DNA from: a phage
Sequence record: PZ452610.1
Reading direction: 5' to 3' (one strand)
DNA: 64,000 nucleotides
Shown here: positions 1 through 64,000 of the stretch, one piece after another
Numbering within the stretch: the first letter of the stretch is position 1
Layout: every line of letters starts with the position of its first letter
Position numbers and translations under genes: made by a program
Notes under the pieces: model-generated
What the model was told of the DNA's origin: nothing
Seen by the model: only the letters and a program-made list of their open reading frames with translations
Databases searched by the model: none

Positions 1-1739
1 TTAACTACGTCGTACACAGGGTTCTGAATCATTTCACGATATTCTGACTTTTCAAGGGAGCCTAATCCCTTGATGTATCGAATACTATGCTTAGGCAGTG
101 TATCTTTAACTTCTTCATACTCAGCTACAGTATAAAACCATTTTTGAGCTTTGCCAATTTGTGCAATAATTACAGGCGTTTTAACAAAGCGAATACGTCC
201 TTGTTCAAACAATTCAGGCCAATTACTAAAGAAAGCAAGCAAAGCCGGATAGATACTTCCAAGACCGTCGTGATCTGCATCAGTCATAATTGCAATATTA
301 CGATAGTTCGTATTCTCTGCCTTTTCACCAAGAATAAGACCTGTGATAGCACAGATATCAAAGAGCTCTTTGTTCTTCATCATATCAGCATATGACATAC
401 CCCAGCTATTCATCACCTTACCACGTAATGGGAATCCGCCGTGTAGTTCACGGTCACGAACATCAATGAGATAACCAATTGCAGAATCACCTTCTGTTAA
501 GAACAATGTCGTATCTGCATCTTTACCACATTGGTTAGCTTTAATATGCTTATGAACCTTAGCTTTAGTTGCCTTTTTAGCTGCTTTAGTTTCTGCAGCC
601 TTTTCTGCTGCCAATTTACGAGCTAATGCTGCTTCAACAATAGGCATAATCAAGGCTTCGTTTTTAAGAAGTGCCTGAGCAATTTTCTTAGCATCTAATT
701 GGATATGATTACGAATATCACCATACGTTGACGTTAAACGTTCTTTAGTCTGAGAATCAAAACGCATGTTGCTCATGTCTCTAATAAACATCAACATTGT
801 GAGGCATTCTTTAACACGAGCTTTAGTGACTTCAATACCCTTATATTTCTTTTTAATACCCGGCAAAAGATGTTCGCAGATATCGTCCATTACACATTCA
901 ACATGATGACCACCATTTTTAGTATGGATGTTATTCACATAAGTTAAATGACGGAAGCCATCTGGTGATGTTGTGAATGCTATAGAGACTTTATCATTTT
1001 CTTGAATGATGTTATCTTCACCAAATTGTTTAGCAAATCGTTTAAAATTACCATCAACCTTTTTACCATTAAATGTGAACTTGATATCAGGATAAACGAC
1101 TGCCAATGTTTGAAGTCGGTCTAAAGTAATATCTAAATAAATTTGAGATAAATTATGCTCTTCAAATGAAGAGAAATCAGGAGTGAAGATTACTTTAGTG
1201 CCTTTACCTTTAGATTTCTTAGAAGACCATGATTTGTTTTCCATTCCGTTTGAACAGTTAACAGTGATTTCATTTTCGCCATCTGACGTGATGCCTGTAA
1301 ACAACGTAGAGAAGATATTAGTTAAACTACTCCCGACGCCGTTCATACCACCAGTCTTGCGTTCAGAATCATCGCCAAAGTTACCACCAGCTTTTGGAAT
1401 AGTCCAGGCTGCTACAGGCCCAGGAATTTGTTCACCTGTTTGGTCGGTAACTAAACCTTGAGGAATACCACGTCCGTTATCTTCCACCGAAACTTGATTA
1501 TTTTTAATTTGCACATCAATTTTATTTGCAAACTTAAATGATGTACGAATAGCTTCATCAACCGAGTTGTCAATAATCTCATCGATTAATTTAACCAGAC
1601 CAGGAACATATTCAACTTGTTGATATTTACCAAACAAAAAACGCTCGTGGGCTTCTTTGGCCGAAGAACCAATATACATGCCACTACGTTTCTTAATATG
1701 TTCTACATCTGACAGTACCTTAATTTCATTTTTAATCAT
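1..1739 (-). CDS. 39: DNA topoisomerase II large (ATPase) subunit gp39, partial; C-terminal part runs off the window
   Basis: ATG at 1739 with SD GAGGAG; translation MIKNEIKVLSDVEHIKKRSGMYIGS... is a GyrB/ParE-type ATPase N-terminus; no in-frame stop to window edge. Confidence 0.85.
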   Translation of the reverse strand, partial: MIKNEIKVLSDVEHIKKRSGMYIGSSAKEAHERFLFGKYQQVEYVPGLVKLIDEIIDNSVDEAIRTSFKFANKIDVQIKNNQVSVEDNGRGIPQGLVTDQTGEQIPGPVAAWTIPKAGGNFGDDSERKTGGMNGVGSSLTNIFSTLFTGITSDGENEITVNCSNGMENKSWSSKKSKGKGTKVIFTPDFSSFEEHNLSQIYLDITLDRLQTLAVVYPDIKFTFNGKKVDGNFKRFAKQFGEDNIIQENDKVSIAFTTSPDGFRHLTYVNNIHTKNGGHHVECVMDDICEHLLPGIKKKYKGIEVTKARVKECLTMLMFIRDMSNMRFDSQTKERLTSTYGDIRNHIQLDAKKIAQALLKNEALIMPIVEAALARKLAAEKAAETKAAKKATKAKVHKHIKANQCGKDADTTLFLTEGDSAIGYLIDVRDRELHGGFPLRGKVMNSWGMSYADMMKNKELFDICAITGLILGEKAENTNYRNIAIMTDADHDGLGSIYPALLAFFSNWPELFEQGRIRFVKTPVIIAQIGKAQKWFYTVAEYEEVKDTLPKHSIRYIKGLGSLEKSEYREMIQNPVYDVV

Positions 1740-1777
1740 GTTGTCTCCTCGTTATGAAGGTATTCTATCATCCGAAA

Positions 1778-1800
1778 TCTAAAGCAAAAAGGGCCGAAGC
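1778..1800 (-). terminator. Hairpin AAGGGC-TTCG-GCCCTT followed by T-rich tract
   Basis: Perfect 6-bp stem with UUCG-type loop, TTTGCTTT tail on minus strand, right after the 1803..2225 gene. Confidence 0.5.
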
Positions 1801-1802
1801 CC

Positions 1803-2225
1803 TTATTTAAATTTAATTTTCTGAAGTGCATCAATTGCAGCCAAACGCCCTTGTTCACTTTTAACTGTAATGACCACATCACCTGATACGATCACCGAAC
1901 CATCAACAAATTCTATAGAGCCTTTTTTGAAATCGACAGCTGTATCTGGTTCCGGAACTTCTTCAAAGAATTTAAATTCTGCACCATAAATCAGAATATC
2001 ACCTTGCATACTAATGATTGTACGTCCAGGTCCATCGGTTTCAGCGGCAATCATTGAAACACCGTAGCCAATCATCTCTTCTACAATAAAATCTCTTGAT
2101 AATAAAACCGTATGCAGAGTAGTGTTAAGACGTTTACCAGTCGTATTAAGAATTCTCAAGAAATTATCTTCCTGTCCTTTGATAATACGATATTTCTTAC
2201 CAACTTCAAAACCTTTAAAAGCCAT
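1803..2225 (-). CDS. Hypothetical protein, 140 aa (39.x/goF region of T4 map)
   Basis: ORF with ATG start, tightly packed after the upstream gene; position only. Confidence 0.55.
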   Translation of the reverse strand: MAFKGFEVGKKYRIIKGQEDNFLRILNTTGKRLNTTLHTVLLSRDFIVEEMIGYGVSMIAAETDGPGRTIISMQGDILIYGAEFKFFEEVPEPDTAVDFKKGSIEFVDGSVIVSGDVVITVKSEQGRLAAIDALQKIKFK

Positions 2226-2227
2226 AA

Positions 2228-2407
2228 TTAACCCTTCTTAAGTAAGTCGTAAAAACCACCGTTCACATGTTTAGGAGCAGAAACCCGACGAGTAGACAGA
2301 CGATGACATTCAGGGCAAACATCGTTTTCTCGTTCAGAAATCCTTTTAATTTTTTCATATTCATGACCACAATCTTCAGATTGACATTTATAATCGTATA
2401 ACGGCAT
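2228..2407 (-). CDS. FmdB-family zinc-ribbon protein, 59 aa (below ORF-track cutoff)
   Basis: Hand translation MPLYDYKCQSEDCGHEYEKIKRISERENDVCPECHRLSTRRVSAPKHVNGGFYDLLKKG; CxxC...CPxC ribbon; SD AAGGAA before ATG 2407. Confidence 0.6.
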   Translation of the reverse strand: MPLYDYKCQSEDCGHEYEKIKRISERENDVCPECHRLSTRRVSAPKHVNGGFYDLLKKG

Positions 2408-2409
2408 TA

Positions 2410-2820
2410 TTATTCCTTAAAATGTGCTTTCAACATTTGATACAAAGACCATGCCTGGTCATTATTTTTGATAGTAATCGTCATCACAGGAAATTCAGAC
2501 AATTCATCAAGTTCACCAGAATCTTGCTCTTCGGACGCTTGATATGGATTTCCAACTTCGTCAAAGAACTCTGCTTCATTAGTGGAGAGCCAAATAAAGT
2601 TTTCATCAAGAATATCACCGCCTGTTGCGTATCCAACTGTGCCAGTAGATGTCACAATTTTAGTAGGACGACCAAGATGGTCAACATCTAATACTTTAAA
2701 TGGTTCCATGCCAAGACGTCGTGCATAAATCCCATTATCAGTGTGGTCTTTAATAAACTCTTCTTGGGCACGTTTATCTTTAAATTGGTACCATGAGTTA
2801 ACGCGGAATTTATTAGCCAT
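2410..2820 (-). CDS. Hypothetical acidic protein, about 136 aa
   Basis: Track ORF starts at TTG 2838; ATG at 2820 (MANKF...) has SD GAAGGAAA, preferred start. Confidence 0.55.
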
Positions 2821-3047
2821 TAGTAAGTTTCCTTCCAATAAGTTGTACCGTTTTCAGTGATTTCACGGAAGATACCATAGATGGGCATTTCATCGCCAAG
2901 TTTTTCGTAAACGTAAACCACTTCGGTGTAGCATAAAAATTCGGTCCAGTTTTTCTGTACAACAACTAAATCAGGATTAAACAGAACATCTTCAAACTCA
3001 TCGATGTTTGAATCGGTAGTTACGTTTTTAATGATTTGACGTTTCAT
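2820..3047 (-). CDS. Hypothetical protein, about 75 aa
   Basis: ATG at 3047 (MKRQIIKN...) preceded by SD AGAGGAGA; stop overlaps next start. Confidence 0.5.
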
Positions 3048-3104
3048 AATATTCTCCTCTTGTTTTGATAGGTCTATAGTATCATAGACCATAGTTGTTG
3101 TACA

Positions 3105-3629
3105 TCATTTTAGCAAAATAAAATCAACTTGTTCTGCCAATGAACGTCTAAACATTAATTGACAACTTCCGAGTATGAAATCAGGTGCTTCATAGACCGC
3201 GATGTAGTATCCTTTAGCTTTCAAGAGTTCAACATCCACTTGGTCATCAAACCATGCATAAACCGCGTCAACACTTTCAAATCCAAAATAGAACCCTTGA
3301 GCCCAATCTTCACTCAATTCAAATGTGTACTCAATTCTATGGTATCTTAAGATATTTTGTTCAAGGAGTTTGTCTTCATTTACTGTAGGACGATTAGGGA
3401 CATTATAGTTGTCGCCGTGATGGTAGAAGTTACCTGAGAGTATTCCATGCTTATCAAGGAATTCCCATGTTTCTTCAGAGTTGTCGGTGCCTGACCAACC
3501 GTACGGCGAGCGAGGTTCTTTATTCCAAGAGGTTTCCCAAATTCTGACGGCTTTACCGTCTTCGATAGCAATTCCTGGTAATGATTCACGTTGAGTACAA
3601 AAACTACGTTCTACGCGGTAAACTAACAT
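3105..3629 (-). CDS. Hypothetical protein, 174 aa
   Basis: ATG 3629 with SD GAGGAG; early promoter immediately upstream. Confidence 0.6.
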   Translation of the reverse strand: MLVYRVERSFCTQRESLPGIAIEDGKAVRIWETSWNKEPRSPYGWSGTDNSEETWEFLDKHGILSGNFYHHGDNYNVPNRPTVNEDKLLEQNILRYHRIEYTFELSEDWAQGFYFGFESVDAVYAWFDDQVDVELLKAKGYYIAVYEAPDFILGSCQLMFRRSLAEQVDFILLK

Positions 3630-3655
3630 ATTATTCTCCTCTGGTTGATATGGTT

Positions 3656-3684
3656 ATAATATCAAATCCAGAGGAGAAGTAAAC
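3656..3684 (-). promoter_or_regulatory. T4-type early promoter (GTTTAC - 17 nt - TATTAT)
   Basis: Minus strand GTTTACTTCTCCTCTGGATTTGATATTAT; spacer TCCTCTGG is complementary to the downstream SD region CCAGAGGAG. Confidence 0.55.
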
Positions 3685-3688
3685 AACT

Positions 3689-4108
3689 TTATGCGAAAGC
3701 AGCTGGGCTATATTTTTTAATTTGGAATTCAGGAACTACCATGAACTGTCCAGCGAAAACAATGTTATAAAGCTTAACACCATCTTCTACCCAACGGTCG
3801 CTAATAAATCCGGCGATTTGCTTAGTTTTCCACGGTGTTCCATCAGTTGCCGCAGCAATAGTGAATTCATGGTCTTTTTCAACAGAAACTGATCTGCATA
3901 ATCCCCATTTGAACGCTTTTTCTTCCGGTTCAATGAATTGGCTTTTAACGTAACCAATGTTACCATCAGCGTCACGAACTTTAACTTCGTTACGTCCAAA
4001 AACAGGATCACTCACAGAAAGAACTTCAACCAACTTCCCGGCAACTTTAGAGCGAGAAGCAACAGATACATATACGTAATCACCTGTAGAGAGATTTACA
4101 ATATTCAT
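3689..4108 (-). CDS. Hypothetical protein, 139 aa; member A of a 3-gene tandem paralog family
   Basis: Shares C-terminal motif GFISDRWVEDGVKLYNIVFAGQF with the next two ORFs; SD AAGGAA. Confidence 0.6.
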   Translation of the reverse strand: MNIVNLSTGDYVYVSVASRSKVAGKLVEVLSVSDPVFGRNEVKVRDADGNIGYVKSQFIEPEEKAFKWGLCRSVSVEKDHEFTIAAATDGTPWKTKQIAGFISDRWVEDGVKLYNIVFAGQFMVVPEFQIKKYSPAAFA

Positions 4109-4117
4109 AATAATTCC

Positions 4118-4573
4118 TTAAGCTTTACGAGGAGACACATAGCGAGTGATTTCAGATTCTTTAACAACTCGGAAGTCACCTAAGAATACGATATTGTATA
4201 ACTTTTCACCATCTTCAACCCATTGGTCACTAATGAAGCCACACATGGTATCAGTTGTGCTTGGATAGCCGTATTCATCGATGAAGTCAAATTCTTTATC
4301 AGTCTGGAATTCAACACCTTTACACAAGGCCCATTTGAACTGTGCATTAGGTTCAGTAGAAGCAAAATGAGCGCTCACATGAGTTTCCAAGAATTTAGGA
4401 CTTACGTAAGCATATTGAGTATCCTGACGTCCAAAACTAGGAATGATTCGAACTTTAACTTCTTTAATACGTCCCATGCCATTTGTGCGAAGTCCGACAA
4501 CTTCAACCAGACGACCTGCGGCTTTAGAACGGGATGCAGTTGATACACGCTTAATTTCACCAATAGTAATCAT
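4118..4573 (-). CDS. Hypothetical protein, 151 aa; paralog B
   Basis: C-terminal motif GFISDQWVEDGEKLYNIVFLGDF; ATG 4573 with SD AAGAGAGA; own promoter. Confidence 0.6.
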   Translation of the reverse strand: MITIGEIKRVSTASRSKAAGRLVEVVGLRTNGMGRIKEVKVRIIPSFGRQDTQYAYVSPKFLETHVSAHFASTEPNAQFKWALCKGVEFQTDKEFDFIDEYGYPSTTDTMCGFISDQWVEDGEKLYNIVFLGDFRVVKESEITRYVSPRKA

Positions 4574-4601
4574 AATTTCTCTCTTTGTTTAAATTGAATT
4601 C

Positions 4602-4630
4602 ACTATACTCCATCCATCCTTGGATGTACA
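4602..4630 (-). promoter_or_regulatory. Early promoter variant (TGTACA - spacer - TATAGT) for paralog B
   Basis: Minus strand GTACATCCAAGGATGGATGGAGTATAGT; same CCAAGGATGG spacer family as the 5159, 47180 and 48200 promoters. Confidence 0.45.
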
Positions 4631-4633
4631 ACA

Positions 4634-5128
4634 TTAATTTAGAATATTAACCACAGCACTACGTGGAACTACACTAAAATCACCTGCATGAACAACGTTC
4701 AGAAGTTCAACACCGTCTTCAATCCACTGGTCAGTTACCCAGCCACTTACCGGTCCAGCGAATGGTCGACGAATTGAAACTGCTTTACACAACAAGTCTG
4801 TAGGCTCGATAGGTTTAACTAAAGTACCGTACATAGAAGCGATGTCCATATCAAAGTGGAGACCATCTTTAACAGGTGCTTCTCCAATCAACAGTTCAAA
4901 GTCGGTGCTTGGAAGGGCGGTAGTAGAAATTGTACCATATGAATTTTTAATTTCTAAGAATAACCAAGGGCCTTCAGCTTGTTTGATGAAGTTAACAATA
5001 GTGAAACTATTACCTTGAGTGGCACCTAAAATTTCACAAAACTTTTCATAAGCTCGCACTGAAGCACCGTACCAGTTGATTTGTTTTTCGTCTTTCAGGA
5101 TGTAAGTGGCCGTAGTATTGATATTCAT
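4634..5128 (-). CDS. Hypothetical protein, about 164 aa; paralog C
   Basis: C-terminal motif GWVTDQWIEDGVELLNVVHAGDF; track start is TTG 5170, ATG 5128 (MNINTT...) preferred. Confidence 0.55.
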   Translation of the reverse strand: MNINTTATYILKDEKQINWYGASVRAYEKFCEILGATQGNSFTIVNFIKQAEGPWLFLEIKNSYGTISTTALPSTDFELLIGEAPVKDGLHFDMDIASMYGTLVKPIEPTDLLCKAVSIRRPFAGPVSGWVTDQWIEDGVELLNVVHAGDFSVVPRSAVVNILN

Positions 5129-5158
5129 AATGGTTTCCAGTTTGGTTAAGATAGAAAG

Positions 5159-5188
5159 ATTATACTCCAACCATCCTTGGTTGTAAAC
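5159..5188 (-). promoter_or_regulatory. T4-type early promoter (GTTTAC - 18 nt - TATAAT)
   Basis: Minus strand GTTTACAACCAAGGATGGTTGGAGTATAAT; near-identical copies at about 47180 and 48200. Confidence 0.55.
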
Positions 5189-5193
5189 TGTTT

Positions 5194-5871
5194 TTATCGC
5201 TGTTTTACACTTAACGGGTCAGGATTCTCAGGGACATCTTCAAGGCCAAGCGCATAACGCTGAGCATATTTTAACATCAAAATATCTTTAGCACAATCAT
5301 GAATACTATCATGGGCAACGAATCCTTTTAGCGTACCCATCGGTAATGGACACATACTTAATCCTCGTGTCAACGAGTAAGCTTCGATTGCTGTACGAAT
5401 ATCACGTTGAGCCCAGAATTTAACCGGTTCTAATTTATCAGTATCAATATCTGGTTCAAGAACACCTTCATCACGATAGAGGTCACGAATCAAATCGACC
5501 AAGATCGGGAAGTCAAAGCTCATACCACGGCACCACATCTGTGATTTCCATTGGTCAACTTTATTAGCTCGACAATAATCTAAAAAGATTTTAATGCCTT
5601 CAAGCGTAGTGACATCGTCTTCAGACGGAGCCAAGTTTTTACGTGCTTCAGCCGATTGTTCTTTCCACCATTTCATAGTGGATTTAGCGAAAACTCGCTT
5701 CCCTTTCTGAGAAGCTAAATTAAATTTAATTCGCTTACCTCGTTGAACAAGTTCTTCAAATGATTCAACAACTTCAGGGTCGGAATTATATGCAATAACC
5801 GCAAGGTCAATAACAGCCGCTTTTGATGTATTGCCGAATGTTTCAAAGTCTATAATAACATCAGTGCTCAT
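5194..5871 (-). CDS. dexA: Exonuclease A (DexA), 3'-5' exonuclease
   Basis: 225 aa, N-terminus MSTDVIIDFETFGN (DEDD exonuclease motif I); immediately downstream of dda as in T4. Confidence 0.85.
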   Translation of the reverse strand: MSTDVIIDFETFGNTSKAAVIDLAVIAYNSDPEVVESFEELVQRGKRIKFNLASQKGKRVFAKSTMKWWKEQSAEARKNLAPSEDDVTTLEGIKIFLDYCRANKVDQWKSQMWCRGMSFDFPILVDLIRDLYRDEGVLEPDIDTDKLEPVKFWAQRDIRTAIEAYSLTRGLSMCPLPMGTLKGFVAHDSIHDCAKDILMLKYAQRYALGLEDVPENPDPLSVKQR

Positions 5872-5880
5872 AATTTTCTC

Positions 5881-7194
5881 TCAAATAAAATGGACGTCAA
5901 AACGACCACGAGTCGTGCCGACATACAATAACTGTTTAGCTAATTCTGAATCGGCATAATGGATACACGGTGTATAAACAAAGGCCGTGTCAACAGACAT
6001 ACCCTGGGCCTTATGGAAGGTTGATACAGGTAGTGCCTTCACCTTAGTGAACATACGTTTAGCATCCCAGAATTCGCTCCATGGAGCTTTACCGCCTTTA
6101 TTCCAGAATTTATATGTTTCTGCGGTCTTAGCCAAAAACAAATTGAATTTATAAAGCTCTTCTTCAGAAGAAATAACCTTTATATCTTCACGGATGTATT
6201 CTTCATCATCACTATATGTTTCTACTGTAAGATTCCAGTATCGTATCATATATTCGCCTGAAACACCGCGTGCTTTAACGAATGTAGACGTTTCTACAGC
6301 ATCTCGAATACGAACGAATTGCCCGTTATTGAAAAGCATTTCGGTCATATTTTTGCCATCTAGCTTATATGTCTTAGTAAATGGCTCTTGTAGAACAATG
6401 ACTTCGTCTTTAATAAATGGCTTTTCTGTTTCGAGAAGTTTTCGGCGAATAATTGAATTTAACTTGTCCACCGACTTATTTGTGAATGCCATCATTCGAT
6501 TTTCGAAAAGGTCTTCAGGAGTTTTAACGACGTTAAAATAGTTCATCATATACGATTTAAGGTCTGTATATCCATGAACACCGTGCCCATCAACTACTTT
6601 ATCGTAAATCCATTTGCCATTACGAATATCAGTCGCAACATCAATAATTGGCGCATTGCTACGTTTAACTTCTGTAAGGTTGCATTGCACGAAGTCTTTG
6701 TGAGTGAAGAAAGGACTTAGATACGCAGTTGATTCGCCTGGGTCTACCGGACGAATCTGGCATCGGTCGCCGATTCCAATTACTGTGCACCATTTAGGGA
6801 TACTAGCTAACATTATTTTAAACAGAGGACGGTCGCACATTGACGCTTCATCAAATAACAGTACACGACACAAGGCTAAGTCGGGAACCTTTTTCTGTTC
6901 AAACAATACGTTTTCTTCGTATGTAGTTGGGTTGATTTTAAGAATGCTATGAATAGTCGATGCTTCTTGACCCGCAAGTTTGCTTAGAACCTTTTTAGCA
7001 GCATGTGTAGGGGCTGCTAAAATAATACCTGATTCTCCGGCAGAAATAAGAGCTTCAACGATGAATCTAGTAAGGGTTGTTTTACCTGTACCAGCAGGCC
7101 CATTAATAGTTACGTGATGTTTCTTTTCTTTAATAGCGTTCATAACAACGTTGAAGGCGTTTTTCTGGCCTTCAGTCAAATCATCAAATGTCAT
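5881..7194 (-). CDS. dda: Dda DNA helicase (SF1B)
   Basis: 437 aa; N-terminus MTFDDLTEGQKNAFNVVMNAIKEKKHHVTINGPAGTGKTT closely matches T4 Dda as I recall it; Walker A present. Confidence 0.95.
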   Translation of the reverse strand: MTFDDLTEGQKNAFNVVMNAIKEKKHHVTINGPAGTGKTTLTRFIVEALISAGESGIILAAPTHAAKKVLSKLAGQEASTIHSILKINPTTYEENVLFEQKKVPDLALCRVLLFDEASMCDRPLFKIMLASIPKWCTVIGIGDRCQIRPVDPGESTAYLSPFFTHKDFVQCNLTEVKRSNAPIIDVATDIRNGKWIYDKVVDGHGVHGYTDLKSYMMNYFNVVKTPEDLFENRMMAFTNKSVDKLNSIIRRKLLETEKPFIKDEVIVLQEPFTKTYKLDGKNMTEMLFNNGQFVRIRDAVETSTFVKARGVSGEYMIRYWNLTVETYSDDEEYIREDIKVISSEEELYKFNLFLAKTAETYKFWNKGGKAPWSEFWDAKRMFTKVKALPVSTFHKAQGMSVDTAFVYTPCIHYADSELAKQLLYVGTTRGRFDVHFI

Positions 7195-7502
7195 CGTAAA
7201 GTCCCTGCAATTGGAATACTAACAATACGGCCTGTGTCCAGGATTCGTTGATACAATCTTTGCGTCTCCGCATCTAGTTTAACGTGTTTCATTTCAAGCT
7301 TATTAAACCAGAACTTACGCGGAGTTTCGACCATTCTTAGAACTCCCATTTTTAAATCTGTTTTATACTGTGTTTTCAAAGTATCGAAAACTTTATCTGC
7401 AATATCCTTTCTAAAAAATACTGCAGGACGATGCTCATCAAGTGGAACCGGGACAGTAAATCCTTCCATATCTCGATAAACTATTGCATATACATAAACC
7501 AT
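7191..7502 (-). CDS. Hypothetical protein, 103 aa (dda.1 position)
   Basis: ORF between dda and the srd-like gene; start overlaps dda... stop. Confidence 0.5.
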   Translation of the reverse strand: MVYVYAIVYRDMEGFTVPVPLDEHRPAVFFRKDIADKVFDTLKTQYKTDLKMGVLRMVETPRKFWFNKLEMKHVKLDAETQRLYQRILDTGRIVSIPIAGTLR

Positions 7503-7504
7503 AA

Positions 7505-8251
7505 TTAACCTTTAATCAGTTGGAATAATGATGCGCTAAGTGGTAAGCCACGTTTCAATTTTAATTTACCAATGAAACCAATCTTTTCAAAACGTTGCAG
7601 ACCTTGGATAACTTTATCATATGTATCGAAAAGCGATTCAGCGTCAGTTAATTTAGTTTTAGTTTTCCAGTCAGAGCCTTTAAGAAGAACGTTGAGTTTA
7701 GTAAGTTCATGGCCTTCTGCTTGATGTGAGCCATTAATGCGTGCTTTCAAAGCAACAATTCTAAGTTTAGATTCGTTAGATAAAGGTTGATTTTTCATCA
7801 TGTTCGCCATATGCTTAACACGATTTTCACGTTTTGCTCGGATTTTTAAAATAGTACCATAAACCTTTTTGATTTGGGCCCATTTCTTCTCGTCGAGATT
7901 AAGTTTCTCTACTTTACGGGCCGAAGGATTGGCGATACGTCTTGCAATGGCATCGCGTTTCCCAATAAGCTCTTCTAATGTTAAATCAGAACGAGCGGTG
8001 TTATATTTTTTCTTAACCGGGATAACATTACCTTTAATGTAGCCTATATCATTATTAAAACGTTCTAAGGATAATTTCTCACCTTCAACAGAGTTATTAA
8101 AAGATTCACCTGAGTAAGCGCAGACCTTTTGATCAAGAATGTTTTTAAGGTAATTAAAGTCTAAGTTAAAATCCTTAGAGCGTCTCTTCGCAGAAGCTCT
8201 GGTGTGGTCAAGACGACGATTGATTTTGTTAATTTTATTATTTGATAACAT
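7505..8251 (-). CDS. Basic 248-aa protein at the T4 srd position; possible Srd-like factor
   Basis: Lys/Arg-rich; size and position match T4 srd (about 250 aa); contains a CxYSG...N..K segment resembling a degenerate HNH motif. Confidence 0.4.
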   Translation of the reverse strand: MLSNNKINKINRRLDHTRASAKRRSKDFNLDFNYLKNILDQKVCAYSGESFNNSVEGEKLSLERFNNDIGYIKGNVIPVKKKYNTARSDLTLEELIGKRDAIARRIANPSARKVEKLNLDEKKWAQIKKVYGTILKIRAKRENRVKHMANMMKNQPLSNESKLRIVALKARINGSHQAEGHELTKLNVLLKGSDWKTKTKLTDAESLFDTYDKVIQGLQRFEKIGFIGKLKLKRGLPLSASLFQLIKG

Positions 8252-8304
8252 AATATTTTCCTCTGTCTTACGGACGTTAAGGTCATTTAGCTGATAAGCT
8301 TATA

Positions 8305-8335
8305 ATATCATGCCCTCAGGTAGTGTACACTCTTT
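8305..8335 (-). promoter_or_regulatory. Early promoter variant (GTGTAC - 17 nt - TATTAT) upstream of the srd-like gene
   Basis: Minus strand GTGTACACTACCTGAGGGCATGATATTATAAG. Confidence 0.4.
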
Positions 8336-8404
8336 TTTCGTAAAATGCTTTAATTTTTTATGTGTTATAATGGTTCTGAGTTCCATCCGGTTATTCCAAT
8401 TCAG

Positions 8405-9013
8405 TCAGTAACTGACAATAGACAGATTCCAGATTGTATAACGTCCATCTTGAATAATAGAATCTACACGCAGTGTAGTCCCTATAGGGAGCATAAATTC
8501 ACATTCGTCAGATATAAGTCTAGCATTAGACCGTCTTGTCGCTTCAGGGAAAGCTCCATTGAACTCACAAGATGGCGCAGCCAGAATCATGTTAAGCATA
8601 TGTTCACGGAAGTTGAAAGCAAATGGTGCATCTTTGATGCAGAACATATTAAATGTTCCGTAAAAATTATACGAAGCAAAGTTACGTGCTACACCGAACA
8701 CTGGACTGAAGCTCATTACTCTGTCAAATTTAATAATACTACCAATGCCTTTATCATCAAGTGTAGCCATAGTTTTCTTAGAGATTCCACGATACATTGT
8801 CTCAGGAACAGAAGACGACCAATTTCTACGAACAATTGCACTTAAATCTTTTTGGATGCTATCAGGCTTGTTTTCCATACACTGCCATAGTACACTTTGT
8901 TCAATGTCACTGAATTGCTCATCGATTTTGTACTGAAGCATATCTTGATAATCCGGGCATTGAGCACGACGAACCATTTCTTCAATTTCACACTCGTTAT
9001 ACGGCATAAACAT
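8405..9013 (-). CDS. modA: ADP-ribosyltransferase ModA-like
   Basis: 202 aa; R (YRGIS) ... S (SFSP) ... E-x-E (DECEF) arrangement of R-S-E ARTs; paralog of next gene; T4 map position. Confidence 0.6.
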   Translation of the reverse strand: MFMPYNECEIEEMVRRAQCPDYQDMLQYKIDEQFSDIEQSVLWQCMENKPDSIQKDLSAIVRRNWSSSVPETMYRGISKKTMATLDDKGIGSIIKFDRVMSFSPVFGVARNFASYNFYGTFNMFCIKDAPFAFNFREHMLNMILAAPSCEFNGAFPEATRRSNARLISDECEFMLPIGTTLRVDSIIQDGRYTIWNLSIVSY

Positions 9014-9070
9014 TTAGGTTTCTCCTGTGGTTGATAAAGGTATAGTATCATCATCGGAAGAGTTTGTACA

Positions 9071-9652
9071 CTAAAAATTCAACATTTTCAAATGAATGAT
9101 TTTGTATAATCGAGATAAAGGGTCATATTCTAAGTCTTCAATTTCCACAATCTCAAATCTAGAGATACCTGAGACCATGTACTCTTGTTCAGATTCAATC
9201 ATATCTAGGACGTCAACACGCGTTTCTTCCATAACATGCTTAGGGTTCTTTCCGGCGAGTACAATGTTAATCATGTTTTGGTAGTAATCAAAAATGAATG
9301 GAGCATTCCTGAGACTAAGAATAGTGTACGTCTGATACTCCCAACTCCCAGAGAATTGACGAGCTGTACTGAAATCAGTTGTGAACGATGTTACTCGTCC
9401 AGGAGACCAATGGCATCCAACAGAAAGAAGGGAAAGACGTTCTACTTCTTCTGGAGTTACACCACGGTAGAGTTCTACTGGTACTGTAGAAGACATATGC
9501 TTACGAACAAGATGGTCTAATTCATAGTGGAAATCCGGGTCTTCCTTAGAATCGGTGCAAGCCCAGAGAATGTTTTGTTCTTGGCGGGTGAATTTGCTAT
9601 CAATCAGATTTGTTAGGTATTCGCGTTCTTGAAGTTCAGATTGACATGTCAT
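9071..9652 (-). CDS. modB: ADP-ribosyltransferase ModB-like
   Basis: 193 aa; YRGV ... SFTTDFS ... SEQEY motifs; paralogous to modA-like ORF. Confidence 0.6.
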   Translation of the reverse strand: MTCQSELQEREYLTNLIDSKFTRQEQNILWACTDSKEDPDFHYELDHLVRKHMSSTVPVELYRGVTPEEVERLSLLSVGCHWSPGRVTSFTTDFSTARQFSGSWEYQTYTILSLRNAPFIFDYYQNMINIVLAGKNPKHVMEETRVDVLDMIESEQEYMVSGISRFEIVEIEDLEYDPLSRLYKIIHLKMLNF

Positions 9653-9679
9653 GATAGACCTCCATTTAAAGATAAGCCT

Positions 9680-9708
9680 ATCATAACACGAGAGGAGGGA
9701 ATGTAAAC
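9680..9708 (-). promoter_or_regulatory. T4-type early promoter (GTTTAC - 17 nt - TATGAT) for modB
   Basis: Minus strand GTTTACATTCCCTCCTCTCGTGTTATGAT. Confidence 0.45.
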
Positions 9709-9872
9709 TACTTTTTAAGCTTTCCTACTAAAGGTCCATCAGGACCAGGTTGTTCTAACATGAATAACGATGCTTTAAAAAGCAATGCCAACCCTTTCAC
9801 CATTCGATACCATGTCTCAAAGTCTTTTTCCTTGATTTCTAGTAAGAATTTCTCTTTCAATTTCTCTTTCAT
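9708..9872 (-). CDS. Possible small ORF, 54 aa (not in ORF track)
   Basis: ATG overlaps stop of upstream ORF (ATGA coupling); translation MKEKLKEKFLLEIKEKDFETWYRM... Confidence 0.3.
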   Translation of the reverse strand: MKEKLKEKFLLEIKEKDFETWYRMVKGLALLFKASLFMLEQPGPDGPLVGKLKK

Positions 9873-10057
9873 TTCCAAGGACTCCATGGCGGAGGGTCGT
9901 CATAATAAGAGGCAAGGTCTTTCAGGGCTTCAACAGGTAAACTAAAGCCGTGTCGTTGTATAATACTATCTAGTTCATCGACAAGTTCACTACGATGAAC
10001 TTTAGGAGCCTCAACTTCAGGCTCATCAAACATACTCATCAAGTCCATATTATTCAC
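9869..10057 (-). CDS. Hypothetical acidic protein, 62 aa
   Basis: ORF in operon context. Confidence 0.45.
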   Translation of the reverse strand: MNNMDLMSMFDEPEVEAPKVHRSELVDELDSIIQRHGFSLPVEALKDLASYYDDPPPWSPWK

Positions 10058-10514
10058 CGAGATAAAAACTAGCCGGTTCAGAAAATGTTTCTAGTGCTAC
10101 ACCTTTTGTCTTAAAAAATTTCCAAATAGCTCGTTGCAAATGGATTAAATCTGCTAATGACGTAATAAAGTATTTTTTGGCAAAATACTTATGGTCTCGC
10201 TTTTCAAACAAGTCTAAACGCTTTTCAGGATTCACATAAACGGCATTTTCCGTAGATTCATAACCTAAGTCCTTTATGCCTTCTTCAAGACTAAACGGAG
10301 AATTTTTAGAATGAGTAATAGCTCCAACTCGCTCTACACGAATTTTGTAACCTTTAGGAATCTGCAATTTGCAGAATTCTTCTACGATATATTGCGGATT
10401 ATTTAGACTTTTGTTAATGAGAATAGCTATTTCTAGTGGAGTCTTATCTTCCACTGGTATATGTTTAAATGACTTGGCTTCAAGCAAATACATTTTAAAT
10501 AGCATAGCATCCAT
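10050..10514 (-). CDS. Hypothetical protein, 154 aa (mrh region of T4 map)
   Basis: ORF in operon context; start overlaps upstream stop. Confidence 0.5.
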   Translation of the reverse strand: MDAMLFKMYLLEAKSFKHIPVEDKTPLEIAILINKSLNNPQYIVEEFCKLQIPKGYKIRVERVGAITHSKNSPFSLEEGIKDLGYESTENAVYVNPEKRLDLFEKRDHKYFAKKYFITSLADLIHLQRAIWKFFKTKGVALETFSEPASFYLGE

Positions 10515-10720
10515 TATAATTTCCTCGATGGTTCACCCATATAAAGTTTTACAATACGTTCGCCTTCATCTTCGACGAGCTTTTCTTCATGTTTCTGGAA
10601 TTCTTTAGCCATATTCTCTTCAAGAACATCCAGCCAATCTTCTGGACCGACACCATCGTCCCAGCTTTTAAACCATTTAACTATCTTGTTCATTCGCAGC
10701 TCCCTGAGCTTGAACCACAA
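10514..10720 (-). CDS. Hypothetical protein, 68 aa
   Basis: ORF in operon context. Confidence 0.45.
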   Translation of the reverse strand: MWFKLRELRMNKIVKWFKSWDDGVGPEDWLDVLEENMAKEFQKHEEKLVEDEGERIVKLYMGEPSRKL

Positions 10721-10938
10721 TCAGAATAACTTGACCCGGAATCACCAGGCCAAGACGATACGTATGAATGATTATAACTTGAAGAGCTTGAAGCATTAAC
10801 CTGTTTTGTTTTTTGACGAACAACTTCTTCCATCATGCCGTCACCGATATATTCCCAACTTTTTTCGTGTGTATCAGGAATAGGCATCATACCTTCGCCT
10901 GGTTTAACAGCAAACAACTTCTTCAGTATCGTAAGCAT
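10690..10938 (-). CDS. Hypothetical protein with Ser-rich C-terminal tail, about 82 aa
   Basis: ATG 10938 after SD GAGGAA; C-terminus SSSSSYNHSYVSSWPGDSGSSYSDCGSSSGSCE; overlaps upstream gene by 35 nt. Confidence 0.4.
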   Translation of the reverse strand: MLTILKKLFAVKPGEGMMPIPDTHEKSWEYIGDGMMEEVVRQKTKQVNASSSSSYNHSYVSSWPGDSGSSYSDCGSSSGSCE

Positions 10939-11131
10939 TAATTGTTCCTCGAACAAAACGAACACCACCGTCATCCCAGCGGATTTCAGCATTAAATTTG
11001 ACGTCTTCACCATCCATCATGAATGAGTGTACGACTACATCATCGTAATATCCAAGACCGTATTTCAACGAAACTTCTTGAGCAATCAAAGCACCTAATG
11101 TGTTATTAGGTTTAATCCAACGATTTAACAT
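10904..11131 (-). CDS. Hypothetical protein, about 75 aa
   Basis: ATG 11131 (MLNRWIKPNN...) with SD AGAGGAG; track ORF extends upstream to a non-ATG start. Confidence 0.5.
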   Translation of the reverse strand: MLNRWIKPNNTLGALIAQEVSLKYGLGYYDDVVVHSFMMDGEDVKFNAEIRWDDGGVRFVRGTINAYDTEEVVCC

Positions 11132-11189
11132 ATTGTTCTCCTCTTGAGTAAGTAAGAATATCTTAACACAGTTTTTAGTGGTTGTAAAC

Positions 11190-11216
11190 TGTAGAAACAA
11201 AAAAAAAGGAATCCCG
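11190..11216 (-). terminator. Rho-independent terminator after soc
   Basis: Minus strand GGAATCC-TTCG-GGATTCC followed by TTTTTTTTT. Confidence 0.7.
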
Positions 11217-11234
11217 AAGGATTCCTTAAATTAT

Positions 11235-11471
11235 TTAACCACTTACTGGTGTAGGGGTAAACATTGCAGCGTTCTTAGTTTTCCAAGTTGCTGCATCAGA
11301 AACGACATCAGAATAAGCTGCCTTTTCTGACGGAAAGATTTGGTAATGAGAATCAGCAATCCGATGTTCGTTTGAATAAATCTCAAACGGAACAGAAACT
11401 TCCATACCTTTAACTTCTTTGCCTTCACCAGCAGGATGCGTAAAGGTTTTTATGTTTACATAACCACCCAT
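11235..11471 (-). CDS. soc: Small outer capsid protein Soc
   Basis: 78 aa; GYVNIKTF...HYQIFPSEKAAYS matches T4 Soc as I recall it; late promoter upstream. Confidence 0.85.
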   Translation of the reverse strand: MGGYVNIKTFTHPAGEGKEVKGMEVSVPFEIYSNEHRIADSHYQIFPSEKAAYSDVVSDAATWKTKNAAMFTPTPVSG

Positions 11472-11473
11472 AA

Positions 11474-11812
11474 TTAACTCCTTTGTTGTTTAATTACAGG
11501 TGTATTTATAATGAATTCCTGTGGAACAGTAAAATATCCGAATTTAGCTAATACAACAACATCACCATTAATGATTACTGGAGAATAATCATCTGAGTTA
11601 TTAAATTTCCAATGAAGCCTGTCATCATATCCATCAGAACCAAATGCTCGAGTAGCCGGTCTCCCGGCTTTTTGCCATGCATAAAAATCAAGTTTCATTT
11701 GCAACCCAATCAACCATATGTAGATGGTCTGATAATTGACTAACATGCTGAAGCTGATTAGACAGGAGCTTACAAATAAGCTCACTGTTATCATTTTTAA
11801 ATAGTTGGTCAA
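11474..11812 (-). CDS. Possible hypothetical ORF (soc.1/soc.2 region); start unclear
   Basis: Open frame only; internal ATGs lack clear SD; overlaps soc late promoter. Confidence 0.3.
   Translation of the reverse strand: MTNYLKMITVSLFVSSCLISFSMLVNYQTIYIWLIGLQMKLDFYAWQKAGRPATRAFGSDGYDDRLHWKFNNSDDYSPVIINGDVVVLAKFGYFTVPQEFIINTPVIKQQRS
11503..11510 (-). promoter_or_regulatory. T4 late promoter TATAAATA for soc
   Basis: Exact TATAAATA on minus strand about 32 nt upstream of soc ATG, followed by SD AAGGAG. Confidence 0.65.
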
Positions 11813-11860
11813 TACGTTTCTTATGAGCTTTCTTAAGCTGACGTTTATTTAAACGAGCCA

Positions 11861-12382
11861 TTAATAACCTCGGTCTTGACGAGCAAAGTTTTCAGCATTC
11901 TTCAGATAATACAGTTTAAAGATTTCTTCAGCAGAAAGACCCAGACCTTGGAACATGTTCAGAACGAAGTGCAGAATATCAATCATTTCGAATTTAATTT
12001 CGAGCTGGTCTTCGGGAGACAGTTCATCAATACGACGATTACGATATTCAGCATGTTGTGCTTTCCATGGCTTCCACACAGAGCTGGCAGCTTTTTCACC
12101 GTTGGACATACCACCAAGTGAAGTCAGCAGTTCACGGAATTCATCATCAATATAATCTTTCTGATTACGCAGCCAATCAACAACATCGCCAGCAGTAGCC
12201 AATTCATCAGGATGTTTGTTATGTTCAGGCTTGTCATTTGCCAGACGAACCTGTAAAGATTTCTGCATATCAAGCATTACCTGCAGTGGGTCTTTATCTT
12301 CGTGAATCAGAGCATTAAAATAAGCTTCTTCTGCTTTATCAACACCAGAAATAAGTTGTGAACATTCGTTAAAGTGTGCCAT
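11861..12382 (-). CDS. 56: dCTP pyrophosphatase gp56 (MazG-like dCTPase/dUTPase)
   Basis: MAHFNECSQL... with C-terminus EIFKLYYLKNAENFARQD matches T4 gp56; ATG 12382 with SD AAAGGAAAAA. Confidence 0.9.
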   Translation of the reverse strand: MAHFNECSQLISGVDKAEEAYFNALIHEDKDPLQVMLDMQKSLQVRLANDKPEHNKHPDELATAGDVVDWLRNQKDYIDDEFRELLTSLGGMSNGEKAASSVWKPWKAQHAEYRNRRIDELSPEDQLEIKFEMIDILHFVLNMFQGLGLSAEEIFKLYYLKNAENFARQDRGY

Positions 12383-12470
12383 TATTTTTCCTTTCAATTC
12401 AGTATAAGAGAATTAATTCTAACATTAATTTTATAAAGCGTAATAAATAATAGGTAACTAAGGAGATATT

Positions 12471-12668
12471 ATGTTTAAACTTCCATCGTTAATCAACGCT
12501 ATTAAAGGCAATAAAAAGAAAACTGCTATCGCTGCAATAGTTGTAGGTGGCATTATTTCATGGAACTTCGGGATTGCACCATTGTTAGTTGCCCATGGTA
12601 TTATAGTTCCTTCTGTTCCATTGGATACTGTAGTTGATTTGGCCTTTGCTATTATAGGGCTTGTTTAA
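12471..12668 (+). CDS. Small hydrophobic protein, 65 aa; only plus-strand gene candidate
   Basis: ATG preceded by strong SD AAGGAG at 5-nt spacing; predicted TM segment; stop overlaps the stop of convergent gene 61. Confidence 0.45.
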   Translation: MFKLPSLINAIKGNKKKTAIAAIVVGGIISWNFGIAPLLVAHGIIVPSVPLDTVVDLAFAIIGLV

Positions 12669-13687
12669 ATCTTCGAATAACGAGATAATCTCATTTTAGC
12701 ATGCAACCCACTTGAAATATTCTGTTTCATATATTCTAAAATTTCTTGTGGTGTTGCATTTTCTTTCATTACCATATCATTCACATCCTTTGATCTCCAT
12801 GGAGCTCGATCCCAGAACATGACACGTTCGCCTGCATCAACTAATCGCTTCATGCGAGCTATAGTATCTGGATGCCTAGGTTCATTATCCATTACCCATA
12901 CCCGACGTTCTTTAAATGGTACCACATCTAAATCTATTGAGCCGCCTGTAATAGCGATTGCATTGGGTATGAATAAACTATCAATAGGGCCTTCCATTAC
13001 CCAGACGTCTCCTTCCTTAACACGTTCAACACCATAAATTTTTGTTGCAGACTCAAACGCTTTAATAGTGATATATTTCTGAGGAGCATCTTTGCGAAGT
13101 GCACGTCCTTGAAATGACTCAGCCTTCCCGTCTTTATTAAAAATAGGAATCACTAAACGTGGTTCGGGAATCTCTTTCTTATACGTACCAGGTTGAATCT
13201 TGTTGACCAATTTAGGCCATTCTAATGTGAACCATAATCTGTTCCACGATTCTTTAGGAATACACCGAGACTTAACATATTTCACAATAGGATGCTCTTC
13301 AGGCAGCTTGTCCAGACGAGAACAAGACGGCAAAGAATTTATAGTCTTTTTCTCCGGTTCTGGTTTATGTTCAGGAACCTTTTCAATCTTTGGTTCCATT
13401 CTAGCTTTTTCTTTACGAACTTCCATTAGATATTCGCGATAAAGCTCTTCATCATACTCTTTTAAGTATCCAGAAATTGTATTGTGGTATTGACAGTTAT
13501 AGCAATGCACATTACCTGGAGTACCACCGTAATACCATCCGCGAGCTTTCATTGCATCTGTCTGGGAGTCGCCACAAACTGGACAACGAAACGTTAATTT
13601 AAATGTGCTTGAATTATTGATTTGTCTAAAACGAGGGAGGTGAGAAAACGCACGATAAGCAAATTCATTATCTATCCATTCAGCCAT
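12665..13687 (-). CDS. 61: DNA primase gp61
   Basis: 340 aa; N-terminal zinc ribbon (CPVCGDS...CYNCQYH), primase core; SD GGAGAAT before ATG 13687. Confidence 0.95.
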   Translation of the reverse strand: MAEWIDNEFAYRAFSHLPRFRQINNSSTFKLTFRCPVCGDSQTDAMKARGWYYGGTPGNVHCYNCQYHNTISGYLKEYDEELYREYLMEVRKEKARMEPKIEKVPEHKPEPEKKTINSLPSCSRLDKLPEEHPIVKYVKSRCIPKESWNRLWFTLEWPKLVNKIQPGTYKKEIPEPRLVIPIFNKDGKAESFQGRALRKDAPQKYITIKAFESATKIYGVERVKEGDVWVMEGPIDSLFIPNAIAITGGSIDLDVVPFKERRVWVMDNEPRHPDTIARMKRLVDAGERVMFWDRAPWRSKDVNDMVMKENATPQEILEYMKQNISSGLHAKMRLSRYSKI

Positions 13688-13726
13688 AGTATTCTCCAGA
13701 GGCCTTAAATTAATAAGGCCATCATA

Positions 13727-14221
13727 TCACAACTTATTAATATTTACTTTAATTCGCTTTCTTTTCTTGGAAGGAATTTGTTCTGGACCTTTATTTACGA
13801 CTGCACCTGTAGTTGTTCCTGATGCAATAGCTTGAGGGCTGCCACCTGAATCACCAGCCACCATATCCTCAAATAAAGGGAGTTCTTTAAATATTTCTTT
13901 CTGTTGTTCTTCTGTAATGTTATAGCGGGATGCTACGGCACTCCAGGCAGACATCATTGAGGCCATTCCATTAAGACCTGGAACAGTGCTCATCATTCGC
14001 TTCATTGAACGAACTGAAGCATGAAAAGGTGTATAAGCCGCTTTCTCTTCAGGAGTGGAAGGACGTTTAAGAACACTTCCACGTTCATCGATGATTTTGG
14101 CTTCGTATGCTTTCCATTCGGTAAAAGGTTTTTGCATTAGTCGAATAAACTTATATGCATAAACAGAATCTATTGCAGTGTTAATAATACCCATAGGTAC
14201 CTCCTGAGTATATTTAATCAA
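13727..14221 (-). CDS. Hypothetical protein, 164 aa (61.1 position)
   Basis: ORF; basic C-terminal tail KKRKRIKVNINKL. Confidence 0.5.
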   Translation of the reverse strand: MIKYTQEVPMGIINTAIDSVYAYKFIRLMQKPFTEWKAYEAKIIDERGSVLKRPSTPEEKAAYTPFHASVRSMKRMMSTVPGLNGMASMMSAWSAVASRYNITEEQQKEIFKELPLFEDMVAGDSGGSPQAIASGTTTGAVVNKGPEQIPSKKRKRIKVNINKL

Positions 14222-14411
14222 TTACAAAGATTGCTTTGTCACCATTTATATCTGTGACTTCATATGTAGTGCCTTCATACTGTGGAATATTCCAAATTAC
14301 ACCGTCATTAGCTTTTACGCTAATATGGCATTGGTGTTTTGAAACAACTTCATAATCTTCAAAACTTGTAAAAACACTAATTTTAGAACCAGTGCAAATT
14401 GCAGTAGTCAT
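14214..14411 (-). CDS. Hypothetical protein, 65 aa
   Basis: ORF in operon context. Confidence 0.4.
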   Translation of the reverse strand: MTTAICTGSKISVFTSFEDYEVVSKHQCHISVKANDGVIWNIPQYEGTTYEVTDINGDKAIFVID

Positions 14412-14412
14412 T

Positions 14413-15072
14413 TTAACCTCGATTCATAAATGCATTAAATATTTGGTCATCAACAGAAATTTCTAATTCGACTTCAATTGCTTCGGCCTTTTCTTCAGGT
14501 GGTAATTCGTATCCACACACTACAATTTTTTCATCGATATCAAAATATACAGAAGCAATACGATTAATGTTATTTTCAGTTAAGTCCAAATCAACATCAA
14601 CATCTTTTTGGCCTACACTTAGAGGATAACTAATACGGGTTATTTTATTATCTTTAACAAAGAGTCCACCAACATACTCTGTACTACGTTTGAAGTTTAC
14701 ACGTTTCCGAATTGAAAGATATGATACATCTTTACCGTGAGCTCGGCTCATAGGACATAATGAATAGCTAGAATAAGAGATGTCAAATCCTACACCTTCA
14801 ATATGAGCCAACGCGTCATGATTAAACCAATTATAATCATATGCCAAATCCATTATATTGTAATATGTGAAAGGCACAGGATTAACATCATATGTTGTAC
14901 CTTTAAAATCTGCCCAGGCAACGATTTCGTTATCTTTAACAATTACAAAAATTACACCAATATGGTATCCTTTATTATTTTCATTCGGCGTTATATTATA
15001 ACATTGTGCATTAGGAAATTTACCATATTTAAATGGTGCGTTTTTGTGCATATAATAAATCATATTATTCAC
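14413..15072 (-). CDS. Hypothetical protein, 219 aa (61.2 position; candidate AdfA-like anti-DarT factor by synteny only)
   Basis: Position between 61 and sp as for T4 61.2; no motif recognised. Confidence 0.5.
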   Translation of the reverse strand: MNNMIYYMHKNAPFKYGKFPNAQCYNITPNENNKGYHIGVIFVIVKDNEIVAWADFKGTTYDVNPVPFTYYNIMDLAYDYNWFNHDALAHIEGVGFDISYSSYSLCPMSRAHGKDVSYLSIRKRVNFKRSTEYVGGLFVKDNKITRISYPLSVGQKDVDVDLDLTENNINRIASVYFDIDEKIVVCGYELPPEEKAEAIEVELEISVDDQIFNAFMNRG

Positions 15073-15358
15073 CTGTGATTTCGGTTACGATATCTTTGTT
15101 ATCGAAATTAGGGTCACAATACAAAACATAGTTGTACTGCATGATACCGCCAGACTTAAGTTGTTCAACAACTTTATTAACCATATTAGGACGGTCTCGT
15201 TTAGTGATGTTCATGATATCAGAGAAGATTTGTTGTTCAACATCTTCTTGATTTGCAGTCATTGACCACTCACAGAGGTCTTTATCATAACCTGCCGTAA
15301 CTGGAGCCGGTGCACATGATACTGCAAGTAAGATTGCTGCCAATGATAACTTTTTCAT
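15065..15358 (-). CDS. sp: Spackle-like periplasmic protein
   Basis: 97 aa with N-terminal signal peptide MKKLSLAAILLAVSCAPAP; length and position match T4 sp (61.3). Confidence 0.55.
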   Translation of the reverse strand: MKKLSLAAILLAVSCAPAPVTAGYDKDLCEWSMTANQEDVEQQIFSDIMNITKRDRPNMVNKVVEQLKSGGIMQYNYVLYCDPNFDNKDIVTEITGE

Positions 15359-15387
15359 TTTAACTCCTTAGTTGATTTGATAGGACT

Positions 15388-15417
15388 ACTATACTATAGT
15401 CCATCTATAATGTAAAC
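15388..15417 (-). promoter_or_regulatory. Early promoter (GTTTAC - 18 nt - TATAGT)
   Basis: Minus strand GTTTACATTATAGATGGACTATAGTATAGT then SD AAGGAG. Confidence 0.45.
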
Positions 15418-15421
15418 AAGT

Positions 15422-15670
15422 TTATTCTTTTTCGCGAATAATAATTACTTGTTGAGGCTGCTGAGCCGATTTCTTTTCGGCAACGATAGACCAAATTAAA
15501 GTTCCAATCCAACCAATCATCGTCCAGTTAAAGAGTAAAGATACAAAGAAGATTGCTGTTGTGCTTTTTGTGCCACGAATAAGTGCGATTACCCAAGGCA
15601 ACATGTAAATGATGATTGAACCAATACCTGCGATTAAAACTGCTACTGAACTAGCTACGAATAATTCCAT
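15422..15670 (-). CDS. Imm_superinfect-family small membrane protein (superinfection immunity-like)
   Basis: 82 aa, two TM segments; motif AIFFVSLLFNWTMIGWIGTLIW resembles the GWxGIGWI signature of the superinfection-immunity family. Confidence 0.55.
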   Translation of the reverse strand: MELFVASSVAVLIAGIGSIIIYMLPWVIALIRGTKSTTAIFFVSLLFNWTMIGWIGTLIWSIVAEKKSAQQPQQVIIIREKE

Positions 15671-15697
15671 GTTAATTTCCTCTTGATTTGTTATGTT

Positions 15698-15727
15698 TAT
15701 AATATCTTGTTTTAACTTTGGCGTAAA
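15698..15727 (-). promoter_or_regulatory. Early promoter (GTTTAC - 18 nt - TATTAT)
   Basis: Minus strand GTTTACGCCAAAGTTAAAACAAGATATTAT. Confidence 0.5.
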
Positions 15728-15731
15728 CCAA

Positions 15732-16100
15732 TTAATTAAATTTGTTTAAACGTTCAATACACTGGACGTAGTTATTCGCGATTTGTTTCTGGGTAGGCTC
15801 TTTACCAGTTGTTTCAACATAACGAATGAATGCGATTTCAGTAGCCTGTAGACAATGTTCTTTAACGCGTTGTTCTTTTGACAATGCTACAGTATCAGAG
15901 TCACGATAACGTTGAGCATGGGCATCAGCTTGAATCATTCGATTACCTACAGTAACCGGGTCTTCCACTTCAACTTTAGGTTGGTCGTACTGTTTAACAT
16001 TCGGATTGTAAATCAATTGGCCAACGTTATTAGGGATAAAGCCATGGGCACCACATCCGGTTAATCCAAATACCATTGCTAAAGCGATTAATTTTTTCAT
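15732..16100 (-). CDS. Putative lipoprotein, 122 aa
   Basis: Signal peptide with lipobox LTGC (MKKLIALAMVFGLTGCGA). Confidence 0.55.
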   Translation of the reverse strand: MKKLIALAMVFGLTGCGAHGFIPNNVGQLIYNPNVKQYDQPKVEVEDPVTVGNRMIQADAHAQRYRDSDTVALSKEQRVKEHCLQATEIAFIRYVETTGKEPTQKQIANNYVQCIERLNKFN

Positions 16101-16128
16101 TTCAATTTCCTCTGTAGTTGATAGAAAG

Positions 16129-16158
16129 ATAGTAACACAGTATGTGGGGCTTGTAAAC
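16129..16158 (-). promoter_or_regulatory. Early promoter (GTTTAC - 18 nt - TACTAT)
   Basis: Minus strand GTTTACAAGCCCCACATACTGTGTTACTAT. Confidence 0.45.
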
Positions 16159-16171
16159 AGTTATTTTAAAA

Positions 16172-16381
16172 TTATCGAAAATCTGCTTCGAAAACTTTCT
16201 CGTCATTAACAAATGCTTTAACTAATGCTTTGTTCACTTCAGCAAGTTGTACCGTAACCCACTCGATTTCTTCGCGATCACCTGATAACATGATATCTTT
16301 AGTGAACATCTCACCGCTTTTAAACCAACCGATAAAAGTAACTTTAGTTAATTTGCTCATATTTCCTCGCAAAATGCCCAT
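16172..16381 (-). CDS. Hypothetical protein, 69 aa
   Basis: ORF; likely true start at internal Met MSKLTKV. Confidence 0.4.
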   Translation of the reverse strand: MGILRGNMSKLTKVTFIGWFKSGEMFTKDIMLSGDREEIEWVTVQLAEVNKALVKAFVNDEKVFEADFR

Positions 16382-16674
16382 TCAGCGTGATAAACTGTAG
16401 CGCCTTTAGTATCATTCATTTGAACTACATCTACCGGAGAAATTACTCGATAGAGACGTGGTTCACCTCCATAAGAGCGTGCTGCTCGTCCTGCATAAAT
16501 CTTTGCTAAACCGATATCTTCAGTAAAGAATACACGATCCAAGTTTTTCTTACGTCCAGTTTCAGACAGAACTCCTGTTTCTTCAGGAGGACAAAGCATG
16601 TTTTCGATGTTAGCTGAACTACTTGAACCGTGATAAAAAATCTTAAATTCTGCTTTACAATCAATGGTTTTCAT
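16357..16674 (-). CDS. Hypothetical protein, 105 aa, with H-G-S ... IYAG motif (possible minimal ART-like fold)
   Basis: ATG 16674 with SD GGAG; FYHGSSS followed about 40 aa later by GLAKIYAGRAA. Confidence 0.5.
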   Translation of the reverse strand: MKTIDCKAEFKIFYHGSSSSANIENMLCPPEETGVLSETGRKKNLDRVFFTEDIGLAKIYAGRAARSYGGEPRLYRVISPVDVVQMNDTKGATVYHAEWAFCEEI

Positions 16675-16700
16675 TTTGTTCTCCGGTAGTTGATAGGTCT

Positions 16701-16729
16701 ATAATAACACAACTACCGGAGAAGTAAAC
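16701..16729 (-). promoter_or_regulatory. Early promoter (GTTTAC - 17 nt - TATTAT) with spacer/SD inverted repeat
   Basis: Spacer CTCCGGTAGTTG is the exact complement of leader CAACTACCGGAG, which contains the SD. Confidence 0.6.
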
Positions 16730-17104
16730 TTAAAAACGTAATTTAGATATATCTGCGTTGATTTCGTTTTGGTTTGCGTCGTATGCAATTAAACGAACCG
16801 CTTTAGATGGGTCATTCAATGCATAGAAATGATGGAACATTGCTCGAACGATATCACCATTTACGAGTTCTACCTGGATAGGAGAACCTTTTTCGAGTTG
16901 GAAATGTTCATAAGCTTTGATGGTTCGCAGATAATCAAGTTTTTGATTTCCAGCTCCAACAATTTGTACGATACGTTTGCCCATGTTTTCCATACGAGAT
17001 ACAATAGTTTTAGGAGCAAGAATAACGTAGGTTGCCAGTGGAGAAACTACTTCAACAGTTGTGTTTTCGGTGATTGCAGTAAAAATTGCTTGAGACATAT
17101 TCAT
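16730..17104 (-). CDS. Hypothetical protein, 124 aa
   Basis: ATG with SD AAGAGGAAAAC; own early promoter. Confidence 0.55.
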   Translation of the reverse strand: MNMSQAIFTAITENTTVEVVSPLATYVILAPKTIVSRMENMGKRIVQIVGAGNQKLDYLRTIKAYEHFQLEKGSPIQVELVNGDIVRAMFHHFYALNDPSKAVRLIAYDANQNEINADISKLRF

Positions 17105-17164
17105 AATGTTTTCCTCTTGGTTGGTGTAAGTACATCATATCATGCCTAGAGGAAGATGTAAACC

Positions 17165-17195
17165 CAGAAAGGAGACCGAAGTCTCCTTTTTATTA
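17165..17195 (-). terminator. Hairpin GGAGAC-TTCG-GTCTCC after gene 41
   Basis: Perfect 6-7 bp stem with UUCG loop; T-rich flank on both strands. Confidence 0.55.
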
Positions 17196-18635
17196 AAATT
17201 TTAACTCATTGGCTAAGCTATCTAGGTCAGCACGTGTTGCTTTGGCTTTACCTACGCGTTCCGTACGATTCACCTCTGCCTGACGCATCTGAGCACCTGC
17301 GTTTTCATTTACTGTGTTAGGTGTGTTCATGCCTTCTTGCTCAATCTCAATCCATTTCTGGTTGCCTTTACGTACACCCATCAGGAATTTATTCCACTTA
17401 TTCTTATCGCCGTATCGTGATTTGATTTGTTTGATAAGTTGTTGTTCAGCTTGTGCAAGTTCTTCGGTTTCAATTACAGCCAACATGAAATCCGCCGTTG
17501 CTGGTAAACCTGCTGATTCTGCAATATCACTCATGTTCATGTCTGAAGCATCCCATGCTGCACGTCCTACTTGAGCTGCAGTCCATAGAACTGTTTCAGA
17601 TTCTACTGCTAATGCACGAAGTTCTTCTGCGATAGCTTTAACTAATGTGTAGCTATTTTCAGTGTAAACTCTGATACGACAAGACCCACAAATACCTAAG
17701 TAATCAACCATGATTACAGATGGTACAAAGTTCTTCTTAAGTTTTAACTCATTAAGCAATGCACGAAATGTATTAGCATTAGCTCCACCAGTAGGATACT
17801 GTTTAACTACTAAACGTCCTAATGTTGTTTTTGAACGCCATTTTTCCATCTTGGCTTTATATTCAGCATAAGATACGTTACCATCATCAATATCATCAAG
17901 TGATACGTCAAGCATGTTTGCATCTATACGCTTAGCACAAACTTCTTCAGCCATTTCCATAGAAATATAAAGAACGTTATGACCTGTTTGAAGATAATCT
18001 GCAGCAAGTGAACAAAGGCCTAAAGATTTACCAACGTTAACACCGGCCATTAAAACGTTCAGTGTACCTGTTTCTGCACCACCTTTGGTGATTTTATTCA
18101 GAATGTTTAATTTGAACGGGACCTTACGTGCTTTATTTAGATAAGAAAGCCAGCGTGCTTCATAATCTTCCATCCAGTCATGGCCAACATAACTATCAAA
18201 CGAAATTGAAAGTGCTTGACGCATAATATCAGGAATAGCTCCTACGTCAGGCATTTTCTTGTTACGTTGTTCTGGAGGTAGTTCAGCATTAGACTGAATC
18301 TCAATGATTTTGGATGTAGCATTATACATCGCTTTTTGCTGGACATATTTCTCAGTTTCTTTAACCAACCATTCATGGTCTTCAGGAGTATCAGCCAATT
18401 TTTCAATTAGGTCTGAAGTTCCTTTATATTCGGCTTCAGTTAAAGAACTGTTATCTAAAGCCACCTTTAACGCATTGATAGATGGCATTGCATTATATTC
18501 GTTAACGTGGCTCTTTATAATTTTAAAGACATTTTTTGCCGGTCCACGCTCAAAATACTCAGAATCCATATAAGGCCAGACCTTAGAAAAATAAGCCTGG
18601 TCATATACGAGATGAGACAAAATAATTTCTACCAC
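17193..18635 (-). CDS. 41: Replicative DNA helicase gp41 (DnaB family)
   Basis: 480 aa; MVEIILSHLVYDQAYFSKVWPYMD... and Walker A GVNVGKS match T4 gp41; start codon appears to be GTG. Confidence 0.95.
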   Translation of the reverse strand: MVEIILSHLVYDQAYFSKVWPYMDSEYFERGPAKNVFKIIKSHVNEYNAMPSINALKVALDNSSLTEAEYKGTSDLIEKLADTPEDHEWLVKETEKYVQQKAMYNATSKIIEIQSNAELPPEQRNKKMPDVGAIPDIMRQALSISFDSYVGHDWMEDYEARWLSYLNKARKVPFKLNILNKITKGGAETGTLNVLMAGVNVGKSLGLCSLAADYLQTGHNVLYISMEMAEEVCAKRIDANMLDVSLDDIDDGNVSYAEYKAKMEKWRSKTTLGRLVVKQYPTGGANANTFRALLNELKLKKNFVPSVIMVDYLGICGSCRIRVYTENSYTLVKAIAEELRALAVESETVLWTAAQVGRAAWDASDMNMSDIAESAGLPATADFMLAVIETEELAQAEQQLIKQIKSRYGDKNKWNKFLMGVRKGNQKWIEIEQEGMNTPNTVNENAGAQMRQAEVNRTERVGKAKATRADLDSLANELKF

Positions 18636-18644
18636 GATAACTCC

Positions 18645-19007
18645 TTAAAAGAATTTAAATTTTTTCTTGGTTCGTTCATTAAAAGCTTGTTGTACTTGCA
18701 TTGTAACACATTTTTCAACATGTGGTGCAAGTTCTGCTTTTCTGTCCTGGTCAAGAACTGCAAAGTCCATTACGATTTTACCATCAACCCAGTCTAGTTT
18801 TGTAATATAGACTATATGATGAGAACCATCTTCAAGTGTAATCAGAATCTCTTGAATGACATTTTCCATTGCTGAACGGATAATTTTAAGAGATTCATTA
18901 AACACTCGTTCTTTGCGAATGTCTTCCCCTTCCGAAGAAGGGGATTCATCAACGATTTCTAGATTTAAATCATCGAGATTATTCATCGAAATCTTCCATT
19001 TCGTCAA
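18645..19007 (-). CDS. 40: gp40-like head vertex assembly protein
   Basis: 120 aa ORF between uvsX and 41 as in T4; start may be internal Met overlapping uvsX stop. Confidence 0.5.
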   Translation of the reverse strand: MTKWKISMNNLDDLNLEIVDESPSSEGEDIRKERVFNESLKIIRSAMENVIQEILITLEDGSHHIVYITKLDWVDGKIVMDFAVLDQDRKAELAPHVEKCVTMQVQQAFNERTKKKFKFF

Positions 19008-20151
19008 GGTCGTTTTCTATATCTGCTGCAGACGGAGCATCAGAAGTTTTAACCGGAACTTTAGTTGTTGCTTTGCAATTAATAAGGTCGTTAACAGCGT
19101 CATCAACTTCTTTAATAGAAGAGATAGCACCTAGTTTATATTTAGTTTCAATTGCATCTCGGAAAGGTTTGTGTTTAAACAAAGGTCCCCAGAATTCTAC
19201 ACAATCGGTAGCTTTAGCACGCCATGATTTCTCTTCACGAATCATTTCGCCTGTTTCTTCGTCAAGGAATTCGCGAGCATACCACCCGGCTTTAGGCTTA
19301 ACAACAAATCCAATTTCAGTTGCCATTTCTAACAAGCCACTGAATGGGTCAATACCGCCATCAAAATTAACCGTGATCGGGAAAGTAGATTTCTCTTTAA
19401 CTGTACGAGATTTTTCCGCTTTCAACGTAAAGTCATAACCGGTCAATTCTGTACCTTCTTTAACCTGACGTTTAGAGATAAAAAATACCGTGTTGGCAGA
19501 ATAAAGAATACCTGTACCACCGCCCATAATCTCTTTAGGATACAATCCGCCGATTTCCATTGCTGTATGGTTGATTGCAACACATGGAATATCTTTAATA
19601 GTCAGATAAGGAGTCACAATGCGGAACAGAGATTTAAGTGCCTTAGCACGAGACATATCACCTACAACTTTCTCGTTCAATGCATCTTCGGTTTCTTTCT
19701 TAGATGCAGTATTACCAATCGAGTCAATAAAGATAATAACTTTATCACCGCGTTCAATAGCGTCAAGCTGATTAGTCATATCAACTTTAAGTTGTTCGAC
19801 AGATTGAATCGGAGTATGAACTACACGGTCTAAATCAACACCCATTGAACGAAAATAAGATTCCGAAGCACCGAATTCTGAGTCATAAAACAAACAGATT
19901 GCATCTTTATATTTCTTCATATACGCTGCAACCATAGTTAGTCCAAACAACGTTTTAAAGTGTTTAGAAGGAGCAGCAAAAATAGTTAAGCCTGATTGCA
20001 ACCCGGCATTCAGTGCACCACCTAATGCAATATTCAACATCGGAATACGAGTAGGGACTTCATCGCGATTATTAAACAGCTTAGACTTAGTCAAGTCTGC
20101 AGTCATTTTAGAAGTAGAAGCTTTAATCAGACGAGATTTTAAATCAGACAT
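18979..20151 (-). CDS. uvsX: UvsX recombinase (RecA-like)
   Basis: 390 aa; RecA-fold ATPase (Walker A in FAAPSKHFKT region); acidic C-terminal tail; T4 position. Confidence 0.95.
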   Translation of the reverse strand: MSDLKSRLIKASTSKMTADLTKSKLFNNRDEVPTRIPMLNIALGGALNAGLQSGLTIFAAPSKHFKTLFGLTMVAAYMKKYKDAICLFYDSEFGASESYFRSMGVDLDRVVHTPIQSVEQLKVDMTNQLDAIERGDKVIIFIDSIGNTASKKETEDALNEKVVGDMSRAKALKSLFRIVTPYLTIKDIPCVAINHTAMEIGGLYPKEIMGGGTGILYSANTVFFISKRQVKEGTELTGYDFTLKAEKSRTVKEKSTFPITVNFDGGIDPFSGLLEMATEIGFVVKPKAGWYAREFLDEETGEMIREEKSWRAKATDCVEFWGPLFKHKPFRDAIETKYKLGAISSIKEVDDAVNDLINCKATTKVPVKTSDAPSAADIENDLDEMEDFDE

Positions 20152-20249
20152 TGTATTTTTCCATAGGCATCATTATATTTTACTCATGTTTAAAAGATAA
20201 GATGATTATATACTAAGGGTTATACAGCATTTAAAACTTTAAATGACTC

Positions 20250-20798
20250 TTAACGAGCCCATTTGATGATTTCTGTAATCAAATCATTACGTTCGCTTGC
20301 ATTAAATCCTATAACTTTGTTAGCACCATCATGATTAAGTAATTGATACGTTTGGATTTTGTTATGAATTGCAAACTCTTCAAAATGTGAAATGACTGTA
20401 TTAAAACCGAATGAAGACAAAGTGATAAGGTCGTCTTCAAAACTTTCAGTCATTTCGTTACGTGTTAAAATAATTGTGAACACATCATGGTTTTGGCAAA
20501 GACGAACATAATCCTGTTCATAAACGTCAAGAACCGAGTCCGCATCTTGTCGAATACGTCCATAAACCCAGTTACTAATATATCCACGGTCTAACAGATA
20601 AATCTTAGTAGGGTCTAAATAATTCAACATCGTTTCGAAACAGCCAACTTCATTTCGAGACTTAACATCGAAACGTCCATCAACTGTTCGTTTAGGGAAA
20701 TCAATCTTTACATATCTTTCACTAATTTCCATTATGTCATTAATGAAAGTTGTTTTACCAGCATTATCCGGGCCATCTACTAAAATAATTTTAGCCAT
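20250..20798 (-). CDS. P-loop nucleotide kinase, thymidylate-kinase-like
   Basis: 182 aa; Walker A GPDNAGKTT and downstream LDRGYISNWVYG resembling the TMK DRY...S motif. Confidence 0.55.
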   Translation of the reverse strand: MAKIILVDGPDNAGKTTFINDIMEISERYVKIDFPKRTVDGRFDVKSRNEVGCFETMLNYLDPTKIYLLDRGYISNWVYGRIRQDADSVLDVYEQDYVRLCQNHDVFTIILTRNEMTESFEDDLITLSSFGFNTVISHFEEFAIHNKIQTYQLLNHDGANKVIGFNASERNDLITEIIKWAR

Positions 20799-20799
20799 T

Positions 20800-21699
20800 T
20801 TATTCCTCGATTACGACATCTTCATATTTAGGTATATTATACGGTGAAGAAATTAAAGCATTAAAGTAGATGAACTCACCAAGACCTGGATGAAATACTT
20901 CTTCAGGATTTTCGAAATATTGAATCTTCGGACGTCCTTTAAGAATTTGATAGTACTCAGTTTTAGTTGGTTTAAAAATTCGAATCAACGCTTCTTCAGG
21001 ATACTTATTTCTGTCGAAGCTATTATTTGGATCGGTTATATAAAGCGGTTGACCTAATTGAATTGCGCATTCAACAACTTGTTCAAAACGATAGCATGGG
21101 TCACTAATTCGAAATGGATGAAAAATACCATCTAGATGAATAGGAGCCAAATCACCTACAAGACGCTGCATGATGGAAGGACGTATAACTTTCTGCGTTA
21201 CGATAATCTTATTACCATCTGCACCTGCGTTAACCAGCACTTCTTTTTGACGTTCATTCAACACAGTAGTTTGAAGTGAACGATTAACCGACAACATATC
21301 AGTTTTTAAGAATTCGTCAATATAAAAACGTGGTTTATTAGGGTCTGCAGTGATATTGAAATTGAATTCCACATCAAAAGCGCCGTCATATCCAGTGATA
21401 TCTGTGATTAAAAAATCACAATCATAATAAGCAATTAATGAATCAACAACAAATTCATTTTCAGACCAGAAATATTTACGAGTGTTATACGCGTTATCTT
21501 TATACCATAATGGAACAAACTTAAATTCTGGAAAAAGACGTTCGCATTCTTTAATATCAGATGCATTACGTGGATATGTAATCACATCACCCGGATTAGC
21601 ACGGTGCAAATGAAGTTGGAAGTTGCCATCCTTAAGGATAGCATACTGTCCAGTTTCATAAGACCGCATACTCAAGATTGGTACGCGGAAAATAGCCAT
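20800..21699 (-). CDS. Hypothetical protein, 299 aa, at the T4 beta-gt position
   Basis: ORF between uvsX and 42 where T4 encodes beta-glucosyltransferase; no similarity to beta-gt recognised. Confidence 0.55.
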   Translation of the reverse strand: MAIFRVPILSMRSYETGQYAILKDGNFQLHLHRANPGDVITYPRNASDIKECERLFPEFKFVPLWYKDNAYNTRKYFWSENEFVVDSLIAYYDCDFLITDITGYDGAFDVEFNFNITADPNKPRFYIDEFLKTDMLSVNRSLQTTVLNERQKEVLVNAGADGNKIIVTQKVIRPSIMQRLVGDLAPIHLDGIFHPFRISDPCYRFEQVVECAIQLGQPLYITDPNNSFDRNKYPEEALIRIFKPTKTEYYQILKGRPKIQYFENPEEVFHPGLGEFIYFNALISSPYNIPKYEDVVIEE

Positions 21700-22415
21700 T
21701 AGTCAAGGAATCCTTTAACATAATCAAAATCACGTTCAAACACATGGGCACTTACCATGGTATGAGTATAATCACCAACTTCTACCCCACATTCGTTAGC
21801 GATATAATGAAGTAATTTTCCTTGGAGATAAAAATCCAACTGCATAACAACAGCACAGTTCTGAGAACGCATATGACAGTGGGTATAAAGCTTACCATCA
21901 CGAATATAATAAGTCACTGAGTCAGTACATGGATATTCAAGCGTTTCGTCCGAATCAAGCAAAGCCTGATCAGAACTTTCTAGAATTTGGAACACAACTC
22001 TTCGAGAGTTAGGCTTCTCTTTAAGTTCTTTTAGAAGAGCTGGTAATTGGGCCGCAATGCGAGGACCATAGAAAGTGTTGAAGTTCGCCGGCAAAACATC
22101 TGATTTTGGTTTAGAAATAAATTTAGCGACATTAGGATATGCCTTAAACGCTTCTTCTGCGTTGGTACCACCAGAAATCATAAACTTCCAGAAGTCTTCG
22201 GCATATTCATAAGAGATGCGGTTAATACGTGGGTCGGTCATTTTGAATGATGATGGAGTGTCAACAACTACTGTCATAGACCCAATTTCATTACAACGTC
22301 CAATACGAGAATCAGTTACGAATTCCGGGTTTTCTAAAATTTCACGATTGACTGCTTTAAATGCGGTTTGAAAATCTGCGGCTTTGATATATTTCATTGT
22401 GTTATGTTTTCCCAT
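21699..22415 (-). CDS. 42: dCMP hydroxymethylase gp42 (thymidylate synthase family)
   Basis: 238 aa; TS-family motifs SRRVVF, active-site PC (EYPCTDS), MRSQN; T4 position. Confidence 0.8.
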   Translation of the reverse strand: MGKHNTMKYIKAADFQTAFKAVNREILENPEFVTDSRIGRCNEIGSMTVVVDTPSSFKMTDPRINRISYEYAEDFWKFMISGGTNAEEAFKAYPNVAKFISKPKSDVLPANFNTFYGPRIAAQLPALLKELKEKPNSRRVVFQILESSDQALLDSDETLEYPCTDSVTYYIRDGKLYTHCHMRSQNCAVVMQLDFYLQGKLLHYIANECGVEVGDYTHTMVSAHVFERDFDYVKGFLD

Positions 22416-22457
22416 GTTTACCTCAATACAATTTATTATATACTCAATTCGTAAAGC

Positions 22458-22697
22458 TTATTTGAATTTCTTGACAATGTTGATATAACGTAAAGCTTCA
22501 GCATCGATACTTCCAAGAACACTATGAAGAAATGCATCAGCGTAGTATTCCAATTGAACAGGTTCTTTAATCACTTTAGCCGCTTTAGTTTCAAACAGGC
22601 CCATCAGGGCCTTTTTAAGAATTTGTTCGTTGCTGTTAATTTTCATAGTCAAAATCTCTTCATTAAGTTGGTGGTTAAAAGTTTTTCTAGAAATCAT
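22458..22697 (-). CDS. Hypothetical protein, 79 aa
   Basis: ORF in operon context. Confidence 0.45.
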   Translation of the reverse strand: MISRKTFNHQLNEEILTMKINSNEQILKKALMGLFETKAAKVIKEPVQLEYYADAFLHSVLGSIDAEALRYINIVKKFK

Positions 22698-23869
22698 TCC
22701 GGGTACCTCAAAGCGTCATCAGAGTTAGTTATATCAATAATAGATATAGAGTTTTCTGCTAACCCGTTTTTAGATAATTGACGTTTATAATATCTTTCAC
22801 AATATGTACACGTCGTCCCGCAGATTTCATTAGCACAATCGAAATCTGGATGTCTGAACCACCTTTTTTCTAAAAAGCCATCTAACAAAGAGGTTTCAAT
22901 ATTTACTGTATGTGAAAACTCAGTTTCGTTTTCAAGAGTGAAAATAGTCTCTAAAGGCTTCCACAGTTCTAACAAATTACCTTCAAACTTTTCAGAAGCG
23001 TATGCTTCAAGAACTTTCAAAATGTAGTCTGTGCTACCTGTACGTCCTGAAACTTTGAATTGAGTGATACCAATATCATTATAAAGTTTCAAATCTTGAG
23101 GACGAACAAAACGAGTTCTCAACCAGTTAAATGGGTCTGTATCACGAGCTTTAATACAGTGCTGCATAGGATATCCGTTTAAGGATTTAGCATCATCAGC
23201 TGTAACATCAGTACTATGGAAAATATAGCAAGAGTCACGATAGCTACAATGTGTTGTATACCCTTTACCAGCATTAGAACAGAACTCATTTACAAGAACT
23301 TCAAATATTATATTGTTCTTATTGCAAAACTCTGCTGCACGCTTCAGGAAAGAAACTGAACGGTTCTTATGAATTCCACAGCAGACCTTTTTGATATTAT
23401 ACTGGTCATGCAAGTATTTGATTTGAGTTACAGCATCGACATGTAGAATTGTTGAAACTTCAATCTCAATGTCTTTATTGACTTCACGAACAATTTCCAT
23501 AACAACAGGGTTAGCGATAGTAATACGCCATACGCCTATTGACCAAAGATACTGAACATAATCCTGAATAGCTTTCTTCTTCCACCCAACTAGTTCTCTT
23601 TTTGAACCAGGATTTATCGTGTTGAGTGTATAGTTAAAGCAAATACCTAATTCGTTACAACGTTTAACGTAATCTTCTAACATCTTTTTGTCAACGTCAG
23701 GAAGCCTAAAATCAGGTCTGGCTGCTACAAAAGCCATTTCTCTTGTAGAGCCGTATACTTCGTTTATCAAGCTATTAGGATAAGTTTTATTGAGCTCTAC
23801 GATTTTATCAAGAAGAGCTAAATCAAAATTCGTTCCAATTTTAAAAGTATTCATTTTTTTGCATCTCAC
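22694..23869 (-). CDS. Hypothetical protein, 391 aa, with C-terminal Cys cluster
   Basis: C-terminal CANEICGTTCTYC (C-x4-C-x3-C-x2-C); family not recognised; sits inside the sugar-nucleotide cassette. Confidence 0.6.
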   Translation of the reverse strand: MRCKKMNTFKIGTNFDLALLDKIVELNKTYPNSLINEVYGSTREMAFVAARPDFRLPDVDKKMLEDYVKRCNELGICFNYTLNTINPGSKRELVGWKKKAIQDYVQYLWSIGVWRITIANPVVMEIVREVNKDIEIEVSTILHVDAVTQIKYLHDQYNIKKVCCGIHKNRSVSFLKRAAEFCNKNNIIFEVLVNEFCSNAGKGYTTHCSYRDSCYIFHSTDVTADDAKSLNGYPMQHCIKARDTDPFNWLRTRFVRPQDLKLYNDIGITQFKVSGRTGSTDYILKVLEAYASEKFEGNLLELWKPLETIFTLENETEFSHTVNIETSLLDGFLEKRWFRHPDFDCANEICGTTCTYCERYYKRQLSKNGLAENSISIIDITNSDDALRYPE

Positions 23870-23910
23870 GTTAATTGATGCGATGGTTTTTGCAGGTCTT
23901 ACTTAAATTA

Positions 23911-24312
23911 TTATAGATTCGGTTTATATGATTTAAATGTTTCGAATTCGCCTTTATTCATAAGAGCTTTGAATTCGTCAGGACGCATAGCTTTGTCGTC
24001 GATAATCCAATCATATACTGGTTTATGTGTTAGCAAATTATGGTACTTCAAACCAATGTTTTCCAAGTTCTGAATCAGACTTGGGAGAATGTCAATTGCT
24101 ATACGACCAGGACCTACTGACTTCATACCGCGAGCAGTGTAAAGCGTTATGGTATGCCCTGCATCATACAGGGCATTAATAGCAGTCACCATTTCGACGT
24201 CTGGTTTGAAGTTCACGTAATCACGATTGTTATTCCACTCTGTTATACAATCATCGACATCAAAACAAAGATTAAGCATGTTTTCTACACGGTGCATTAG
24301 ATTCGTTCCCAT
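23911..24312 (-). CDS. HAD-superfamily phosphatase-like protein, 133 aa
   Basis: N-terminal FDVDDCIT (HAD motif I-like), TLYTARG (motif II), KPVYDWIIDD (motifs III/IV). Confidence 0.6.
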   Translation of the reverse strand: MGTNLMHRVENMLNLCFDVDDCITEWNNNRDYVNFKPDVEMVTAINALYDAGHTITLYTARGMKSVGPGRIAIDILPSLIQNLENIGLKYHNLLTHKPVYDWIIDDKAMRPDEFKALMNKGEFETFKSYKPNL

Positions 24313-25982
24313 TGATGAGTGATATCGCCACCGATTGGACGATAAGAAACACCAGTTTCTTTATCAGTTAGTACCCATTTACCAGGATTTTTTGTAATCA
24401 GAGTAGCCGTTACAGGTTCTGCTACGTCATAACTAATAGAGCCGTCCTGAAGTACACGGCCCATGTTACGTAATTGCTTAGTCAGAAGTTCCATACCTTT
24501 ATAATATGCGGCTACCGCTTTAAGTGGATTATTCTTGAAATAACCACCTAATGCAATCCAGATAATTGCTACAGCCAAATGATGATACTCGTTAAACGAA
24601 CTCATCTTTCCATATTTGTAAACTAATGGATTGATGTTAATAGTCACATTACAAGTTGTTTCGTCAATAGTAAACTGTCCCCAGGTCGGATTAGCGTTGA
24701 ATTCATCATAACCTGAAACAGCATAAAGCACTTTAGCTTCATCATACAATTTTGGCCCGTAAATCTTGGTTTCGCCAAAATATCCACGAGGGTCGATAAA
24801 CTTGACTTCGCCGTTATCAGTAATCATAGTATTACTGAAGTTCGGGTCACCGTGAATAACAGAGTACTGTCCCTGAGAACGGGTATGATAACGAATAAGA
24901 TGTTCTAAAGCTTGCTTCAGCATTGGCTTCAGACGTCCAATCTTAGTGTAGTTCACGTGTGTGATTTTACCAAATGAATCAATCAATGGCTGAATGCTTT
25001 CACAACGATCAATAACTTTCGTATAGAACTCTTTAGTGAAATCACGGCGAACAGTTTCAGGACTTACAAAATAAGTGTCTGTGCTGAATTTCAGTGCATC
25101 TAAAATTGCATCAACAATTTGTGGACGAGCAAGACTTGATTTGGATTTAATATATTCAAATGCTGGCTTACCTTTAATACGTTCCATTTCAAAATTATTT
25201 TCATTTACCGAAACTAACTGAGGAACTGAATCTGATTTCACTTTCAAATACCATGAAATCTCATCTTTTTGAAGAGCTCGACCTTGTTCGGTTAACGCGA
25301 ATTTAGTTACAGTTTCTTCGCCAATTTCAACTGCATTAAAACTACGATTAAGTTCACGAACTTCATGAGCTTTTTCAAGTTTAGGCATATCACCTAAATC
25401 AATTAGATTCATAAGCTCTGATTTATTGAATGCACTGCCGTAAAGGAATTCTACGAAATCACGTCCTTTGCAGTATTCATGAATTTCCTCATCAGTAGAA
25501 CCCATGTAGAATTCCCAGTCTTTGAACTGATAAATTCCTACAACATTACCGCCTGTTGAACCTACGTTAGTGATATTTTCACCATCGAAATTATATCGAC
25601 ATTCATCACCCTTAACATAGATTGCGTTAACATTCCAAGACCATGAACCAAAATCAGGAATAATATCACACCAGTTAACAATTACGTTATGGCCATCTAA
25701 ATCTTTGTATAATTTAGCAAGAGCATAAGCAGAACCATACGCTTCATCAACTGTACGAATAGTCACATTGAACCCTTCTTGCTCGCAATAAGCTCGAACA
25801 GTTTCAGCAAATTTTGAATGAACTACTACAATAATTTCATCTGCGCCAAGGTCAGAATAAATTGTATACAAATTGCTCAGAATAGTGTCTTGTTTATAGT
25901 TAACAAGAACTTTTGGAATATGATGCGTTATTGGATACAAACGAGTTGCCAGTCCAGCACCAAGAATAACAGCTTTTTTCAT
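24297..25982 (-). CDS. Bifunctional sugar-1-phosphate nucleotidyltransferase / APH-type sugar kinase
   Basis: 561 aa; N-terminus KAVILGAGLATRLYPITHHIPKVLV (NTP-transferase G-x-G-x-R-L); C-terminus HGDPNFSNTMITDNGEVKFIDPRGYFG (APH/ChoK catalytic loop). Confidence 0.75.
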   Translation of the reverse strand: MKKAVILGAGLATRLYPITHHIPKVLVNYKQDTILSNLYTIYSDLGADEIIVVVHSKFAETVRAYCEQEGFNVTIRTVDEAYGSAYALAKLYKDLDGHNVIVNWCDIIPDFGSWSWNVNAIYVKGDECRYNFDGENITNVGSTGGNVVGIYQFKDWEFYMGSTDEEIHEYCKGRDFVEFLYGSAFNKSELMNLIDLGDMPKLEKAHEVRELNRSFNAVEIGEETVTKFALTEQGRALQKDEISWYLKVKSDSVPQLVSVNENNFEMERIKGKPAFEYIKSKSSLARPQIVDAILDALKFSTDTYFVSPETVRRDFTKEFYTKVIDRCESIQPLIDSFGKITHVNYTKIGRLKPMLKQALEHLIRYHTRSQGQYSVIHGDPNFSNTMITDNGEVKFIDPRGYFGETKIYGPKLYDEAKVLYAVSGYDEFNANPTWGQFTIDETTCNVTININPLVYKYGKMSSFNEYHHLAVAIIWIALGGYFKNNPLKAVAAYYKGMELLTKQLRNMGRVLQDGSISYDVAEPVTATLITKNPGKWVLTDKETGVSYRPIGGDITHQWERI

Positions 25983-26023
25983 GTTGTGGTCCTCATTGGT
26001 AAGTAGGTGTATTGTACACTATT

Positions 26024-26167
26024 CTAGTTAAAGCATTCATACTTTGCTTGTAGTCCAATCATAATCCATCCAATTACAAGTGTTGGAATCATTACTGGAG
26101 CCGTTAAGCTCCAGTAGATAGTCATGACAAGCATCAATAGTAAAAGTCCTATTGTTATTGCTTTCAT
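26024..26167 (-). CDS. Possible small membrane peptide, 47 aa (not in ORF track)
   Basis: ATG overlaps the TGA of the SIS gene (ATGA coupling); MKAITIGLLLLMLVMTIYW... hydrophobic. Confidence 0.3.
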   Translation of the reverse strand: MKAITIGLLLLMLVMTIYWSLTAPVMIPTLVIGWIMIGLQAKYECFN

Positions 26168-26799
26168 TGTTCGCCTCGTAACATGGCACCTAGTGCACCG
26201 CCTGGATGGAACTTAAGAAAGTCATTAGAGGTAAATCCACGTTCAGACGAAAGGTTGATAGCAAACGTATCGATAAGCGCTAACAACAATGTAGTGGACA
26301 TAGTCGGAGCCAGAGAATTCTCATCAACCTCTACCGCGATGCCTGTACAGAAAGAGTAATCAAAAAGGGCTTCATTTTCTTGCGGAATGTCTGGGTTACA
26401 ATGCAACAGAATCTGTTTGACATTTGGACGAATCATTTTAAGATGCTTAGCCACGCCTATCATTTCTTCAGTCTTACCAGAACGACTAATATGAATCAAC
26501 ACATCATTAGGCGCAATGAATCCTGCATCACCGTGAGAATAATGCCCAGTGTTCAAGTACATACTCGGGATACCGAGTGAAGCAAATGTCTCAGAAGCTT
26601 TAGTTGCAATATTAGCATTCTTACCAACACCTGTAATAATTACTCGGCTTTCATAATTACTAAGTCCAGGGCGTCGAAGAGTTTCTAGAATAGCATTATA
26701 ACGAGCAGGGTTTTGACTAATTACTTTGGCCATAGCGGCCAAAGAAGAAGCTTGTTTTATGATTGCGTCAATAGCGATAGTAATAGGAGTAGTTTTCAT
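26164..26799 (-). CDS. Arabinose-5-phosphate isomerase-like SIS-domain protein (KdsD/GutQ type, no CBS domains)
   Basis: 211 aa; VIITGVGKNANIATKASETFASLGIPS...HGD...HISRSGKT and C-terminal HPGGALG parallel the E. coli KdsD SIS domain. Confidence 0.8.
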   Translation of the reverse strand: MKTTPITIAIDAIIKQASSLAAMAKVISQNPARYNAILETLRRPGLSNYESRVIITGVGKNANIATKASETFASLGIPSMYLNTGHYSHGDAGFIAPNDVLIHISRSGKTEEMIGVAKHLKMIRPNVKQILLHCNPDIPQENEALFDYSFCTGIAVEVDENSLAPTMSTTLLLALIDTFAINLSSERGFTSNDFLKFHPGGALGAMLRGEQ

Positions 26800-26839
26800 A
26801 TTTCTCTCATTTAATTAGTTTACCGTCCATGACATTATA

Positions 26840-29551
26840 TCAAAAATCGAACATATCGAACAGAGATGCTTTCTTCTCGTAATCGAGTTTCGCTGCTGAT
26901 GTGAATCCTTCAAGTGGTTTAATAAATGTCTTCTCAAGGAGAACAGTGTAGTCCATCCAATGAAGTACGTCATCTTTAATTAAATCTGTGATTTCAGTAC
27001 CAGAAGGCCATGCGATACATTTATCACCGAACGGGTTTCCTTCACGTAAAGGCAGAACATATACTTTTTCACCTTCTACAACTTGTGGAGCATCAATATT
27101 ACCTTTGATAGCTCTGTTATATGTCAGAATTCCACGAATATGGAACGGACATTTAGGACCAGGGAATCCACCTACATCATATTTAGCAATGTTATTCGCA
27201 GAAGATACCGACGCGATGCTAATATAATTCAATTGACGGAATTCTTTTTCAAACTCTTTAAAATATTCTTGTAATGATTCTTCACCTTCTTGAAGCATAC
27301 GACGAATACATTCTTTAAGAGCTTTCTGTACTGCTTTAGGGGTCGAAGATTTCTGAGTCTCTAGACCCATGATTTTGAGTTTAGGCTCAGCGTAACGAGT
27401 ACCTTCCATATCCCACACGTTTAATGCGTAACGTTTCTTACCAGTCCAGAATCCACCAATACCTTTAGAACCGAGCGGAGGACCAGCGATAGCTTCTCGG
27501 TCCATGAACATTAAGTGTTGTTTATTGTTCATGTATTCACACATTTCACGGAAACCTCTATCAATAGCAGGTTCCATACGTTCACGAGCGAACTTATCTA
27601 AGAAGTCTACCCAATGGTTGGTATCACGGAATTTAGATTCACCAACCTTATCGATAATTTTATCAGCAGATACGTAAATAGAGTCTGTATCACCATAAAG
27701 AACGAAAGCTTCACCTTCTGTACCACAAACTTCGTTCAGATATTCATTAACTTTACGTTCAATCCACTGTAAAGCCATTTGACCAAATGTTGTGATTGCA
27801 GTAGCATTACGCAAATCGTAATAACGGAACCAAACGTTGCCAAGTGCACCATAAAGTGAGTTGATAAGCAATTTACGGTTAATTTGTGCAGTCATACCTG
27901 CAACTTCAGTACGTTGAGCTCTAAACAACATTTCATTAAGAGATTTAGCAGACAACTTTTTAATCTTTTCTTTAATCTCGTCAGTGAAGTCGAAACGATA
28001 ATCAACATCTAATGGTTCGTCAACAGAAAGATTAGGATTATGCAACGCCTCTTTAATTATTTCACCATTACGTTGAGCCGCAAGCATATAACCTTTATGT
28101 TCTTTACGTTGATTAAAGACCTTAGTGATTTCAGTTGGAACTACACCATCACGGTCTTTATAATACATCATGCCATTAGGAGAACAACTGTACACATCTG
28201 AAGGACGTTCAGCGATTGCGTTAATATAATCATGCAGTGGAGCTACTTTAAACGTTCCTGCTATTGTTTCCGGGCTAATATTCACTTGGCGAATAATACT
28301 TGGATACAGAGATGTAAGGTCGAAACTCATTACATATTTGTATCGATTTGGAATAGGTTCCTTAACAAAAGCGCCAGGATAAGGTTGAACCGGGTGAGAA
28401 CGACCTTGTGGAATCACCTTGTTCTGCTCTTTAAGGCTATTAAAAATAATAGCATCCCATGTTTTAATTGGGCTAAACACAGATTGAATCTGTATCTTAG
28501 CATAATAACCCATGTCCAAACTCAAGTTGATGAACTGACGCTTAGCATCAATTTGCAATACACGATACACGTCGATAATGTTATAAGAAATATATCGTTG
28601 GTGATTGCTTTCACGAAGCTTAGAAATAGGGCCGTCATATTTCAGTTTACCAACGTTCAATTCAAATTCTGAAATGTAATCTAGAGAATACGACGGTTGA
28701 TTGGTAAAAGAGAATTTTTTGTAAAGGTCGATATAATCAAGAACAGAGATACCGAACAATGTAATGATTTCACGAGAACCATACATGTTTTCGATAACTT
28801 TAACACGAGTTTTACGATGCGGTGATAAACGTTTCGCAGTAGATTCGCCAAAAATATTCTTGATTCGGTTATACACATATGGAATATCAAATGACTCAAC
28901 GTTCCATCCAGTCAAAATGACAGGAGTTTTCTGTTGCCAGAAGTTGAGATATTCCATCAACAATTCTTTTTCGTTATCGAACGGCATATAAATGATTTTA
29001 TCGATAATTTCAGATGGAACTTCATCACCGCCTTGTTCTTGAAGCTTAGCAGCGATTTCAATAGACCATTCTTCTACATTACCATATGGAGAATTCAATA
29101 GATCAAATACGTAGAACCTGTCGTCAATTGAGTCATAATGGGTGATAGCATCAATCGGATGTTTTGCTTGTGATGGCTCAGGGAACCCATCCGGAGATGT
29201 TACTTCGATGTCGAAGTTAGCCACACGAATTTTTGTATGGTCGTATTTGATTTCATAGTTATAAGTGTCAGACAAATACGCCAATTTGAAATCGTCCATG
29301 CCAAGTGCTTCAAGTCCGATATCTTCCATGCGTTTAATCCATTGGGAGGCATCACGCATATTAGCGAACAACTTACGAGTACACGGCTTACCGTAGATAT
29401 CGAAATATTTCGTAGCCTGACTTTCCGGACAATGAGCAAACAGTGATGGTTTATATTCTACTTCACGAGTACGTTCACGGCCATTAGAATCGATGTAACG
29501 TTCAAAAATTGAATCACCAATCTGTTCAACCGTTAAGTAAAATTCTTTCAT
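26840..29551 (-). CDS. 43: DNA polymerase gp43 (family B); matches RB69 gp43 from memory
   Basis: 903 aa; N-terminus MKEFYLTVEQIGDSIFERYIDSNGRERTREVEYKPSLFAHCP..., exo motif FDIEV, pol motifs DTDS and KKRY. Confidence 0.98.
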   Translation of the reverse strand: MKEFYLTVEQIGDSIFERYIDSNGRERTREVEYKPSLFAHCPESQATKYFDIYGKPCTRKLFANMRDASQWIKRMEDIGLEALGMDDFKLAYLSDTYNYEIKYDHTKIRVANFDIEVTSPDGFPEPSQAKHPIDAITHYDSIDDRFYVFDLLNSPYGNVEEWSIEIAAKLQEQGGDEVPSEIIDKIIYMPFDNEKELLMEYLNFWQQKTPVILTGWNVESFDIPYVYNRIKNIFGESTAKRLSPHRKTRVKVIENMYGSREIITLFGISVLDYIDLYKKFSFTNQPSYSLDYISEFELNVGKLKYDGPISKLRESNHQRYISYNIIDVYRVLQIDAKRQFINLSLDMGYYAKIQIQSVFSPIKTWDAIIFNSLKEQNKVIPQGRSHPVQPYPGAFVKEPIPNRYKYVMSFDLTSLYPSIIRQVNISPETIAGTFKVAPLHDYINAIAERPSDVYSCSPNGMMYYKDRDGVVPTEITKVFNQRKEHKGYMLAAQRNGEIIKEALHNPNLSVDEPLDVDYRFDFTDEIKEKIKKLSAKSLNEMLFRAQRTEVAGMTAQINRKLLINSLYGALGNVWFRYYDLRNATAITTFGQMALQWIERKVNEYLNEVCGTEGEAFVLYGDTDSIYVSADKIIDKVGESKFRDTNHWVDFLDKFARERMEPAIDRGFREMCEYMNNKQHLMFMDREAIAGPPLGSKGIGGFWTGKKRYALNVWDMEGTRYAEPKLKIMGLETQKSSTPKAVQKALKECIRRMLQEGEESLQEYFKEFEKEFRQLNYISIASVSSANNIAKYDVGGFPGPKCPFHIRGILTYNRAIKGNIDAPQVVEGEKVYVLPLREGNPFGDKCIAWPSGTEITDLIKDDVLHWMDYTVLLEKTFIKPLEGFTSAAKLDYEKKASLFDMFDF

Positions 29552-29562
29552 TTAATTTCCTT

Positions 29563-29578
29563 TAGACGAGTTATTGTC
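29563..29578 (-). promoter_or_regulatory. Candidate gene 43 translational operator hairpin
   Basis: Minus strand AGAC-AATAACTC-GTCT (4-bp stem, 8-nt loop) directly abutting SD AAAGGAAA and the gp43 ATG. Confidence 0.5.
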
Positions 29579-29600
29579 TTTTGTTTGTTGATGAACTTAT

Positions 29601-29626
29601 TATACTCCAAATGGGACCGAAGTCCC
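29601..29626 (-). terminator. Hairpin ATGGGAC-TTCG-GTCCCAT after regA
   Basis: 7-bp stem with UUCG loop; weak T tail. Confidence 0.4.
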
Positions 29627-29632
29627 ATTGCT

Positions 29633-30001
29633 TTAATTACCAATTGTATATTTTGCTTTCAAAGTCCAGTCATCTTTCTGTTTAAAAGAGATAACACGGA
29701 AGTTATTAGTCAGGCCAAACAGATCTTCACGAGCAGAGTCTTCAATAACAATCAATCCCCAGTCTTCAAGCAACTGAGCAATCGAATCACGTCGCTGATA
29801 GTCTTCACCATCAATATCAACCTGACGTCCGTCCATACGCAGCATTTCTTTAAAGTGGACGATGTAATATTTACCTTGCTTTTGGAGGATATGACAAGAC
29901 TGGTAAAGGACTTTATCCTTGTTATTAGCGATGCCCATACGGGTTAGAGTCTCTTTGACTTTCAGAAAATCTTCAGGGTTCTTCAATTTAATTTCAATCA
30001 T
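29633..30001 (-). CDS. regA: Translational repressor RegA
   Basis: MIEIKLKNPEDFLKVKETLTRMGIANNKDKVLYQSCHILQK... closely matches T4 RegA; start at internal Met of track ORF. Confidence 0.9.
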   Translation of the reverse strand: MIEIKLKNPEDFLKVKETLTRMGIANNKDKVLYQSCHILQKQGKYYIVHFKEMLRMDGRQVDIDGEDYQRRDSIAQLLEDWGLIVIEDSAREDLFGLTNNFRVISFKQKDDWTLKAKYTIGN

Positions 30002-30003
30002 TT

Positions 30004-30567
30004 TTACCATTCCAATGCTAATTTTTTAAATTGTTTTTGTTCTTTTACGTTTTTAGTAACTTCTTTGAGAAATTCATCAGTGACCATGGCCTTCAGTTCT
30101 TTAAGGACTATTGGCAGCTTGTTATTTTTTTCAAGGAGCCGCTTATACTCGGTAGCATCATTCATGTTGATTGTGTAATGTTTCATCAACAGTTTGATAA
30201 CTAGTAACTCTGAAGTGTCTTCGACTAGTTTAGCCCATTTAGAGAATCGACGACCACGCGGAATTGCCGCCATCATATAGTTGAAGTGCGCTTCATCACT
30301 TAATTCAGAACCGACTAAGTTCATCATGTAAACGGCTGGCATACATTCTGGAAACTGGGATAACGAGTTCTCAACCATAAATTTTGAGTAGTCGACCTGA
30401 GCAATTGACATAGATTTCTTTTCATTAATAGCATTAATGATTTTAAAGAATTCATTCTCAGGTTTTTCTTTAAACATATCAGCACATTTTTGAATCGCAT
30501 CAGCGTCATTAGACTTCCATGCAATTTGGTGCTCGTTAAGCTGGACGTCATCATCGAATAAGTTCAT
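30004..30567 (-). CDS. 62: Clamp loader small subunit gp62
   Basis: 187 aa, same length and position as T4 gp62, adjacent to gp44. Confidence 0.85.
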
Positions 30568-30568
30568 A

Positions 30569-31531
30569 TTATTTCCAAGTCAGTTCACAGGTCAGTTGAA
30601 GAAGCATATACATAACATGTAATTCAATATTACTTGCTAGTCCATGAAACTTATTATTTTCGCCTGCAATTTCGTAAAGCGAAATAATACTTTTACCAGG
30701 TGCAACTTGGTCATAACATTCTGAAACTAATTTATCTATGAACCATGAATAATCTGCAGCATATTTTGGAGCTAATGCACGAAGTTGTTTGATATCTTTG
30801 TTCTTCATTGCTTCGATAACATCAGAGACTGTGCCACGGTCATTAGTTACGATAGACAGAATACCTGCATCAAGAACACCTTTAGACGAGTACTGGTCTA
30901 ATTGGCCAATTGTACGACGAAAGTCTGGGAAGTTCTTTTTAACCAGAGCTGCAACAACTTTCATATCAGCGATTTCGATATTTTCGTTCTTACAGATTTC
31001 AACCATACGATGAATCATTTTCTTCATCATCGAGATTTTATCTTCTTCAGTCGGACGACCGAATTCTATAACTCGACAACGGCTACGTAATGGTTCAATA
31101 ATTCCATCAATGTTGTTGGCAGTAATAATAATAGAACAGTTACTAGAGAATTCTTCCATAAACGTACGAAGGTGACGTTGTGATTCGGCGAGGCCACTAC
31201 GGTCAAATTCATCAATAACAATAACTTTAGGCTTGCCTTCCATTGAGACTGAACGAGCGAATGCAGTTAACGGACCACGCACAAAATCAATCTTACAATC
31301 AGAACCGTTGACGAACATCATTTCGGCATTGATATCATTACATAATGCTTTTGCTACGGTTGTTTTACCTGTACCAGGAGAAGGAGAGTGCAAAATAATA
31401 TGAGGAAGTTTTCCTTTAGATACTAAAGACTTGAATGTTTCATGGTCATACGCAGGCAGAATACATTCGTCAATGGAAGAAGGACGATATTTCTGTTCTA
31501 GAATGTGTTCTTTGGAATTGATAGTAATCAT
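30569..31531 (-). CDS. 44: Clamp loader large subunit gp44 (AAA+)
   Basis: 320 aa; Walker [11 protein letters not shown], Walker B VIVIDEFD. Confidence 0.95.
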
Positions 31532-31606
31532 GTAATTTTCCTCATTATCATTAAACTGGAGGATTTCTCCTCCATAATCGTATCACATTAAACGTAAATC
31601 TTTGTC

Positions 31607-32293
31607 TTAGAAGTCGTGAGTAGAATCGGCTTCCATTGCAATAACATAACTTACTTGAGAGCTTTCAAACTTGGCTGCAACTTTATCACCAGCTCCCCAC
31701 AACATTACTTTATAGTTACCTGGCTGGATTTTCATATTAGCCATATTGATTACAAAGTTAAAGTTATTAGAACCATCATAATCGGTAAGAGTCAAAGAAT
31801 ACTTAGGACGAGTTAGTCCGGAATCTTCAACTTTATTGTAACCGTTGATAACAATTTTACCATCTTTATTTGTAATAGCAATTGTATCAATCTGGAGACC
31901 ACGTGAAACTCGAAGCAATTGTTGAAGGTCTTCAGCTTTAATTTCAGTAATCACAGAAGCCACCGGGAATTGAATTGGCTTATTAGGAAAAACAATGGTG
32001 CTCTTGTCGGCAGCAGGCCAATAAACTGTGGAACGTGTATCTGCAATTTTAATATTGCCATCGGTGTGCATTGAAATTTCAGCATCATCAGACACTAGAC
32101 TCAAAATGCTTAAGAAGCTATTCAAATCATAAAGTGCTACGTCAAAATCAATTTCATCGGAGATATTTGCTTCTGCATAAGTGGTGCCATTAACTGCACG
32201 GGTCATAATAAATTTACCTTGACTCAGCAGAATGCCGGAGTTAATAGAGGCAAAGTTTTTCAGAATAGCGATAGTATCTTTAGACAGTTTCAT
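31607..32293 (-). CDS. 45: Sliding clamp gp45
   Basis: MKLSKDTIAILKNFASINSGILL matches T4 gp45 N-terminus; ATG 32293 with SD AAAGGAAA. Confidence 0.9.
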   Translation of the reverse strand: MKLSKDTIAILKNFASINSGILLSQGKFIMTRAVNGTTYAEANISDEIDFDVALYDLNSFLSILSLVSDDAEISMHTDGNIKIADTRSTVYWPAADKSTIVFPNKPIQFPVASVITEIKAEDLQQLLRVSRGLQIDTIAITNKDGKIVINGYNKVEDSGLTRPKYSLTLTDYDGSNNFNFVINMANMKIQPGNYKVMLWGAGDKVAAKFESSQVSYVIAMEADSTHDF

Positions 32294-32335
32294 TTTATTT
32301 CCTTTCAAGACAATTCAAAGTTTATAACAAATTTA

Positions 32336-32752
32336 TTATGCAGCAACCATCTGCTTTTTAATAGCTTCAGGCAGTGATTCAATATATTCTGGAATTTTAG
32401 AAGCAACAATTTCGCCAGCTGCAATTAATTGTTCATCGGCATCAACACAGTAGAAATCTTCCAGACGCTCAGAACCATCTTTATCAAGAACGATTTTTCC
32501 ACCTGCTTCAATAGAATCTTTATAGTGCTTACGCATCAGATGAATCCACATATCAGATACATCGTTATCAATAAAACCATAAATCATAAAACGAGTTTCT
32601 TGTGGCAAAGATTGAAGCTTTTTAGCACTTGCGTCATCACAATGCAGGACCCATGCTTTACGAACACGATTATGGTTATGCGGGTTAGCGTCAGTACGGA
32701 TAGAAGTAACTTTCAGATCAGCAGCAGTGAAACCTTTAGCAGTAGTAAACAT
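32336..32752 (-). CDS. rpbA: RpbA-like RNA polymerase-binding protein
   Basis: 138 aa ORF at the T4 rpbA position between 45 and 45.2. Confidence 0.5.
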   Translation of the reverse strand: MFTTAKGFTAADLKVTSIRTDANPHNHNRVRKAWVLHCDDASAKKLQSLPQETRFMIYGFIDNDVSDMWIHLMRKHYKDSIEAGGKIVLDKDGSERLEDFYCVDADEQLIAAGEIVASKIPEYIESLPEAIKKQMVAA

Positions 32753-32764
32753 ATTATTTCTCTC

Positions 32765-32965
32765 TTATTCGTAGAAGTCAGTAACTGTCCATGCGGAATT
32801 GCGATTAGACATTATTTTATTATACTCATCTTTAAAAGCAGATTTGAGCATTTGTTCAGTAACAATATGTTCTTCACCTGAAAACGTATTGGTCAAAACA
32901 TATTTTTTAATTTCAGGGACAACAAGAAGATGTTGTCCGGTTGAATACTCCATGTTGTTCTCCAT
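32765..32965 (-). CDS. Hypothetical protein, 66 aa (45.2 position)
   Basis: ORF in operon context. Confidence 0.5.
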   Translation of the reverse strand: MENNMEYSTGQHLLVVPEIKKYVLTNTFSGEEHIVTEQMLKSAFKDEYNKIMSNRNSAWTVTDFYE

Positions 32966-33007
32966 TTAATTTGATGTGGTCATTATAACCACATCGTGTT
33001 AAAGCGT

Positions 33008-34696
33008 TTATGAAACAGTCATTACAGTAAATCGTCCAACTTTGCTCATTTGAAGATGTTGTCCATAACGTTGAGGGTCATGGTCTCTATGAGAAATAAT
33101 GAACACGTTAGTATTTTGTAAACTTCCAAGAATGGTATCTATAGCCTTAACAGCCTCAGAATCTACAGCGCCGTCAAAAACTTCGTCAAGAATAAGAGTG
33201 TTGATTTTAACACCAGAGACCTTTTCAGCAATATCTCGCCATGTAAACAACAATGCGATATCGATACGTGCCTTTTCACCTTGACTAAATGAAGCATAAC
33301 TAAAATCTTCACGACCACGTGATTTTATAGATTCATTGAATTCTTCATCAATAGAAAACACGTAATCGGCTTCCATGATTTTAAGATAATGGTTAATCTG
33401 CTTGTTGAACAGAGGCACATATTTTTTAATGATAGCACCTTTAATACCAGAATCTTTTAACATATCTGTGATAATACCACGATGGTATTTTTCAAGAACG
33501 ATATCCGATTTTGTTTTAATGATTTTATCAAGTTCTTTTTGAAGCAAAGCTATCTCATCGGCATGGTCGATAAATTCCGCCGAGGCTTGTTCTATTGCAG
33601 CTTTAACTTTCTTAGCTTTATCAATAGTGGCAATCATTGCTTGTTTCTTGGTACGAATATCAGATGCAAGGTCCTGCTTAGTCTTAACATTAGCTCTATA
33701 TTCGTCCACTAGGACACTCAGATTATCTCTGTGGCAGGTAAGTTGCTCGAATGAGTGATTACATTCATGAAGCTTATCGGTAATCTTAGAGACAATAGGG
33801 TCACCCTGGTGCAACTGTGATGCGCAAGTAGGACATGTACCGCCATCATGATACATCTTAATAACTTTGTTATATGAGTCAATTTTAGATTTAATCAAGA
33901 ATGCTTCTTGTCCTATCTTGTTGAATGCCTCAGTAGGGTCTTCGTCAAGAACGATATTAAGTAGACGCTCGTTAGCTTCTTCGATTTCTGCTTTTAATGA
34001 CCGAGCTTCTTTGGCTAGGTCGTCGTACATATTCTGTAGACGCGCTACATTATCACCAGATAATTTCTTTTGACGTTCGATGTTCTCATTATAAATCTTA
34101 ATTTGTTGGATAATACCATCTTTCTTGGCATCGAGAACTTGTCCCTGGGAATTAAGTTCTCGAACTTGAGACTTATTGATTTTATCCATTTCAGCGAGTG
34201 TGCCAACTTCTAATAAGTCTTCAACAAGCTTTCTGCGAGCAGGGGTGCTAAGAGCCATGAAAGGGGTATACCCTGCCGTCCCAAGCACAACGATTTGTTT
34301 AAAAGACGCGTATGACATTCCGATGCTACGTTCAAATTCTTCTTGGAAGTCACGACTGCTGGCAGATTCATCAAGACGAACACCGTCAACGGAGATTTCG
34401 AAAATATTGGGCTTTTGGCCACGTTTAATGAAGTATTTTTTACCATCGAATTCCATCCAAAGCTCAACTAAGAGCTCTTTCTTGTTCGTGCTATTAATGA
34501 TTTGTCCTTTCTTAACATCACGAAATGGTTTACCGAAAAGTCCGAAAGTGATGGCTTCTAACATCGTAGATTTACCACCGCCGTTTTTACCAGTGATTAA
34601 TGTCTTTTGGACTTTATCTAATTGGATATCAATAGGATTCCCACCTACCGACATGATGTTTTGATAACGAACACGATTTAATTTAAATGATTTCAT
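33008..34696 (-). CDS. 46: Recombination endonuclease subunit gp46 (Rad50/SbcC-like ATPase)
   Basis: 562 aa; Walker A GKNGGGKST, central coiled-coil with CPTC zinc hook, Walker B LILDEV. Confidence 0.95.
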   Translation of the reverse strand: MKSFKLNRVRYQNIMSVGGNPIDIQLDKVQKTLITGKNGGGKSTMLEAITFGLFGKPFRDVKKGQIINSTNKKELLVELWMEFDGKKYFIKRGQKPNIFEISVDGVRLDESASSRDFQEEFERSIGMSYASFKQIVVLGTAGYTPFMALSTPARRKLVEDLLEVGTLAEMDKINKSQVRELNSQGQVLDAKKDGIIQQIKIYNENIERQKKLSGDNVARLQNMYDDLAKEARSLKAEIEEANERLLNIVLDEDPTEAFNKIGQEAFLIKSKIDSYNKVIKMYHDGGTCPTCASQLHQGDPIVSKITDKLHECNHSFEQLTCHRDNLSVLVDEYRANVKTKQDLASDIRTKKQAMIATIDKAKKVKAAIEQASAEFIDHADEIALLQKELDKIIKTKSDIVLEKYHRGIITDMLKDSGIKGAIIKKYVPLFNKQINHYLKIMEADYVFSIDEEFNESIKSRGREDFSYASFSQGEKARIDIALLFTWRDIAEKVSGVKINTLILDEVFDGAVDSEAVKAIDTILGSLQNTNVFIISHRDHDPQRYGQHLQMSKVGRFTVMTVS

Positions 34697-34941
34697 ATGT
34701 ATTCTCTTCGAATGAAGTCCTCTACATATTTTAACATGTCATCTCTATCAGCAAAATACTCATCTAGTTCTGCATACATAACAACACCCGGTGCGTACTC
34801 ACAGGTAACATACATTGTTCCAAAGAAACGAGGAGTTGTCTCCTCATAATTCTCAGTCCATTCAACGATACCAATATAACCGTCACCAATACTAAATTCG
34901 TGACGATGGATTTCATAGTCAGTCTTCGTCATTATACGCAT
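34693..34941 (-). CDS. Hypothetical protein, 82 aa
   Basis: ORF between 46 and 47. Confidence 0.5.
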   Translation of the reverse strand: MRIMTKTDYEIHRHEFSIGDGYIGIVEWTENYEETTPRFFGTMYVTCEYAPGVVMYAELDEYFADRDDMLKYVEDFIRREYI

Positions 34942-35176
34942 CCTCGATACATGCTTCAGCCATTTTAAGAATAGAGCCAGGAGTATCGTTGTCCATTATA
35001 TTAAAGCTAAATTCAATAGCCCAGTCGGTACAGACATGAACGGCTTTAACTTCATTGCCTTCAACGCGTAATGGCTCAATCCAATACTTGATAGTGTTCT
35101 CGAATCCATCATCATCTTTAACGTCTATTTCAACTTCAAGCCCAAGCCCGGCATTGTTAAATTCATCTAAAGTCAT
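34919..35176 (-). CDS. Hypothetical acidic protein, 85 aa
   Basis: ORF between 46 and 47. Confidence 0.5.
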   Translation of the reverse strand: MTLDEFNNAGLGLEVEIDVKDDDGFENTIKYWIEPLRVEGNEVKAVHVCTDWAIEFSFNIMDNDTPGSILKMAEACIEDAYNDED

Positions 35177-36192
35177 TGTGTTGCCTCAATATAAAGTTCG
35201 TTAGAATATTTGACCAGCGCTTCTCTGTCTTCGTCTGAGATATCTGGAATCGCGTCAATATATTCTTTAATGATATCTTGAAGTGATTTAATCTCGATTT
35301 CCTGGTCGTCATCAGATTCAACACTGTTATCAACTTTAGAAACCATACGAAGAGAGTGAACTACTTTTTCAAGTTCAGATTCAAACTTAGTCAACTCTGA
35401 ATCAATTTCTGATACTATAACACGTACGGCTAGATTAGTATAATCAGAATAATTGATTTTGCCTTTAAACGGATAAGTGATTCTTCGATGCCATGTTGTT
35501 TCATTAGGAATAAATTCCATACGTTCAACATCAGTGTCAAATACCCAGAATCCACGCGGGTCGTTCTCATCACCTGCAGTAAGGGTCCACGGTGTTCCAA
35601 TATATTTGACGTTAGCAGCTTCAGAGATTGTGTGGAAGTGGCCTGACCAGACTTGTTTATAAGTCTTTAAGAAATCAGGTTCAAGCCCATGAGACTTCAT
35701 CCCTTTATAGAAATAAAAGCCGTTCAGTTCCCAGTGCCCAACACAATACGCAGCAGAAGAAGTCTTGATGTGCTCTAAGATTTCACCTGTATTTTCTTCA
35801 CACATCCATGGAACGATATCAATCAGACATCCGTCAAAATCTACAGTAGTCGGATGCTCATAAATAGTAAAGTTTTCAAATTGAGTTAACAATTCAGAAA
35901 CAGTGTTAGGTGTTATTGTATTCTTAAACGCCATGTCATGGTTTCCTATCGTGACATGAACGTGAATGCCTGCTTTAGAAATCATATCAACGATTTCACG
36001 ATTGAATTCCATTGTACGATGTGTTATTGCTTTACGGACGTCAAACCAATCACCGTACTGAATCCAAGTTTTAATCCCGTGTTTCTTAGAGTATTCAATT
36101 GCTTGTCGAATACCATCACGTTGAATATCTTGAACCCATGGGTCGTCTTGTTTGACTCCGATATGGAAGTCGCCTAAGTGCAAAATTTTCAT
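35173..36192 (-). CDS. 47: Recombination nuclease subunit gp47 (Mre11/SbcD-like)
   Basis: 339 aa; phosphoesterase motifs LHLGDFH, GNHD, GHWE. Confidence 0.95.
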   Translation of the reverse strand: MKILHLGDFHIGVKQDDPWVQDIQRDGIRQAIEYSKKHGIKTWIQYGDWFDVRKAITHRTMEFNREIVDMISKAGIHVHVTIGNHDMAFKNTITPNTVSELLTQFENFTIYEHPTTVDFDGCLIDIVPWMCEENTGEILEHIKTSSAAYCVGHWELNGFYFYKGMKSHGLEPDFLKTYKQVWSGHFHTISEAANVKYIGTPWTLTAGDENDPRGFWVFDTDVERMEFIPNETTWHRRITYPFKGKINYSDYTNLAVRVIVSEIDSELTKFESELEKVVHSLRMVSKVDNSVESDDDQEIEIKSLQDIIKEYIDAIPDISDEDREALVKYSNELYIEATQ

Positions 36193-36230
36193 ATTATTTC
36201 CTCATTAGTTAATTCATTTTATCATCCGTT

Positions 36231-36262
36231 TATAAAGCAAAAAAGGAACTCCGAAGAGTTCC
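36231..36262 (-). terminator. Rho-independent terminator
   Basis: Minus strand GGAACTC-TTCG-GAGTTCC followed by TTTTTTGCTTTAT. Confidence 0.65.
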
Positions 36263-36435
36263 TATCCACATAGTACACCGTACAGAGGCTCATTTGAACT
36301 TTTAAATCGAATTGGCTTGTACGTAATAGTTCCTTCGGCTTTAGCTTTATCATAAGACTCTTTAAAACGTCTCATTCTTTCTGCTTTGCCTTTACGGATT
36401 TTATCGAAATTTTCAGAAGTCGGGATGTTCGTCAT
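36262..36435 (-). CDS. Small basic protein, 57 aa (below ORF-track cutoff)
   Basis: Hand translation MTNIPTSENFDKIRKGKAERMRRFKESYDKAKAEG...; SD GAGAGG; stop abuts terminator. Confidence 0.45.
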   Translation of the reverse strand: MTNIPTSENFDKIRKGKAERMRRFKESYDKAKAEGTITYKPIRFKSSNEPLYGVLCG

Positions 36436-36474
36436 GCATAAGCACCTCTCAGAAAATGCCTAAATCAATTTCTC

Positions 36475-36696
36475 TCATCGTTTCCACCATTTCTTAACTT
36501 GAAATGAATCGGCCCACACGAGTTGTTTTGGGTCTGCCTTTACAATAGGCGGACAAATTTCTGTAATAGAACCGTCGTGATATTCCTTTTCAGAAATTTT
36601 AACACAAAGAGGACCTCCCAATTTAAGGGTGAACCCTGCGTTCAGCTTCAGACGTTTAAACTTTGTTTGAACTAGCGCCATTAATGATGTCCTCAA
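36475..36696 (-). CDS. Hypothetical protein, 73 aa
   Basis: ORF in the 47-55 interval where T4 carries alpha-gt. Confidence 0.45.
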   Translation of the reverse strand: MRTSLMALVQTKFKRLKLNAGFTLKLGGPLCVKISEKEYHDGSITEICPPIVKADPKQLVWADSFQVKKWWKR

Positions 36697-36979
36697 TAGC
36701 CTGACGAGTAGTAACCCACTGGATTTTAATTAACTTGTCATTGTATGGTTGTCGTAGAATATCCCGAGATTTCTTAATAGCATATTCGTAAGCTTCGAAG
36801 TTGTTTTGAATTGCTGCTTCTTGAGCATGAGCATAAAGACGGTTTAGTTCAAAACGATTCTTTTTAAGAATCTTTTCGGATTTTTTACGTGCTTCAGCTT
36901 CATTTTTCTTTTGGATTTCTTGTAGCATTTTAGCTACTGCATCTTCTGCTTCTTTATTTTCAATAATCTCGGTAGTCAT
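36656..36979 (-). CDS. Hypothetical protein, 107 aa
   Basis: ORF; charged, helical composition. Confidence 0.5.
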   Translation of the reverse strand: MTTEIIENKEAEDAVAKMLQEIQKKNEAEARKKSEKILKKNRFELNRLYAHAQEAAIQNNFEAYEYAIKKSRDILRQPYNDKLIKIQWVTTRQAIEDIINGASSNKV

Positions 36980-36980
36980 A

Positions 36981-37196
36981 TTATCTCATTAAATTAAAAT
37001 AAAAACGTCCATCCTCTTCAATACAGAACTCATACTCAACTGGAGTCCCATTTATCGAAAATGACACGTCATGTGGGTTCAAAGGGTCGATGTCAAAATT
37101 AATTTTAAATTCACGACCCAACAGTTTTACCAAATAAGGGATTGCTTCGTCAAAAGGTTCTTCTAAGTAGTTAGAGATGTCAATTGTCATCCTCAT
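36981..37196 (-). CDS. Hypothetical protein, about 71 aa
   Basis: Track ORF overlaps the gp55 C-terminus; internal Met start about 37196 minimises the overlap. Confidence 0.45.
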
Positions 37197-37755
37197 ATAA
37201 AAAATCCAAACTAGGCGAATCGCTAACAACTTCCTTCTTTTCAGCCCCAGGAGCTTTATAAGCGGATTCTTCATAATGCGTCATTTTATCGTAGATGTCT
37301 TGAATAAACGTTTCATCTACTAACGCTACCATATCATCGTCATGACTGTCGTAGACATTATGAACGAAGTAACTATATTTCTTTGCAACTTCCTTACGTT
37401 CTTTTTTGATACGTTGGACAAAAGCATTAAAACAAGCTCGAGTTATGTATGCATGTGGGTTATTGTACTTAGTTTCGTCGAAATTATGAAGTCCCTTAAT
37501 AGAGGCTTCAATCCCATCTGCAATCATCTCCTGCTTCCAAGACTGGGTATATCCTGAAAAGTTGAAACGTTTGGACAGGCCTTCGGCGATAAGCATAATT
37601 GCTAAACCGATGGTATCATTCTGACGAATAATTTTGTTTGGGTCTTTATTATTTAAGAGCTCCTTTTTCCACTCGATTATAGCGGCGAGAAGCTCTTTAT
37701 TATTCACATAGTTATTTTTAGGTTTTTGTTCAGTCATAAGTACCTCTTGGCTCAA
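37180..37755 (-). CDS. 55: Late-transcription sigma factor gp55
   Basis: 191 aa; [69 protein letters not shown] matches T4 gp55. Confidence 0.95.
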
Positions 37756-37809
37756 TTCATAGGTCTATTATATCATAATATTTAGAGACCTATCTTAAAG
37801 CACGAGATA

Positions 37810-38079
37810 CTATCGGAGCAAACAATAAGCCTGAAACACTTTTTCCATTAAACGTTTGAACTCATGGATATCGATATAAAGCTCAGTAAGACCTGCATTA
37901 TAAAGAAAATCTAAAAAGTTCTCATGTGTTTCGTTATAGTCGCCTTCGTTTAATTGAGATACATGAGTTTCCCAAAAACCAACACCTTTAACGAATGGAA
38001 AATACGTGACTTTCATGTATTCGTCAACATAAAATTCGCCCAGCTTTTCTTCAGTTATACTGATTCGAGTTAATTTCAT
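37810..38079 (-). CDS. Hypothetical protein, 89 aa
   Basis: ORF in 55-nrdH small-gene array. Confidence 0.45.
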   Translation of the reverse strand: MKLTRISITEEKLGEFYVDEYMKVTYFPFVKGVGFWETHVSQLNEGDYNETHENFLDFLYNAGLTELYIDIHEFKRLMEKVFQAYCLLR

Positions 38080-38303
38080 TCTAGTTCCTTTGCTGCTTCA
38101 AGAGCAGCATCCAGCGAATCAAATTGGTCAACGAAATCAATATTCAACGCATCGTCAACCGTAGCATATAACCACCATTGTTTGAATTCGTATTCAAGAA
38201 TAAATCCAGGACCTTCAATCTGAGGAAGACCTAGGCTATTTGTACCAACTTCGTAACCAGCTAGACGCAGGTCATTAATCAAAGTTTCTGTTAATACGCT
38301 CAT
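38076..38303 (-). CDS. Hypothetical acidic protein, 75 aa
   Basis: ORF, start overlaps upstream stop. Confidence 0.45.
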   Translation of the reverse strand: MSVLTETLINDLRLAGYEVGTNSLGLPQIEGPGFILEYEFKQWWLYATVDDALNIDFVDQFDSLDAALEAAKELE

Positions 38304-38671
38304 TTTGCCGCCTTAACAATTTTCAGGTCAACGAATTTTTTCTTACGTTGATTTTTCATACGACGGATAGTCTTTTCAGAGATTTCATGTTTCTGATAAG
38401 CTTTAGATTCAACACCAAATGCAGCAACGTCAAATTCAGAAAGAATATATTGTACTAGAATTTCACGAATAGAATTACGTCCAATTTTCTGGTCGTGTTT
38501 TTGCATGATTTCATAAAGACGGAATTCCCACGCATCAAGAACTTGAGGAGTAACAATATTGCCAGATTCCAGAAGAGCAACAACTTTATCGAAAGCGAAA
38601 GAATTAACTACGTTTTTGATTTTAGTAGACATATTATTTTCCTCGGTTATTTTATTATCCAACGAGGGCAT
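38300..38671 (-). CDS. Hypothetical protein, 123 aa
   Basis: ORF; likely start at internal Met MSTKIKNV. Confidence 0.45.
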   Translation of the reverse strand: MPSLDNKITEENNMSTKIKNVVNSFAFDKVVALLESGNIVTPQVLDAWEFRLYEIMQKHDQKIGRNSIREILVQYILSEFDVAAFGVESKAYQKHEISEKTIRRMKNQRKKKFVDLKIVKAAK

Positions 38672-38698
38672 TATACTCTGCTCTCAAGAGTCTGTACA

Positions 38699-38938
38699 CT
38701 ATTTTTTAAGCATGAAAAGCAAGTAATTTGTATCGCGTGGGCTGATATCGACACCCATATCAAAGATACCTTTATATATTGGGTATTTGTTTTCGGTTGT
38801 ATCGAAGCTGAAACTATTTCCATCACAACTAACAGTAATAGCATCTGTTAAAATGTCATACTCAATCCTAACAATTGAATCCCCAATTTTAACGTCGAGG
38901 TGTTTTTTGAATTTGATAAAATCTAATTCTTGGGCCAT
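38699..38938 (-). CDS. Hypothetical protein, 79 aa
   Basis: ORF. Confidence 0.45.
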   Translation of the reverse strand: MAQELDFIKFKKHLDVKIGDSIVRIEYDILTDAITVSCDGNSFSFDTTENKYPIYKGIFDMGVDISPRDTNYLLFMLKK

Positions 38939-39001
38939 GATATTTTCCTCATTTTAAGACGATAGGAAGTCATGTTATTATCTTCCTATCGTTGTATATT
39001 A

Positions 39002-39202
39002 TTAACCGAACTTTTTAGCGCCTTTCCAGCCTTCGTACATAACTGCGCAAGTCAATAGCACGGCATGTTGGCATTCTTTGTATTTGTAAATCCAGAACCA
39101 GCGTAAAAAGTCTTCATCCTCAACACCGTTGAGTTTCATATTGGCAAAGAATTCGGCACGTTCTTCACGAAGTTGCCATGACACAATATTTTCAGGATTC
39201 AT
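39002..39202 (-). CDS. Hypothetical protein, about 66 aa
   Basis: ATG 39202 overlaps upstream TGA (ATGA coupling). Confidence 0.45.
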   Translation of the reverse strand: MNPENIVSWQLREERAEFFANMKLNGVEDEDFLRWFWIYKYKECQHAVLLTCAVMYEGWKGAKKFG

Positions 39203-39333
39203 TTTGTGTTCCACGCCCCATTTTCATCGATGAACTTAATCCAGTCATTTACAGACCATTTAGTTGTATCACCCTTTGGATTAACATTTAAAGTATATAA
39301 TCCCTGCTTAAAAAGCATTCGTTTGATATTCAT
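39199..39333 (-). CDS. Hypothetical protein, about 44 aa
   Basis: ATG 39333 with SD GAGGAA; track ORF extends upstream in overlap with neighbour. Confidence 0.4.
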   Translation of the reverse strand: MNIKRMLFKQGLYTLNVNPKGDTTKWSVNDWIKFIDENGAWNTK

Positions 39334-39340
39334 AATTTCC

Positions 39341-39661
39341 TCAACTGTAACGATAACATTCGTTAGCTTTACGTTTGGCTTCAGTATGAGAAGTATTATA
39401 ATCATACTCTTCTTTACTGTAAACATCTTTTTTCAACTTACGAACTTCTTTGCGGAGTTGTCGATTCATTTCGTTCTTGACTTCAGAATCAACGCCTTTC
39501 ATACGCTTCCATTTATCAGAGCGGAATATGTTTTCAACCATGTCTTTGTGGCTAACACCGTCAGGAGCTTTACGTTTACCAAAATAGTCATAATCGCGAA
39601 CTTTCAAATCTTTACGACGATACGTTTTACCCATAAGTACCTCAGAGGTTGATTGATACAA
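39341..39661 (-). CDS. Hypothetical basic protein, 106 aa
   Basis: ORF; Lys/Arg-rich. Confidence 0.5.
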   Translation of the reverse strand: MYQSTSEVLMGKTYRRKDLKVRDYDYFGKRKAPDGVSHKDMVENIFRSDKWKRMKGVDSEVKNEMNRQLRKEVRKLKKDVYSKEEYDYNTSHTEAKRKANECYRYS

Positions 39662-39890
39662 CGCGTTTGATAAAATTCACTTCACTTACTGAAAGGTCTT
39701 TAAGACCGATTGATTCTAAACGCTGAGTAAGCGTCAACATCGGGATATAATCCCAATGAGTTTTATTTGCTTGATAAGTACGAACGCCATTAGCAATTTC
39801 AACATGCAAATCGGAAATGGTAACGAATACCGGACGTTCGTCATTAACTTTAAGGGTTAGAACAACTTTCTTTGAATCTAAACTAATCAT
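39642..39890 (-). CDS. Hypothetical protein, 82 aa
   Basis: ORF. Confidence 0.45.
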   Translation of the reverse strand: MISLDSKKVVLTLKVNDERPVFVTISDLHVEIANGVRTYQANKTHWDYIPMLTLTQRLESIGLKDLSVSEVNFIKRVVSINL

Positions 39891-40108
39891 GACTTAATTT
39901 CCTTCGCAATTGAACAGAAGATACCACGGTCACAAAGCATTTCACCAATTTCTGGATATTTGATTGAACGGTACCAAACATCCAGGCTTGAAACTCTGGT
40001 TATCTGTACTGCATTACCGTTGACAGAATAGTACTGGTCAACCTTAATTTCTTTATCTTCAATTGTCATTTTATTTTCCTCTGTGGTAGATGGTGTTAAT
40101 CTTAACAT
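39887..40108 (-). CDS. Hypothetical protein, 73 aa
   Basis: ORF. Confidence 0.45.
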   Translation of the reverse strand: MLRLTPSTTEENKMTIEDKEIKVDQYYSVNGNAVQITRVSSLDVWYRSIKYPEIGEMLCDRGIFCSIAKEIKS

Positions 40109-40236
40109 ATCTATCGAGGATGTAAACTGGTTTTATGAAAATATTTTTGATTTGAGAGGGGCACAAGGAGATAGTGAAGTGAAGATTCCAATGGATTATA
40201 TTAGAAATGAGATAAAGAAGACCAGGCGGCACCTGG

Positions 40237-40560
40237 TCAATCTTCTATGATATCAGAGTCGTATCCTAATGAAATCAAGGACTTTTTAAACTCTGCAATA
40301 TTCTTTTGTTTCTTATCATTTAAAAATATGACAGGATAACGAATATTAAGTGAAGTGAATCCTGCACGTTTAGCAAGAGATACGATTAAAGGTCGGTCAT
40401 ATTCAATCTTACCATTATTAGTGAGGACTTTATAAAATGTATAAGGAGCATTGAGCTCCTTTAAAAGTTTTGTAACAGTATAACATCCTGGACAACGTCC
40501 TACTTCTTCAGGGATGCCATAAATTTCAATCTTGTTCTTTAAGTTCGAGTTTTGTTCCAC
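40237..40560 (-). CDS. Glutaredoxin/NrdH-like redoxin; start uncertain
   Basis: Thioredoxin-fold segment KIEIYGIPEEVGRCPGCYTV (CPGC active site); likely GTG start near 40560 after AAGGA; track ORF extends to 40689. Confidence 0.55.
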   Translation of the reverse strand: MEQNSNLKNKIEIYGIPEEVGRCPGCYTVTKLLKELNAPYTFYKVLTNNGKIEYDRPLIVSLAKRAGFTSLNIRYPVIFLNDKKQKNIAEFKKSLISLGYDSDIIED

Positions 40561-40843
40561 GAGAAATAATTCCTTGGTAAGCCCAATAAGGAGGATTAAC
40601 AGAATCCTCGCCAGAGTTTTCTTCAGGAAAATAAACCTGGATAACAAATCCAGATGCATCAAAGGTAAAATAAACCGTAGGCAGTTCACCTAACAATTCG
40701 GCACGAGCATTAATTTCTTCGAGATCTCGTTCACGTCCAGCCCAAAAACTAGGATTTAGATTACATTCGTAAAAATAATAGTCATTACCGAACATATCAA
40801 ACCCCTTCCAACTCTCTACCACATACCGCTCAAAACTAATCAT
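40526..40843 (-). CDS. Hypothetical protein, 105 aa
   Basis: ORF. Confidence 0.5.
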   Translation of the reverse strand: MISFERYVVESWKGFDMFGNDYYFYECNLNPSFWAGRERDLEEINARAELLGELPTVYFTFDASGFVIQVYFPEENSGEDSVNPPYWAYQGIISRGTKLELKEQD

Positions 40844-40845
40844 AA

Positions 40846-41061
40846 TTAAGCCTTTTTATCAAGAACAGAATTCAGTTTATTAGTAATTTTGTCCAAACGT
40901 TCATTGAATTCGCTGGAGGATAAACCCTTTTCCGGAGAAATTAAACTAATCACGAAAAATACACCAGTAAAAGGAATAAGAAAAATAGCTCCAACTGCCA
41001 TAAACAAAAAGAACGTTACAGTTGTAAGAAAATCAGCTAAACCTTTACGAAATTTATACAT
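40846..41061 (-). CDS. Small membrane protein, 71 aa
   Basis: Hydrophobic TM segments FLFMAVGAIFLIPFTGVFFVISLI. Confidence 0.45.
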   Translation of the reverse strand: MYKFRKGLADFLTTVTFFLFMAVGAIFLIPFTGVFFVISLISPEKGLSSSEFNERLDKITNKLNSVLDKKA

Positions 41062-41172
41062 ATTTACCCTTAATTAATTAACCAAGCATTGATAAGCAAA
41101 CCATATTGCGAATAAAATTCTGGACCAAAATGAAAAATCATATCATTTATAGTATCCATAATGTAGTTCAAT

Positions 41173-41643
41173 TTAATCATGTTTCCACACCCCATTGGTA
41201 TTCGACCAAAGTCGCTGATTATCTGATCCTCGCCACAGTTTTTTGGTCGGAAGATTTTTCTCATACTTCCCATCAATAATAACATCAACATATTTAAGCA
41301 TTTCTAGTTGTTTAATATCTTCAAACTTATATCCTGTCCACAACCAAATGCTTTTATTGGGATAAATATTTTTTACTGTTTGAACAATGCAATGAACAAC
41401 ATCTCTATTATCAGGATAGAGAGGGTCGCCTCCGGTTATAGTCAATCCTTCTATATAATCATTATTCAAACATTCAATTAATTGTTCTAGTGTCTCTCCA
41501 GTGAATGGAGCACCATTTCTAGCGTTCCATGTTGATTTATTATAACACCCTTCACATTTATGCAAACAACCTGTAACGAAAAGAACGACCCTGCAACCAG
41601 GGCCATTCACAAAATCGCAAGGATAAAATCTATCATAATTCAT
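41173..41643 (-). CDS. nrdG: Anaerobic ribonucleotide reductase activating protein NrdG (radical SAM)
   Basis: 156 aa; Cys cluster CLHKCEGCYN; immediately downstream of nrdD. Confidence 0.9.
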   Translation of the reverse strand: MNYDRFYPCDFVNGPGCRVVLFVTGCLHKCEGCYNKSTWNARNGAPFTGETLEQLIECLNNDYIEGLTITGGDPLYPDNRDVVHCIVQTVKNIYPNKSIWLWTGYKFEDIKQLEMLKYVDVIIDGKYEKNLPTKKLWRGSDNQRLWSNTNGVWKHD

Positions 41644-43457
41644 TGGTGTTTAACCCTATGCATGATTTCTTTATTTTTACCGAGATTAAATCCGCGTTCG
41701 TTCGGATTTCCCAAATAACCGCATGTTCTTCTTATGGTGTTCATCTTTTTAGGATCAGTTTCTCCGCAAACTGAACAAACAAATCCGTTTTCAGTAGGAG
41801 TCATTTCATGGGTACTTCCACATGTAAAACATTTATCTACTGGCATATTAACACCAAAATAATCTAAATGTTGTGCAGCATAATCCCAGACAGCCTCAAG
41901 TCCCTTTAAATTGTTTTTCATATCTGGAAGTTCAACATAAGAAATGTGACCACCTGTCGCAATGAAATGATATGGCGCTTCACGAGAAATCTTTTCAAAC
42001 GGAGTAATATTTTCTTCTACTGAAACATGGAAACTATTAGTGTACCAGCCTTTATCTGTAACATCTTTTACACTTCCATATTTTTCTGTGTCTAGTTTAC
42101 AGAAACGATAACAAAGGTTTTCAGCAGGTGTAGAATACAAGCTAAAAGCAAACCCAGTTCTTTCAGTCCATTGTTTAAGAAGAGCATTCATTTTAGTTAA
42201 AATTTCTTGTCCAATATCACGTCCGACAAGAATATTCAATTCGTGGATACCAATGTATCCTAAAGACACTGAACTTCTACCGTTTTTAAATAACTCAATT
42301 ATGTCGTCATCAGGTTTAAGACGAACCCCGAATGCACCTTCTTGGTAAAGAATAGGAGCAACAGTCGCTTTAACTCCTTTTAAGGAACTAATTCTACACA
42401 TCAAGGCTTCAAAACACAGATCCATACGTTCATTGAATAATTCAACAAATTTCTGTTCATTGAACTGTGTTCCAATATAAGAATCTAATGCGATACGAGG
42501 AAGATTCAGTGTTACAACACCGAGATTATTACGTCCATCAAGAATTTCATTACCAGTCGAATCTTTCCATACGCTCAAGAAACTACGGCAACCCATTGGA
42601 GAAACTGGAACTGAAGAACCAGTAATAGCTTTATTATTCTTAGCTGAAATAATATCAGGATACATTCTTTTGCTTGCGCACTCTAGAGCAAGCTGCTTAA
42701 TATCATAGTTCGGATCGTCTTTATAAAGATTAACACCTTCTTCAACGAACATAACAAGCTTAGGGAAAATAGGAGTTATTCCATCACGACCAAGACCTTT
42801 AATGCGGTTTTTAAGAATTGCCTTCTGAATCATTCGTTCAGTCCAATCGGCCCCCGTACCAAATGTAATTGTTACAAAAGGTGTTTGTCCGTTTGAACTA
42901 AAGAGAGTATTTACTTCATATTCATAAGCTTGGAACGCGTCATAGACATCTTTTTCTGTTTTGGATTGAGCATAATTCAACGCATCAGCGATTTGCCATT
43001 TTTCCGCATCTTCAACATGTTTAGCGTATGTGCGTTTAACATAAGGAGAAAGAACTTTATCGACATTTGCAAATGTAGTTCCGCCATACTGATGTGAAGC
43101 AACTTGTGCAGTAATTTGTGCCATAATTGCAGTAGCAACACCAATCGATTTAGGCGTTTCAATTTGAGCATTGCCTAATTTAAATCCGTTCTCAAGCATC
43201 CCCTTTAAATCGACTAAACAACAATTAGTAAACGGAAGAGCAGGAGAATAATCAATATCATGCATGTGGATAATTCCACTTTCATGCGCATTCATAATAA
43301 AAGACGGGACCATATTTTTGGCAATGTGCTTAGACACAATACCAGCCATAAGGTCCCGTTGAGTTGGAAAAACACGAGAATCTTTATTAGCATTCTCGTT
43401 TAAAAGGTCTTTATTAGTTTTATGAATTAATCCTTCAATTTCTTTTTCAATTTTCAT
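41640..43457 (-). CDS. nrdD: Anaerobic ribonucleoside-triphosphate reductase NrdD (glycyl radical enzyme), uninterrupted
   Basis: 605 aa; C-terminal zinc ribbon CFTCGS...CSVCG and glycyl radical motif RRTCGYLGNP; no intron-like interruption. Confidence 0.95.
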   Translation of the reverse strand: MKIEKEIEGLIHKTNKDLLNENANKDSRVFPTQRDLMAGIVSKHIAKNMVPSFIMNAHESGIIHMHDIDYSPALPFTNCCLVDLKGMLENGFKLGNAQIETPKSIGVATAIMAQITAQVASHQYGGTTFANVDKVLSPYVKRTYAKHVEDAEKWQIADALNYAQSKTEKDVYDAFQAYEYEVNTLFSSNGQTPFVTITFGTGADWTERMIQKAILKNRIKGLGRDGITPIFPKLVMFVEEGVNLYKDDPNYDIKQLALECASKRMYPDIISAKNNKAITGSSVPVSPMGCRSFLSVWKDSTGNEILDGRNNLGVVTLNLPRIALDSYIGTQFNEQKFVELFNERMDLCFEALMCRISSLKGVKATVAPILYQEGAFGVRLKPDDDIIELFKNGRSSVSLGYIGIHELNILVGRDIGQEILTKMNALLKQWTERTGFAFSLYSTPAENLCYRFCKLDTEKYGSVKDVTDKGWYTNSFHVSVEENITPFEKISREAPYHFIATGGHISYVELPDMKNNLKGLEAVWDYAAQHLDYFGVNMPVDKCFTCGSTHEMTPTENGFVCSVCGETDPKKMNTIRRTCGYLGNPNERGFNLGKNKEIMHRVKHQ

Positions 43458-43927
43458 TTTAAACTCTTTCTAAGCTGCTTTTTGAATGAAGCTATTAATT
43501 GTGTTTTAGTATCAGATTCATTATATTCAAATCCTCTTTGAAGCATCTCAGTCATCATTTCCTCTTTACCTAGTCTTGAGAACTCTTTAGTTTTGTCTGG
43601 AACAAAATTAGGATGGATATTATTATCAGAATAATCTTGTTTCAAATAAGCAAGAAGAGCTTCAAGCCATTCGAGGTAATCAACGTTTTGACCTTTAAGA
43701 CCAGAACGGTTGAACTTATGCTTCATTTGACCTTCTGCTGCATTGCACAGGTTACATAGTAAACCACGAACCTTACCAGCTTTTGGCCCGTTTAATTCAT
43801 GGTCGTGGTCAAGATGGTTACCTTGAACATCAGGGTCTAATTCACGGTGGCAAATAGGACACTTACCATTCTGTGCATCATAAAATTTTTGTTTTTCTTC
43901 TTTATATTTTGCGCCTGATAATAACAT
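43454..43927 (-). CDS. 49: Endonuclease VII gp49 (Holliday junction resolvase)
   Basis: 157 aa; Cys/His cluster CPICHRELD...HLDHDH...CNLCN. Confidence 0.9.
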   Translation of the reverse strand: MLLSGAKYKEEKQKFYDAQNGKCPICHRELDPDVQGNHLDHDHELNGPKAGKVRGLLCNLCNAAEGQMKHKFNRSGLKGQNVDYLEWLEALLAYLKQDYSDNNIHPNFVPDKTKEFSRLGKEEMMTEMLQRGFEYNESDTKTQLIASFKKQLRKSLK

Positions 43928-43964
43928 GATAAACCCTTACCTTAAATAGATAAGGGTATTTATA
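43928..43964 (-). promoter_or_regulatory. Late promoter TATAAATA plus hairpin upstream of gene 49
   Basis: Exact TATAAATA (minus) 30 nt upstream of ATG; inverted repeat CCCTTA/TAAGGG spans the leader. Confidence 0.6.
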
Positions 43965-44154
43965 ATTTAGTAAACGTTATAAAAGTCTCGATGGAAACGC
44001 TTATACTGACGAATCATTCTTTTAGTAGGACGAGTTTCTGAAATAATTGAAGTCCTCATATTTGGATTGTTTGGGGCCCAATCATAATAAATTTCCAGGA
44101 TTTTTGCCCATTTTTTCTTTCGCCATAAAATAGTTCAGTTTTCATAATAAGCCC

Positions 44155-44568
44155 TTAACTTAAACGTCTTTCTAAATATTCAATGTATTCCGCGGCGGCT
44201 TGCATCAGATTACCTTCATAACCGTCATTATTTTCTTGACCGGCTAATTTAGCTAAAGCATAAGAAATACGTTCACCTTCGAATTCGCCAAGACCACCAT
44301 CACAAACTACTTGGTCAATTTCTTCGAGTTCATCTATTGAATGGGATTCCCAGAAGCACCAAAGAGAAGTATCACGGTCATAGATGCAAAGTTTCTCACC
44401 TGTGTTCAACATCACTTCGATAATGCCATGGTCGCCATAACCATCTTCGGTAGTAGTACCAATTACCTTGATGATTGTTCCTTTCTTTAATTCAGGAAAC
44501 TTGACTTGTAGTTCTTCATCTTCTTTAACAATCTTGAACCATTTACCGCGAGTTTCAGAAATATTCAT
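44155..44568 (-). CDS. Hypothetical acidic protein, about 137 aa
   Basis: ATG 44568 (MNISETRGKWF...) one nt after upstream stop; track ORF extends upstream in overlap. Confidence 0.5.
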   Translation of the reverse strand: MNISETRGKWFKIVKEDEELQVKFPELKKGTIIKVIGTTTEDGYGDHGIIEVMLNTGEKLCIYDRDTSLWCFWESHSIDELEEIDQVVCDGGLGEFEGERISYALAKLAGQENNDGYEGNLMQAAAEYIEYLERRLS

Positions 44569-44569
44569 A

Positions 44570-44740
44570 TCAATATTCTCTATAAAAGTTACGATGAGAA
44601 CGTTTAGCTTTGCGAAGCTGACGTTTAGTAGGACGAACTGTAAATGGTTGTCCAGAGAAAAAATTCGGATCGGTTTTAATAAGCAAATACCAATCATGTT
44701 TGCCATTTTTTAATAAACGGTACAATAATTTAACTTGCAT
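44570..44740 (-). CDS. Small basic protein, about 56 aa
   Basis: Track start is TTG 44767; ATG 44740 with GGGAAGAG upstream; basic tail RQLRKAKRSHRNFYREY. Confidence 0.4.
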   Translation of the reverse strand: MQVKLLYRLLKNGKHDWYLLIKTDPNFFSGQPFTVRPTKRQLRKAKRSHRNFYREY

Positions 44741-44868
44741 AATAATCTCTTCCCATTTCCATATCAATTAATTCATTTATTGAAGGTTCATCATAACACG
44801 TTTCTTCGTCGTTGTAAACTGTTTCGACGTCTGGCTCGACCGTCTCCCATCGAGCCGAATACCACGGT

Positions 44869-45225
44869 TTAACCGCGGAGTTTATTGATCTCTTCATAAT
44901 CAACCCAGGATTCTAGCCCAGATGGCAAATCAGATTCAATTTCCCAAAGAAGCTCTTCAATGGCTTGCAGGCGATTATATTCTTCAACGGTAATGGTAAC
45001 CATTGGTGCAACCGGTTCTGCCTTTTTAACAATCATATCGTTCATCAGGATGTAAAGGTCATCACGAACGACAGTGTCGTTCCAACCCCATGATTTGGCT
45101 TCATAAGCTAATGATGAAGGGAGCACATTTAAAACTTCAATAATAGTTGGAGCATCAGGACCAAGTTCATTGGCACAAACTTCGTATACATCTTGGAAAT
45201 CTTTAAGATTTAATGAATATGTCAT
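44869..45225 (-). CDS. Hypothetical acidic protein, 118 aa
   Basis: ORF. Confidence 0.5.
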   Translation of the reverse strand: MTYSLNLKDFQDVYEVCANELGPDAPTIIEVLNVLPSSLAYEAKSWGWNDTVVRDDLYILMNDMIVKKAEPVAPMVTITVEEYNRLQAIEELLWEIESDLPSGLESWVDYEEINKLRG

Positions 45226-45485
45226 TTAAAATATTCTCGTAGTTGGTCAAAGCCACCGATCGAAGTTCCATCAGGAGCAAACACTTGAGGCATAGTCAAT
45301 CCAACTTGTGATTCACGTCCAAGCTTAACCAGAAGCTCAGCAATTTTCTCATCATCAAAAACACCTTTTTCTGGCATAACGTTAATGAATTCGAATGGTT
45401 GTTTCTTAACAGTCAGCAATCGTTTCGCATTATCACAATAAATGCATTTATGAATAGTAGAGTCATACCCGTACACTTTAAACAT
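45222..45485 (-). CDS. nrdC: Glutaredoxin/thioredoxin NrdC
   Basis: MFKVYGYDSTIHKCIYCDNAKRLLTVKKQPFEFINVMPEKG... closely matches T4 NrdC; CIYC active site. Confidence 0.9.
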   Translation of the reverse strand: MFKVYGYDSTIHKCIYCDNAKRLLTVKKQPFEFINVMPEKGVFDDEKIAELLVKLGRESQVGLTMPQVFAPDGTSIGGFDQLREYFK

Positions 45486-45891
45486 TATTTTTCCTTTCAT
45501 CGATTAAATATGCAACGCCAAATACAATACATGTAATAAAACCTGTGATACAGATAGAAACCAACAACACTGTACCAAAGAACCAAATCAGGTTATCTTT
45601 AGTAGTTTGTTTTATATCCATCTCACGAATTTCTATAGCTATAGTATCACCTTTATTCAGAAGCGTATAAAACGACGGTGATACATGCCTGTCAAAAACT
45701 CGTCCTTGCTCATCTTTATAGACTGCAATAAATTCTAATTTAGAATATTTTCCTGTAGATTGACCTGAGATTAATTCCACTACCTCCACAGGAATTACTT
45801 TAGTTTCCATGTAAGTATTCTGACTGTTCCAAATGAATGGAATAATAGCAAAAACTAAAGCTGCGATAAAACAACGAAGGCTATATCTCAT
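45478..45891 (-). CDS. Membrane protein, 137 aa
   Basis: N- and C-terminal TM segments. Confidence 0.5.
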   Translation of the reverse strand: MRYSLRCFIAALVFAIIPFIWNSQNTYMETKVIPVEVVELISGQSTGKYSKLEFIAVYKDEQGRVFDRHVSPSFYTLLNKGDTIAIEIREMDIKQTTKDNLIWFFGTVLLVSICITGFITCIVFGVAYLIDERKNNV

Positions 45892-46196
45892 TATAATGTT
45901 CTCTCAAATTTGTGGAAGCATTTACGGCATTTCAATTTCAAGTTATCACTGGTCCAGTTAACCAGTTGGACTTGGATAGTTCCACATTCCGGACATGGAT
46001 GTTTTGCTGCCGATTTGGCAGCATTTTCACGTCGTTCAACCATTTTCATGATTTCGTTCCATGCTGGAGGAACGAACTCTTCTTCACCGTGGATTTTATC
46101 TCGCTGAACAAATTCAATCTTTGAACTATCGTCAATAAACTTAACCAAGCGGTGATTAGTGTTCATATCAATATCCTCTAAAAGACGTAGTTTCAT
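45891..46196 (-). CDS. Zinc-ribbon protein, 101 aa
   Basis: C-terminal CPECG...CRKC. Confidence 0.5.
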   Translation of the reverse strand: MKLRLLEDIDMNTNHRLVKFIDDSSKIEFVQRDKIHGEEEFVPPAWNEIMKMVERRENAAKSAAKHPCPECGTIQVQLVNWTSDNLKLKCRKCFHKFERTL

Positions 46197-47140
46197 TATA
46201 ACACCTCAATGGCATTTCGTAAACCATCCGCTTTCGCATTCAGAGCTTTTAACGATTTAGTCTGTTCTTTAATCTGGGCTTCGACTTCTTTCAGACGAGA
46301 TTTGAGATATTCGCGTTCTTCGGCCATGATATCGACCTTTTCTGCTTTAGGTTCTTTAATAGGCTTAAACACATTAGGGTTCTTCAGTTTAATTTTAATT
46401 CGAGAACTGAATAACATTGAACCGTTATCTTCGGTTTCGTCGAACATTTCAACAACATCCATAGTCTGTAACATCATGCGAAGTTTATAAGACAGAGAAC
46501 GAATGGTTTTGTTGCGCTTATTAATTTCTTCGGCTTTCATGGTACCGAGATTACGTGAGTAATAATAAGGAACCTGGATATCAATTGATAACGATGCGTT
46601 ACCATTACCAGTTGGTTTGAATACTGCAGTAACCCAATCTTTAACATGAACTTTATTTGTACGACCATCGCCGCCTGTGAATAATTTACGTGAATGTTTA
46701 AAAAGCATATTCACTTGGTTATTGAATTCACAAGCAAATTTATCAGCAAATTTAGTTTCAGGAATGGTGGAGAACCAATCAGCTAAATGAGTCTTTTTAA
46801 CATCATTAACAATAGTGAATTCAACCAAATCGGTTTTAGATGTCACAGATTTAATAAAGCTCGGTTTCATAAAGTTTTTAATGTTATCACGAGCCACAGT
46901 AGAAGATAATAAACGAGAACGTTTGAACCATTGAAGCAACGTCCCTAATGAATGAGAATATGCATTTTGAGTATCTTTACAGATATGATTTTCTTGGCCT
47001 GTGTATGTACCAAAATCGCGAAGAATACCACTTACTACATCTCGGTGTGGAACATCAAATCCTAATGAACCAGAAGCACGTTGGGCATGAACGTTAGCGA
47101 TAAGACCTGCAAAGTATTCAATGTAATGTGAACGTGTCAT
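46196..47140 (-). CDS. Hypothetical protein, 314 aa, C-terminal coiled coil
   Basis: First of three consecutive 314-331 aa ORFs, each behind a near-identical early promoter. Confidence 0.6.
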   Translation of the reverse strand: MTRSHYIEYFAGLIANVHAQRASGSLGFDVPHRDVVSGILRDFGTYTGQENHICKDTQNAYSHSLGTLLQWFKRSRLLSSTVARDNIKNFMKPSFIKSVTSKTDLVEFTIVNDVKKTHLADWFSTIPETKFADKFACEFNNQVNMLFKHSRKLFTGGDGRTNKVHVKDWVTAVFKPTGNGNASLSIDIQVPYYYSRNLGTMKAEEINKRNKTIRSLSYKLRMMLQTMDVVEMFDETEDNGSMLFSSRIKIKLKNPNVFKPIKEPKAEKVDIMAEEREYLKSRLKEVEAQIKEQTKSLKALNAKADGLRNAIEVL

Positions 47141-47179
47141 AATATTTTCCTCTCGTTAAGATAGATTCATTATACTCCA

Positions 47180-47210
47180 ACCATCCTTGGTTGTAAACTA
47201 TTTTATGATT
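47180..47210 (-). promoter_or_regulatory. Early promoter (GTTTAC - CCAAGGATGG spacer - TATAAT)
   Basis: Plus strand attatactccaaccatccttggttgtaaac; same as the 5159 promoter. Confidence 0.55.
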
Positions 47211-48162
47211 TTAACGCATTCATTGCGTTAAAAAGTTTAGAATACTGCAACTGGAGATTCGTTACAACACTTTGAGCATCACGAAGCTTAGCTTGTGCTT
47301 TGTCAAGTTCAACAGACAGTTGGTCCATAGTGGCCTTGATTTGATTGTAATGGTAATCTTCGGCCGGAAGAAGGTCATTAGAAACATTTAGTTTTACTGC
47401 AGACAGTTTGCACACATTTGGCAAACCTTTAAACATTGATTTACCCGAAGTAGAATAAGCACTTAGGACTTCGGCCTGTTCAATTGGGGTCCCAGTAAGC
47501 GATGCTTCAAACAATGCATTTTCCTTTTTAAGATTTTGATAATATTCGGAGTCTTTGTGCCACCATGGCGCAGGAACCTTTTTACCAATAGATACACGAG
47601 CCTGGATAGCGATATGGCCCTTATTCTTGATAAGGTCGATAATATTAAGCTCACGAGAATAAATCGCTTTAATCTGGTGGATATTATCACCTAAAACTTC
47701 CAACGCTTGGTGGAATACACGAGCGACATTATCATTCTTAGGTTTATACGTAAGAGTGAACTCATTCTCACTGATAACCATGATTTCCAACTTATCGTAA
47801 GTATATTTCAAATGTTTCATGTTAATTGCTTGAGGACGAATACGAGAAGCAATGGCCATCAGATTGTTAAGGTTATTCCGGAACTGCTTAGCGAAATATT
47901 GTCCTTCACCGCCAATACAAAAATTACGAAGTTTCTGTTTGGCCAATAAACGGCTGAACTCACCATTTTTAATGAACTCTTTAACGGGTGTGTTAGTAAC
48001 GCATTCAAATTGAGTAAACTTACGAGAAGTAATCCCATAATATGAACAGATTTCCTCAATCTCTTCAGGAGTCTTTACAGGCATACGGATAGGATTAGGT
48101 CCTGGAGTATATGCGTTCGAGGTAAATTCTTTGATAAGTTCTCTACGTGTAATAAAAGCCAT
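47203..48162 (-). CDS. Hypothetical protein, 319 aa, C-terminal coiled coil
   Basis: ORF with own promoter. Confidence 0.6.
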   Translation of the reverse strand: MAFITRRELIKEFTSNAYTPGPNPIRMPVKTPEEIEEICSYYGITSRKFTQFECVTNTPVKEFIKNGEFSRLLAKQKLRNFCIGGEGQYFAKQFRNNLNNLMAIASRIRPQAINMKHLKYTYDKLEIMVISENEFTLTYKPKNDNVARVFHQALEVLGDNIHQIKAIYSRELNIIDLIKNKGHIAIQARVSIGKKVPAPWWHKDSEYYQNLKKENALFEASLTGTPIEQAEVLSAYSTSGKSMFKGLPNVCKLSAVKLNVSNDLLPAEDYHYNQIKATMDQLSVELDKAQAKLRDAQSVVTNLQLQYSKLFNAMNALKS

Positions 48163-48199
48163 TTTATATTCCTCATGTTGAAAAATTTATTATACTCCA

Positions 48200-48230
48200 A
48201 CCATCCTTGGTTGTACATCATTCCTTAAGA
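48200..48230 (-). promoter_or_regulatory. Early promoter of the same family (TGTACA variant)
   Basis: Plus strand ttatactccaaccatccttggttgtacat. Confidence 0.5.
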
Positions 48231-49213
48231 AGTTTTACTACCTGAATAAGATTAGCTCGTTCTGTTTTATTTTTACCGTTTAAGCCTGCTAATCGTGAGA
48301 TTTCATCGTCAGTCTGTTGAATAGTTACATTAAGTTCGTTAATCAAAGCTTCAAAGTATTTGATTTGCTCAGCATGTTTTGATTCAAATTTCTGAACCGG
48401 AATAACGTCTTGGTTCAGTTCATCAATAAGGTCTTTAAGAGCATCTTCTTGGTTGATATCATATTCAACTTCTTTTATTTCTTCAACGAGCTCGTCTTTA
48501 TATCTAACGTCTTTTAGTCCTGGAGCTGGTCCTGAAATCTCTTCTTTAAGAGTACAAACATACCCAATACGGTATCCAACGCCGTCTCGCTTGATATCAA
48601 CTTCGTCGATAAATCCACAATGTTTAAGTCCAGAGCCGATTATGTCAAAATATCCTTGACGTCGTCCTTCAAACGTTACACGAACTACTAAGACGGTTTT
48701 GCCACCGACCTTTTGAAGCTCACATTTATAAAAGTTTGTTGAACCTGAATAACATGGATGAGTTTTAAAGTTCATCTGACGATCTAGGCCCATTTGTAAA
48801 CGTGCTGTTACGGCCATAAAACGTGTTTGGTTCTCGTTAAGATGAGCAACAATCCATTTCAAAGGCATTTTACCCTGTTCACGGCCGAACAAATCAGTAC
48901 GTCCTAGATTACGCAGGATGTTGTTAGAGTTAATCATCGACAGAACGTTAAGTTTATTCAGCGCGCTGAAGATTCCATCAGCCATTGATTTTCCATAACC
49001 TTTACACGCTTTAATAAGTGCTCGCGGCAGATTAGTATAGATTTCAGACGGCATATGAAAATCAAATTTACTAGTCAGTAATTGATGAACTTGGATAGCA
49101 ATTTGCTCATAATTAAGTGCTCTGCGATCGTTATGGTCTTTAAACCATACTTTAATCTGTGAAGCACATAAACCGTTAATTTCATGTTTTACCGCATCAG
49201 ATGTAATGCTCAT
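48218..49213 (-). CDS. Hypothetical protein, 331 aa, C-terminal coiled coil
   Basis: ORF with own promoter. Confidence 0.6.
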   Translation of the reverse strand: MSITSDAVKHEINGLCASQIKVWFKDHNDRRALNYEQIAIQVHQLLTSKFDFHMPSEIYTNLPRALIKACKGYGKSMADGIFSALNKLNVLSMINSNNILRNLGRTDLFGREQGKMPLKWIVAHLNENQTRFMAVTARLQMGLDRQMNFKTHPCYSGSTNFYKCELQKVGGKTVLVVRVTFEGRRQGYFDIIGSGLKHCGFIDEVDIKRDGVGYRIGYVCTLKEEISGPAPGLKDVRYKDELVEEIKEVEYDINQEDALKDLIDELNQDVIPVQKFESKHAEQIKYFEALINELNVTIQQTDDEISRLAGLNGKNKTERANLIQVVKLLKE

Positions 49214-49275
49214 AACTATTTCCTCGGATTGAATTGGAACTCAAAACCATTATAACCCGTCCTTGGGTAAAGCGT

Positions 49276-49803
49276 TTATGCGTGAACCGACTTTAAACGT
49301 TCTTCAAATTTCCGAAGAGTACTAATACGTTCTGCTTTCTGTTTTGTATAGTTTGCAATACGTTCTGAAGTGAGAGCGTATCGTTCGTTTACTGTTTCTT
49401 TCATGAAGTCAGGGATTTCACGAGAAGCTTTAATTTCATCAAACTTATCGAGTACTGCCTGGTCTTCAGCAATTAAATTTTCGTACATCTCGATATCTTT
49501 CTTGATGAAGTCGATATCTTCCTGGGTTACTTTGGATAAACGAGATGCTTTATCCTTTTTGTACTGCTCGTTAGTTTCACGAGACCAGAATAATGTACGT
49601 TTTTTGTTAGTGTTTTTGTAGACTTCCACAATTCCAACTGAATCGATGATAACAATCCAATTCCAGCGAGATTTGAAAATCTGACCTCCGTCCACGGTAA
49701 TCTCGTTACCATAAGCAATGTCATTAAAGAACTTACTTTGTGCTTCGGATTTAAATTTACCGTCGTTATAATTTACCAGGTTGAAAATATCTTTAGCGTT
49801 CAT
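49276..49803 (-). CDS. Hypothetical protein, 175 aa
   Basis: ORF; promoter GTTTAC - 17 nt - TATTAT at 49824-49858 upstream. Confidence 0.55.
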   Translation of the reverse strand: MNAKDIFNLVNYNDGKFKSEAQSKFFNDIAYGNEITVDGGQIFKSRWNWIVIIDSVGIVEVYKNTNKKRTLFWSRETNEQYKKDKASRLSKVTQEDIDFIKKDIEMYENLIAEDQAVLDKFDEIKASREIPDFMKETVNERYALTSERIANYTKQKAERISTLRKFEERLKSVHA

Positions 49804-49823
49804 GTTTTACCTCCAGTAGTTGA

Positions 49824-49858
49824 TAGGTCTATAATAACATAACCATAGACCTTGTAAA
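49824..49858 (-). promoter_or_regulatory. Early promoter (GTTTAC - 17 nt - TATTAT) with inverted repeat AGGTCTAT/ATAGACCT
   Basis: Minus strand GTTTACAAGGTCTATGGTTATGTTATTATAGACCTATC. Confidence 0.55.
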
Positions 49859-49861
49859 CAA

Positions 49862-50149
49862 CTAAAAGAAACTTTTTTCGGTATTTTTTCCACTGAACCA
49901 AACAGACTTCGGGATTTTTTGTAATTTTTCAGATTTAAGTTTCTCTTCCTGTTCTTTCTTATATACACCCTTGTCGTACTGGAGCATCTCTATGACATTC
50001 TTTTGCAAACGATCTAAGGTAATTAAGGCTTTAGTTTTTCCTTTCAAGGAAGAGTCCTGGCGAACCTCCTCGCTATATTGCATTGTAGAACTAACCATAC
50101 GATGAGCATAGAGTTCGACTGCGGCTTTAATTTTTTGCATAAAATCCAT
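49862..50149 (-). CDS. Hypothetical protein, 95 aa
   Basis: ATG 50149 with SD AGAGGA. Confidence 0.5.
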   Translation of the reverse strand: MDFMQKIKAAVELYAHRMVSSTMQYSEEVRQDSSLKGKTKALITLDRLQKNVIEMLQYDKGVYKKEQEEKLKSEKLQKIPKSVWFSGKNTEKSFF

Positions 50150-50287
50150 AACATATCCTCTTTGATTTGTACATCATTATTTTTAAATATTTCTATGCCC
50201 TCAGTAGGTTCCTGGTGTCCTTCTTTGAGGTAAGCCATATGATTATTCATCTTTATGGCTTTTGTTACCTCAGAACTTCCTATAAGC

Positions 50288-51289
50288 TTATTTCAGTAAA
50301 GTAACTTCCGAGATTTCTTCCCAACCATCTTTATCAGTTGAAATAAAATCTGCTACATAAAGAGCCGTACGTAATGATACATTGCGAAGACGAGATACGT
50401 TAGCCTTCATCCAGGACAATGCTTTATACGTTTCTGCATCCGTCAGACCACGTTTCTGCATCATGTCAGTAGATAATATTACATCTTCAACTCGAACCAT
50501 AATCTCTTCATTAGAGTGTACTCCAAGGTCGAGATACACTGAACGAGATACTAAAGCTTGAAGGTGTGGAGCAAGTTTCGAACCCCGTTCTAACTCTTTA
50601 TCGATATCAACGTTTGTAATGAAAACGATAGTACCTTCAAACTCAAATTCTTTATCAATACCCTTATCCTCGAGATAAGATGACGCAGTGCTCCAACAAA
50701 CTTTGCGTTTATCTCCGGTATCTAATGCTGCTTTAAGAAGGTTCAGGATGTCCATATCTGAGAATACGTCAACGTCATCGATTAAGAGAACGCTGTCTTC
50801 ATCACGGTTGAGCCAAAGTTGTTCGTAAAGGCCAATACCAGAGATTTTACCATTAATGCTTTTGTATTTGATGAAACCATTATCATTAGCATTATTAAGT
50901 GCTTTATCCAGAGAATACGTCTTACCAATACCAGCTGCACCTGAAATAATGAGTGAACGAATTTTGCCATCGATAATGCCATTCGTCATCATGTTCATTA
51001 CTTTAAAGCGTTTGTTGATACGGGTTTTCATATCTTCAGTGCTTTCAACAACTGCAACTGGTGATGTCTCAACTCCTTCCATTACGATGTCTGATTTGAA
51101 GACCCATACTCCACGTTCAGAACCATCAATCATAACGAAAATTTTACCATCACCTAAGTGGGAACATTCAGGATTAAGCTTTGCCGGGAACCAGGTCTTT
51201 GTGGCAACATAAGAACCAGAGATTTCGTTATTACGATAGATACCTTTTTTGATTTGAACGTTGAACATTTTATTCTCCAATTTACTCAT
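50288..51289 (-). CDS. P-loop ATPase, 333 aa
   Basis: Walker A GAAGIGKT, Walker B VLLIDDVD. Confidence 0.65.
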   Translation of the reverse strand: MSKLENKMFNVQIKKGIYRNNEISGSYVATKTWFPAKLNPECSHLGDGKIFVMIDGSERGVWVFKSDIVMEGVETSPVAVVESTEDMKTRINKRFKVMNMMTNGIIDGKIRSLIISGAAGIGKTYSLDKALNNANDNGFIKYKSINGKISGIGLYEQLWLNRDEDSVLLIDDVDVFSDMDILNLLKAALDTGDKRKVCWSTASSYLEDKGIDKEFEFEGTIVFITNVDIDKELERGSKLAPHLQALVSRSVYLDLGVHSNEEIMVRVEDVILSTDMMQKRGLTDAETYKALSWMKANVSRLRNVSLRTALYVADFISTDKDGWEEISEVTLLK

Positions 51290-51357
51290 TTCGTTTCGAT
51301 AGGTCTATAGTATCATATCCTAAAAGCATGTACACTACTTTTTAAAAATATTTTAAC

Positions 51358-51385
51358 CCCCTAAAGGGACCCGAAGGTCCCCACA
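51358..51385 (-). terminator. Hairpin GGGACC-TTCG-GGTCCC
   Basis: Perfect 6-bp GC stem with UUCG loop after the 51387..51653 gene. Confidence 0.55.
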
Positions 51386-51386
51386 T

Positions 51387-51653
51387 TTACTTATCACACT
51401 TAGCAACATAATTAGGCATATCACAGAATACAGAGCGAGTAACTACTCGACCCTTTGACCATGCTTCAGTTGCTTGTCCGGCCGTGCTATTAATATAGCT
51501 TGATTTAATGTTCTCAATACCCTGAGAATGTGATGCATTTACCGAACCGTTAGAAGGCCCAGAAGACTGGTTACCACCAGCTCCTGCGCCCGTGGTAGCA
51601 CCAACAGAGAATGCCATCATTACTGCGAATAAACCAATTACTAATTTTTTCAT
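51387..51653 (-). CDS. Secreted small protein, 88 aa
   Basis: Signal peptide MKKLVIGLFAVMMAFSVGA; Gly/Ser/Asn-rich mature region. Confidence 0.5.
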   Translation of the reverse strand: MKKLVIGLFAVMMAFSVGATTGAGAGGNQSSGPSNGSVNASHSQGIENIKSSYINSTAGQATEAWSKGRVVTRSVFCDMPNYVAKCDK

Positions 51654-51684
51654 ATTTACCTCAAGTTAATGGTTATTTATCTAT

Positions 51685-52674
51685 TTATTTATAGTAAGAA
51701 TTATGATTTTCGAGATAGACTTGCTCAAGGAAGTCATCCCAGAAACTCATATCTACTTTTTGTTGCATACCGTTCTTAGCGGCTTGTTCTGACGCATGTT
51801 CAACTTGGTCAACGATATCTTCTAGGAATTCTTGCACAGTTTTAAACGTATGTTTACCAAGCTTAACATCGAGAATAAATGGAGCATCCTGAAGTGGGTA
51901 AACCAGGTCGCCGGTTTTGTAAATTTCCAATAATTGAAGTCCACCACGACATGCATGACTCAATGCTTTCCAGTCAATACCTTCGTTAGCTTCTGCCTTA
52001 CGAGCACGTTCGCCATAGTTCTCTTCCAGTTTAACCAGGATGGCATTGAACTCTTTATTGGTTAACGTATCTTGGAATTTACGGTCTAACAGATTATAGA
52101 ATGTTTGCTTACCTGTTTTCTCGTTTTCGGTTTCAACCCATGAAGCAAATTCACCTACAGGCAGAACATTCTTCATATGTGATAAACGAATTACTGCACC
52201 ATTATCAAAGTATTGTCCCCATTCATTAGAACGTTTAAGGGCTTGACGAAGAACAGCCAGTCGAGAACCCTTGACACCGTATTTAGAAGCTTGCTTACGG
52301 ACATACCCTAAATAAGATTTCATGTTAGTGGTATAGAAACGAGACCTGTTATCTTGAATATACTTCCATACATCAGGCAAATCAGATTTAACTACTAGAC
52401 TTTGTGGAGTGTGAAGCATATCTAATGCGACGGTTTCACCATCTGCAGCTAGTTTAAAGAAATATTTGAGACTATATAACTCATGGTCCACGTCGTCTTT
52501 TGTGTTCTTAGAAGATGTGTTATTCGTGTTCTTGCTCATGTGTTCTTTAACGTTACCGGTCAAGATATCACGAGCATGAGGGACATAAATTTCTTTAAAA
52601 TCGACGTCAGATTCAGGAGTAGACGTTCCATAAAGGTGGCTACCAAAGTAGCCTTTCATAATTGTTTTCATCAT
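51685..52674 (-). CDS. Pol-beta-superfamily nucleotidyltransferase-like protein, 329 aa
   Basis: N-terminal GSHLYGTSTPESDVDF fits the G-S-x9-13-D-x-D nucleotidyltransferase signature. Confidence 0.6.
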   Translation of the reverse strand: MMKTIMKGYFGSHLYGTSTPESDVDFKEIYVPHARDILTGNVKEHMSKNTNNTSSKNTKDDVDHELYSLKYFFKLAADGETVALDMLHTPQSLVVKSDLPDVWKYIQDNRSRFYTTNMKSYLGYVRKQASKYGVKGSRLAVLRQALKRSNEWGQYFDNGAVIRLSHMKNVLPVGEFASWVETENEKTGKQTFYNLLDRKFQDTLTNKEFNAILVKLEENYGERARKAEANEGIDWKALSHACRGGLQLLEIYKTGDLVYPLQDAPFILDVKLGKHTFKTVQEFLEDIVDQVEHASEQAAKNGMQQKVDMSFWDDFLEQVYLENHNSYYK

Positions 52675-53144
52675 TTAGCCTTATATTCAAGAGTAGGACA
52701 GACTTTTTCTTTACGAGCTTTAAGGTATTCGCCTATTAATGATTTCTTACGTTCAATAGGCTCAAGTCCATTTTTAATTCGTTCTTGGTTTTGCGCAATG
52801 AGCTCAATTTCTTTATAATATTTTCTGTCGTTATATTTGTCTAACAACCAAGACGGACCAATTACCAACCCGGTAGCAATAAAAGCCATGACTGCTACAA
52901 TTAAAATGCCTACACCAATTGAGGCTGGAACTAATGTCCATAGACTGCTAAAAACAAAGAATTTAGTTAAAATTTCCTGGCCAATGATTGTGACTGCTGC
53001 TAAAATCGCAAATCCAATAATTGAAACAGCCAATACCGGGATTAACGTTTTCCAAAAATAAGCACACAACGTTTTCGGACGATTCCATGTACTATTGAAC
53101 GCGGCATAAATTTTAAAGTGCCAAGAGTTTTCATTGATAATCAT
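52671..53144 (-). CDS. Membrane protein, 157 aa
   Basis: Two or more TM segments. Confidence 0.5.
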   Translation of the reverse strand: MIINENSWHFKIYAAFNSTWNRPKTLCAYFWKTLIPVLAVSIIGFAILAAVTIIGQEILTKFFVFSSLWTLVPASIGVGILIVAVMAFIATGLVIGPSWLLDKYNDRKYYKEIELIAQNQERIKNGLEPIERKKSLIGEYLKARKEKVCPTLEYKAK

Positions 53145-53153
53145 AATAATTCC

Positions 53154-53696
53154 TTATTTCAAAGTTGGGATAATAGAATCGAGATAAGCTTTAAGAGCAA
53201 CTGCTTCATCTTTGTCTAATGTAACGATATGTTGACGAAGGTCATCAATTTGACGAATAACTACAACATCGCCATCTTCATAAGAAGGATTAACGCCTAG
53301 GACCGTTGTATAGTCAGGGCGGTCCTGATTTGTAATAAAAGCATTACGGCATTTAGCCCATTGAAGTTTGGCCTTTTTGGCTATTTCAGATTCCATTAAT
53401 TCTTTCACCTTAGTGACGAATGTTTTCCAATTATTGATAGAAAGGCATTCATCTTCTGTTTCGATATTAACCCCACTATAAAGACCGTGATAAAAACGAA
53501 CTTGAAGGTCTTCATCGATGTTAATTACAGATGCATGGCCTGGCGGATTGAGTTTCAAAATCTTGTCCAGTTCCATAGGAAGAATAGTAACAGAATCATC
53601 TTCTTGTGTCAGAACGTAAGCATAACCACGTTTTTCGATACATAAATCACCAAACAACTCGGTTGTTTCAATTACAATTTTCATATTATTCACCAA
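53154..53696 (-). CDS. Hypothetical protein, 180 aa
   Basis: ORF. Confidence 0.5.
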   Translation of the reverse strand: MVNNMKIVIETTELFGDLCIEKRGYAYVLTQEDDSVTILPMELDKILKLNPPGHASVINIDEDLQVRFYHGLYSGVNIETEDECLSINNWKTFVTKVKELMESEIAKKAKLQWAKCRNAFITNQDRPDYTTVLGVNPSYEDGDVVVIRQIDDLRQHIVTLDKDEAVALKAYLDSIIPTLK

Positions 53697-53869
53697 TTAA
53701 AGTTTCAACAAAATTCACCAAAGCATTCTGGCACGCATCAACCTGATTTTCATAAAAGTCTCCGTTATCATTTACCGCGTGATAAGCTACATCATTCAAA
53801 TCTGAATCGGCTTCACGTAGGTCACGGATAAGGTCCATCAATTTATTAGCTTGTTCACGGGTCATTTTA
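53690..53869 (-). CDS. Small acidic protein, 59 aa (below ORF-track cutoff)
   Basis: Hand translation MTREQANKLMDLIRDLREADSDL...; ATG overlaps stop of an upstream 36-aa ORF. Confidence 0.35.
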
Positions 53870-53980
53870 CCATACTCGTTTCAATAAGATTCACTATGCC
53901 GTTTACCATGTTATAAGTAAACATCGGATAATTGTATTGTACTACAACATAAGCGATAAGCAAAAGTTTCATTTTGTTCT
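53870..53980 (-). CDS. Possible 36-aa hydrophobic peptide with own early promoter
   Basis: Promoter GTTTAC - 18 nt - TATAGT at about 53985-54015, SD ACGGAGAA, MKLLLIAYVVVQYNYPMF... Confidence 0.3.
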
Positions 53981-54029
53981 CCGTTTGTTTTGGTAGGACT
54001 ACTATAACATAGTCCTACCAAGATGTAAA

Positions 54030-54236
54030 CTACCGATTGTGTTTTAAATGTTGATAAAGTTCTTCAACTTGTTTTGGGTCTAAAACAATTAGGTCATTTT
54101 CTTGGCGAAGATAAATCCATCCCTTATCCCCAGGACCATTTTTACAAAACATTGCCACCATATCATCATCTTCAGCGCTTTCAGGTAAAAGTTCAAGCAC
54201 ACCGTCTTCAGATTTTCTAGTATAATCGTAAAGCAT
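54030..54236 (-). CDS. Hypothetical acidic protein, about 68 aa
   Basis: ATG 54236 (MLYDYTRK...); track ORF starts at non-ATG upstream. Confidence 0.45.
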   Translation of the reverse strand: MLYDYTRKSEDGVLELLPESAEDDDMVAMFCKNGPGDKGWIYLRQENDLIVLDPKQVEELYQHLKHNR

Positions 54237-54246
54237 AATATCCTCA

Positions 54247-54423
54247 CATAATCTCGTTAACATACATTTGCAATTCAGTGTGGGCGTCGGCCATCTTTTT
54301 CATAGCTCTGTTAATGTCGATGTCTCCATCTTCGCACCCATGAGCATTTTCCCAATCAGATACCGCATTAGCATACTCTTCAATCAAAAACATCAACTTA
54401 GAAATCTTTTCTTTACGTGTCAT
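54247..54423 (-). CDS. Small protein, 58 aa (below ORF-track cutoff)
   Basis: SD AGGAGA before ATG 54423; MTRKEKISKLMFLIEEYANAVSDWENAHG...; own promoter and upstream terminator. Confidence 0.45.
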
Positions 54424-54489
54424 AGCGTTCTCCTATAGTAAGTAAGGACTACTATAACACAACCTGAGGAGAAGTAAACTGATAGATGC

Positions 54490-54520
54490 CAAAAAGCCCC
54501 AACCATAAGGAAGGGGCTAG
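54490..54520 (-). terminator. Terminator after rI
   Basis: Minus strand AGCCCC-loop-GGGGCT followed by TTTTTGG; early promoter GTTTAC - TATAGT just downstream. Confidence 0.55.
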
Positions 54521-54524
54521 TAAA

Positions 54525-54827
54525 TTAGATAGATGTAGGCTCTAATTTTATTTTCATGAACTCGGCAAATTGTCTGGCAGTTTTTATGCCTTGTTCATGA
54601 CATTCAAATGCATCATCACAGGGACTATTTTTGTAATGCTTTGCCATATACTTATAGAATTTTTCAGAATTCTCGACATTTTGAATTTCAAACAAAGTAT
54701 ATACGTTTTTAATCCCTGATTCCATAAAGTTATCAAAATATGGGTCGATATATGCAGTACCAACGATAGGAGTTGTTGCTGCAAAAAACCCCAGCATCGC
54801 CATGACAGCTATCGCTCTTAAGGCCAT
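54525..54827 (-). CDS. rI: Antiholin RI (lysis inhibition)
   Basis: 100 aa; MALRAIAVMAMLGFF... signal-anchor and DPYFDNFMESGI closely match T4 RI. Confidence 0.85.
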   Translation of the reverse strand: MALRAIAVMAMLGFFAATTPIVGTAYIDPYFDNFMESGIKNVYTLFEIQNVENSEKFYKYMAKHYKNSPCDDAFECHEQGIKTARQFAEFMKIKLEPTSI

Positions 54828-54839
54828 ATAGGCCTCCTG

Positions 54840-55052
54840 TTAATTTTGGCCAGTATTTATTTTTCGCCTTTGGACGGCCTTAACATCTGTGAGGTATTTT
54901 TCCAGCTTGCGCTTGCGTGTATAATCAGCTTTAGAACCAGTTTGACGGATATCCTCGTTTAAATGAGAAATAGAATGTCCTAATTCTCTTCGGATTTCAT
55001 CCAATTGGGTTACAGTAAGATTACGAAGTTGTCTTTCGTTTAATTGCTGCAT
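54840..55052 (-). CDS. Hypothetical protein, 70 aa
   Basis: ORF between rI and tk. Confidence 0.45.
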
Positions 55053-55079
55053 ATATACCTCTTGGTTAGATATTAGTAT

Positions 55080-55661
55080 TTATAACAACCCTGTCAAATC
55101 ATTCCAATGCTTCCGGCATAATGACACGTATCTATCGGTATCACCAATTTCAATTTGACTGCCATCTGTAATTGGAAGTCCGTCTTCCGTGACTCTAGCT
55201 ACCATTGTGGCCTTTTTACCGCAATGACAGACACCTTTAAGTTCAACAAGCTTATCGGCAATAGCCATTAATGCTTGAGAACCTTCAAATAGATTACCTT
55301 TAAAATCTGTTCGTAGTCCATATGCCATTACTGGCACATTGTATACGTCAACAATACGACTAAGTTGATACACCTTTTCAGTAGTTAAGAACTGAGCTTC
55401 GTCAACAAATACACAGTGAATATCCTTTTGTGCTGCAGCCCATTTATAGAATTCAAAGATATCCATGTCTTTTGTAATTATATTGGCATCCTGACGAATA
55501 CCAATACGAGAGACTATTTCACCTTTTGAATCACGAGTATCAATAGCCGGTTTAAGAACTAATACACCCATGCCACGTTCTTTATAGTTATGTGCGGCAG
55601 TAAGTAATGAAGAAGACTTACCAGCGTTCATAGCGGCATATGTAAAAATTAAACTAGCCAT
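55080..55661 (-). CDS. tk: Thymidine kinase
   Basis: 193 aa; Walker A AAMNAGKSS, zinc ribbon CHCGKK...CRKHW. Confidence 0.95.
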   Translation of the reverse strand: MASLIFTYAAMNAGKSSSLLTAAHNYKERGMGVLVLKPAIDTRDSKGEIVSRIGIRQDANIITKDMDIFEFYKWAAAQKDIHCVFVDEAQFLTTEKVYQLSRIVDVYNVPVMAYGLRTDFKGNLFEGSQALMAIADKLVELKGVCHCGKKATMVARVTEDGLPITDGSQIEIGDTDRYVSLCRKHWNDLTGLL

Positions 55662-55670
55662 AAGAGTCCC

Positions 55671-55853
55671 TTATAGTGAATTCACGTAGTCAATGAGTTC
55701 TTGTTCTTTCCTGTCAAATGATTCCAACAATGCTTGATATTCTTCATCTGTTAAAGGAGCATATTCATCGTACGCATTGGTGGCTGCTTGCTCATCCAAT
55801 AGGTCATGGATAAGTTCGAATAGTTTAGCTTTCTCTTCTTTAGTTAATTTCAT
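55671..55853 (-). CDS. Hypothetical acidic protein, 60 aa (tk.1 position)
   Basis: ORF. Confidence 0.45.
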   Translation of the reverse strand: MKLTKEEKAKLFELIHDLLDEQAATNAYDEYAPLTDEEYQALLESFDRKEQELIDYVNSL

Positions 55854-56056
55854 TTAGGTTCACCTTCTTTAACGAAATCTGGGTAAGGGTAAAATCCTGA
55901 GTAAAACCCTTCACCTTTATGATTGCTACAACCTTTGTTCGAACAGTAACACCAATAATCAAAATCACAAGCCATTTCGTCATTGCATAAAGCAAAAACT
56001 ACAGGCCATTCGCATTTTTCGCATTTAGCACCTGTAAGAATTTTTGTTTGACTCAT
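55850..56056 (-). CDS. Cys-rich small protein, about 68 aa (tk.2 position)
   Basis: CEKCEWP...CNDEMACDFDYWCYCSNKGCSNH; ATG 56056 overlaps upstream stop. Confidence 0.45.
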   Translation of the reverse strand: MSQTKILTGAKCEKCEWPVVFALCNDEMACDFDYWCYCSNKGCSNHKGEGFYSGFYPYPDFVKEGEPK

Positions 56057-56265
56057 AACCATGTCACCTTTAAGCAATATTCTTCTACATGTTGTTTACG
56101 GCCTTTCTTATCAATAAAGGTATATTCAACGAATGTTCCGATGTAGTCTTTATCTACATCATGTGGACTATTAATTGGACATTTGGTACGACAAATGCGT
56201 TCCCATTGACGAATAATTACTGCCTTATTCTTTGGGTCATATGGATGTGGATAATGTATATTCAT
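56053..56265 (-). CDS. Hypothetical protein, about 70 aa (tk.3 position)
   Basis: ATG 56265 overlaps stop of the macro-domain gene. Confidence 0.45.
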   Translation of the reverse strand: MNIHYPHPYDPKNKAVIIRQWERICRTKCPINSPHDVDKDYIGTFVEYTFIDKKGRKQHVEEYCLKVTWL

Positions 56266-56759
56266 AATAACGGTTCCCAATCAACAATCACAATTTCTAG
56301 TTTAGTGGAATACGTATCTAAAATCTCTTCGATGACATCCCAGTTTCCGCCACCGATACCTGCACCAATTCTTGGCATATAAATTACAGGCTTTGTTATC
56401 TTATTCTTTCCGAATTCATTTAATTCTATTATACAATTCATTAAAGCAGAGTACTCAAAATTAGGTCCCGGCTCAAACTGCGTATAAAGATTAAAGCAAT
56501 AAGCTTTATGGGTCTTAAAATATTTTTCATAAACCGAATAAGTCCCGAGTTTAGACTCGTCTCCGAATTCGGTTTGAAGTTTATCGGCTTCCAGAATTTT
56601 TGGATAAGCCTTTGCTAATTGTCCTGCCACACCGGCGCCCATTGTATGAAAACAATTACACCCATGAGCAATATTATTACCTTTAGAAAACAGGGCGACA
56701 ATATCGCCCTTGATATAGTTTTTAATCACTTGCTGCAAGTCCTCTAGTATAAGAGTCAA
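56262..56759 (-). CDS. Macro-domain protein, putative ADP-ribose binding/hydrolase (tk.4 position); non-ATG start
   Basis: 165 aa; Gly-rich motifs NIAHGCNCFHTMGAGVAGQL and PRIGAGIGGGNW typical of macro domains. Confidence 0.65.
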   Translation of the reverse strand: MTLILEDLQQVIKNYIKGDIVALFSKGNNIAHGCNCFHTMGAGVAGQLAKAYPKILEADKLQTEFGDESKLGTYSVYEKYFKTHKAYCFNLYTQFEPGPNFEYSALMNCIIELNEFGKNKITKPVIYMPRIGAGIGGGNWDVIEEILDTYSTKLEIVIVDWEPLL

Positions 56760-57069
56760 CTAGACGGTCCACCATAGAATTGCATGCTGCCTTATCTTTA
56801 GGTTCCGCCACCGAGCATTCTAATATTTGCCATTTTTTATAGTATCTTTTAATTAAGGTAGACGCCTTGAACCTACTAGACGCCCCATCTTTTTCTCCGT
56901 CTTTATACGCGTATAACAATTTTTGTGAAAAATCTACTTTACACTCTTGACTTTTACCACAATAATCAGACGCCGTTCTGTTTGTATACTCCGTTACATC
57001 AGTATATGTAGTATTAGCAAGAGCGTTAAATGAAACCAAGCTAACTATTAAAGCCAACATTTTGGTCAT
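56722..57069 (-). CDS. vs: Secreted protein, 115 aa, at the T4 vs position
   Basis: Same length as T4 Vs; N-terminal signal peptide MTKMLALIVSLVSFNALA. Confidence 0.45.
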   Translation of the reverse strand: MTKMLALIVSLVSFNALANTTYTDVTEYTNRTASDYCGKSQECKVDFSQKLLYAYKDGEKDGASSRFKASTLIKRYYKKWQILECSVAEPKDKAACNSMVDRLVDSYTRGLAASD

Positions 57070-57608
57070 TCTTTTATTTCCAGTAGTTTATTTGATTTAA
57101 GGTAATTAGCCTTTTCTAGGACTTCAGAAGCATATTTACTTCCAGCACTTGTCTTCCATCCCGCATTATATGAGGATATGGCTTTTCTTATATCCCCGTT
57201 ATGTATATTTAACCAATAAGAAAATTCGATATAAGCCCATCTGGCTGAATTAGACCGCTTAGATAGCATTTTCTTAATTTGGGCATCAGTCATATTATAA
57301 CCAAGCTGGTTAATTCTTGCCCTCATTGTTGGTAGATAGTTTTGGAACATTCCATACGCATGGTGACCTTTCTTATCTTTAAGATTAATACCGGCAGATG
57401 ATTCTTGCCATAGTATTGCGGCCATTATGTATCCAAGTCCTTTCTTATGCATATTTTCATGCGTTTTAAATTTTCCATCCTTAGAAAACTGTTCCCCAAA
57501 CTGATAAGCATAATTCAAGTTATCGAGTTGGACATTACTAAAAGTATGCTCGGAGCTATGTGCTGATAACGAAAGAGCAAATAGACCAGCGAGTAGTGCT
57601 TTTCTCAT
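57066..57608 (-). CDS. vs.1: Secreted lytic-transglycosylase-like protein (vs.1 position)
   Basis: Signal peptide MRKALLAGLFALSLSA; SLT-like catalytic segment AAILWQESSAG. Confidence 0.6.
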   Translation of the reverse strand: MRKALLAGLFALSLSAHSSEHTFSNVQLDNLNYAYQFGEQFSKDGKFKTHENMHKKGLGYIMAAILWQESSAGINLKDKKGHHAYGMFQNYLPTMRARINQLGYNMTDAQIKKMLSKRSNSARWAYIEFSYWLNIHNGDIRKAISSYNAGWKTSAGSKYASEVLEKANYLKSNKLLEIKE

Positions 57609-57616
57609 GTTTACCT

Positions 57617-58075
57617 CTAGATTTTAATCACTGCTTTAGAAGCTTTTCCTGGTAGTCGTTTACTGTTAATAATAGCCATTCTGCATTGAAGAGTCTTCAT
57701 TTTGAATGCTGGATTTTCGCGACAAACTGTAAGTCCTAACCAAAGATTTCCATCAGTTATTTCTAAACGGCCTGGGCGATATTCGACACCTTCGACAAAA
57801 TCTTCATCAACATCTGGACGGGCTGGCATTGATAAAAATTCTGCAACTTCTTTAACATGATTTTTTACTTTATGAAATAATTCAAAAACGTAATTCTCAT
57901 CTATTTCTCTCTGGATGGCACGATCTAAGAGATGTTGAGAATACTTGATATGAAAGCCTGGTAGTCCAAGAGACTTTGCAGCATCTTTTATACTGGCATT
58001 TATTTTGCGGAACTCCGTTTCAAAGATTCGACGGAGTTTATTGCGGCGGATAAAAACGTCTGAATTGATAGTCAT
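57617..58075 (-). CDS. regB: RegB site-specific endoribonuclease
   Basis: 152 aa; MTINSDVFIRRNKLRRIFETEFRKIN... and C-terminal RLPGKASKAVIKI match T4 RegB. Confidence 0.9.
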   Translation of the reverse strand: MTINSDVFIRRNKLRRIFETEFRKINASIKDAAKSLGLPGFHIKYSQHLLDRAIQREIDENYVFELFHKVKNHVKEVAEFLSMPARPDVDEDFVEGVEYRPGRLEITDGNLWLGLTVCRENPAFKMKTLQCRMAIINSKRLPGKASKAVIKI

Positions 58076-58103
58076 TTTGATTTCTCCTCTAGTTGACAGG
58101 TCT

Positions 58104-58132
58104 ATAGTAACACAACTAGAGGAGAAGTAAAC
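58104..58132 (-). promoter_or_regulatory. Early promoter (GTTTAC - 17 nt - TACTAT) for regB with spacer/SD inverted repeat
   Basis: Spacer TCTCCTCTAGTTG is the exact complement of leader CAACTAGAGGAGA; covaries with the 16701-16729 promoter. Confidence 0.6.
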
Positions 58133-58431
58133 TACTCTTTGAAAGGAATTAACTTTTTAACTGCTTTAGATACTTCGTCACGAACCTGGTGGAAGTTCTT
58201 GAGCTGTTCAAGGCGTTGTTCGTAATACGCAATCTCATCTTCTTCAAGACAATCGTCAGCGTCTTCTTTCAGATATGCCTTGTACTCATTAAAGAGGGCC
58301 CATAGGCGGTTCTCAAAGTCATCAAGGCTTTGAATTTTCTTGTGCTTCGGAACAAGGCCAAAAGGATTGCTTTCAGTTATGCGTCGAGATGCTTCATAAT
58401 GAGTTCCAAAGCCTGATAGGATTTGAGCCAT
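58132..58431 (-). CDS. Hypothetical protein, about 99 aa
   Basis: ATG (MAQILSGF...) overlapping upstream stop; track ORF begins further upstream. Confidence 0.45.
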
Positions 58432-58676
58432 TAGTATTTTTCCTCTGGTTGAAATACCGCACGACAAGCCCACATACTAGCTTCCTTTAGGCGTTCTTTA
58501 GCACAGTTCAATTGGGACAAAGCTGTCAAAGCTTCAGGAGTATTCGCAGACGACGCTTCTTCCGCCAAGGCATCGAAAATAAGCCCTAATCGAACTTCTG
58601 CATCTTTAATAGCGTTCACTTTACCGATTTTATCATCGGTATGCGGCTTGTAGCCTTTGATGTCTTCAATCGACAT
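58431..58676 (-). CDS. Hypothetical protein, about 81 aa
   Basis: ATG 58676 with SD GAGGAA; track ORF extends upstream in overlap. Confidence 0.45.
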
Positions 58677-58890
58677 AAGGAATTTCCTCATCGGTGGCAA
58701 GGTCATATTCGACCAATTGGATAGGCTCATTAATACCATATCCACGTACAGTGATATCGGTTGTCGGATATTTTCCAGTAATATCACCCATTCTAAATGC
58801 TTCAGTGAATGATTGCTCGCCTGAGCAACTAAACCAGGCGGCAAAACATTTTAAAACATCTTCAGACCCTTCTATAATCAATTTAGCCAT
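58666..58890 (-). CDS. Hypothetical protein, 74 aa
   Basis: ORF immediately after the GrcA-like gene. Confidence 0.45.
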   Translation of the reverse strand: MAKLIIEGSEDVLKCFAAWFSCSGEQSFTEAFRMGDITGKYPTTDITVRGYGINEPIQLVEYDLATDEEIPYVD

Positions 58891-59252
58891 TATAGACTCT
58901 CAGTAAAGGTACGAGCGATAACGTCGCGCTGCTGTTCCGGGGTCAGAGAGTTAAAGCGAACTGCATAACCGGATACACGGATGGTCAGCTGTGGATATTT
59001 TTCCGGATGCTTAACTGCATCTTCCAGAGTTTCGCGACGCAGAACGTTAACGTTCAGATGTTGACCACCTTCAATTTTAACTTTAGGTTGATGTTCAATT
59101 TCAATTTCACGGGCATTCAAACCGTAGAAAATTTCCGGGTCTACAATAGCGTCTTCTTTAAAAGTCTTAGAGACGATAATCCGGGCTTGAGTACCGTCTT
59201 CAAAATAAATAGTGCCTTTATGTGCACCTTCAAGAATTTGATATGCTTTCAT
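58890..59252 (-). CDS. GrcA/YfiD-like autonomous glycyl radical cofactor
   Basis: 120 aa; C-terminal [25 protein letters not shown] is the glycyl-radical signature; SD GAGGT. Confidence 0.75.
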
Positions 59253-59258
59253 ATAACC

Positions 59259-59567
59259 TCAATTAGAAAATAAATTTATCCAAGTTTTTTCTTTAATCAA
59301 AAATGGGTCAGAACTAAACGCCATTAAACTTTGAGTGATTAATCCCTTAAATGGCCCATCAATAAATTCCATTTTGAAATGCGGAATACTAGTCATCAAC
59401 CGTGCGTTAGGAGCAGTACAAAGAACCTGCTGCCCTGCGAACGGACCTTTAGTCAAACGGTATCGTTTAGGTTTAAAATGGTAAATCTCGTAATTTTCTA
59501 CAAGAGCCCTTTTATTGCATACTGGGCTGTTATAACAATATTCAAAAACTTCAATAGTGGTCATCAT
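59259..59567 (-). CDS. Hypothetical protein, 102 aa
   Basis: ORF. Confidence 0.45.
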   Translation of the reverse strand: MMTTIEVFEYCYNSPVCNKRALVENYEIYHFKPKRYRLTKGPFAGQQVLCTAPNARLMTSIPHFKMEFIDGPFKGLITQSLMAFSSDPFLIKEKTWINLFSN

Positions 59568-60103
59568 TGCATTCCAATCACAAAAAATTGAGGACGAGCA
59601 TTACCGCCGATGCAATATTTGCTTTTGCAGCAGTACTGTACTGTTTTAATATGGACATTGTAAATCTTATCCATATCAGGAGCTTTAATAGGCTCGTCAA
59701 TTATATACAGAATACGAGAAAGCGTTAATCCACGGAATTTAGAACCTTCATTGCCAATAAAACTACGAACAGAATCAGTAAATAAACGGAATCGAATATC
59801 ATCGCTAGAATAACGAGAAAATTCTTTTTCAATGTTACCAGCAGAAATTTTAGCATAAGCTGAAGTATTAGAAAGAACAATAACTGTTCCGCCATCATAC
59901 AGCCAATTAGCAGCAAAGTTAGTCACAGCAATTGATTTACCGGATTGTCTGCCACCGTCTAAACGAAGTGTACAGTACTGCTTGAGTACGTCTTCAAACG
60001 GTGGGATATAACCGTTCTTACAAATTTCTTCTACTCTAGCATCAGAATGGTGTGTAAAAGCATTCATCAGGGATAGATAAGGTCCAGTTAAAAATGTTCT
60101 CAT
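59564..60103 (-). CDS. Hypothetical protein, 179 aa, possible P-loop
   Basis: GGRQSGKS Walker-A-like and ILYIIDEP Walker-B-like segments. Confidence 0.5.
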   Translation of the reverse strand: MRTFLTGPYLSLMNAFTHHSDARVEEICKNGYIPPFEDVLKQYCTLRLDGGRQSGKSIAVTNFAANWLYDGGTVIVLSNTSAYAKISAGNIEKEFSRYSSDDIRFRLFTDSVRSFIGNEGSKFRGLTLSRILYIIDEPIKAPDMDKIYNVHIKTVQYCCKSKYCIGGNARPQFFVIGMQ

Positions 60104-60276
60104 TTAGTTTCTCTTTTATGTTGGGCCATTCCGTGGCACATGTTAGGTCCTTCGACTCGCTATGTAAACCCATTACCGCACTTGGGCTCGACATTATTAC
60201 AGGTTGGAAAAGGTACATCACTCAGAGGACTCGACGTTCATGAGGAGAGGTTGCGTTTCCCTTTATTAGGCAAGAA

Positions 60277-60606
60277 TTATACTCTAGGCTTTTGAGCTTG
60301 TTTGGTATTGGATTCCCATGCGGCTTTGGTAATTTTGTTAGTGGCATAACCAAAGGCATTAGATAGAACACCTTTAGAGTTGAATACATCCAATCCAATA
60401 AGTACACCGGCTGTGTTAAATTTAGGAGCAAAGTACGCATTAGTTTTAGAAAGAGCTTTTTTCAATTCAGGGTCTTGAACCAAACCATCAAAAACGCCTT
60501 TACTATTTACTTTATATGTTACTTTGGGATTTTTACCTTCTTCGATAGCAGCTTTCTGTTCCGCAGATAATGTAACTTCAGTGATAAACTCCTGATATGT
60601 TTTCAT
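60277..60606 (-). CDS. Internal-protein-like head protein with capsid targeting sequence
   Basis: 109 aa; N-terminus MKTYQEFITE matches the T4 IPII/IPIII capsid-targeting leader; adjacent to denV. Confidence 0.65.
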   Translation of the reverse strand: MKTYQEFITEVTLSAEQKAAIEEGKNPKVTYKVNSKGVFDGLVQDPELKKALSKTNAYFAPKFNTAGVLIGLDVFNSKGVLSNAFGYATNKITKAAWESNTKQAQKPRV

Positions 60607-60614
60607 TTTGTTCC

Positions 60615-61028
60615 TTAGTAAATTGATTTACCATAGTATTTGTACCAAGTCGGACGTTGAGCAATTTTTTCATCTAAGCGTGCTTGACTTATCGCAATGG
60701 ACGCTTCGGACGGGACGTAATTATTACGAAATTCTACAGGAATGTCGGAAATATCCTGGACTGTCGTGTCCTTGATTTTGAAACCACGTTTCAAGCATTC
60801 GGCGATTAGCTCGATTTGACGTAAACGTAAAAATTCGAGTTTGTCGTAAAAGAATGTTACGTGACCTGTGCCTAAGATAAATGTTGGAGAGATTTTAAAA
60901 TCCTTTACACGTTTACCGTTTTGAACATGTTTACGGACTGCACCAAATACGCGTGGTAATTCACGATACTCAGCCATAAGATGTTGGTCGGACAGTTCAG
61001 AAACAAGTGTTAAATTGATACGAGTCAT
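60615..61028 (-). CDS. denV: Endonuclease V (DenV), pyrimidine-dimer DNA glycosylase
   Basis: [35 protein letters not shown]... matches T4 DenV; ATG 61028 with SD GGAGGAAA. Confidence 0.95.
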
Positions 61029-61086
61029 AATTTCCTCCAAGTAGTTGATGAATGTATAGTATCAAAACTCTTGGAGGAAGTAAACA

Positions 61087-61368
61087 CTATTTTTCTGAAG
61101 CGCCTGAAATATATTTTTCAAGACGTTGTTTCATCAGCGAGCCGTTCTTAGCGATTTCTTCCGGTTTATCGCACATACGCAACAAGGCTTCAAGCTTAAC
61201 GATATCACTGGTGCGCTCAAATTTGCGAGTATCTATCTTACTGGCAAGTTCAGAAATACGTGCTAATAGACTTTCAGCTTCAACCAAAGCTGCACCTAGC
61301 TTAGTTGCAAATGTGTCAGTAGCTTCGTTAAGAATAGATTCTGATAAAAATTCACTATATGTTTTCAT
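61087..61368 (-). CDS. Internal-protein-like protein, about 93 aa, with capsid targeting sequence
   Basis: ATG 61368 gives [10 protein letters not shown]...; overlaps lysozyme stop (ATGA). Confidence 0.55.
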
Positions 61369-61853
61369 ATATACGCTTTCCAAGTTCCTGTTTTAAATGT
61401 TGAGATTACGCGTTTCGCTCGATTAGGTGTCTGACGGTACCATTTAGATTGGGCTAGATTTACTGCCGCTTCATCCCAACGTTTCTGTTGAAGCATACGA
61501 AGAGAATTAGTAAAACCAGCGACGCCTGCTACACCCATTTGGAAGACCATATTGACCAATGCACATCGACGAACCGCATCTAAAGAATCATATACCGGTT
61601 TAAGTTTAGCATTACCCAAGATTCCGCGAACGGCTTTATCAACGTCTTCATTAAATAGCTTTTCAGCCTCATCAAGGGTAATTGTACCGTTGCATTTACG
61701 TCCGATCATTCTGTCAAGTTCAGCTTTAGCTACGGCTAAAGACGGGTTCTTTGTTACTAAATGGCCTATGCCAATCGTCCAAAAGCCTTCAGTGTCTTTG
61801 TATAAAGTCAGTCTAAGACCTTCGTCATTACGAAGCATTTCAAATATATTCAT
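61365..61853 (-). CDS. e: Lysozyme e (endolysin)
   Basis: [32 protein letters not shown]... matches T4 lysozyme; catalytic E11/D20/T26 context present. Confidence 0.97.
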
Positions 61854-61882
61854 AATACCTCCCACGTTTATAGGAGGTATTT
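61854..61882 (-). promoter_or_regulatory. SD-sequestering hairpin upstream of gene e
   Basis: Minus strand ACCTCC-TATAAACGTG-GGAGGT places SD GGGAGGT in a stem; same arrangement described for T4 gene e. Confidence 0.5.
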
Positions 61883-61887
61883 ATTAC

Positions 61888-62346
61888 TTATAGGATGGTA
61901 GTGAGCACCTTATATAATGATTTACCCATTACATATTCCCATTGAGAAGGTTTAATTAAAGCGAATGCATCAAATTCAGGAATCTGTCGTCCGTCTGGGA
62001 ATGTATGATAGGAATTACAAACACTGTTTCTGAATTGCTCGTGCTCTACAGGGATGGTATATAGGAACAGATGAATATTCTTATTGTCTGAGTAATGATG
62101 TTCACCTAGGTCTTTCAGGAAGGCAGGGTCATATTGTGTAAACCCAGTTTCTTCTTCGCATTCACGAATAGCGGCTTCAATAGGAGATTCGCCAGGTTCG
62201 ACACGGCCTTTAGGAATATCCCACCGATGAGTTAATGCACCTTTAGGACGAGAACCAGTTACACGCCCCATGAATAACTCTTTATCTTCGGTAAGGAAAA
62301 TAATACCGGCTGATAGCTCTTTCACTTTATTTTTCTTACTCATCAT
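61888..62346 (-). CDS. nudE: Nudix hydrolase NudE (e.1)
   Basis: 152 aa; Nudix box GRVEPGESPIEAAIRECEEETG. Confidence 0.9.
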   Translation of the reverse strand: MMSKKNKVKELSAGIIFLTEDKELFMGRVTGSRPKGALTHRWDIPKGRVEPGESPIEAAIRECEEETGFTQYDPAFLKDLGEHHYSDNKNIHLFLYTIPVEHEQFRNSVCNSYHTFPDGRQIPEFDAFALIKPSQWEYVMGKSLYKVLTTIL

Positions 62347-62587
62347 CTCGGTCCCATGATTTGGCCATTAATTCGGACATAAATTCTTCAATGCGCGTTT
62401 CTTTAGATGGACTTTCACTATTAGAGACCGCAAGTTTGTAATCTGCAATAGGACAGAACATATCAAGGTCCGTATTAAGGTCGTCTTTGATTTTTTCTTC
62501 TGACACATCTTTATCGTATGTGTACAGATAACTATCACATGATTCTGATTTAATGTAAATTGCTATACTCATCTCAAATTCCTGCAT
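62336..62587 (-). CDS. Hypothetical acidic protein, 83 aa
   Basis: ORF. Confidence 0.45.
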   Translation of the reverse strand: MQEFEMSIAIYIKSESCDSYLYTYDKDVSEEKIKDDLNTDLDMFCPIADYKLAVSNSESPSKETRIEEFMSELMAKSWDRDDE

Positions 62588-63060
62588 TCGGTAATAAAAC
62601 GTTCAACTTCATTATTCTTGGCCTTTATCTTGTCTTTATGTTCTTGTAAACTACTTTTAATAAGATTAATAATGATGGCGGCGGTACCGCCGCCAATGAT
62701 GCCACCAACAACACTTATGATACTAGATGCTAATAAGATAGCAATAATATCAACAAAACTGAAAGAACTCACCTTAGTACTAAAAAACCATACCGACGGT
62801 GCAAATATAATCCATCCTGTTATCCATTGGCACTTATTGAAAAACTTTTCAAGATCAGCTTGAGTTGTTCGTATTACTTCATCGATAGGTTGATATCCAT
62901 TAATGTATCTGTTCACAATAATACCTGCTGGCTGGTCGATTTTAAATTCTTGGCAAATACGTTTCACTAAGTAGGATGGACATCCTGTCCAATCTACTGA
63001 ATAGTATGAAATACCTTCATTGCCATCGTCTATATTAGACCAATATGTTTTGTTAATCAT
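62569..63060 (-). CDS. Membrane protein, 163 aa
   Basis: Central TM segments IIFAPSVWFF and IIAILLASSIISVVGGIIGGG. Confidence 0.5.
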   Translation of the reverse strand: MINKTYWSNIDDGNEGISYYSVDWTGCPSYLVKRICQEFKIDQPAGIIVNRYINGYQPIDEVIRTTQADLEKFFNKCQWITGWIIFAPSVWFFSTKVSSFSFVDIIAILLASSIISVVGGIIGGGTAAIIINLIKSSLQEHKDKIKAKNNEVERFITECRNLR

Positions 63061-63746
63061 TACCAGCCTTCCATAGGGAATTCCAGATAAACTTGGGTAT
63101 TGACACGAATTTCATTGGTAATCTTTTTAACTCGGTCTGTATTACGAGATACACGTCCGAACCAACGCCATCCATTACTAATTGCACGAGAACCAGTGTG
63201 CCATGTTTGCCAATCAAACTGAAGAAGAGTACGATCTGGAGCTTCCCATTTCTCTAGTTCGCCTTTTTCGATTTTTTCGAGGACTTCTTTGTGCCACTGG
63301 CGATAGATAAGTTCGCCATCAGGAATCTGACTGAACTCTGCAGTTCCTGTTGCAAAATGAGTAGGACACACATCAGCGTTAACAAGACCAAGAATATGTT
63401 CAGACAAATAGCGAGGATTGTCATAGTCAGGTTGTCCTGCAGTAATAAAATGTTGACCAACCGGAATATCCGGGCGTGGTACGTCATCATGGTGATAACC
63501 AGGAATAGCAGGATACCAACCAGGCATCAGCATATGGACTCGTGAATCAAATACTACATCCGAGTCTTTCCAATCGTCAGGGAGATTTTGGATAAAGCTA
63601 CGAGTAATTGGACCGCCGTTATCAAAAGCAAAATTCAAATCGCAATTAAAGAACATAGGCTCGTTTTTAATCTGGTCATTTTTAATCGCATGAGCAAAAC
63701 CACCTACTGCACGAGCTTGACTATTAAACACTTTAGAACTATTCAT
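63060..63746 (-). CDS. Hypothetical protein, 228 aa
   Basis: ORF; Trp/His-rich, no family recognised. Confidence 0.55.
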   Translation of the reverse strand: MNSSKVFNSQARAVGGFAHAIKNDQIKNEPMFFNCDLNFAFDNGGPITRSFIQNLPDDWKDSDVVFDSRVHMLMPGWYPAIPGYHHDDVPRPDIPVGQHFITAGQPDYDNPRYLSEHILGLVNADVCPTHFATGTAEFSQIPDGELIYRQWHKEVLEKIEKGELEKWEAPDRTLLQFDWQTWHTGSRAISNGWRWFGRVSRNTDRVKKITNEIRVNTQVYLEFPMEGW

Positions 63747-63747
63747 A

Positions 63748-63954
63748 TTATTTTCCTCGACATTCTTTAATGAAATTTTCTAGATTGGTAGATTCAATAG
63801 CTTTTTTACGAGCTTCTGCGTGTTCTTCTTCAGACAATTTACATTTATAATTGACCCAGACGTTATGGTCGAAACTAGTCGTGGCATATAATAACAATGC
63901 TCCAACGAATAGCAAAAACGGCGATAAGAATACAAAACCAGGAACACCATCCAT
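63748..63954 (-). CDS. Small membrane protein, 68 aa
   Basis: ATG 63954; N-terminal TM FVFLSPFLLFVGALLLYA. Confidence 0.45.
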   Translation of the reverse strand: MDGVPGFVFLSPFLLFVGALLLYATTSFDHNVWVNYKCKLSEEEHAEARKKAIESTNLENFIKECRGK

Positions 63955-64000
63955 ACTGTAAGCCTTTTGTAATACTGCAACAGAAAGAGCTGCGTAAAAA

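Follow-up and report, generated by a model that had tools for sequence, protein, structure and literature searches.

The window, a 64,000-nucleotide stretch of phage DNA, carries between uvsX and the DNA polymerase gene a cluster that is, with high probability, best explained as an RB69-type pathway for arabinosyl-5-hydroxycytosine, joined by a Peptidase_U32-family Fe–S protein (U32) as a candidate second hydroxylase. In this Mosigvirus pathway, DNA cytosine would be fully replaced by mono- or di-arabinofuranosyl-5-hydroxycytosine. As shown for close orthologs, an enzyme with the ThyA fold would hydroxylate dCMP at C5 using flavin and O2, and a T4-type dNMP kinase encoded outside the region would phosphorylate the product, which would then be incorporated at replication. 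Based on HY126 orthologs or homology, the SIS protein would convert ribulose-5-phosphate to arabinose-5-phosphate (A5P), the kinase half of a 561-aa fusion would generate Araf-1,5-bisphosphate, the HAD protein would strip the 5-phosphate, and the nucleotidyltransferase half of the fusion would yield UDP-Araf. The first arabinose would probably be added to the 5-OH by the 299-aa GT-B enzyme, and the second by another transferase, a homolog of RB69 ORF003c located just outside the window. That the cluster makes an NDP-arabinose donor was published earlier (Thomas 2018; Mahler 2025; He 2026; Lee 2026), and the gene-by-gene pathway that a previous sequence-only reading of this DNA offered as its own inference was thus already in the literature. 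The new part is the proposal that U32 is a hydroxylase, although He 2026 or Mahler 2025 may already assign or exclude a function for it.

Gene order and identity of the phage

By its sequence, the window belongs to a Mosigvirus. It is 100% identical at the nucleotide level to E. coli O157 typing phages 3, 6 and 13, the first of which was listed as a carrier of the modification in a 2018 paper, and the region is 98.4% identical to RB69 gp45–gp55. The ORFs of the cluster are all on the minus strand and tightly packed, and those that the sequence-only reading placed between uvsX and DNA polymerase all appear at those positions in the ORF listing:

18979–20151: uvsX, one flank of the cluster
20250–20798, minus: TMK-like P-loop nucleotide kinase, 182 aa (RB69 gp45; phrog_761 thymidylate kinase)
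20800–21699, minus: predicted GT-B fold glycosyltransferase, 299 aa (RB69 gp46:47; AF2 and Foldseek)
21699–22415, minus: 5hodCMP synthase by signature and by PDB 9iqc/9ir2, thymidylate-synthase fold, 238 aa (RB69 gp48)
22458–22697, minus: 79-aa protein (RB69 gp49; phrog_8601)
22694–23869, minus: Peptidase_U32-family Fe–S protein, Cys-rich, 391 aa (RB69 gp50; Pfam U32)
23911–24312, minus: HAD phosphatase, 133 aa (RB69 gp51, AfhF-like; PDB 9iqw, TIGR01689)
24297–25982, minus: NTP-transferase and kinase fusion, 561 aa (RB69 gp52:53, AfhE-like; NTP_transferase, APH)
26037–26189, minus: doubtful 50-aa ORF in the spacer between the SIS and fusion genes (RB69 ORF054c region; mechanical ORF only)
26164–26799, minus: SIS-only D-arabinose-5-phosphate isomerase, 211 aa (RB69 gp55; Pfam SIS, KpsF/GutQ, KdsD)
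26840–29551: DNA polymerase, the other flank of the cluster

The 50-aa ORF had no match in family profile searches, and the RB69 annotation has a 36-aa ORF at this site. The cluster has the same gene order as the pathway described for RB69, HY126 and Bas46–47 (RB69 gp45–gp55; Afh proteins; Aat transferases), which come from the same genus, and nothing substantive distinguishes it from RB69. Sequencing errors split both the 299-aa and the 561-aa gene in the RB69 reference; in the window the two are unbroken, the fusion gene being a single ORF.

[quoted passage not shown] They differ in chemistry, since T4 uses folate-dependent hydroxymethylation and the window flavin/O2 hydroxylation, and in the sugar, which in T4 comes from host UDP-glucose and here from UDP-Araf made by phage enzymes. 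No homolog of T4 alpha-gt or beta-gt was detected in the 64-kb window by tblastn (E ≤ 1), and the interval between genes 47 and 55 is only ~1 kb. The gene imm has been relocated to 15425–15670, and the phage also carries nrdG (anaerobic RNR).

The dCMP-modifying enzyme and the modified base

The protein that the sequence-only reading took for the dCMP hydroxymethylase gp42 belongs to the thymidylate synthase family (Pfam Thymidylat_synt, 2.3e-15) and is only 25% identical to T4 gp42. In contrast, 233 of its 238 residues (98%) are identical to PDB 9iqc/9ir2, with 9iqu likewise matched. It carries the 5-hydroxy-dCMP-synthase signature E160/N186/D194, plus C163; these three positions correspond to L143E/D169N/N177D in E. 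coli ThyA, whereas T4 gp42 retains Asp169. The "gene 42" homolog is thus, judging from its residues, a flavin/O2-dependent dCMP 5-hydroxylase (5hodCMP synthase) and not a hydroxymethylase. The RB69 ortholog makes 5-hydroxy-dCMP, as shown with 18O2 (PMC13326640), and the modified base should therefore be arabinosyl-5-hydroxycytosine, not arabinosyl-5-hydroxymethylcytosine; the 2018 ara-hmC assignment is nowadays considered erroneous (PMC13390438). The earlier prediction of arabinosylation rather than glucosylation holds, but 5-hmC as the carrier base does not.

Synthesis of the arabinose donor

Profile searches upheld the earlier calls for the donor genes and for the TMK-like kinase. The SIS protein, called KdsD-type, matches Pfam SIS (1e-10) and NCBIfam KpsF/GutQ (2e-32) and KdsD (7e-31), falling under the full-length NCBIfam cut-offs because it lacks CBS domains, and the solved structures closest to it are those of A5P isomerases (3etn, 5uqi and 2xhz). 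Its function, the interconversion of ribulose-5-phosphate and arabinose-5-phosphate, was also assigned by homology in PMC13326640. The fusion protein matches NTP_transferase over residues 3–99 (1.3e-9), NCBIfam sugar-1-phosphate nucleotidyltransferases and PDB 1jyk, and its C-terminus gives weak APH/fructosamine-kinase matches at residues 344–409 (~350–405). By homology, the C-terminal APH-type kinase would phosphorylate A5P at C1 and the N-terminal nucleotidyltransferase would convert Araf-1-phosphate to UDP-arabinofuranose; according to PMC13326640, both activities were shown for AfhE, the HY126 homolog. The HAD protein is identical to PDB 9iqw at 127 of 129 aligned residues (~98%; E 1e-86) and falls in the TIGR01689 capsule phosphatase subfamily (2e-13). 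Its HY126 homolog AfhF converts Araf-1,5-bisphosphate to Araf-1-phosphate, and the published route runs from A5P through Ara-1,5-bisphosphate and Ara-1-phosphate to UDP-Araf, the kinase acting first and the HAD 5-phosphatase second, with free arabinose not an intermediate (PMC13326640). The same paper reports, from He 2026, that SIS, AfhE and AfhF suffice for UDP-Araf synthesis. An NDP-arabinose pathway in place of T4 glucosylation, as the sequence-only reading proposed, is thus borne out, but its route through free arabinose is not.

The combination defended by that reading and by Thomas 2018, in which a dCMP hydroxymethylase leads to arabinosyl-5-hydroxymethylcytosine DNA and the donor is made by way of A5P, arabinose and Ara-1-phosphate, is extremely improbable. 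The Thymidylat_synt match, the many records that annotate the protein as dCMP hydroxymethylase, and MALDI/HPAEC data interpreted in 2018 as ara-hmC all speak for it. However, besides the low identity to gp42, the Asp169-to-Asn replacement and the bisphosphate route of the HY126 enzymes, NMR, LC-MS and 18O2 labelling demonstrate a direct C5–O–arabinose link and 5hodCMP synthesis, and for RB69 the model has already been refuted.

The glycosyltransferase and the small genes

The 299-aa protein, previously left unassigned, has no sequence match in Pfam or PDB. Its AF2 model (pLDDT 94.6) is that of a GT-B fold glycosyltransferase, with MshA 3c4q, 7qsg and 6kih as the best Foldseek matches, all GT-B enzymes, and its gene keeps conserved synteny. 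The model makes it a putative DNA arabinosyltransferase, the one that would attach the first (alpha) arabinose to 5hoC. The statement that the region has no beta-gt-like gene is correct for T4 homologs but misleading given this fold. The TMK-like protein matches PHROG phrog_761 thymidylate kinase (1.6e-45), whereas Pfam, NCBIfam and PDB detect only the P-loop; it is conserved throughout 5hoC clusters and was labelled a "nucleotide kinase" from fold matches (PMC13326640). The 79-aa gene appears from its ATGA overlap to be translationally coupled to the U32 gene, and it is often truncated among Mosigviruses. It occupies or adjoins the slot held by chorismate mutase in other genera, but the protein has no homology to chorismate mutase (hhalign probability 1.3%), and both genes are present in Yersinia phiR1-RT and Serratia 92A1.

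A candidate O2-independent hydroxylase

The Cys-rich 391-aa protein, also unassigned before, is a member of Peptidase_U32 (7.5e-11, above the Pfam cut-off). Translation probably begins at the ATG at 23854, and the AF2 model of the protein (pLDDT 91.9) has the U32 structure 5d88 as best PDB fold match. Among E. coli U32 proteins, RlhA synthesizes 5-hydroxycytidine (ho5C2501 in 23S rRNA), TrhP acts in ho5U34 formation in tRNA, and UbiU/UbiV act in anaerobic ubiquinone synthesis; the oxygen donor of U32 hydroxylases is prephenate, which chorismate mutase and DAHP synthase feed. RlhA is the E. coli paralog that matches the phage protein best (hhalign 81%, E 1.2e-5; TrhP 12%, UbiU 5%). Shared with these proteins are the Peptidase_U32 TIM barrel, a conserved Glu and two RlhA-essential cysteines, C208/C214 aligning with C169/C176 of RlhA, and the comparison extends to a further group of cysteines at the C-terminus and to a genomic link with the supply of prephenate. 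Ten cysteines do not vary among 54 homologs; of the four canonical Fe–S cysteines, only two align robustly, a third is matched by MAFFT alone, and C197 is a guess for the fourth. Unlike its relatives, the phage protein forms a separate small clade (only 1,701 matches at E ≤ 1e-3 in a set of 1.84 billion representatives, and 474 clusters when the threshold is E ≤ 1e-30) of single-domain proteins of ~360–390 aa that lack DUF3656 and have their own motifs, NEFC and CX4CX3CX2C; its presumed substrate is a DNA precursor, theirs RNA or a quinone.

From these features and the genomic comparisons below, we consider it somewhat probable, a little above even, that U32 is a pyrimidine C5 hydroxylase that depends on prephenate and needs no O2. 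It would provide a second route to the 5-hydroxylated pyrimidine, with prephenate as oxygen donor by analogy with RlhA, TrhP and UbiU/V, and would allow the phage to make its DNA when the host is anoxic, a condition under which the flavin/O2 enzyme fails. Such a pair would resemble TrhO/TrhP, UbiI-H-F/UbiU-V and T4 NrdAB/NrdDG, in which an O2-requiring and an O2-independent enzyme yield one product; here U32 would be redundant with the ThyA-fold hydroxylase in this way, and the phage has nrdG. If true, U32 would be an overlooked oxygen-free way to a hydroxylated base.

The link to prephenate chemistry is suggested by the repeated association of U32 with chorismate mutase and DAHP synthase, and it depends on relatives because chorismate mutase is absent from the 64-kb window. 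In 54 phage genomes a chorismate mutase gene (above the cut-off of Pfam CM_2 and with the core residues R11/R28/K39 retained) lies between U32 and the 5hodCMP synthase gene; it is translationally coupled to U32 and remains with it despite cluster rearrangement, for example in Shewanella Thanatos. Uncultured non-Straboviridae phages carry DAHP synthase, chorismate mutase or fusions of the two within two genes of U32, as do, with Straboviridae included, 8 of 30 lineages at 80% identity. Mosigviruses would take prephenate from host PheA/TyrA, whereas other genera would use their own chorismate mutase. In 39 uncultured-phage loci, U32 occurs with GT_299-family glycosyltransferases (25–26), nucleotidyltransferase/kinase fusions (17) and SIS (10). 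No 5hodCMP-synthase-like gene was found within ±10 kb in these loci, although one could lie elsewhere on the contigs; the sole TS-family match is a canonical ThyA in L035. Across genera, no protein of the cluster is more conserved than U32 (82–89% identity). It occurs in 222 phage records, with Enterobacterales or Shewanella as hosts among the matches listed, and no Acinetobacter or Rhizobium phage is named among those matches, although 57 Acinetobacter and 20 Rhizobium phages carry the synthase. U32 thus appears to be absent from phages of strict aerobes, a correlation that is not phylogenetically independent. The cluster also occurs without U32, in E. coli Dhakaviruses such as VR5, and U32 is therefore not required to infect a facultative anaerobe.

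Other readings of U32

A role in the sugar branch, such as pentose tailoring, or as the "sugar or heterocycle reductase" of Lee 2026 (Table 1, gp50), with no base hydroxylation, is unlikely. In Foldseek the TIM barrel does resemble enzymes acting on sugar phosphates as well as flavin reductases, MTHFR among them, and the gene sits between the HAD/sugar genes and the base genes. However, SIS, AfhE and AfhF already complete UDP-Araf synthesis in the account cited above, Acinetobacter phages and Dhakaviruses arabinosylate without U32, and U32 is linked to chorismate mutase/DAHP synthase and, on other contigs, to dCMP deaminase, dNK, NT5C and TMK. It is similarly unlikely that U32 hydroxylates host or phage rRNA or tRNA to tune translation, unrelated to DNA modification. 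RlhA is its closest characterized paralog and, to our knowledge, every characterized nucleic-acid U32 enzyme acts on RNA; yet the phage clade stands apart from the canonical families, lacks both DUF3656 and the C-terminal region of RlhA, and is always found within cassettes for DNA modification or deoxynucleotides, where its gene often overlaps that of a DNA glycosyltransferase.

Very unlikely is a coincidental adjacency, in which chorismate mutase and DAHP synthase serve carboxy-SAM (CmoA-type) chemistry or aromatic amino acids. A phage CmoA is known to use prephenate to form Cx-SAM for DNA carboxymethylation (PMC12783734), but the loci with these genes contain no CmoA/CmoB-like gene (a weak methyltransferase match in L008 only), and the genes always lie at most two genes from U32 in independent arrangements, chorismate mutase being translationally coupled. 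Finally, although its family name and many GenBank annotations call U32 a peptidase, a true peptidase of the collagenase type is scarcely credible, since we know of no protease mechanism in the U32 family, the Fe–S cysteines are invariant, the characterized E. coli members are hydroxylation factors, and the genomic context is nucleotide metabolism.

Organization of the cluster

Between uvsX and the DNA polymerase gene, the window carries eight solid ORFs and one doubtful ORF, all on the minus strand and overlapping by 1–16 nt. The base composition of this segment is ordinary relative to the window. The features discussed here are:

18979–20151: uvsX, flanking the cluster
20250–26799, minus strand: the cluster
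21699–22415, minus strand: 238-aa hydroxylase (gp48)
22458–22697, minus strand: gp49, 79 aa
22694–23869, minus strand: 391-aa Cys-rich U32 protein (gp50)
26840–29551: DNA polymerase gene, flanking the cluster

The segment matches E. coli O157 typing phages 3, 6, and 13 at 100% identity and RB69 gp45–gp55 at 98.4%, and at least 80% of it can be found in 152 phage records. The cluster itself is already known biology of Mosigviruses: it accounts for the resistance of RB69 to restriction enzymes and CRISPR and for its genetic isolation from T4, and a 2018 paper that names typing phage 3 already flagged candidate genes. In the RB69 reference annotation (locus L001, 3551–4451 and 7048–8734), the glycosyltransferase is broken into ORF046/047 and the fusion enzyme into ORF052/053 because of single-base sequencing errors in the GenBank record; in the window, both genes (299 and 561 aa) are unbroken.

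A sequence-only reading of this DNA had proposed that an arabinose donor pathway around a dCMP hydroxymethylase replaces the glucosyltransferase loci of T4, and it is partly supported. Its ORFs agree with the ORF positions, and its claim that the T4 glucosyltransferases are missing is borne out by tblastn (no alpha-gt or beta-gt homolog in the 64-kb window at E ≤ 1) and by a gene 47–55 interval of ~1 kb. A homolog of T4 imm (65% identity) lies at 15425–15670 on the minus strand, ~11 kb from the T4 site between genes 42 and 43. A promoter and terminator scan of the 20–27 kb region returned 22 sites versus 26.8 expected from shuffled sequence, with no excess; among promoter-like sites, which are no commoner than chance in this region, are a MotA-box-like GCTTTA...TATAAT upstream of the hydroxylase gene (about 22420–22455) and a TTTAAA-16-TATAAT site (23910–23937) that overlaps the end of the HAD gene, upstream of the U32 gene. 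The labels "GlmU," "phosphoheptose isomerase," "peptidase," and "dCMP hydroxymethylase" in related records are misleading. A homing-endonuclease insertion of ~700 bp is present within the cluster of some Mosigviruses (NRG-P0074, a20), and Seg-type homing endonucleases are found at the HAD–U32 junction in a Winklervirus (L003, 4352–4990) and a Tegunavirus (L016, 2707–3345).

The hydroxylase and the modified base

The 238-aa protein has a thymidylate-synthase fold (Pfam Thymidylat_synt, 2.3e-15), and its C163 aligns with the catalytic C146 of E. coli ThyA. Its signature E160/N186/D194 corresponds to L143E, D169N, and N177D in ThyA numbering, whereas T4 gp42 retains Asp169. D169N, together with N177D and L143E, is diagnostic of 5-hydroxy-dCMP synthase (Lee 2026; PMC13326640). 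The protein is 99.2% identical to RB69 gp48 and identical at 233 of 238 residues to PDB entries 9iqc/9ir2, but only 25% identical to T4 gp42 over 218 residues, and structures of T4 gp42 were not found among its top 60 PDB matches. The earlier call of gene 42, a dCMP hydroxymethylase, does not stand against the low identity to gp42, the Asn at ThyA-169, and the near-identity to gp48.

RB69 gp48 yields 5-hydroxy-dCMP, as established by dNMP kinase co-expression, a 5hodC standard, 18O2 labeling, and a bound FMN-like flavin; the use of a flavin cofactor, and of O2 to supply the oxygen, was demonstrated in the RB69 and HY126 orthologs only (PMC13326640). In RB69 DNA, beta-D-Araf-(1-3)-alpha-D-Araf is attached directly to O5 of 5-hydroxy-dC (PMC13326640), and a 2026 survey terms the older ara-hmC assignment erroneous (PMC13390438). 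Judged by its hydroxylase signature, the modified base in the cluster is 5-hydroxycytosine. Thus, of the proposed arabinosylation of 5-hmC, the arabinose holds and the hmC does not.

The sugar branch and the glycosyltransferases

Further enzymes of the cluster, among them those that would supply and transfer the sugar, are as follows.

Further proteins of the cluster and their closest matches
SIS-only protein, 211 aa: closest to arabinose-5-phosphate (A5P) isomerases (KpsF/GutQ 2e-32, KdsD 7.1e-31; PDB 3etn 2.6e-25, 5uqi, 2xhz 3.5e-19)
Fusion enzyme, 561 aa: N-terminal sugar-1-P nucleotidyltransferase and C-terminal APH/fructosamine-kinase-like region (Pfam, NCBIfam, PDB)
HAD phosphatase, 133 aa: TIGR01689 2e-13; 127 of 129 aligned residues identical to PDB 9iqw
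TMK-like kinase, 182 aa: PHROG "thymidylate kinase" 1.6e-45; P-loop matches only in Pfam, NCBIfam, and PDB
GT-B glycosyltransferase, 299 aa: AF2 model pLDDT 94.6, pTM 0.89; no sequence-family match

Profile searches confirm the SIS protein as nearest to KpsF/GutQ and KdsD, as had been called; it has no tandem CBS domains, scores 112.9 bits versus a curated full-length cut-off of 203.7, and resembles the SIS-only B. fragilis type (3etn). The nucleotidyltransferase/kinase (NT/kinase) fusion and the HAD phosphatase were also called correctly, with support from profile and PDB searches. The fusion enzyme matches phrog_4098 over its full length, with NTP_transferase at residues 3–99 and weak APH, fructosamine-kinase, and RIO matches, under cut-offs, at 344–409. 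For the TMK-like kinase, the PHROG match agrees with the earlier call, but the general profiles see the P-loop only.

The donor route previously drawn has the right enzymes, but not the right order of steps or the free arabinose intermediate. The SIS protein has been proposed to convert Ru5P to A5P (PMC13326640). In phage HY126, as far as reported via the same paper, the kinase domain of AfhE converts A5P to Araf-1,5-bisP, the HAD phosphatase AfhF converts this to Araf-1-P, and the nucleotidyltransferase domain of AfhE forms UDP-Araf (PMC13326640).

The 299-aa protein, previously unassigned, is by structure prediction a two-Rossmann-domain GT-B fold. A PDB search with its sequence returned no matches; the top Foldseek matches of the model are MshA (3c4q), a mannosyltransferase (7qsg), and sucrose-phosphate synthase (6kih), with probability 1.00 and TM 0.59–0.63; Lee 2026 names these templates as well (PMC13326640). 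It is the putative first DNA arabinosyltransferase, which would transfer Araf from UDP-Araf onto 5-hydroxycytosine. The counterpart of RB69 ORF003c, the putative second arabinosyltransferase, sits just upstream of the window, which begins within gene 39.

The U32 protein

The 391-aa protein, also left unassigned before, is placed in the Peptidase_U32 family by Pfam (PF01136, 7.5e-11; 42.2 bits versus a cut-off of 22.4) and by structure prediction (AF2 pLDDT 91.9, pTM 0.91), with the U32 structure 5d88 as the top PDB fold match; a PDB search by sequence gave no matches. The Fe-S U32 proteins RlhA (ho5C2501 in 23S rRNA), TrhP (ho5U34 in tRNA), and UbiU/V (anaerobic ubiquinone) are required for O2-independent, prephenate-dependent hydroxylations. 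On balance, gp50-type U32 proteins probably constitute a clade of O2-independent, prephenate-dependent, [Fe-S] pyrimidine C5 hydroxylases that act on DNA precursors or DNA, a reading we hold with modest confidence.

The conserved cysteines are consistent with such a role. Across 54 homologs (47–87% identity), ten are invariant: C163, C182, C197, C208, C214, C238, C345, C350, C354, and C357. By hhalign, the profile of this U32 family matches RlhA at 81% (E 1.2e-5, 205 columns), TrhP at 12%, and UbiU at 5%, and because the last two are weak, the comparison with RlhA alone was used. C208/C214 fall on RlhA C169/C176, both of which are essential for ho5C formation. Of the canonical four-Cys [4Fe-4S] motif CX6CX15CX3-4C, the third Cys is matched by C238 in the MAFFT alignment only, and no Cys occupies the usual position of the fourth; candidates for the remaining Fe-S ligand are the invariant C197 and the C-terminal CX4CX3CX2C. 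RlhA has a DUF3656 and a long C-terminal region, whereas the window protein consists of the U32 domain alone. The clade is small and distinct: of 1.84 billion representatives, 474 clusters match at E ≤ 1e-30, a number that rises only to 1,701 at E ≤ 1e-3. As listed, the ORF begins at a GTG (23869), but homologs start at the ATG at 23854 (MNTFKIG).

In the table of Lee 2026, the U32 protein is a "sugar or heterocycle reductase" and is not discussed further; the Discussion of that paper cites the pathways by which RlhA and TrhP hydroxylate pyrimidines and does not tie them to the U32 gene (PMC13326640). Literature searches joining U32 or chorismate mutase with phage arabinosylation found nothing, He 2026 and Mahler 2025 lying outside the scope.

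Chorismate mutase and gp49 in T4-like relatives

The link to prephenate is indirect and comes from relatives only. Erwinia phage Virsaitis27 encodes a 114-aa type II chorismate mutase (CM; CM_2 1.7e-11, above cut-off), whose gene lies between the U32 and hydroxylase genes and overlaps each by 4 nt. By tblastn, CM occurs in 54 phage records, always adjoining the hydroxylase or U32 gene, in phages of Serratia, Klebsiella, Yersinia, Enterobacter, Proteus, Edwardsiella, Erwinia, Providencia, Morganella, Pectobacterium, Kosakonia, E. coli (EcS1), and Shewanella. In Shewanella phage Thanatos-1 the cluster is reshuffled, yet U32 and CM remain adjacent and coupled. Pfam confirmed the Yersinia, Serratia, and Shewanella CMs. 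Aligned with the CM domains of E. coli PheA and TyrA, the phage proteins have the EcCM core residues R11, R28, and K39 invariant, S84 nearly so, and Q88 in most.

Mosigviruses, the window included, are without CM. Two candidates in the window are spurious: a tblastn match at 56293–56460 is antisense to a real gene, and an HMM match at 7508–8299 is fragmented and scores 15.7 bits. In Mosigviruses, gp49 stands in the place of CM, and an ATGA overlap couples it to U32. That gp49 is a diverged CM can be ruled out, given an hhalign probability of 1.3% and the presence of both genes in Yersinia and Serratia phages. The two share a 9-residue N-terminal motif alone, apparently because the Winklervirus CM bears an N-terminal remnant of gp49: this CM (L003, 6158–6502; also Serratia CHI14/LC53 and Kosakonia Kc304) opens with RRINHTMNELV, matching the gp49 N-terminus. 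By sequence, the 114-aa protein looks like a fusion of a gp49 remnant to CM, born of a deletion. The invariant residues of gp49 include YY-D-F-HS-G. It is often truncated or frameshifted in Mosigviruses (many clusters of 47–58 aa; tblastn matches broken in two in JS09, AV112, and TU01), which suggests that gp49 is decaying or dispensable.

Host distribution and conservation

Among the matches listed, the hosts of U32-bearing phages are Enterobacterales or Shewanella throughout.

Phage records with U32 and hydroxylase matches (raw counts by first word of organism name, uncorrected for phylogeny)
All records: U32 222; hydroxylase 374
Escherichia: U32 137; hydroxylase 177
Klebsiella: U32 26; hydroxylase 26
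Shigella: U32 14; hydroxylase 15
Proteus: U32 7; hydroxylase 7
Yersinia: U32 6; hydroxylase 6
Acinetobacter: U32 none among the matches listed; hydroxylase 57
Rhizobium: U32 none among the matches listed; hydroxylase 20

The HAD and hydroxylase genes of Acinetobacter phage fHyAci03 are directly adjacent, meeting exactly where enteric phages carry the U32/CM module. The module is optional, with E. coli Dhakavirus VR5 being without U32. Dhakaviruses (VR5 locus L013, 2471–7589) have imm beside the polymerase gene and a shorter cluster made up of a 166-aa ORF and NT/kinase, HAD, TMK-like, hydroxylase, and glycosyltransferase genes, with no full SIS gene in the annotation. Across genera, identity to the window proteins is 82–89% for U32, 74–83% for the hydroxylase, 51–72% for the glycosyltransferase, and 42–73% for the fusion enzyme; U32 thus equals or exceeds the hydroxylase in conservation and far exceeds the other two.

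U32 loci outside Straboviridae

Five metagenomic contigs and 49 IMG/VR loci with gp50 relatives were scanned for markers, with ±10 kb inspected per contig. The ThyA-fold hydroxylase is present in 15/15 Straboviridae-type loci. In the 39 other loci (U32 identity 34–56%, GC 22–59%, 29 clusters at 80% identity), several of which are on 200–470-kb contigs with PolIII-alpha replicases, no 5hodCMP-synthase-like ThyA-fold gene was found within ±10 kb of U32.

Markers within ±10 kb of U32 in the 39 loci
Transferase of the family of the 299-aa protein (GT_299), often overlapping U32: 25–26/39
NT/kinase fusion: 17/39
SIS: 10/39
dCMP deaminase: 9/39
TS-family protein (7-sequence HMM, E ≤ 1): 1/39, in L035

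The one TS-family protein is similar to canonical ThyA, scoring 4.6e-41 against the E. coli enzyme versus 3e-5 against the hydroxylase.

Shikimate-pathway genes lie at most two genes from U32 in 7/29 non-Straboviridae lineages, and CM and/or DAHP synthase (DAHPS) adjoins U32 in 8/30 lineages when Straboviridae are included.

Shikimate-pathway genes beside U32
DAHPS directly after U32: L010, L033
DAHPS–CM fusions: L044/46/47, L048, L058
CM directly after U32: L050; L052/55/56/60/61
CM–DAHPS directly before U32: L065

Two other explanations of these genes were considered. A KDO8P synthase, which would link the DAHP_synth_1 gene beside U32 to A5P, is ruled out by scores of 237 bits for DAHP synthase versus 63 bits for KDO8P synthase (2.6e-70 versus 2.9e-17 for the L010 gene). 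The one other phage enzyme known to use prephenate is CmoA (PMC12783734), but CmoA/CmoB (carboxy-SAM) was rejected as the prephenate consumer since the CM/DAHPS loci hold no homolog. L047 has the order GT – SIS – NT/kinase – DAHPS.CM – HAD – U32, which is the Mosigvirus cassette, but with shikimate enzymes where Mosigviruses have the ThyA-fold hydroxylase.

Proposed role of the U32 protein

Such a U32 hydroxylase would be the most economical reading of these comparisons. In enteric T4-like phages, U32 would be an anaerobic counterpart to the flavin- and O2-dependent dCMP hydroxylase and duplicate its product. In many uncultured low-GC phages with GT–SIS–NT/kinase–(DAHPS/CM)–HAD–U32 cassettes and no ThyA-fold hydroxylase nearby, it would be the sole source of a hydroxylated base that is then glycosylated, and in some uncultured phages, phage-encoded shikimate-pathway enzymes would supply its oxygen donor. 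The sole proven hydroxylase needs O2, while the phage destroys dCTP and its hosts live largely anaerobically; U32 would answer how these gut phages make 5-hydroxycytosine without oxygen. The window also contains nrdG (41176–41643, 79% to T4) and nrdH (40240–40539, 86%), both on the minus strand; the phage is thus equipped for anaerobic dNTP synthesis, which bears on the O2 need of the cytosine hydroxylase.

If this role is correct, gp50 would link a U32 hydroxylase to DNA for the first time, and the phages would offer rare virus-encoded shikimate-pathway enzymes feeding a cofactor-like oxygen donor. It would also provide a small, soluble, single-subunit model of prephenate-dependent hydroxylation, for which no in vitro assay had been reported as of 2024 (PMC10990095). 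With U32 as a marker, DNA with glycosylated hydroxy-pyrimidines could then be predicted in uncultured phages of anaerobes. The role is relevant to phage therapy because modification status in gut conditions sets sensitivity to host defenses.

Other neighborhoods of gp50-type genes

In L012 (7028–10000, 13073–14179) and L042, a GT_299-family glycosyltransferase, U32, and a TET-associated glycosyltransferase (TAGT) are consecutive, and dUTPase/DCD and UDP-galactopyranose mutase lie close by; this GT – U32 – TAGT-type GT order suggests that other sugars (Galf) may be placed on a U32-made hydroxyl in these phages. U32 directly follows dCMP deaminase in L007 (9447–11086), L011 (7504–9083), and L063–L065, and from this adjacency some members of the clade may hydroxylate dUMP rather than dCMP. 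Contigs of this type are low in GC and up to 466 kb, encode a PolIII-alpha replicase, UDG, TMK, and radical SAM/SPASM proteins, and have a conserved 248–254-aa protein without a Pfam match after U32. On L008/L009 (10001–16360), a contig that looks bacterial (dockerin/GH43 protein, glutamate-cysteine ligase), a gp50-type U32 gene lies next to NT5C, an NMN transporter, a deoxynucleoside kinase, a nucleoside deoxyribosyltransferase, a radical SAM/SPASM protein, and a second, divergent U32 paralog; the region may be a cellular nucleoside-modifying island. In one uncultured phage (L043, 8695–9957), an IS605 OrfB/Cas12f-like TnpB gene has inserted between the NT/kinase gene and U32.

Follow-up and report, generated by a model that had tools for sequence, protein, structure and literature searches.

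The gene at positions 20250..20798 on the minus strand of the window (the whole stretch of 64,000 nucleotides analysed here) is predicted to encode an active, ATP-dependent nucleoside-monophosphate kinase with a thymidylate kinase (TMK) fold, which would act as the fixed partner of the 5-hydroxy-dCMP (5hodCMP) synthase of the same cassette. We give roughly even chances to the reading that this kinase converts 5hodCMP, or C5-modified dCMP generally, to the diphosphate. Under this reading, 5hodCMP released by the synthase would be phosphorylated by the kinase and the modified base would enter the triphosphate pool and be polymerised, with the kinase step running in parallel to, and in part overlapping, that of the gp1-type dNMP kinase, whose gene lies outside the window. 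Databases and two papers already record the gene, describe it as TMK-like and assign it to the cassette, and the finding is in this sense known and ordinary in kind.

The DNA of phage RB69 and of Acinetobacter phage DLP3 contains arabinosylated 5-hydroxycytosine (5hoC) and not arabinosyl-hmC (PMC13326640, Lee et al., NAR 2026). In that study RB69 gp48 was shown experimentally to be a flavin-dependent 5hodCMP synthase, the N169/D177 signature of such synthases was validated, and RB69 gp159, a gp1-type dNMP kinase, was found to convert 5hodCMP to 5hodCDP in vitro; gp48 and gp159 together were sufficient for the presence of 5hodC in E. coli DNA. The experiments of PMC13326640 do not distinguish between the mononucleotide and DNA as the site of the first arabinosylation, and individual glycosyltransferases (GTs) are described there as inactive on 5hoC-containing DNA, a result given as 'data not shown'. 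The kinase itself is listed in the same paper as a 'nucleotide kinase' (RB69p045, DLP3 gp78, and RL38J1 gp214), and the corresponding entry in PMC8056088 (2021) reads 'homologs among thymidylate kinases'. Neither PMC13326640 nor PMC8056088 goes beyond this listing to assay or discuss RB69p045, and the kinase is not discussed in Thomas et al. 2018 or in the Thanatos paper.

The kinase gene and the modification cassette

The first-pass annotation had proposed a gene at this location, with no strand given, and the gene is real: it is an ATG-initiated ORF of 182 amino acids on the minus strand (translation MAKIILVDGPDNAGKTTFIND...LLDRGYISNWVYGR...), orthologous to RB69p045 (99.5% identity), DLP3 gp78, and Thanatos TH1_064. 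Several observations establish that it is not a chance ORF. The product matches PHROG 761 'thymidylate kinase' (E 1.6e-45), it is present in 344 phage records of the phage collection queried with tblastn, and the AlphaFold2 model, built from an input alignment of the window protein and 17 homologs, is confident (mean pLDDT 88.5, pTM 0.85) with one weak stretch at residues 121-125 (pLDDT <50). Pairwise dN/dS values against orthologs of 0.07-0.21, computed with dS near saturation, show that the gene is under purifying selection. RefSeq names RB69p045 'thymidylate kinase', a name also used by many submitters. Over the 7.2 kb around the gene, the sequence shows 100% identity to phages 3, 6, and 13 of the E. 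coli O157 typing set and 98.3% identity to RB69, which places the region in the genus Mosigvirus.

The gene was also said to lie next to a modification cassette, and we found it to be in direct contact with one. Its start codon is 1 nt past the stop of a gene for a 299-amino-acid GT (20800..21699, minus strand), which matches PHROG 3891 and corresponds to RB69p046 and p047 (tblastn). This is the putative first (base-proximal) arabinosyltransferase, hereafter GT1; the arabinosyltransferase role of its RB69 counterpart (gp46:47) is a proposal made in PMC13326640. The start of the GT1 gene and the stop of the gene before it (21699..22415, minus strand) overlap; this preceding gene encodes a ThyA-superfamily 5hodCMP synthase orthologous to RB69 gp48 (Pfam Thymidylat_synt, E 2.3e-15). 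Its motif HMRSQN.......D carries the substitutions D169N and N177D, the signature of 5hodCMP synthases.

Further upstream on the same strand, the cassette continues with an ORF of 79 amino acids (orf49, 22458..22697), in which neither a Pfam match nor similarity to the chorismate mutase Rgz1 gp34 was detected. It is followed by a U32-family protein (RB69p050; 22694..23869, minus strand; Pfam Peptidase_U32, E 7.5e-11; PHROG 5757) and by a HAD-type phosphatase (RB69p051, analogous to AfhF; 23911..24312, minus strand; NCBIfam capsule biosynthesis phosphatase, E 2e-13), whose role is described in PMC13326640. Next comes a fusion protein of 561 amino acids (24297..25982, minus strand) that combines a sugar-1-phosphate nucleotidyltransferase with an APH-like kinase. 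This bifunctional ORF matches Pfam NTP_transferase (E 1.3e-9) and, weakly, APH and Fructosamin_kin; it is AfhE-analogous and equivalent to RB69 gp52:53, for which the nucleotidyltransferase/kinase role is described in PMC13326640. The upstream end of the cassette is an arabinose-5-phosphate isomerase gene (26164..26799, minus strand), identified as the ortholog of RB69p055 from its ORF and the RB69 annotation, and adjoining the DNA polymerase gene 43 (26840..29551). Downstream of the kinase lie uvsX, gene 40, and gene 41. The RB69 genes 46/47 and 52/53, which are split in the reference record, are single intact ORFs in the window (299 and 561 amino acids), in agreement with the statement of PMC13326640 that the splits are sequencing errors.

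A scan of 19900-26400 recovered 19 promoter-like sites against 24 expected from shuffled sequences and no minus-strand terminator. As this was no better than shuffles, we infer co-transcription from gene spacing only. The claim that gene 1 is located elsewhere was also correct: no gp1 homolog is encoded within the window, and RB69 gene 1 (RB69p159) is found at 77877-78611 of RB69, past the window's end.

Fold and active site of the kinase

Three lines of evidence, namely the fold, the profile-profile alignment, and transitive homology, uphold the initial description of the protein as a TMK/dNK-like P-loop kinase. The seven best structural matches in the PDB were TMKs, and the model has the TMK-type alpha/beta fold, the same as that of the PF02223 enzymes (human TMPK 1e2d/2xx3, E. 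coli Tmk, and vaccinia A48R 2v54). Alignment of the kinase family with the human and E. coli TMKs (hhalign) had a probability of 94% and an E-value of 1.1e-7; it spans the N-terminal 83 columns only, and the LID and the C-terminal half are thus not mapped residue by residue. The human TMPK query used here is 100% identical to PDB 2xx3, and E. coli Tmk was taken from the MG1655 genome.

Sequence searches recovered 27 homologs of the kinase at E<=0.001 (word-indexed search), the named ones being from phages with a similar cassette, while HMMER against 1.84 billion representative proteins returned 317 at E<=1e-3, 45 of them at E<=1e-10. The relatives grade into PF02223: of 92 more distant ones picked up by the family profile, 58 have a hit to Pfam Thymidylate_kin, with a best E-value of 2e-31. 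The window protein itself had no match to Thymidylate_kin at E<=1, and 12 of 18 close homologs gave sub-threshold Thymidylate_kin matches alone (best E 2e-4). Likewise, NCBIfam DTMP_kinase scored 16.6 bits over the P-loop only, against a cut-off of 83.25, and curated thresholds were therefore missed. A profile search with the kinase family gave a best E-value of 0.004, and a single-sequence phmmer search of the PDB hit no TMK, its matches being RecA, thioredoxin, and ABC transporters.

The window protein (profile A1 seed) matches over its full length the family of RB69p045, which has no earlier name and which we define by profile A1 as the '5hodCMP-synthase-associated TMK-like kinases'. It carries all of the invariant residues of the family (G9, D11, G14, K15, D70, R71, S75, N76, Y79, R113, D122, D123, and N133). 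Judged from sequence, the family is a small, distinct, mostly phage-borne group inside the TMK superfamily.

Other P-loop families were also considered. The first-pass annotation had singled out AAA ATPases as the assignment that would speak against its proposal, and that assignment did not occur. The Pfam matches of this kind were sub-threshold (AAA_14, E 0.04), covered the P-loop region at residues 3-44 only, and are contradicted by the fold and the motifs, for which reasons this identity was rejected. T4 gp1-type dNMP kinases (PF21448 DNMK, 1dek) are not the nearest group in sequence or fold. The deoxynucleoside kinase family (PF01712 dNK; dCK/dGK/Dm-dNK) was rejected on its fold, its E-R-S motif, and its long Arg-rich LID, to which the window protein does not conform. 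As for NadR ribosylnicotinamide kinase, AAA_28, and B. subtilis YorR (2axp), the motifs of the window kinase align to TMK instead, and no NAD-salvage genes were found in the neighbourhood of the kinase.

Both of the motifs initially quoted for the protein are present. The first is a Walker A motif or P-loop at residues 9-16 (20751..20774, minus strand), G9-P-D11-N-A-G14-K15-T16, which includes the TMK-type acid D11 and aligns with G13-V-D15-R-A-G-K-S of human TMPK (hhalign). Conservation was assessed in 42 family representatives sharing <=50% identity. G9, G14, and K15 occur in 42/42 and D11 in 41/42, the latter position being D or E in 42/42. In the TMPK structures from yeast, human, and E. 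coli, the counterpart of D11 binds the 3'-OH of dTMP. The second motif, L69-D70-R71-G-Y-I-S75-N76-W-V-Y79-G (LDRGYISNWVYG; residues 69-80, 20559..20594, minus strand), is the counterpart of the TMK motif DR(Y/H)..S...(F/Y). It aligns with human D96-R97-Y-A-F-S101-G-V-A-F105, with Gly as the third residue and not Tyr or His. D70 and R71 are found in 42/42 representatives, Y79 in 40/42, S75 in 37/42, and N76 in 35/42. The counterpart of Y79, F105 in the human enzyme and Tyr in those of yeast and E. coli, packs against C2'. In addition, F34-P35-K36-R37 of the kinase aligns with human F42-P43-E44-R45, and F54 with the base-stacking F72. The likeness to TMKs extends over the acidic third residue of the P-loop, the FP(K/E)R motif, the base-stacking aromatic, and DR..S...(Y/F).

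On the other hand, the window kinase differs from TMKs in several respects. It is about 30 residues shorter, and an 8-residue deletion after F54 removes the equivalent of human S73-A-N-R76-W-E-Q-V, the helix segment that contains the thymine-O4-binding R76. Across the wider family, no conserved Arg was found at residues 48-60 that could serve as a counterpart of human R76 or E. coli R78. The deletion of this segment fits a pyrimidine other than thymine. Position 12 of the P-loop is Asn, where type I TMKs have Arg, and is variable across the family. The LID-like loop (residues ~112-128, TRNEMTESFEDDLITLS; 20415..20465, minus strand) is short and is the least confident part of the model; it has one conserved Arg (R113, 37/42) and the family's DD pair (D122, 42/42; D123, 37/42). 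The combination of N12 in place of a P-loop Arg with a single Arg in a short, low-confidence LID suggests an atypical catalytic arrangement. Yet the TMK fold, the intact phosphoryl-transfer residues (K15, D70, and R71), and the retained D11 and Y79 point to an active 2'-deoxynucleoside monophosphate kinase.

Association with the synthase across phages

The gene order ThyA homolog (D169N/N177D), GT1, kinase is shared by the window, RB69, and 12 T4-like loci from IMG/VR, and also by Morganella phage Rgz1, Shewanella phage Thanatos-1, and metagenomic loci (L029/L030, L032/L033, L037, L038, and L039). It extends to Rhizobium phage RL38J1 of the family Pootjesviridae, in which the proximal sugar is galactose. 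The stop and start codons of the triad abut or overlap, and all triad synthases have Asn and Asp, respectively, at the E. coli positions 169 and 177. The GT of RL38J1 (gp215) is a detectable homolog of RB69 gp46:47 (E 8e-7); for its kinase, gp214, the hhalign probability against the family was 48%, and the link rests on synteny and published fold data. A synthase with N169/D177 lies within two genes of the kinase in all sampled loci except Morganella phage MP1 and the distant relatives from Pseudomonas phage PMBT14 and contig L019. Counts in the phage collection were nearly equal: 344 records carry the kinase, and 343 a synthase with >=60% identity to the Rgz1 enzyme.

Other arrangements were also observed. 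In JS98 the kinase gene stands between the HAD gene and the synthase gene, with the GT gene after them. Contig L023 encodes the kinase as a fusion with an MBD4-like HhH-GPD domain, and the fusion gene sits between a D169N synthase and genes for an FMN reductase, a SIS isomerase, and an AfhE-like protein. The distant relative in PMBT14 has as neighbours a MazG-like gene, a dCMP deaminase gene, and a ThyA homolog of the D169/D177 type (dCMP-specific; hydroxymethylase or methylase type). In MP1, an intact kinase gene lies by uvsX, and every gene from the isomerase through GT1 is missing from the sequence searched (MP1 outside 150-163 kb).

We conclude that the kinase tracks the synthase rather than the sugar-activation genes, because arabinose-activation genes are not adjacent to the triad in RL38J1 and because the PMBT14 relative lies by a ThyA homolog. 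The genomic partner of the window kinase is a dCMP-hydroxylating ThyA homolog and not a thymidylate synthase. A gp1-type dNMP kinase is also encoded in RB69, MP1, and RL38J1, the last of which carries both kinase types (gp214 and gp219). As a separate observation, the relative on contig L019, a viral contig of 63 kb, is 28% identical to the kinase and has no ThyA homolog within 6-8 kb.

Acceptor and role of the kinase

Two observations make the product of the synthase, or a derivative of it, a likelier acceptor than thymidylate: the thymine-O4 Arg is lost, and the kinase is almost obligately linked to a synthase that hydroxylates dCMP. We infer an active enzyme whose acceptor is a 2'-deoxy pyrimidine monophosphate, most likely 5hodCMP. 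The suggestion in the first-pass annotation that the kinase may act on a modified nucleotide is thus favoured by the comparative data, while its candidate substrate, hm-dCMP, was wrong: the base is arabinosyl-5-hydroxycytosine, made from 5hodCMP (PMC13326640). The role proposed for the window kinase is that of T4 gp1 (1dek), a phage P-loop NMP kinase whose task includes phosphorylation of the modified dCMP; its RB69 ortholog, gp159, acts on 5hodCMP (PMC13326640). Here lies the main difficulty of the 5hodCMP kinase reading, which is redundancy. On the one hand, gp159 carries out the 5hodCMP step and with gp48 is enough, so the kinase is not strictly required there. On the other hand, two unrelated phage families keep both kinases, and the presence of both in RL38J1 indicates that the two are not simply redundant. 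Further points against this reading are the curated TMK models that the protein misses, its atypical catalytic Arg complement, and the occurrence of the kinase in MP1 without synthase, GT, or sugar genes.

A different division of labour would account for the retention of two kinases. GT1 might arabinosylate 5hodCMP before replication and the kinase might then make the diphosphate of the resulting arabinosyl-5-O-dCMP, a bulky nucleotide that the gp1-type kinase would not accept, with the glycosylated dNTP being polymerised afterwards. In favour of this scheme, the synthase-GT1-kinase order is conserved in two phage families and at many metagenomic loci irrespective of the sugar involved, and the deletion next to the base-binding helix might, as judged from the profile-profile alignment, make room at C5. 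It would also be compatible with PMC13326640, where the site of the first arabinosylation is left undistinguished and the GTs were inactive on 5hoC-DNA, although that negative result, being given as 'data not shown', may be technical. Against the scheme, expression of gp48 with gp159 clearly leads to 5hodCTP being made and polymerised, and the gene order of JS98 departs from that of the triad. The phage DNA glycosylations that we know of are post-replicative. Since some occurrences of the kinase have no GT1 gene next to them (MP1, the PMBT14 relative, and the MBD4-like fusion on L023), we regard glycosylation ahead of replication as unlikely.

The kinase might also be a plain dTMP kinase, or a dNMP kinase of broad specificity, that does no more than boost the dTTP supply of a phage with an AT-rich genome; it would then owe its position among the cassette genes to historical accident. 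Its best structural matches are indeed true dTMP kinases, RefSeq and many submitters name it so, and MP1 keeps it without a 5hoC cassette. Nevertheless, the segment with the thymine-O4 Arg is absent and the scores are far under the cut-offs of TMK models. The distribution of the kinase also speaks against this reading: the 344 records belong to Mosigvirus-like, Acinetobacter, Klebsiella, and similar phages, and the counts imply that T-even phages of the hmC type lack the kinase, which is instead tied to a D169N synthase in nearly every sampled context. The gp1 kinase (according to the annotation of RB69p159) already covers dTMP, as does the Tmk of the host. A plain role in dTTP supply is accordingly rather improbable.

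In phages with hypermodified thymidine, whose pathway is cited in PMC13326640, the P-loop kinase 5-HMUDK is encoded next to a ThyA-superfamily pyrimidine-modifying enzyme, a setting like that of the window kinase. This raises the possibility that the window protein is no free-nucleotide kinase at all and acts instead on a base or sugar hydroxyl in DNA, on another small molecule (in the manner of NadR), or as a non-catalytic ATPase. 5-HMUDK generates a leaving group by phosphorylating the base within DNA, whereas an O-glycoside needs no such step; the final modification is an ether glycoside for which no phosphorylated intermediate is required (PMC13326640). The FPxR motif, DR..S...Y, and the P-loop Asp align with TMK at E 1e-7, and the fusion with an MBD4-like domain on L023 could equally mean a shared role in maintaining 5hoC DNA. 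We therefore consider an activity of this kind very unlikely.

Least probable is the proposal, also made in the first-pass annotation in the form of NTP supply for sugar activation, that the kinase supplies or recycles UMP or UDP to provide UTP for UDP-arabinofuranose, or removes the UDP released by the GT. The kinase does adjoin a UDP-sugar-using GT and would share a transcription unit with the sugar-activation genes (PMC13326640), but it co-occurs with the synthase without nearby sugar-activation genes in RL38J1 and is kept without them in MP1, and the residues expected to contact the 2'-deoxyribose (D11 and Y79) are conserved, so that this reading is not favoured. UDP arising from glycosyl transfer is in any case handled by the Ndk of the host.

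With phosphorylation of 5hodCMP as the preferred reading, the question becomes why phages that glycosylate 5hoC keep a second kinase, of TMK fold, though the gp1-type enzyme accepts 5hodCMP. The answer bears on whether the nucleotide or the DNA receives the first sugar, two sites that the work in PMC13326640 does not tell apart. It is also relevant to making 5hoC or glycosylated dNTPs with enzymes. Base-excision glycosylases of the host act on 5-hydroxycytosine, and if the triad did act before replication, naked 5hoC would be kept out of the DNA. To our knowledge, there is no earlier case of a phage that glycosylates a DNA base before polymerisation, and the triad would then be the first.

Integrity of the cassette and of the neighboring uvsX

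In the RB69 reference record, genes 46/47 and 52/53 each appear in two pieces; in the window, their counterparts are single uninterrupted minus-strand ORFs of 299 aa (20800..21699) and 561 aa (24297..25982), respectively. These intact ORFs support the published reading of the RB69 splits as sequencing errors (Lee et al., NAR 2026, PMC13326640). The 79-aa ORF between the synthase and the U32-family gene (22458..22697, minus strand), an ortholog of RB69p049, is kept in several relatives; a Pfam search gave no match for it, and it is not similar to the chorismate mutase of Morganella phage Rgz1. Immediately downstream of the kinase, uvsX is intact in the window and interrupted in several related phages. 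In comparison locus L011 (9339..11896) about 1.3 kb lies between the two uvsX halves, in Shewanella phage Thanatos-1 (L026 11012..13412) a GIY-YIG homing endonuclease separates two CDSs annotated as "recombination protein", and the uvsX of a metagenomic contig (L029 6877..9743) gave a faint intein-splicing match.

Candidate routes to 5-hydroxycytosine

FMN dependence has been reported for 5-hydroxy-dCMP (5hodCMP) synthases. Two metagenomic clusters of the 5-hydroxycytosine (5hoC) type fit this dependence, as a flavin reductase adjoins the D169N ThyA homolog in each (Pfam FMN_red-type, L023 9068..9613; Flavodoxin_2-type, L037 3763..4257). The cassette of the window is without a flavin reductase gene. 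Its U32-family member (RB69p050 ortholog; 22694..23869, minus strand) has been labeled a "sugar or heterocycle reductase" (PMC13326640). Within the stretch examined, this gene is absent from JS98 and the Acinetobacter phages. In Rgz1, the U32-family gene (L020 16667..17827) is accompanied by a true chorismate mutase (18023..18400; Pfam CM_2, E 5.9e-12), which is positioned directly upstream of the 5hodCMP synthase. U32 proteins such as RlhA, TrhP, and UbiU/V depend on prephenate and hydroxylate their substrates without O2. Because of this chemistry, the U32 and chorismate mutase pair could provide an anaerobic back-up route to 5-hydroxycytosine for when the flavin/O2-dependent synthase cannot act.

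Kinases fused to an MBD4-like domain

Five kinase-family proteins of uncultured phages (P0059, P0060, P0065, P0067, and P0070) carry a C-terminal domain homologous to the mismatch glycosylase MBD4. All 15 PDB matches of this domain were to MBD4 (best E 1.2e-9), and the catalytic-Asp motif GxGKYxxDS is retained. In L023 the fusion (8001..9074) is flanked by the D169N ThyA homolog and the FMN reductase. The fusion could serve to repair deaminated 5hoC (5-hydroxyuracil:G), or it could act as a module that targets DNA.

Cassette loss in Morganella phage MP1

The entire 5hoC/arabinose cassette is missing from MP1. Still present in this phage are the TMK-like kinase and the gp1-type dNMP kinase, together with dCTPase-like and Alc-like genes. 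The loci concerned are gp154 of MP1 (L028 42020..42859, minus strand) and L021 20500..21030. The td ortholog of MP1, which reads YQRSADVPLGLNFD, has Asp at the position of ThyA N177; Rgz1 and Proteus phage SJ_PmiM, the closest relatives, have Asn at this position. The N177D substitution is the classic switch of specificity from dUMP to dCMP, and MP1 may thus make 5-methyl- or 5-hydroxymethyl-dCMP by means of a re-purposed thymidylate synthase.

Follow-up and report, generated by a model that had tools for sequence, protein, structure and literature searches.

A conserved putative first glycosyltransferase of arabinosyl-5-hydroxycytosine DNA modification in RB69-like phages

The modified base of phage RB69 DNA is beta-D-Araf-(1->3)-alpha-D-Araf-O5-dC and contains no methylene bridge (PMC13326640); the former 'ara-hmC' assignment is now considered erroneous (PMC13390438). 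Relatives of RB69 likewise make 5-hydroxy-dCMP and carry alpha-D-Araf-O5-dC (PMC13326640, PMC13390438). The hydroxylated nucleotide is made by RB69 gp48, which has been shown experimentally to produce 5-hydroxy-dCMP (5hodCMP) using O2 and a flavin, and the substitution D169N is the published predictor of such synthases (PMC13326640). RB69 gp46:47 and DLP3 gp79 have been named putative arabinosyltransferase 1, in a preprint in 2025 and then by Lee et al. (NAR 2026, PMC13326640), who treat RB69 genes 46 and 47 as a single ORF that a sequencing error has divided. The ortholog in Shewanella phage Thanatos was flagged as a glycosyltransferase-fold candidate in a 2024 preprint, peer-reviewed in 2025 (PMC12838424). 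As an arabinosyltransferase, the protein analyzed here has thus been predicted before.

The window is a 64,000-nt stretch of phage DNA (PZ452610.1). The gene of interest, here termed GT1, is a 299-aa ORF with an ATG start on the minus strand (20800..21699). The GC content of the region is ~35%, for which the chance of 300 stop-free codons is ~2e-10 by our own arithmetic. On the same strand, GT1 is flanked downstream by a 182-aa P-loop gene and then uvsX (18979..20151), and upstream by a thymidylate-synthase-like gene. The equivalent stretch of T4 reads uvsX-segA-beta-gt-42. The first-pass annotation placed a 299-aa protein in the T4 beta-gt slot, and the ORF lies exactly there, between uvsX and the ThyA-family gene; it is not the sole occupant, as the 182-aa TMP-kinase-like gene (20250..20798, minus strand) shares the slot. 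At the junction between synthase and GT1 (gacTAATGgct), the synthase stop overlaps the GT1 start by 1 nt, and at the junction between GT1 and kinase (gaggaaTAAaATGgct), a single nucleotide separates the GT1 stop from the kinase start. By these overlapping and 1-nt junctions, the synthase, GT1 and kinase genes are translationally coupled.

Across the region, E. coli O157 typing phages 3, 6 and 13 show 100% identity and ~140 further Mosigvirus (RB69-like) genomes 95-99%, giving ~150 records in all at ≥95%. Full-length GT1 homologs are carried by 349 phage records, almost all of which label the gene 'hypothetical' or give it the erroneous name 'RNA polymerase binding protein'; one GenBank record already names it 'glycosyltransferase'. 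The orthologs include RB69 gp46:47, DLP3 gp79 and Thanatos TH1_063. Identity to RB69 is 99.3% over 299 aa, in two pieces that span RB69ORF047c and ORF046c, and BFVD holds the RB69 halves as two separate models that each superimpose on GT1 at TM 0.98. Both observations fit the published sequencing-error split (PMC13326640). In this window the ORF is intact; there is otherwise no substantive difference from RB69 gp46:47 or DLP3 gp79, the function of which is likewise a prediction (PMC13326640). Identity is also 99.3% to the phage HY126 protein, 47.5% to TH1_063, and 45.9% to Acinetobacter phage DLP3 gp79. With 300 aa and a shared position and set of flanking genes, TH1_063 counts as a true ortholog.

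Sequence comparison gave no route to function. GT1 has no match in Pfam or NCBIfam, and PHROG 3891, which contains it, is labelled 'unknown function'. A family profile of 45 sequences reached an hhalign probability of 0.09% against T4 beta-GT, in line with the first-pass observation that beta-gt similarity is absent. The values were 0.1% against T4 alpha-GT, which places GT1 outside that family as well, and 0.3% against the phage's own GT4-type enzyme, GT2; searched against PDB sequences, the profile found no match. None of the 138 homologs from a word-indexed search has a precomputed Pfam domain, and 1.84 billion cluster representatives, scanned exhaustively with an HMM, yielded only 228 relatives at E≤1e-3. 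Given so few homologs and no Pfam or PDB match, GT1 represents a small, apparently phage-restricted family that has no Pfam model. A tblastn search with a divergent member, aimed at the galactosyl-5hoC Rhizobium phage RL38J1_215, listed as matches the same T4-like phages. Among 109 diverse members, no Pfam glycosyltransferase model finds a match at E≤0.1, the family HMM of CAZy GT4/Pfam Glycos_transf_1 included, and the canonical GT4 sequence motif is detectable in none. One of the 109 weakly matches Epimerase_2, the UDP-GlcNAc 2-epimerase model (E 0.065), which was taken as noise. Judged by Epimerase_2 matching and by best structural similarity, assignment of GT1 to the non-hydrolysing UDP-GlcNAc 2-epimerase family was rejected.

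It is fold comparison, and only fold comparison, that ties the family to glycosyltransferases. The first-pass annotation had proposed structure prediction as a check, with a fold unrelated to glycosyltransferases as the adverse outcome; the model of GT1 instead adopts, with high confidence, a GT-B glycosyltransferase fold, in which two Rossmann-like domains enclose a cleft and superimpose on known GT-B enzymes. Structurally, GT1 lies nearest to retaining GT4/GT5 enzymes, its closest solved relatives being UDP-sugar-dependent and GT4-type, and the top Foldseek matches include non-hydrolysing UDP-GlcNAc 2-epimerases (E 1.7e-6). Identity to the bacterial retaining GT4-type enzymes sucrose-phosphate synthase (6kih), BshA (6n1x), PimA (2gej) and MshA (3c4q) is 8-12%. 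Unlike these, GT1 has no Glycos_transf_1 match, no identified EX7E motif and a minimal C-terminal domain. Relative to T4 alpha-glucosyltransferase (a retaining GT-B enzyme, PDB 1y6f), to which no sequence relationship is detectable, GT1 is 100 residues shorter. The predicted substrates also differ: GT1 would use UDP-Araf and a ring 5-OH, forming an ether to C5, whereas the T4 enzyme uses UDP-Glc and a hydroxymethyl group. T4 beta-glucosyltransferase, an inverting GT-B enzyme, occupies the same slot between uvsX and a ThyA-family gene and shares the GT-B superfamily.

Conservation within the family is concentrated around the presumed ligand sites. Across 109 sequences, down to ~20% identity, the residues conserved at ≥90% are R12, Y19, D24, N26, P43, R74, Q151, P195, R197, D200, Y203, N225, H270 and E275. 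By secondary-structure position, all of these lie at strand C-termini or helix N-termini, in both domains. Rossmann-type domains bind ligands at precisely such positions, which suggests selection on a donor site as well as on an acceptor site. On the same basis, the conserved H270-P-G-x-x-E275 segment and R197 fall at the diphosphate- and sugar-binding positions of GT4 enzymes, with a spacing that differs from EX7E.

The identity of the acceptor base can be approached through the gene upstream of GT1. This gene (21699..22415, minus strand) encodes a ThyA-family 5-hydroxy-dCMP synthase, the RB69 gp48 ortholog, which matches Pfam Thymidylat_synt, makes the hydroxylated acceptor base, and is ~98% identical to the solved HY126 structures PDB 9iqc and 9ir2. 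In place of the RS(A/C)D....N of S. aureus and E. coli ThyA, the window homolog has RSQN....D, corresponding in E. coli ThyA numbering to N169/D177; the T4 gp42 control is D/D. In a survey of 56 loci with a GT1 homolog, 50 of the 51 linked ThyA homologs are N169/D177, and the synthase ends ≤300 nt upstream of GT1 on the same strand in 43 of the 51 loci with enough flank. The linkage recurs in a jumbo-phage contig of 356 kb, in another contig of 122 kb and in one from a marine T4-like phage. The neighbour that the first-pass annotation read as '42' is thus, in function, no dCMP hydroxymethylase, and of its proposal of a candidate hmC sugar transferase, the transferase fold stands while the hmC acceptor does not (PMC13326640, PMC13390438). 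The hmC premise is outdated, and the acceptor of GT1 is most likely 5-hydroxycytosine (5hoC).

A further gene of the cluster may also bear on how this base is made. The Peptidase_U32-family protein with conserved Cys clusters (22694..23869, minus strand; RB69 gp50 ortholog; Pfam PF01136, E 7.5e-11) is conserved more strongly than any other protein of the cluster, with 79% identity to its Thanatos counterpart and ≥80% in 222 of 222 phage records. The U32-like protein of the distant loci L058, L059 and L062 is 47-50% identical, as is that of a divergent lineage with no nearby ThyA homolog, in which the gene order is kinase, GT1-like, U32-like. Overlapping the U32 gene stop by 4 nt is a 79-aa ORF (22458..22697, minus strand; PHROG 8601), the slot of which is taken in LC53 and Thanatos by an AroQ chorismate mutase (above the Pfam threshold). 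A reading of the 79-aa ORF as a divergent chorismate mutase was rejected, with an hhalign probability of 0.2% and the co-occurrence of both genes in some loci. An AroQ chorismate mutase gene lies within ±4 kb in 15 of 21 U32-bearing loci. Acinetobacter phages carry GT1 in 57 records and are absent among the top ten genera listed for the U32 gene. Acinetobacter is a strict aerobe. RlhA and TrhP are both U32-family proteins. In 23S rRNA, the Fe-S protein RlhA forms ho5C, for which prephenate donates the hydroxyl; TrhP, too, depends on prephenate (PMC13602947). Taken together, the conservation of the U32 protein, the lineage with no ThyA homolog, the AroQ neighbours, the Acinetobacter pattern and the RlhA/TrhP chemistry suggest an O2-independent route to 5hoC, in which the U32-family protein may be the hydroxylation factor. 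No report of such a route was found in the literature searched.

The donor is suggested by three genes that share one operon-like block with GT1. The first step of donor synthesis is assigned to a SIS-type, KpsF/KdsD-type arabinose-5-phosphate isomerase (26164..26799, minus strand; RB69 gp55 ortholog; NCBIfam kpsF E 2e-32, KdsD E 7e-31), an assignment that the annotation of NC_041863 supports. A bifunctional 561-aa protein (24297..25982, minus strand), which corresponds to RB69 gp52:53 and is HY126 AfhE-like, combines an N-terminal sugar-1-phosphate nucleotidyltransferase (Pfam NTP_transferase, E 1.3e-9) with a C-terminal APH-like kinase for which the Pfam matches are weak. Proteins of this type are assigned the making of the UDP-D-arabinofuranose donor, and a UDP-D-arabinose pyrophosphorylase activity has been reported for HY126 AfhE (PMC13326640). 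The third is a 133-aa HAD-type sugar phosphatase (23911..24312, minus strand, with the RefSeq start at 24297; RB69 gp51/HY126 AfhF-like; PHROG 1238), which matches the capsule biosynthesis phosphatase model TIGR01689 in NCBIfam (E 2e-13) and is proposed to convert Araf-1,5-P2 to Araf-1-P (PMC13326640). The UDP-D-arabinofuranose route proposed for these enzymes has reportedly been shown for HY126 AfhE and AfhF (PMC13326640). With an isomerase, a nucleotidyltransferase/kinase and a phosphatase encoded together, the cluster bears out the earlier suggestion of an NDP-pentose donor. Fusions in which GT1 is preceded by a HAD-like domain also exist; no homology between this N-terminal extension and the 133-aa HAD protein is detectable (hhalign 0.1%), and the two are not equated here.

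Two glycosyltransferases could in principle form the base-proximal bond. GT2, the homolog of RB69 ORF003c (FDG79_gp129, 366 aa, record positions 147861-148961), falls 121 bp outside the window, past its left edge, when record positions are converted by window = 147740 - record, a relation that uvsX confirms. Its structure has been solved under the name 'phage HY126 glycosyltransferase' (PDB 9iqz and 9ir0). Thanatos is informative here. In its DNA the base bears only one pentose, and its genome encodes counterparts orthologous to GT1, kinase, synthase, HAD protein, bifunctional enzyme and U32-like protein, with no detectable homolog of GT2, T4 alpha-GT or T4 beta-GT (best E 0.11-0.73). That a mono-glycosylated phage has only the GT1 family lends independent support to the published argument that GT1 forms the base-sugar bond (PMC13326640). 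For the same reason, GT2 is most likely the second-sugar enzyme. The first-pass suspicion that the true transferase lies outside the window is correct insofar as a further glycosyltransferase sits just beyond its edge, and Thanatos argues against that enzyme being 'the true' one.

Taken in aggregate, the fold, the neighbouring genes and the Thanatos comparison suggest that GT1 is the conserved 'first' glycosyltransferase of arabinosyl-5-hydroxycytosine DNA modification in RB69-like phages, a putative UDP-D-Araf:5-hydroxycytosine alpha-arabinofuranosyltransferase with a compact GT-B fold that adds the base-proximal sugar. The probability of this explanation as a whole is put at about 0.55. Its central element, the predicted role of first-sugar transferase for 5hoC, is likely; given that role, GT1 probably acts on DNA rather than on the nucleotide.

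If so, the reaction would involve: binding of UDP-alpha-D-Araf by the C-terminal domain, via R197, D200, Y203, N225, H270 and E275; presentation of the 5-OH of 5-hydroxycytosine by the N-terminal domain, via R12, Y19, D24, N26 and R74; and transfer of the sugar with retention, yielding the alpha-D-Araf-O5 ether linkage of the RB69 base-proximal sugar. By analogy with T4 alpha- and beta-GT, the acceptor would be a flipped-out 5hoC that newly replicated DNA already contains. Formation of an alpha linkage from a presumably alpha-linked UDP-D-Araf donor would amount to retention, consistent with the structural neighbours. As no GT4 motif and no Pfam glycosyltransferase family were found in the 109 members, it is from these neighbours only that a retaining mechanism is proposed. 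GT2 would then add the beta-(1->3) arabinose, and the finished modification would shield the DNA from restriction and CRISPR nucleases.

Counted against the transferase reading of GT1 were the negative assays of DLP3 gp79 and of TH1_063, the UDP-xylose formation reported for TH1_063, the missing GT4 motif, and the acidic pI. DLP3 gp79 alone did not arabinosylate 5hoC-DNA with UDP-Araf or UDP-Arap (data not shown there; PMC13326640). TH1_063 glycosylated neither plasmid DNA nor dCMP, dCTP or cytosine (PMC12838424). None of the acceptors offered to TH1_063 has a 5-OH, making these negatives uninformative on the real reaction. GT1 has a pI of 5.1 and a net charge of -10, as compared to a pI of 9.05 for T4 beta-GT and 6.1 for T4 alpha-GT. 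Net charge was set aside as a means of telling a DNA from a nucleotide acceptor; it discriminates weakly, T4 alpha-GT being acidic too.

The alternative that survives best shares the chemistry and differs in its timing. Here, GT1 would arabinosylate 5-hydroxy-dCMP (or the di- or triphosphate) before replication, the kinase would phosphorylate the product, the polymerase would incorporate Araf-5ho-dCTP, and later sugars would be added on DNA. The case for this begins with the gene downstream of GT1, a TMP-kinase-like P-loop nucleotide kinase (RB69 gp45 ortholog; PHROG 761 'thymidylate kinase', E 1.6e-45) that retains its catalytic motifs, Walker A GxDNxGKxT and DR being conserved in 41 sequences. 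The pairing is frequent: of 53 loci, 33 have the kinase gene ≤300 nt downstream of GT1 and 46 have it within ±4 kb, and the pairing is kept in the divergent lineage that has no ThyA homolog nearby. Six cluster representatives are natural fusions with the kinase domain at the GT1 C-terminus. In profile-profile comparison, which this link requires because single-sequence phmmer and the kinase HMM give weak results, the fused C-terminal domains match the cluster kinase family with an hhalign probability of 95.6% (E 1.3e-8, 164 columns; controls <2%); one fusion, P0232, matches Pfam Thymidylate_kin at E 1.2e-4. The RB69 gp1-type dNMP kinase converts 5hodCMP to 5hodCDP, which is sufficient for incorporation into DNA (PMC13326640). 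With 5hodCMP already handled by the gp1-type kinase, the cluster kinase is left with no necessary job. The inactivity of DLP3 gp79 on 5hoC-DNA and the acidity of GT1 point the same way, as does the near abolition of Thanatos propagation when the sugar-activating enzyme is lost (PMC12838424). For the first arabinosylation, the authors of PMC13326640 leave both mononucleotide and DNA possible.

Against this stands the precedent of T4 alpha- and beta-GT, which add their sugars after replication. To our knowledge, all characterised sugar hypermodifications of phage DNA are post-replicative, as is established for the two T4 enzymes. In addition, 5hodC itself goes into DNA, and the later arabinoses are attached on DNA (PMC13326640). 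The kinase may simply be a dedicated 5hodCMP kinase for phages that have no gp1, fusions may join steps that are not consecutive in a pathway, and the mildly acidic T4 alpha-GT weakens the argument from charge. Glycosylation at the nucleotide level is thus considered unlikely, and transfer to 5hoC in DNA remains the preferred reading. If glycosylation did occur at the nucleotide level, it would be the first such route to hypermodified DNA, with the polymerase building DNA directly from a sugar-bearing dCTP analogue.

Less probable still is that GT1 is a GT-B protein acting elsewhere in the pathway: as the enzyme adding the second arabinose, as a non-catalytic glycosyltransferase partner, or as a donor-modifying protein akin to a UDP-sugar 2-epimerase. 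The 2-epimerases among the top Foldseek matches would fit the last of these. Glycosyltransferase partnerships do exist in the system, DLP3 gp76 and gp77 being active only together (PMC13326640). Moreover, the HY126 authors selected GT2 rather than GT1 for crystallography, and Thomas et al. 2018 proposed ORF003c as the arabinosyltransferase. Such a role is regarded as improbable.

The remaining proposal derives from the report on TH1_063, named there a 'UDP-xylose pyrophosphorylase', in which the protein incubated with UTP, xylose-1-phosphate and pyrophosphatase gave the mass and MS/MS pattern of UDP-xylose, as compared to a no-enzyme control (PMC12838424); the orthology of TH1_063 and GT1 makes this directly relevant. 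It is nonetheless very improbable that GT1 is a UDP-pentose pyrophosphorylase making the activated sugar, and no glycosyltransferase: its fold is GT-B rather than a nucleotidyltransferase fold, for which the reported nucleotidyl transfer is unfit; the PF00483-type NTP_transferase signature is absent in GT1 and 108 relatives (Pfam; NCBIfam for GT1); the activity would duplicate that of the PF00483 domain in the neighbouring 561-aa protein, the HY126 homolog of which is the reported pyrophosphorylase AfhE; and GT1 co-occurs with the base-hydroxylating enzyme more than with sugar genes, one locus (L008) having no sugar genes nearby. As the control was a no-enzyme reaction and not a catalytic mutant, a co-purified E. 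coli uridylyltransferase may account for the product. One speculative possibility would be a retaining GT-B enzyme running in reverse (UDP + sugar-1-P -> UDP-sugar + Pi).

Arabinosyl-5-hydroxycytosine guards many T4-like phages, therapeutic candidates included, against restriction enzymes, DNA glycosylases and DNA-targeting CRISPR. GT1 is a candidate for forming the first base-sugar bond, the step at which in-vitro reports conflict. The 5hoC acceptor and the association with the kinase point to 5hoC-DNA versus 5hodCMP, each with and without the kinase, as the relevant substrates. If the first sugar is indeed added at the nucleotide level, GT1 would represent a new, Pfam-orphan family of glycosyltransferases that is specified by its acceptor, the pyrimidine 5-OH, and not by its sugar.

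The phage's second glycosyltransferase, GT2, lies just outside the window, approximately 121 bp beyond position 1. This 366-aa homolog of RB69 ORF003c, whose structure has been solved (PDB 9iqz/9ir0), is encoded at NC_041863.1 147861-148961 (L006:12862-13962), between rIIA and a topoisomerase large-subunit gene that is cut by the window edge.

Proteins related to GT1, the putative first arabinosyltransferase, occur in two distinct types of natural fusion. In the first, GT1 carries a C-terminal TMP-kinase-like domain (family representatives P0230, P0232, P0237, P0243, P0253, and P0257) homologous to the kinase encoded at window 20250-20798 (hhalign, 95.6%). In the second, a HAD-like domain is placed at the N-terminus (P0140, P0149, P0151, P0152, P0165, P0167, P0201, P0225, and L057:3452-5107); a relationship between this domain and the window's own HAD was not detectable by hhalign. 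In public records, GT1 of phage LC53 (OP617331.1) is labeled 'putative RNA polymerase binding protein', the cluster HAD is mislabeled 'phosphoheptose isomerase', and frameshifts in RB69 (AY303349.1) split genes 46/47 and 52/53.

The Thanatos genome (L063-L066) contains the whole modification cluster except the KpsF/SIS arabinose-5-P isomerase, for which no tblastn match was found at E<=1. Thanatos may rely on host KdsD/GutQ for this activity. The 561-aa sugar-activating enzyme is annotated 'GlmU' in RefSeq (NC_041863.1) and 'dCMP deaminase' in NRG-P0074 (PQ480333.1); in the latter phage, unlike the window, a homing endonuclease is inserted between the HAD and 561-aa genes.

In two distant metagenomic phage contigs, a Flavodoxin_2 gene of the NAD(P)H-dependent FMN reductase type (L007:1-523; L008:6739-7293) adjoins or lies near the ThyA-like hydroxylase. 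This arrangement fits the reported flavin dependence of 5hodCMP synthase (PMC13326640). In a single GT1-linked ThyA homolog (L060:3312-4004), the signature around position 169 reads RSQS...D, with Ser replacing the usual Asn; this substitution may mark a variant with different chemistry.

Within the modification cluster, conservation is highest for the Peptidase_U32-family gene (window 22694-23869, minus strand). Its identity is at least 80% in all 222 of 222 phage records, and the window and Thanatos proteins are 79% identical. The gene is seemingly missing from Acinetobacter phages, which were not among the top ten genera matched. Further copies are located at L004:7462-8598, L058:4954-6051, L059:4947-6029, L062:4885-5973, and L067:3492-4661. 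One lineage has kinase, GT1-like, and U32-like genes, with no ThyA homolog found within ±4 kb; here, the U32-like protein is 47-50% identical to that of the window.

An AroQ chorismate mutase gene lies within ±4 kb of the U32 gene in 15 of 21 U32-bearing loci, and often directly follows it, as in LC53 and Thanatos. In the window, this slot holds a 79-aa ORF of PHROG 8601 (22458-22697, minus strand; function unknown), which overlaps the U32 stop by 4 nt. This ORF is not itself a chorismate mutase: it belongs to a separate family, and both genes occur together in L017 and L024-L026.

Among the papers searched, none reports a U32-family protein as an anaerobic route to phage 5-hydroxycytosine. 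Two known U32-family enzymes, RlhA and TrhP, both perform prephenate-dependent (PMC13602947), O2-independent 5-hydroxylation of pyrimidines. Because of this precedent, the U32-family protein of the cluster may, by analogy, provide an anaerobic route to 5-hydroxycytosine.
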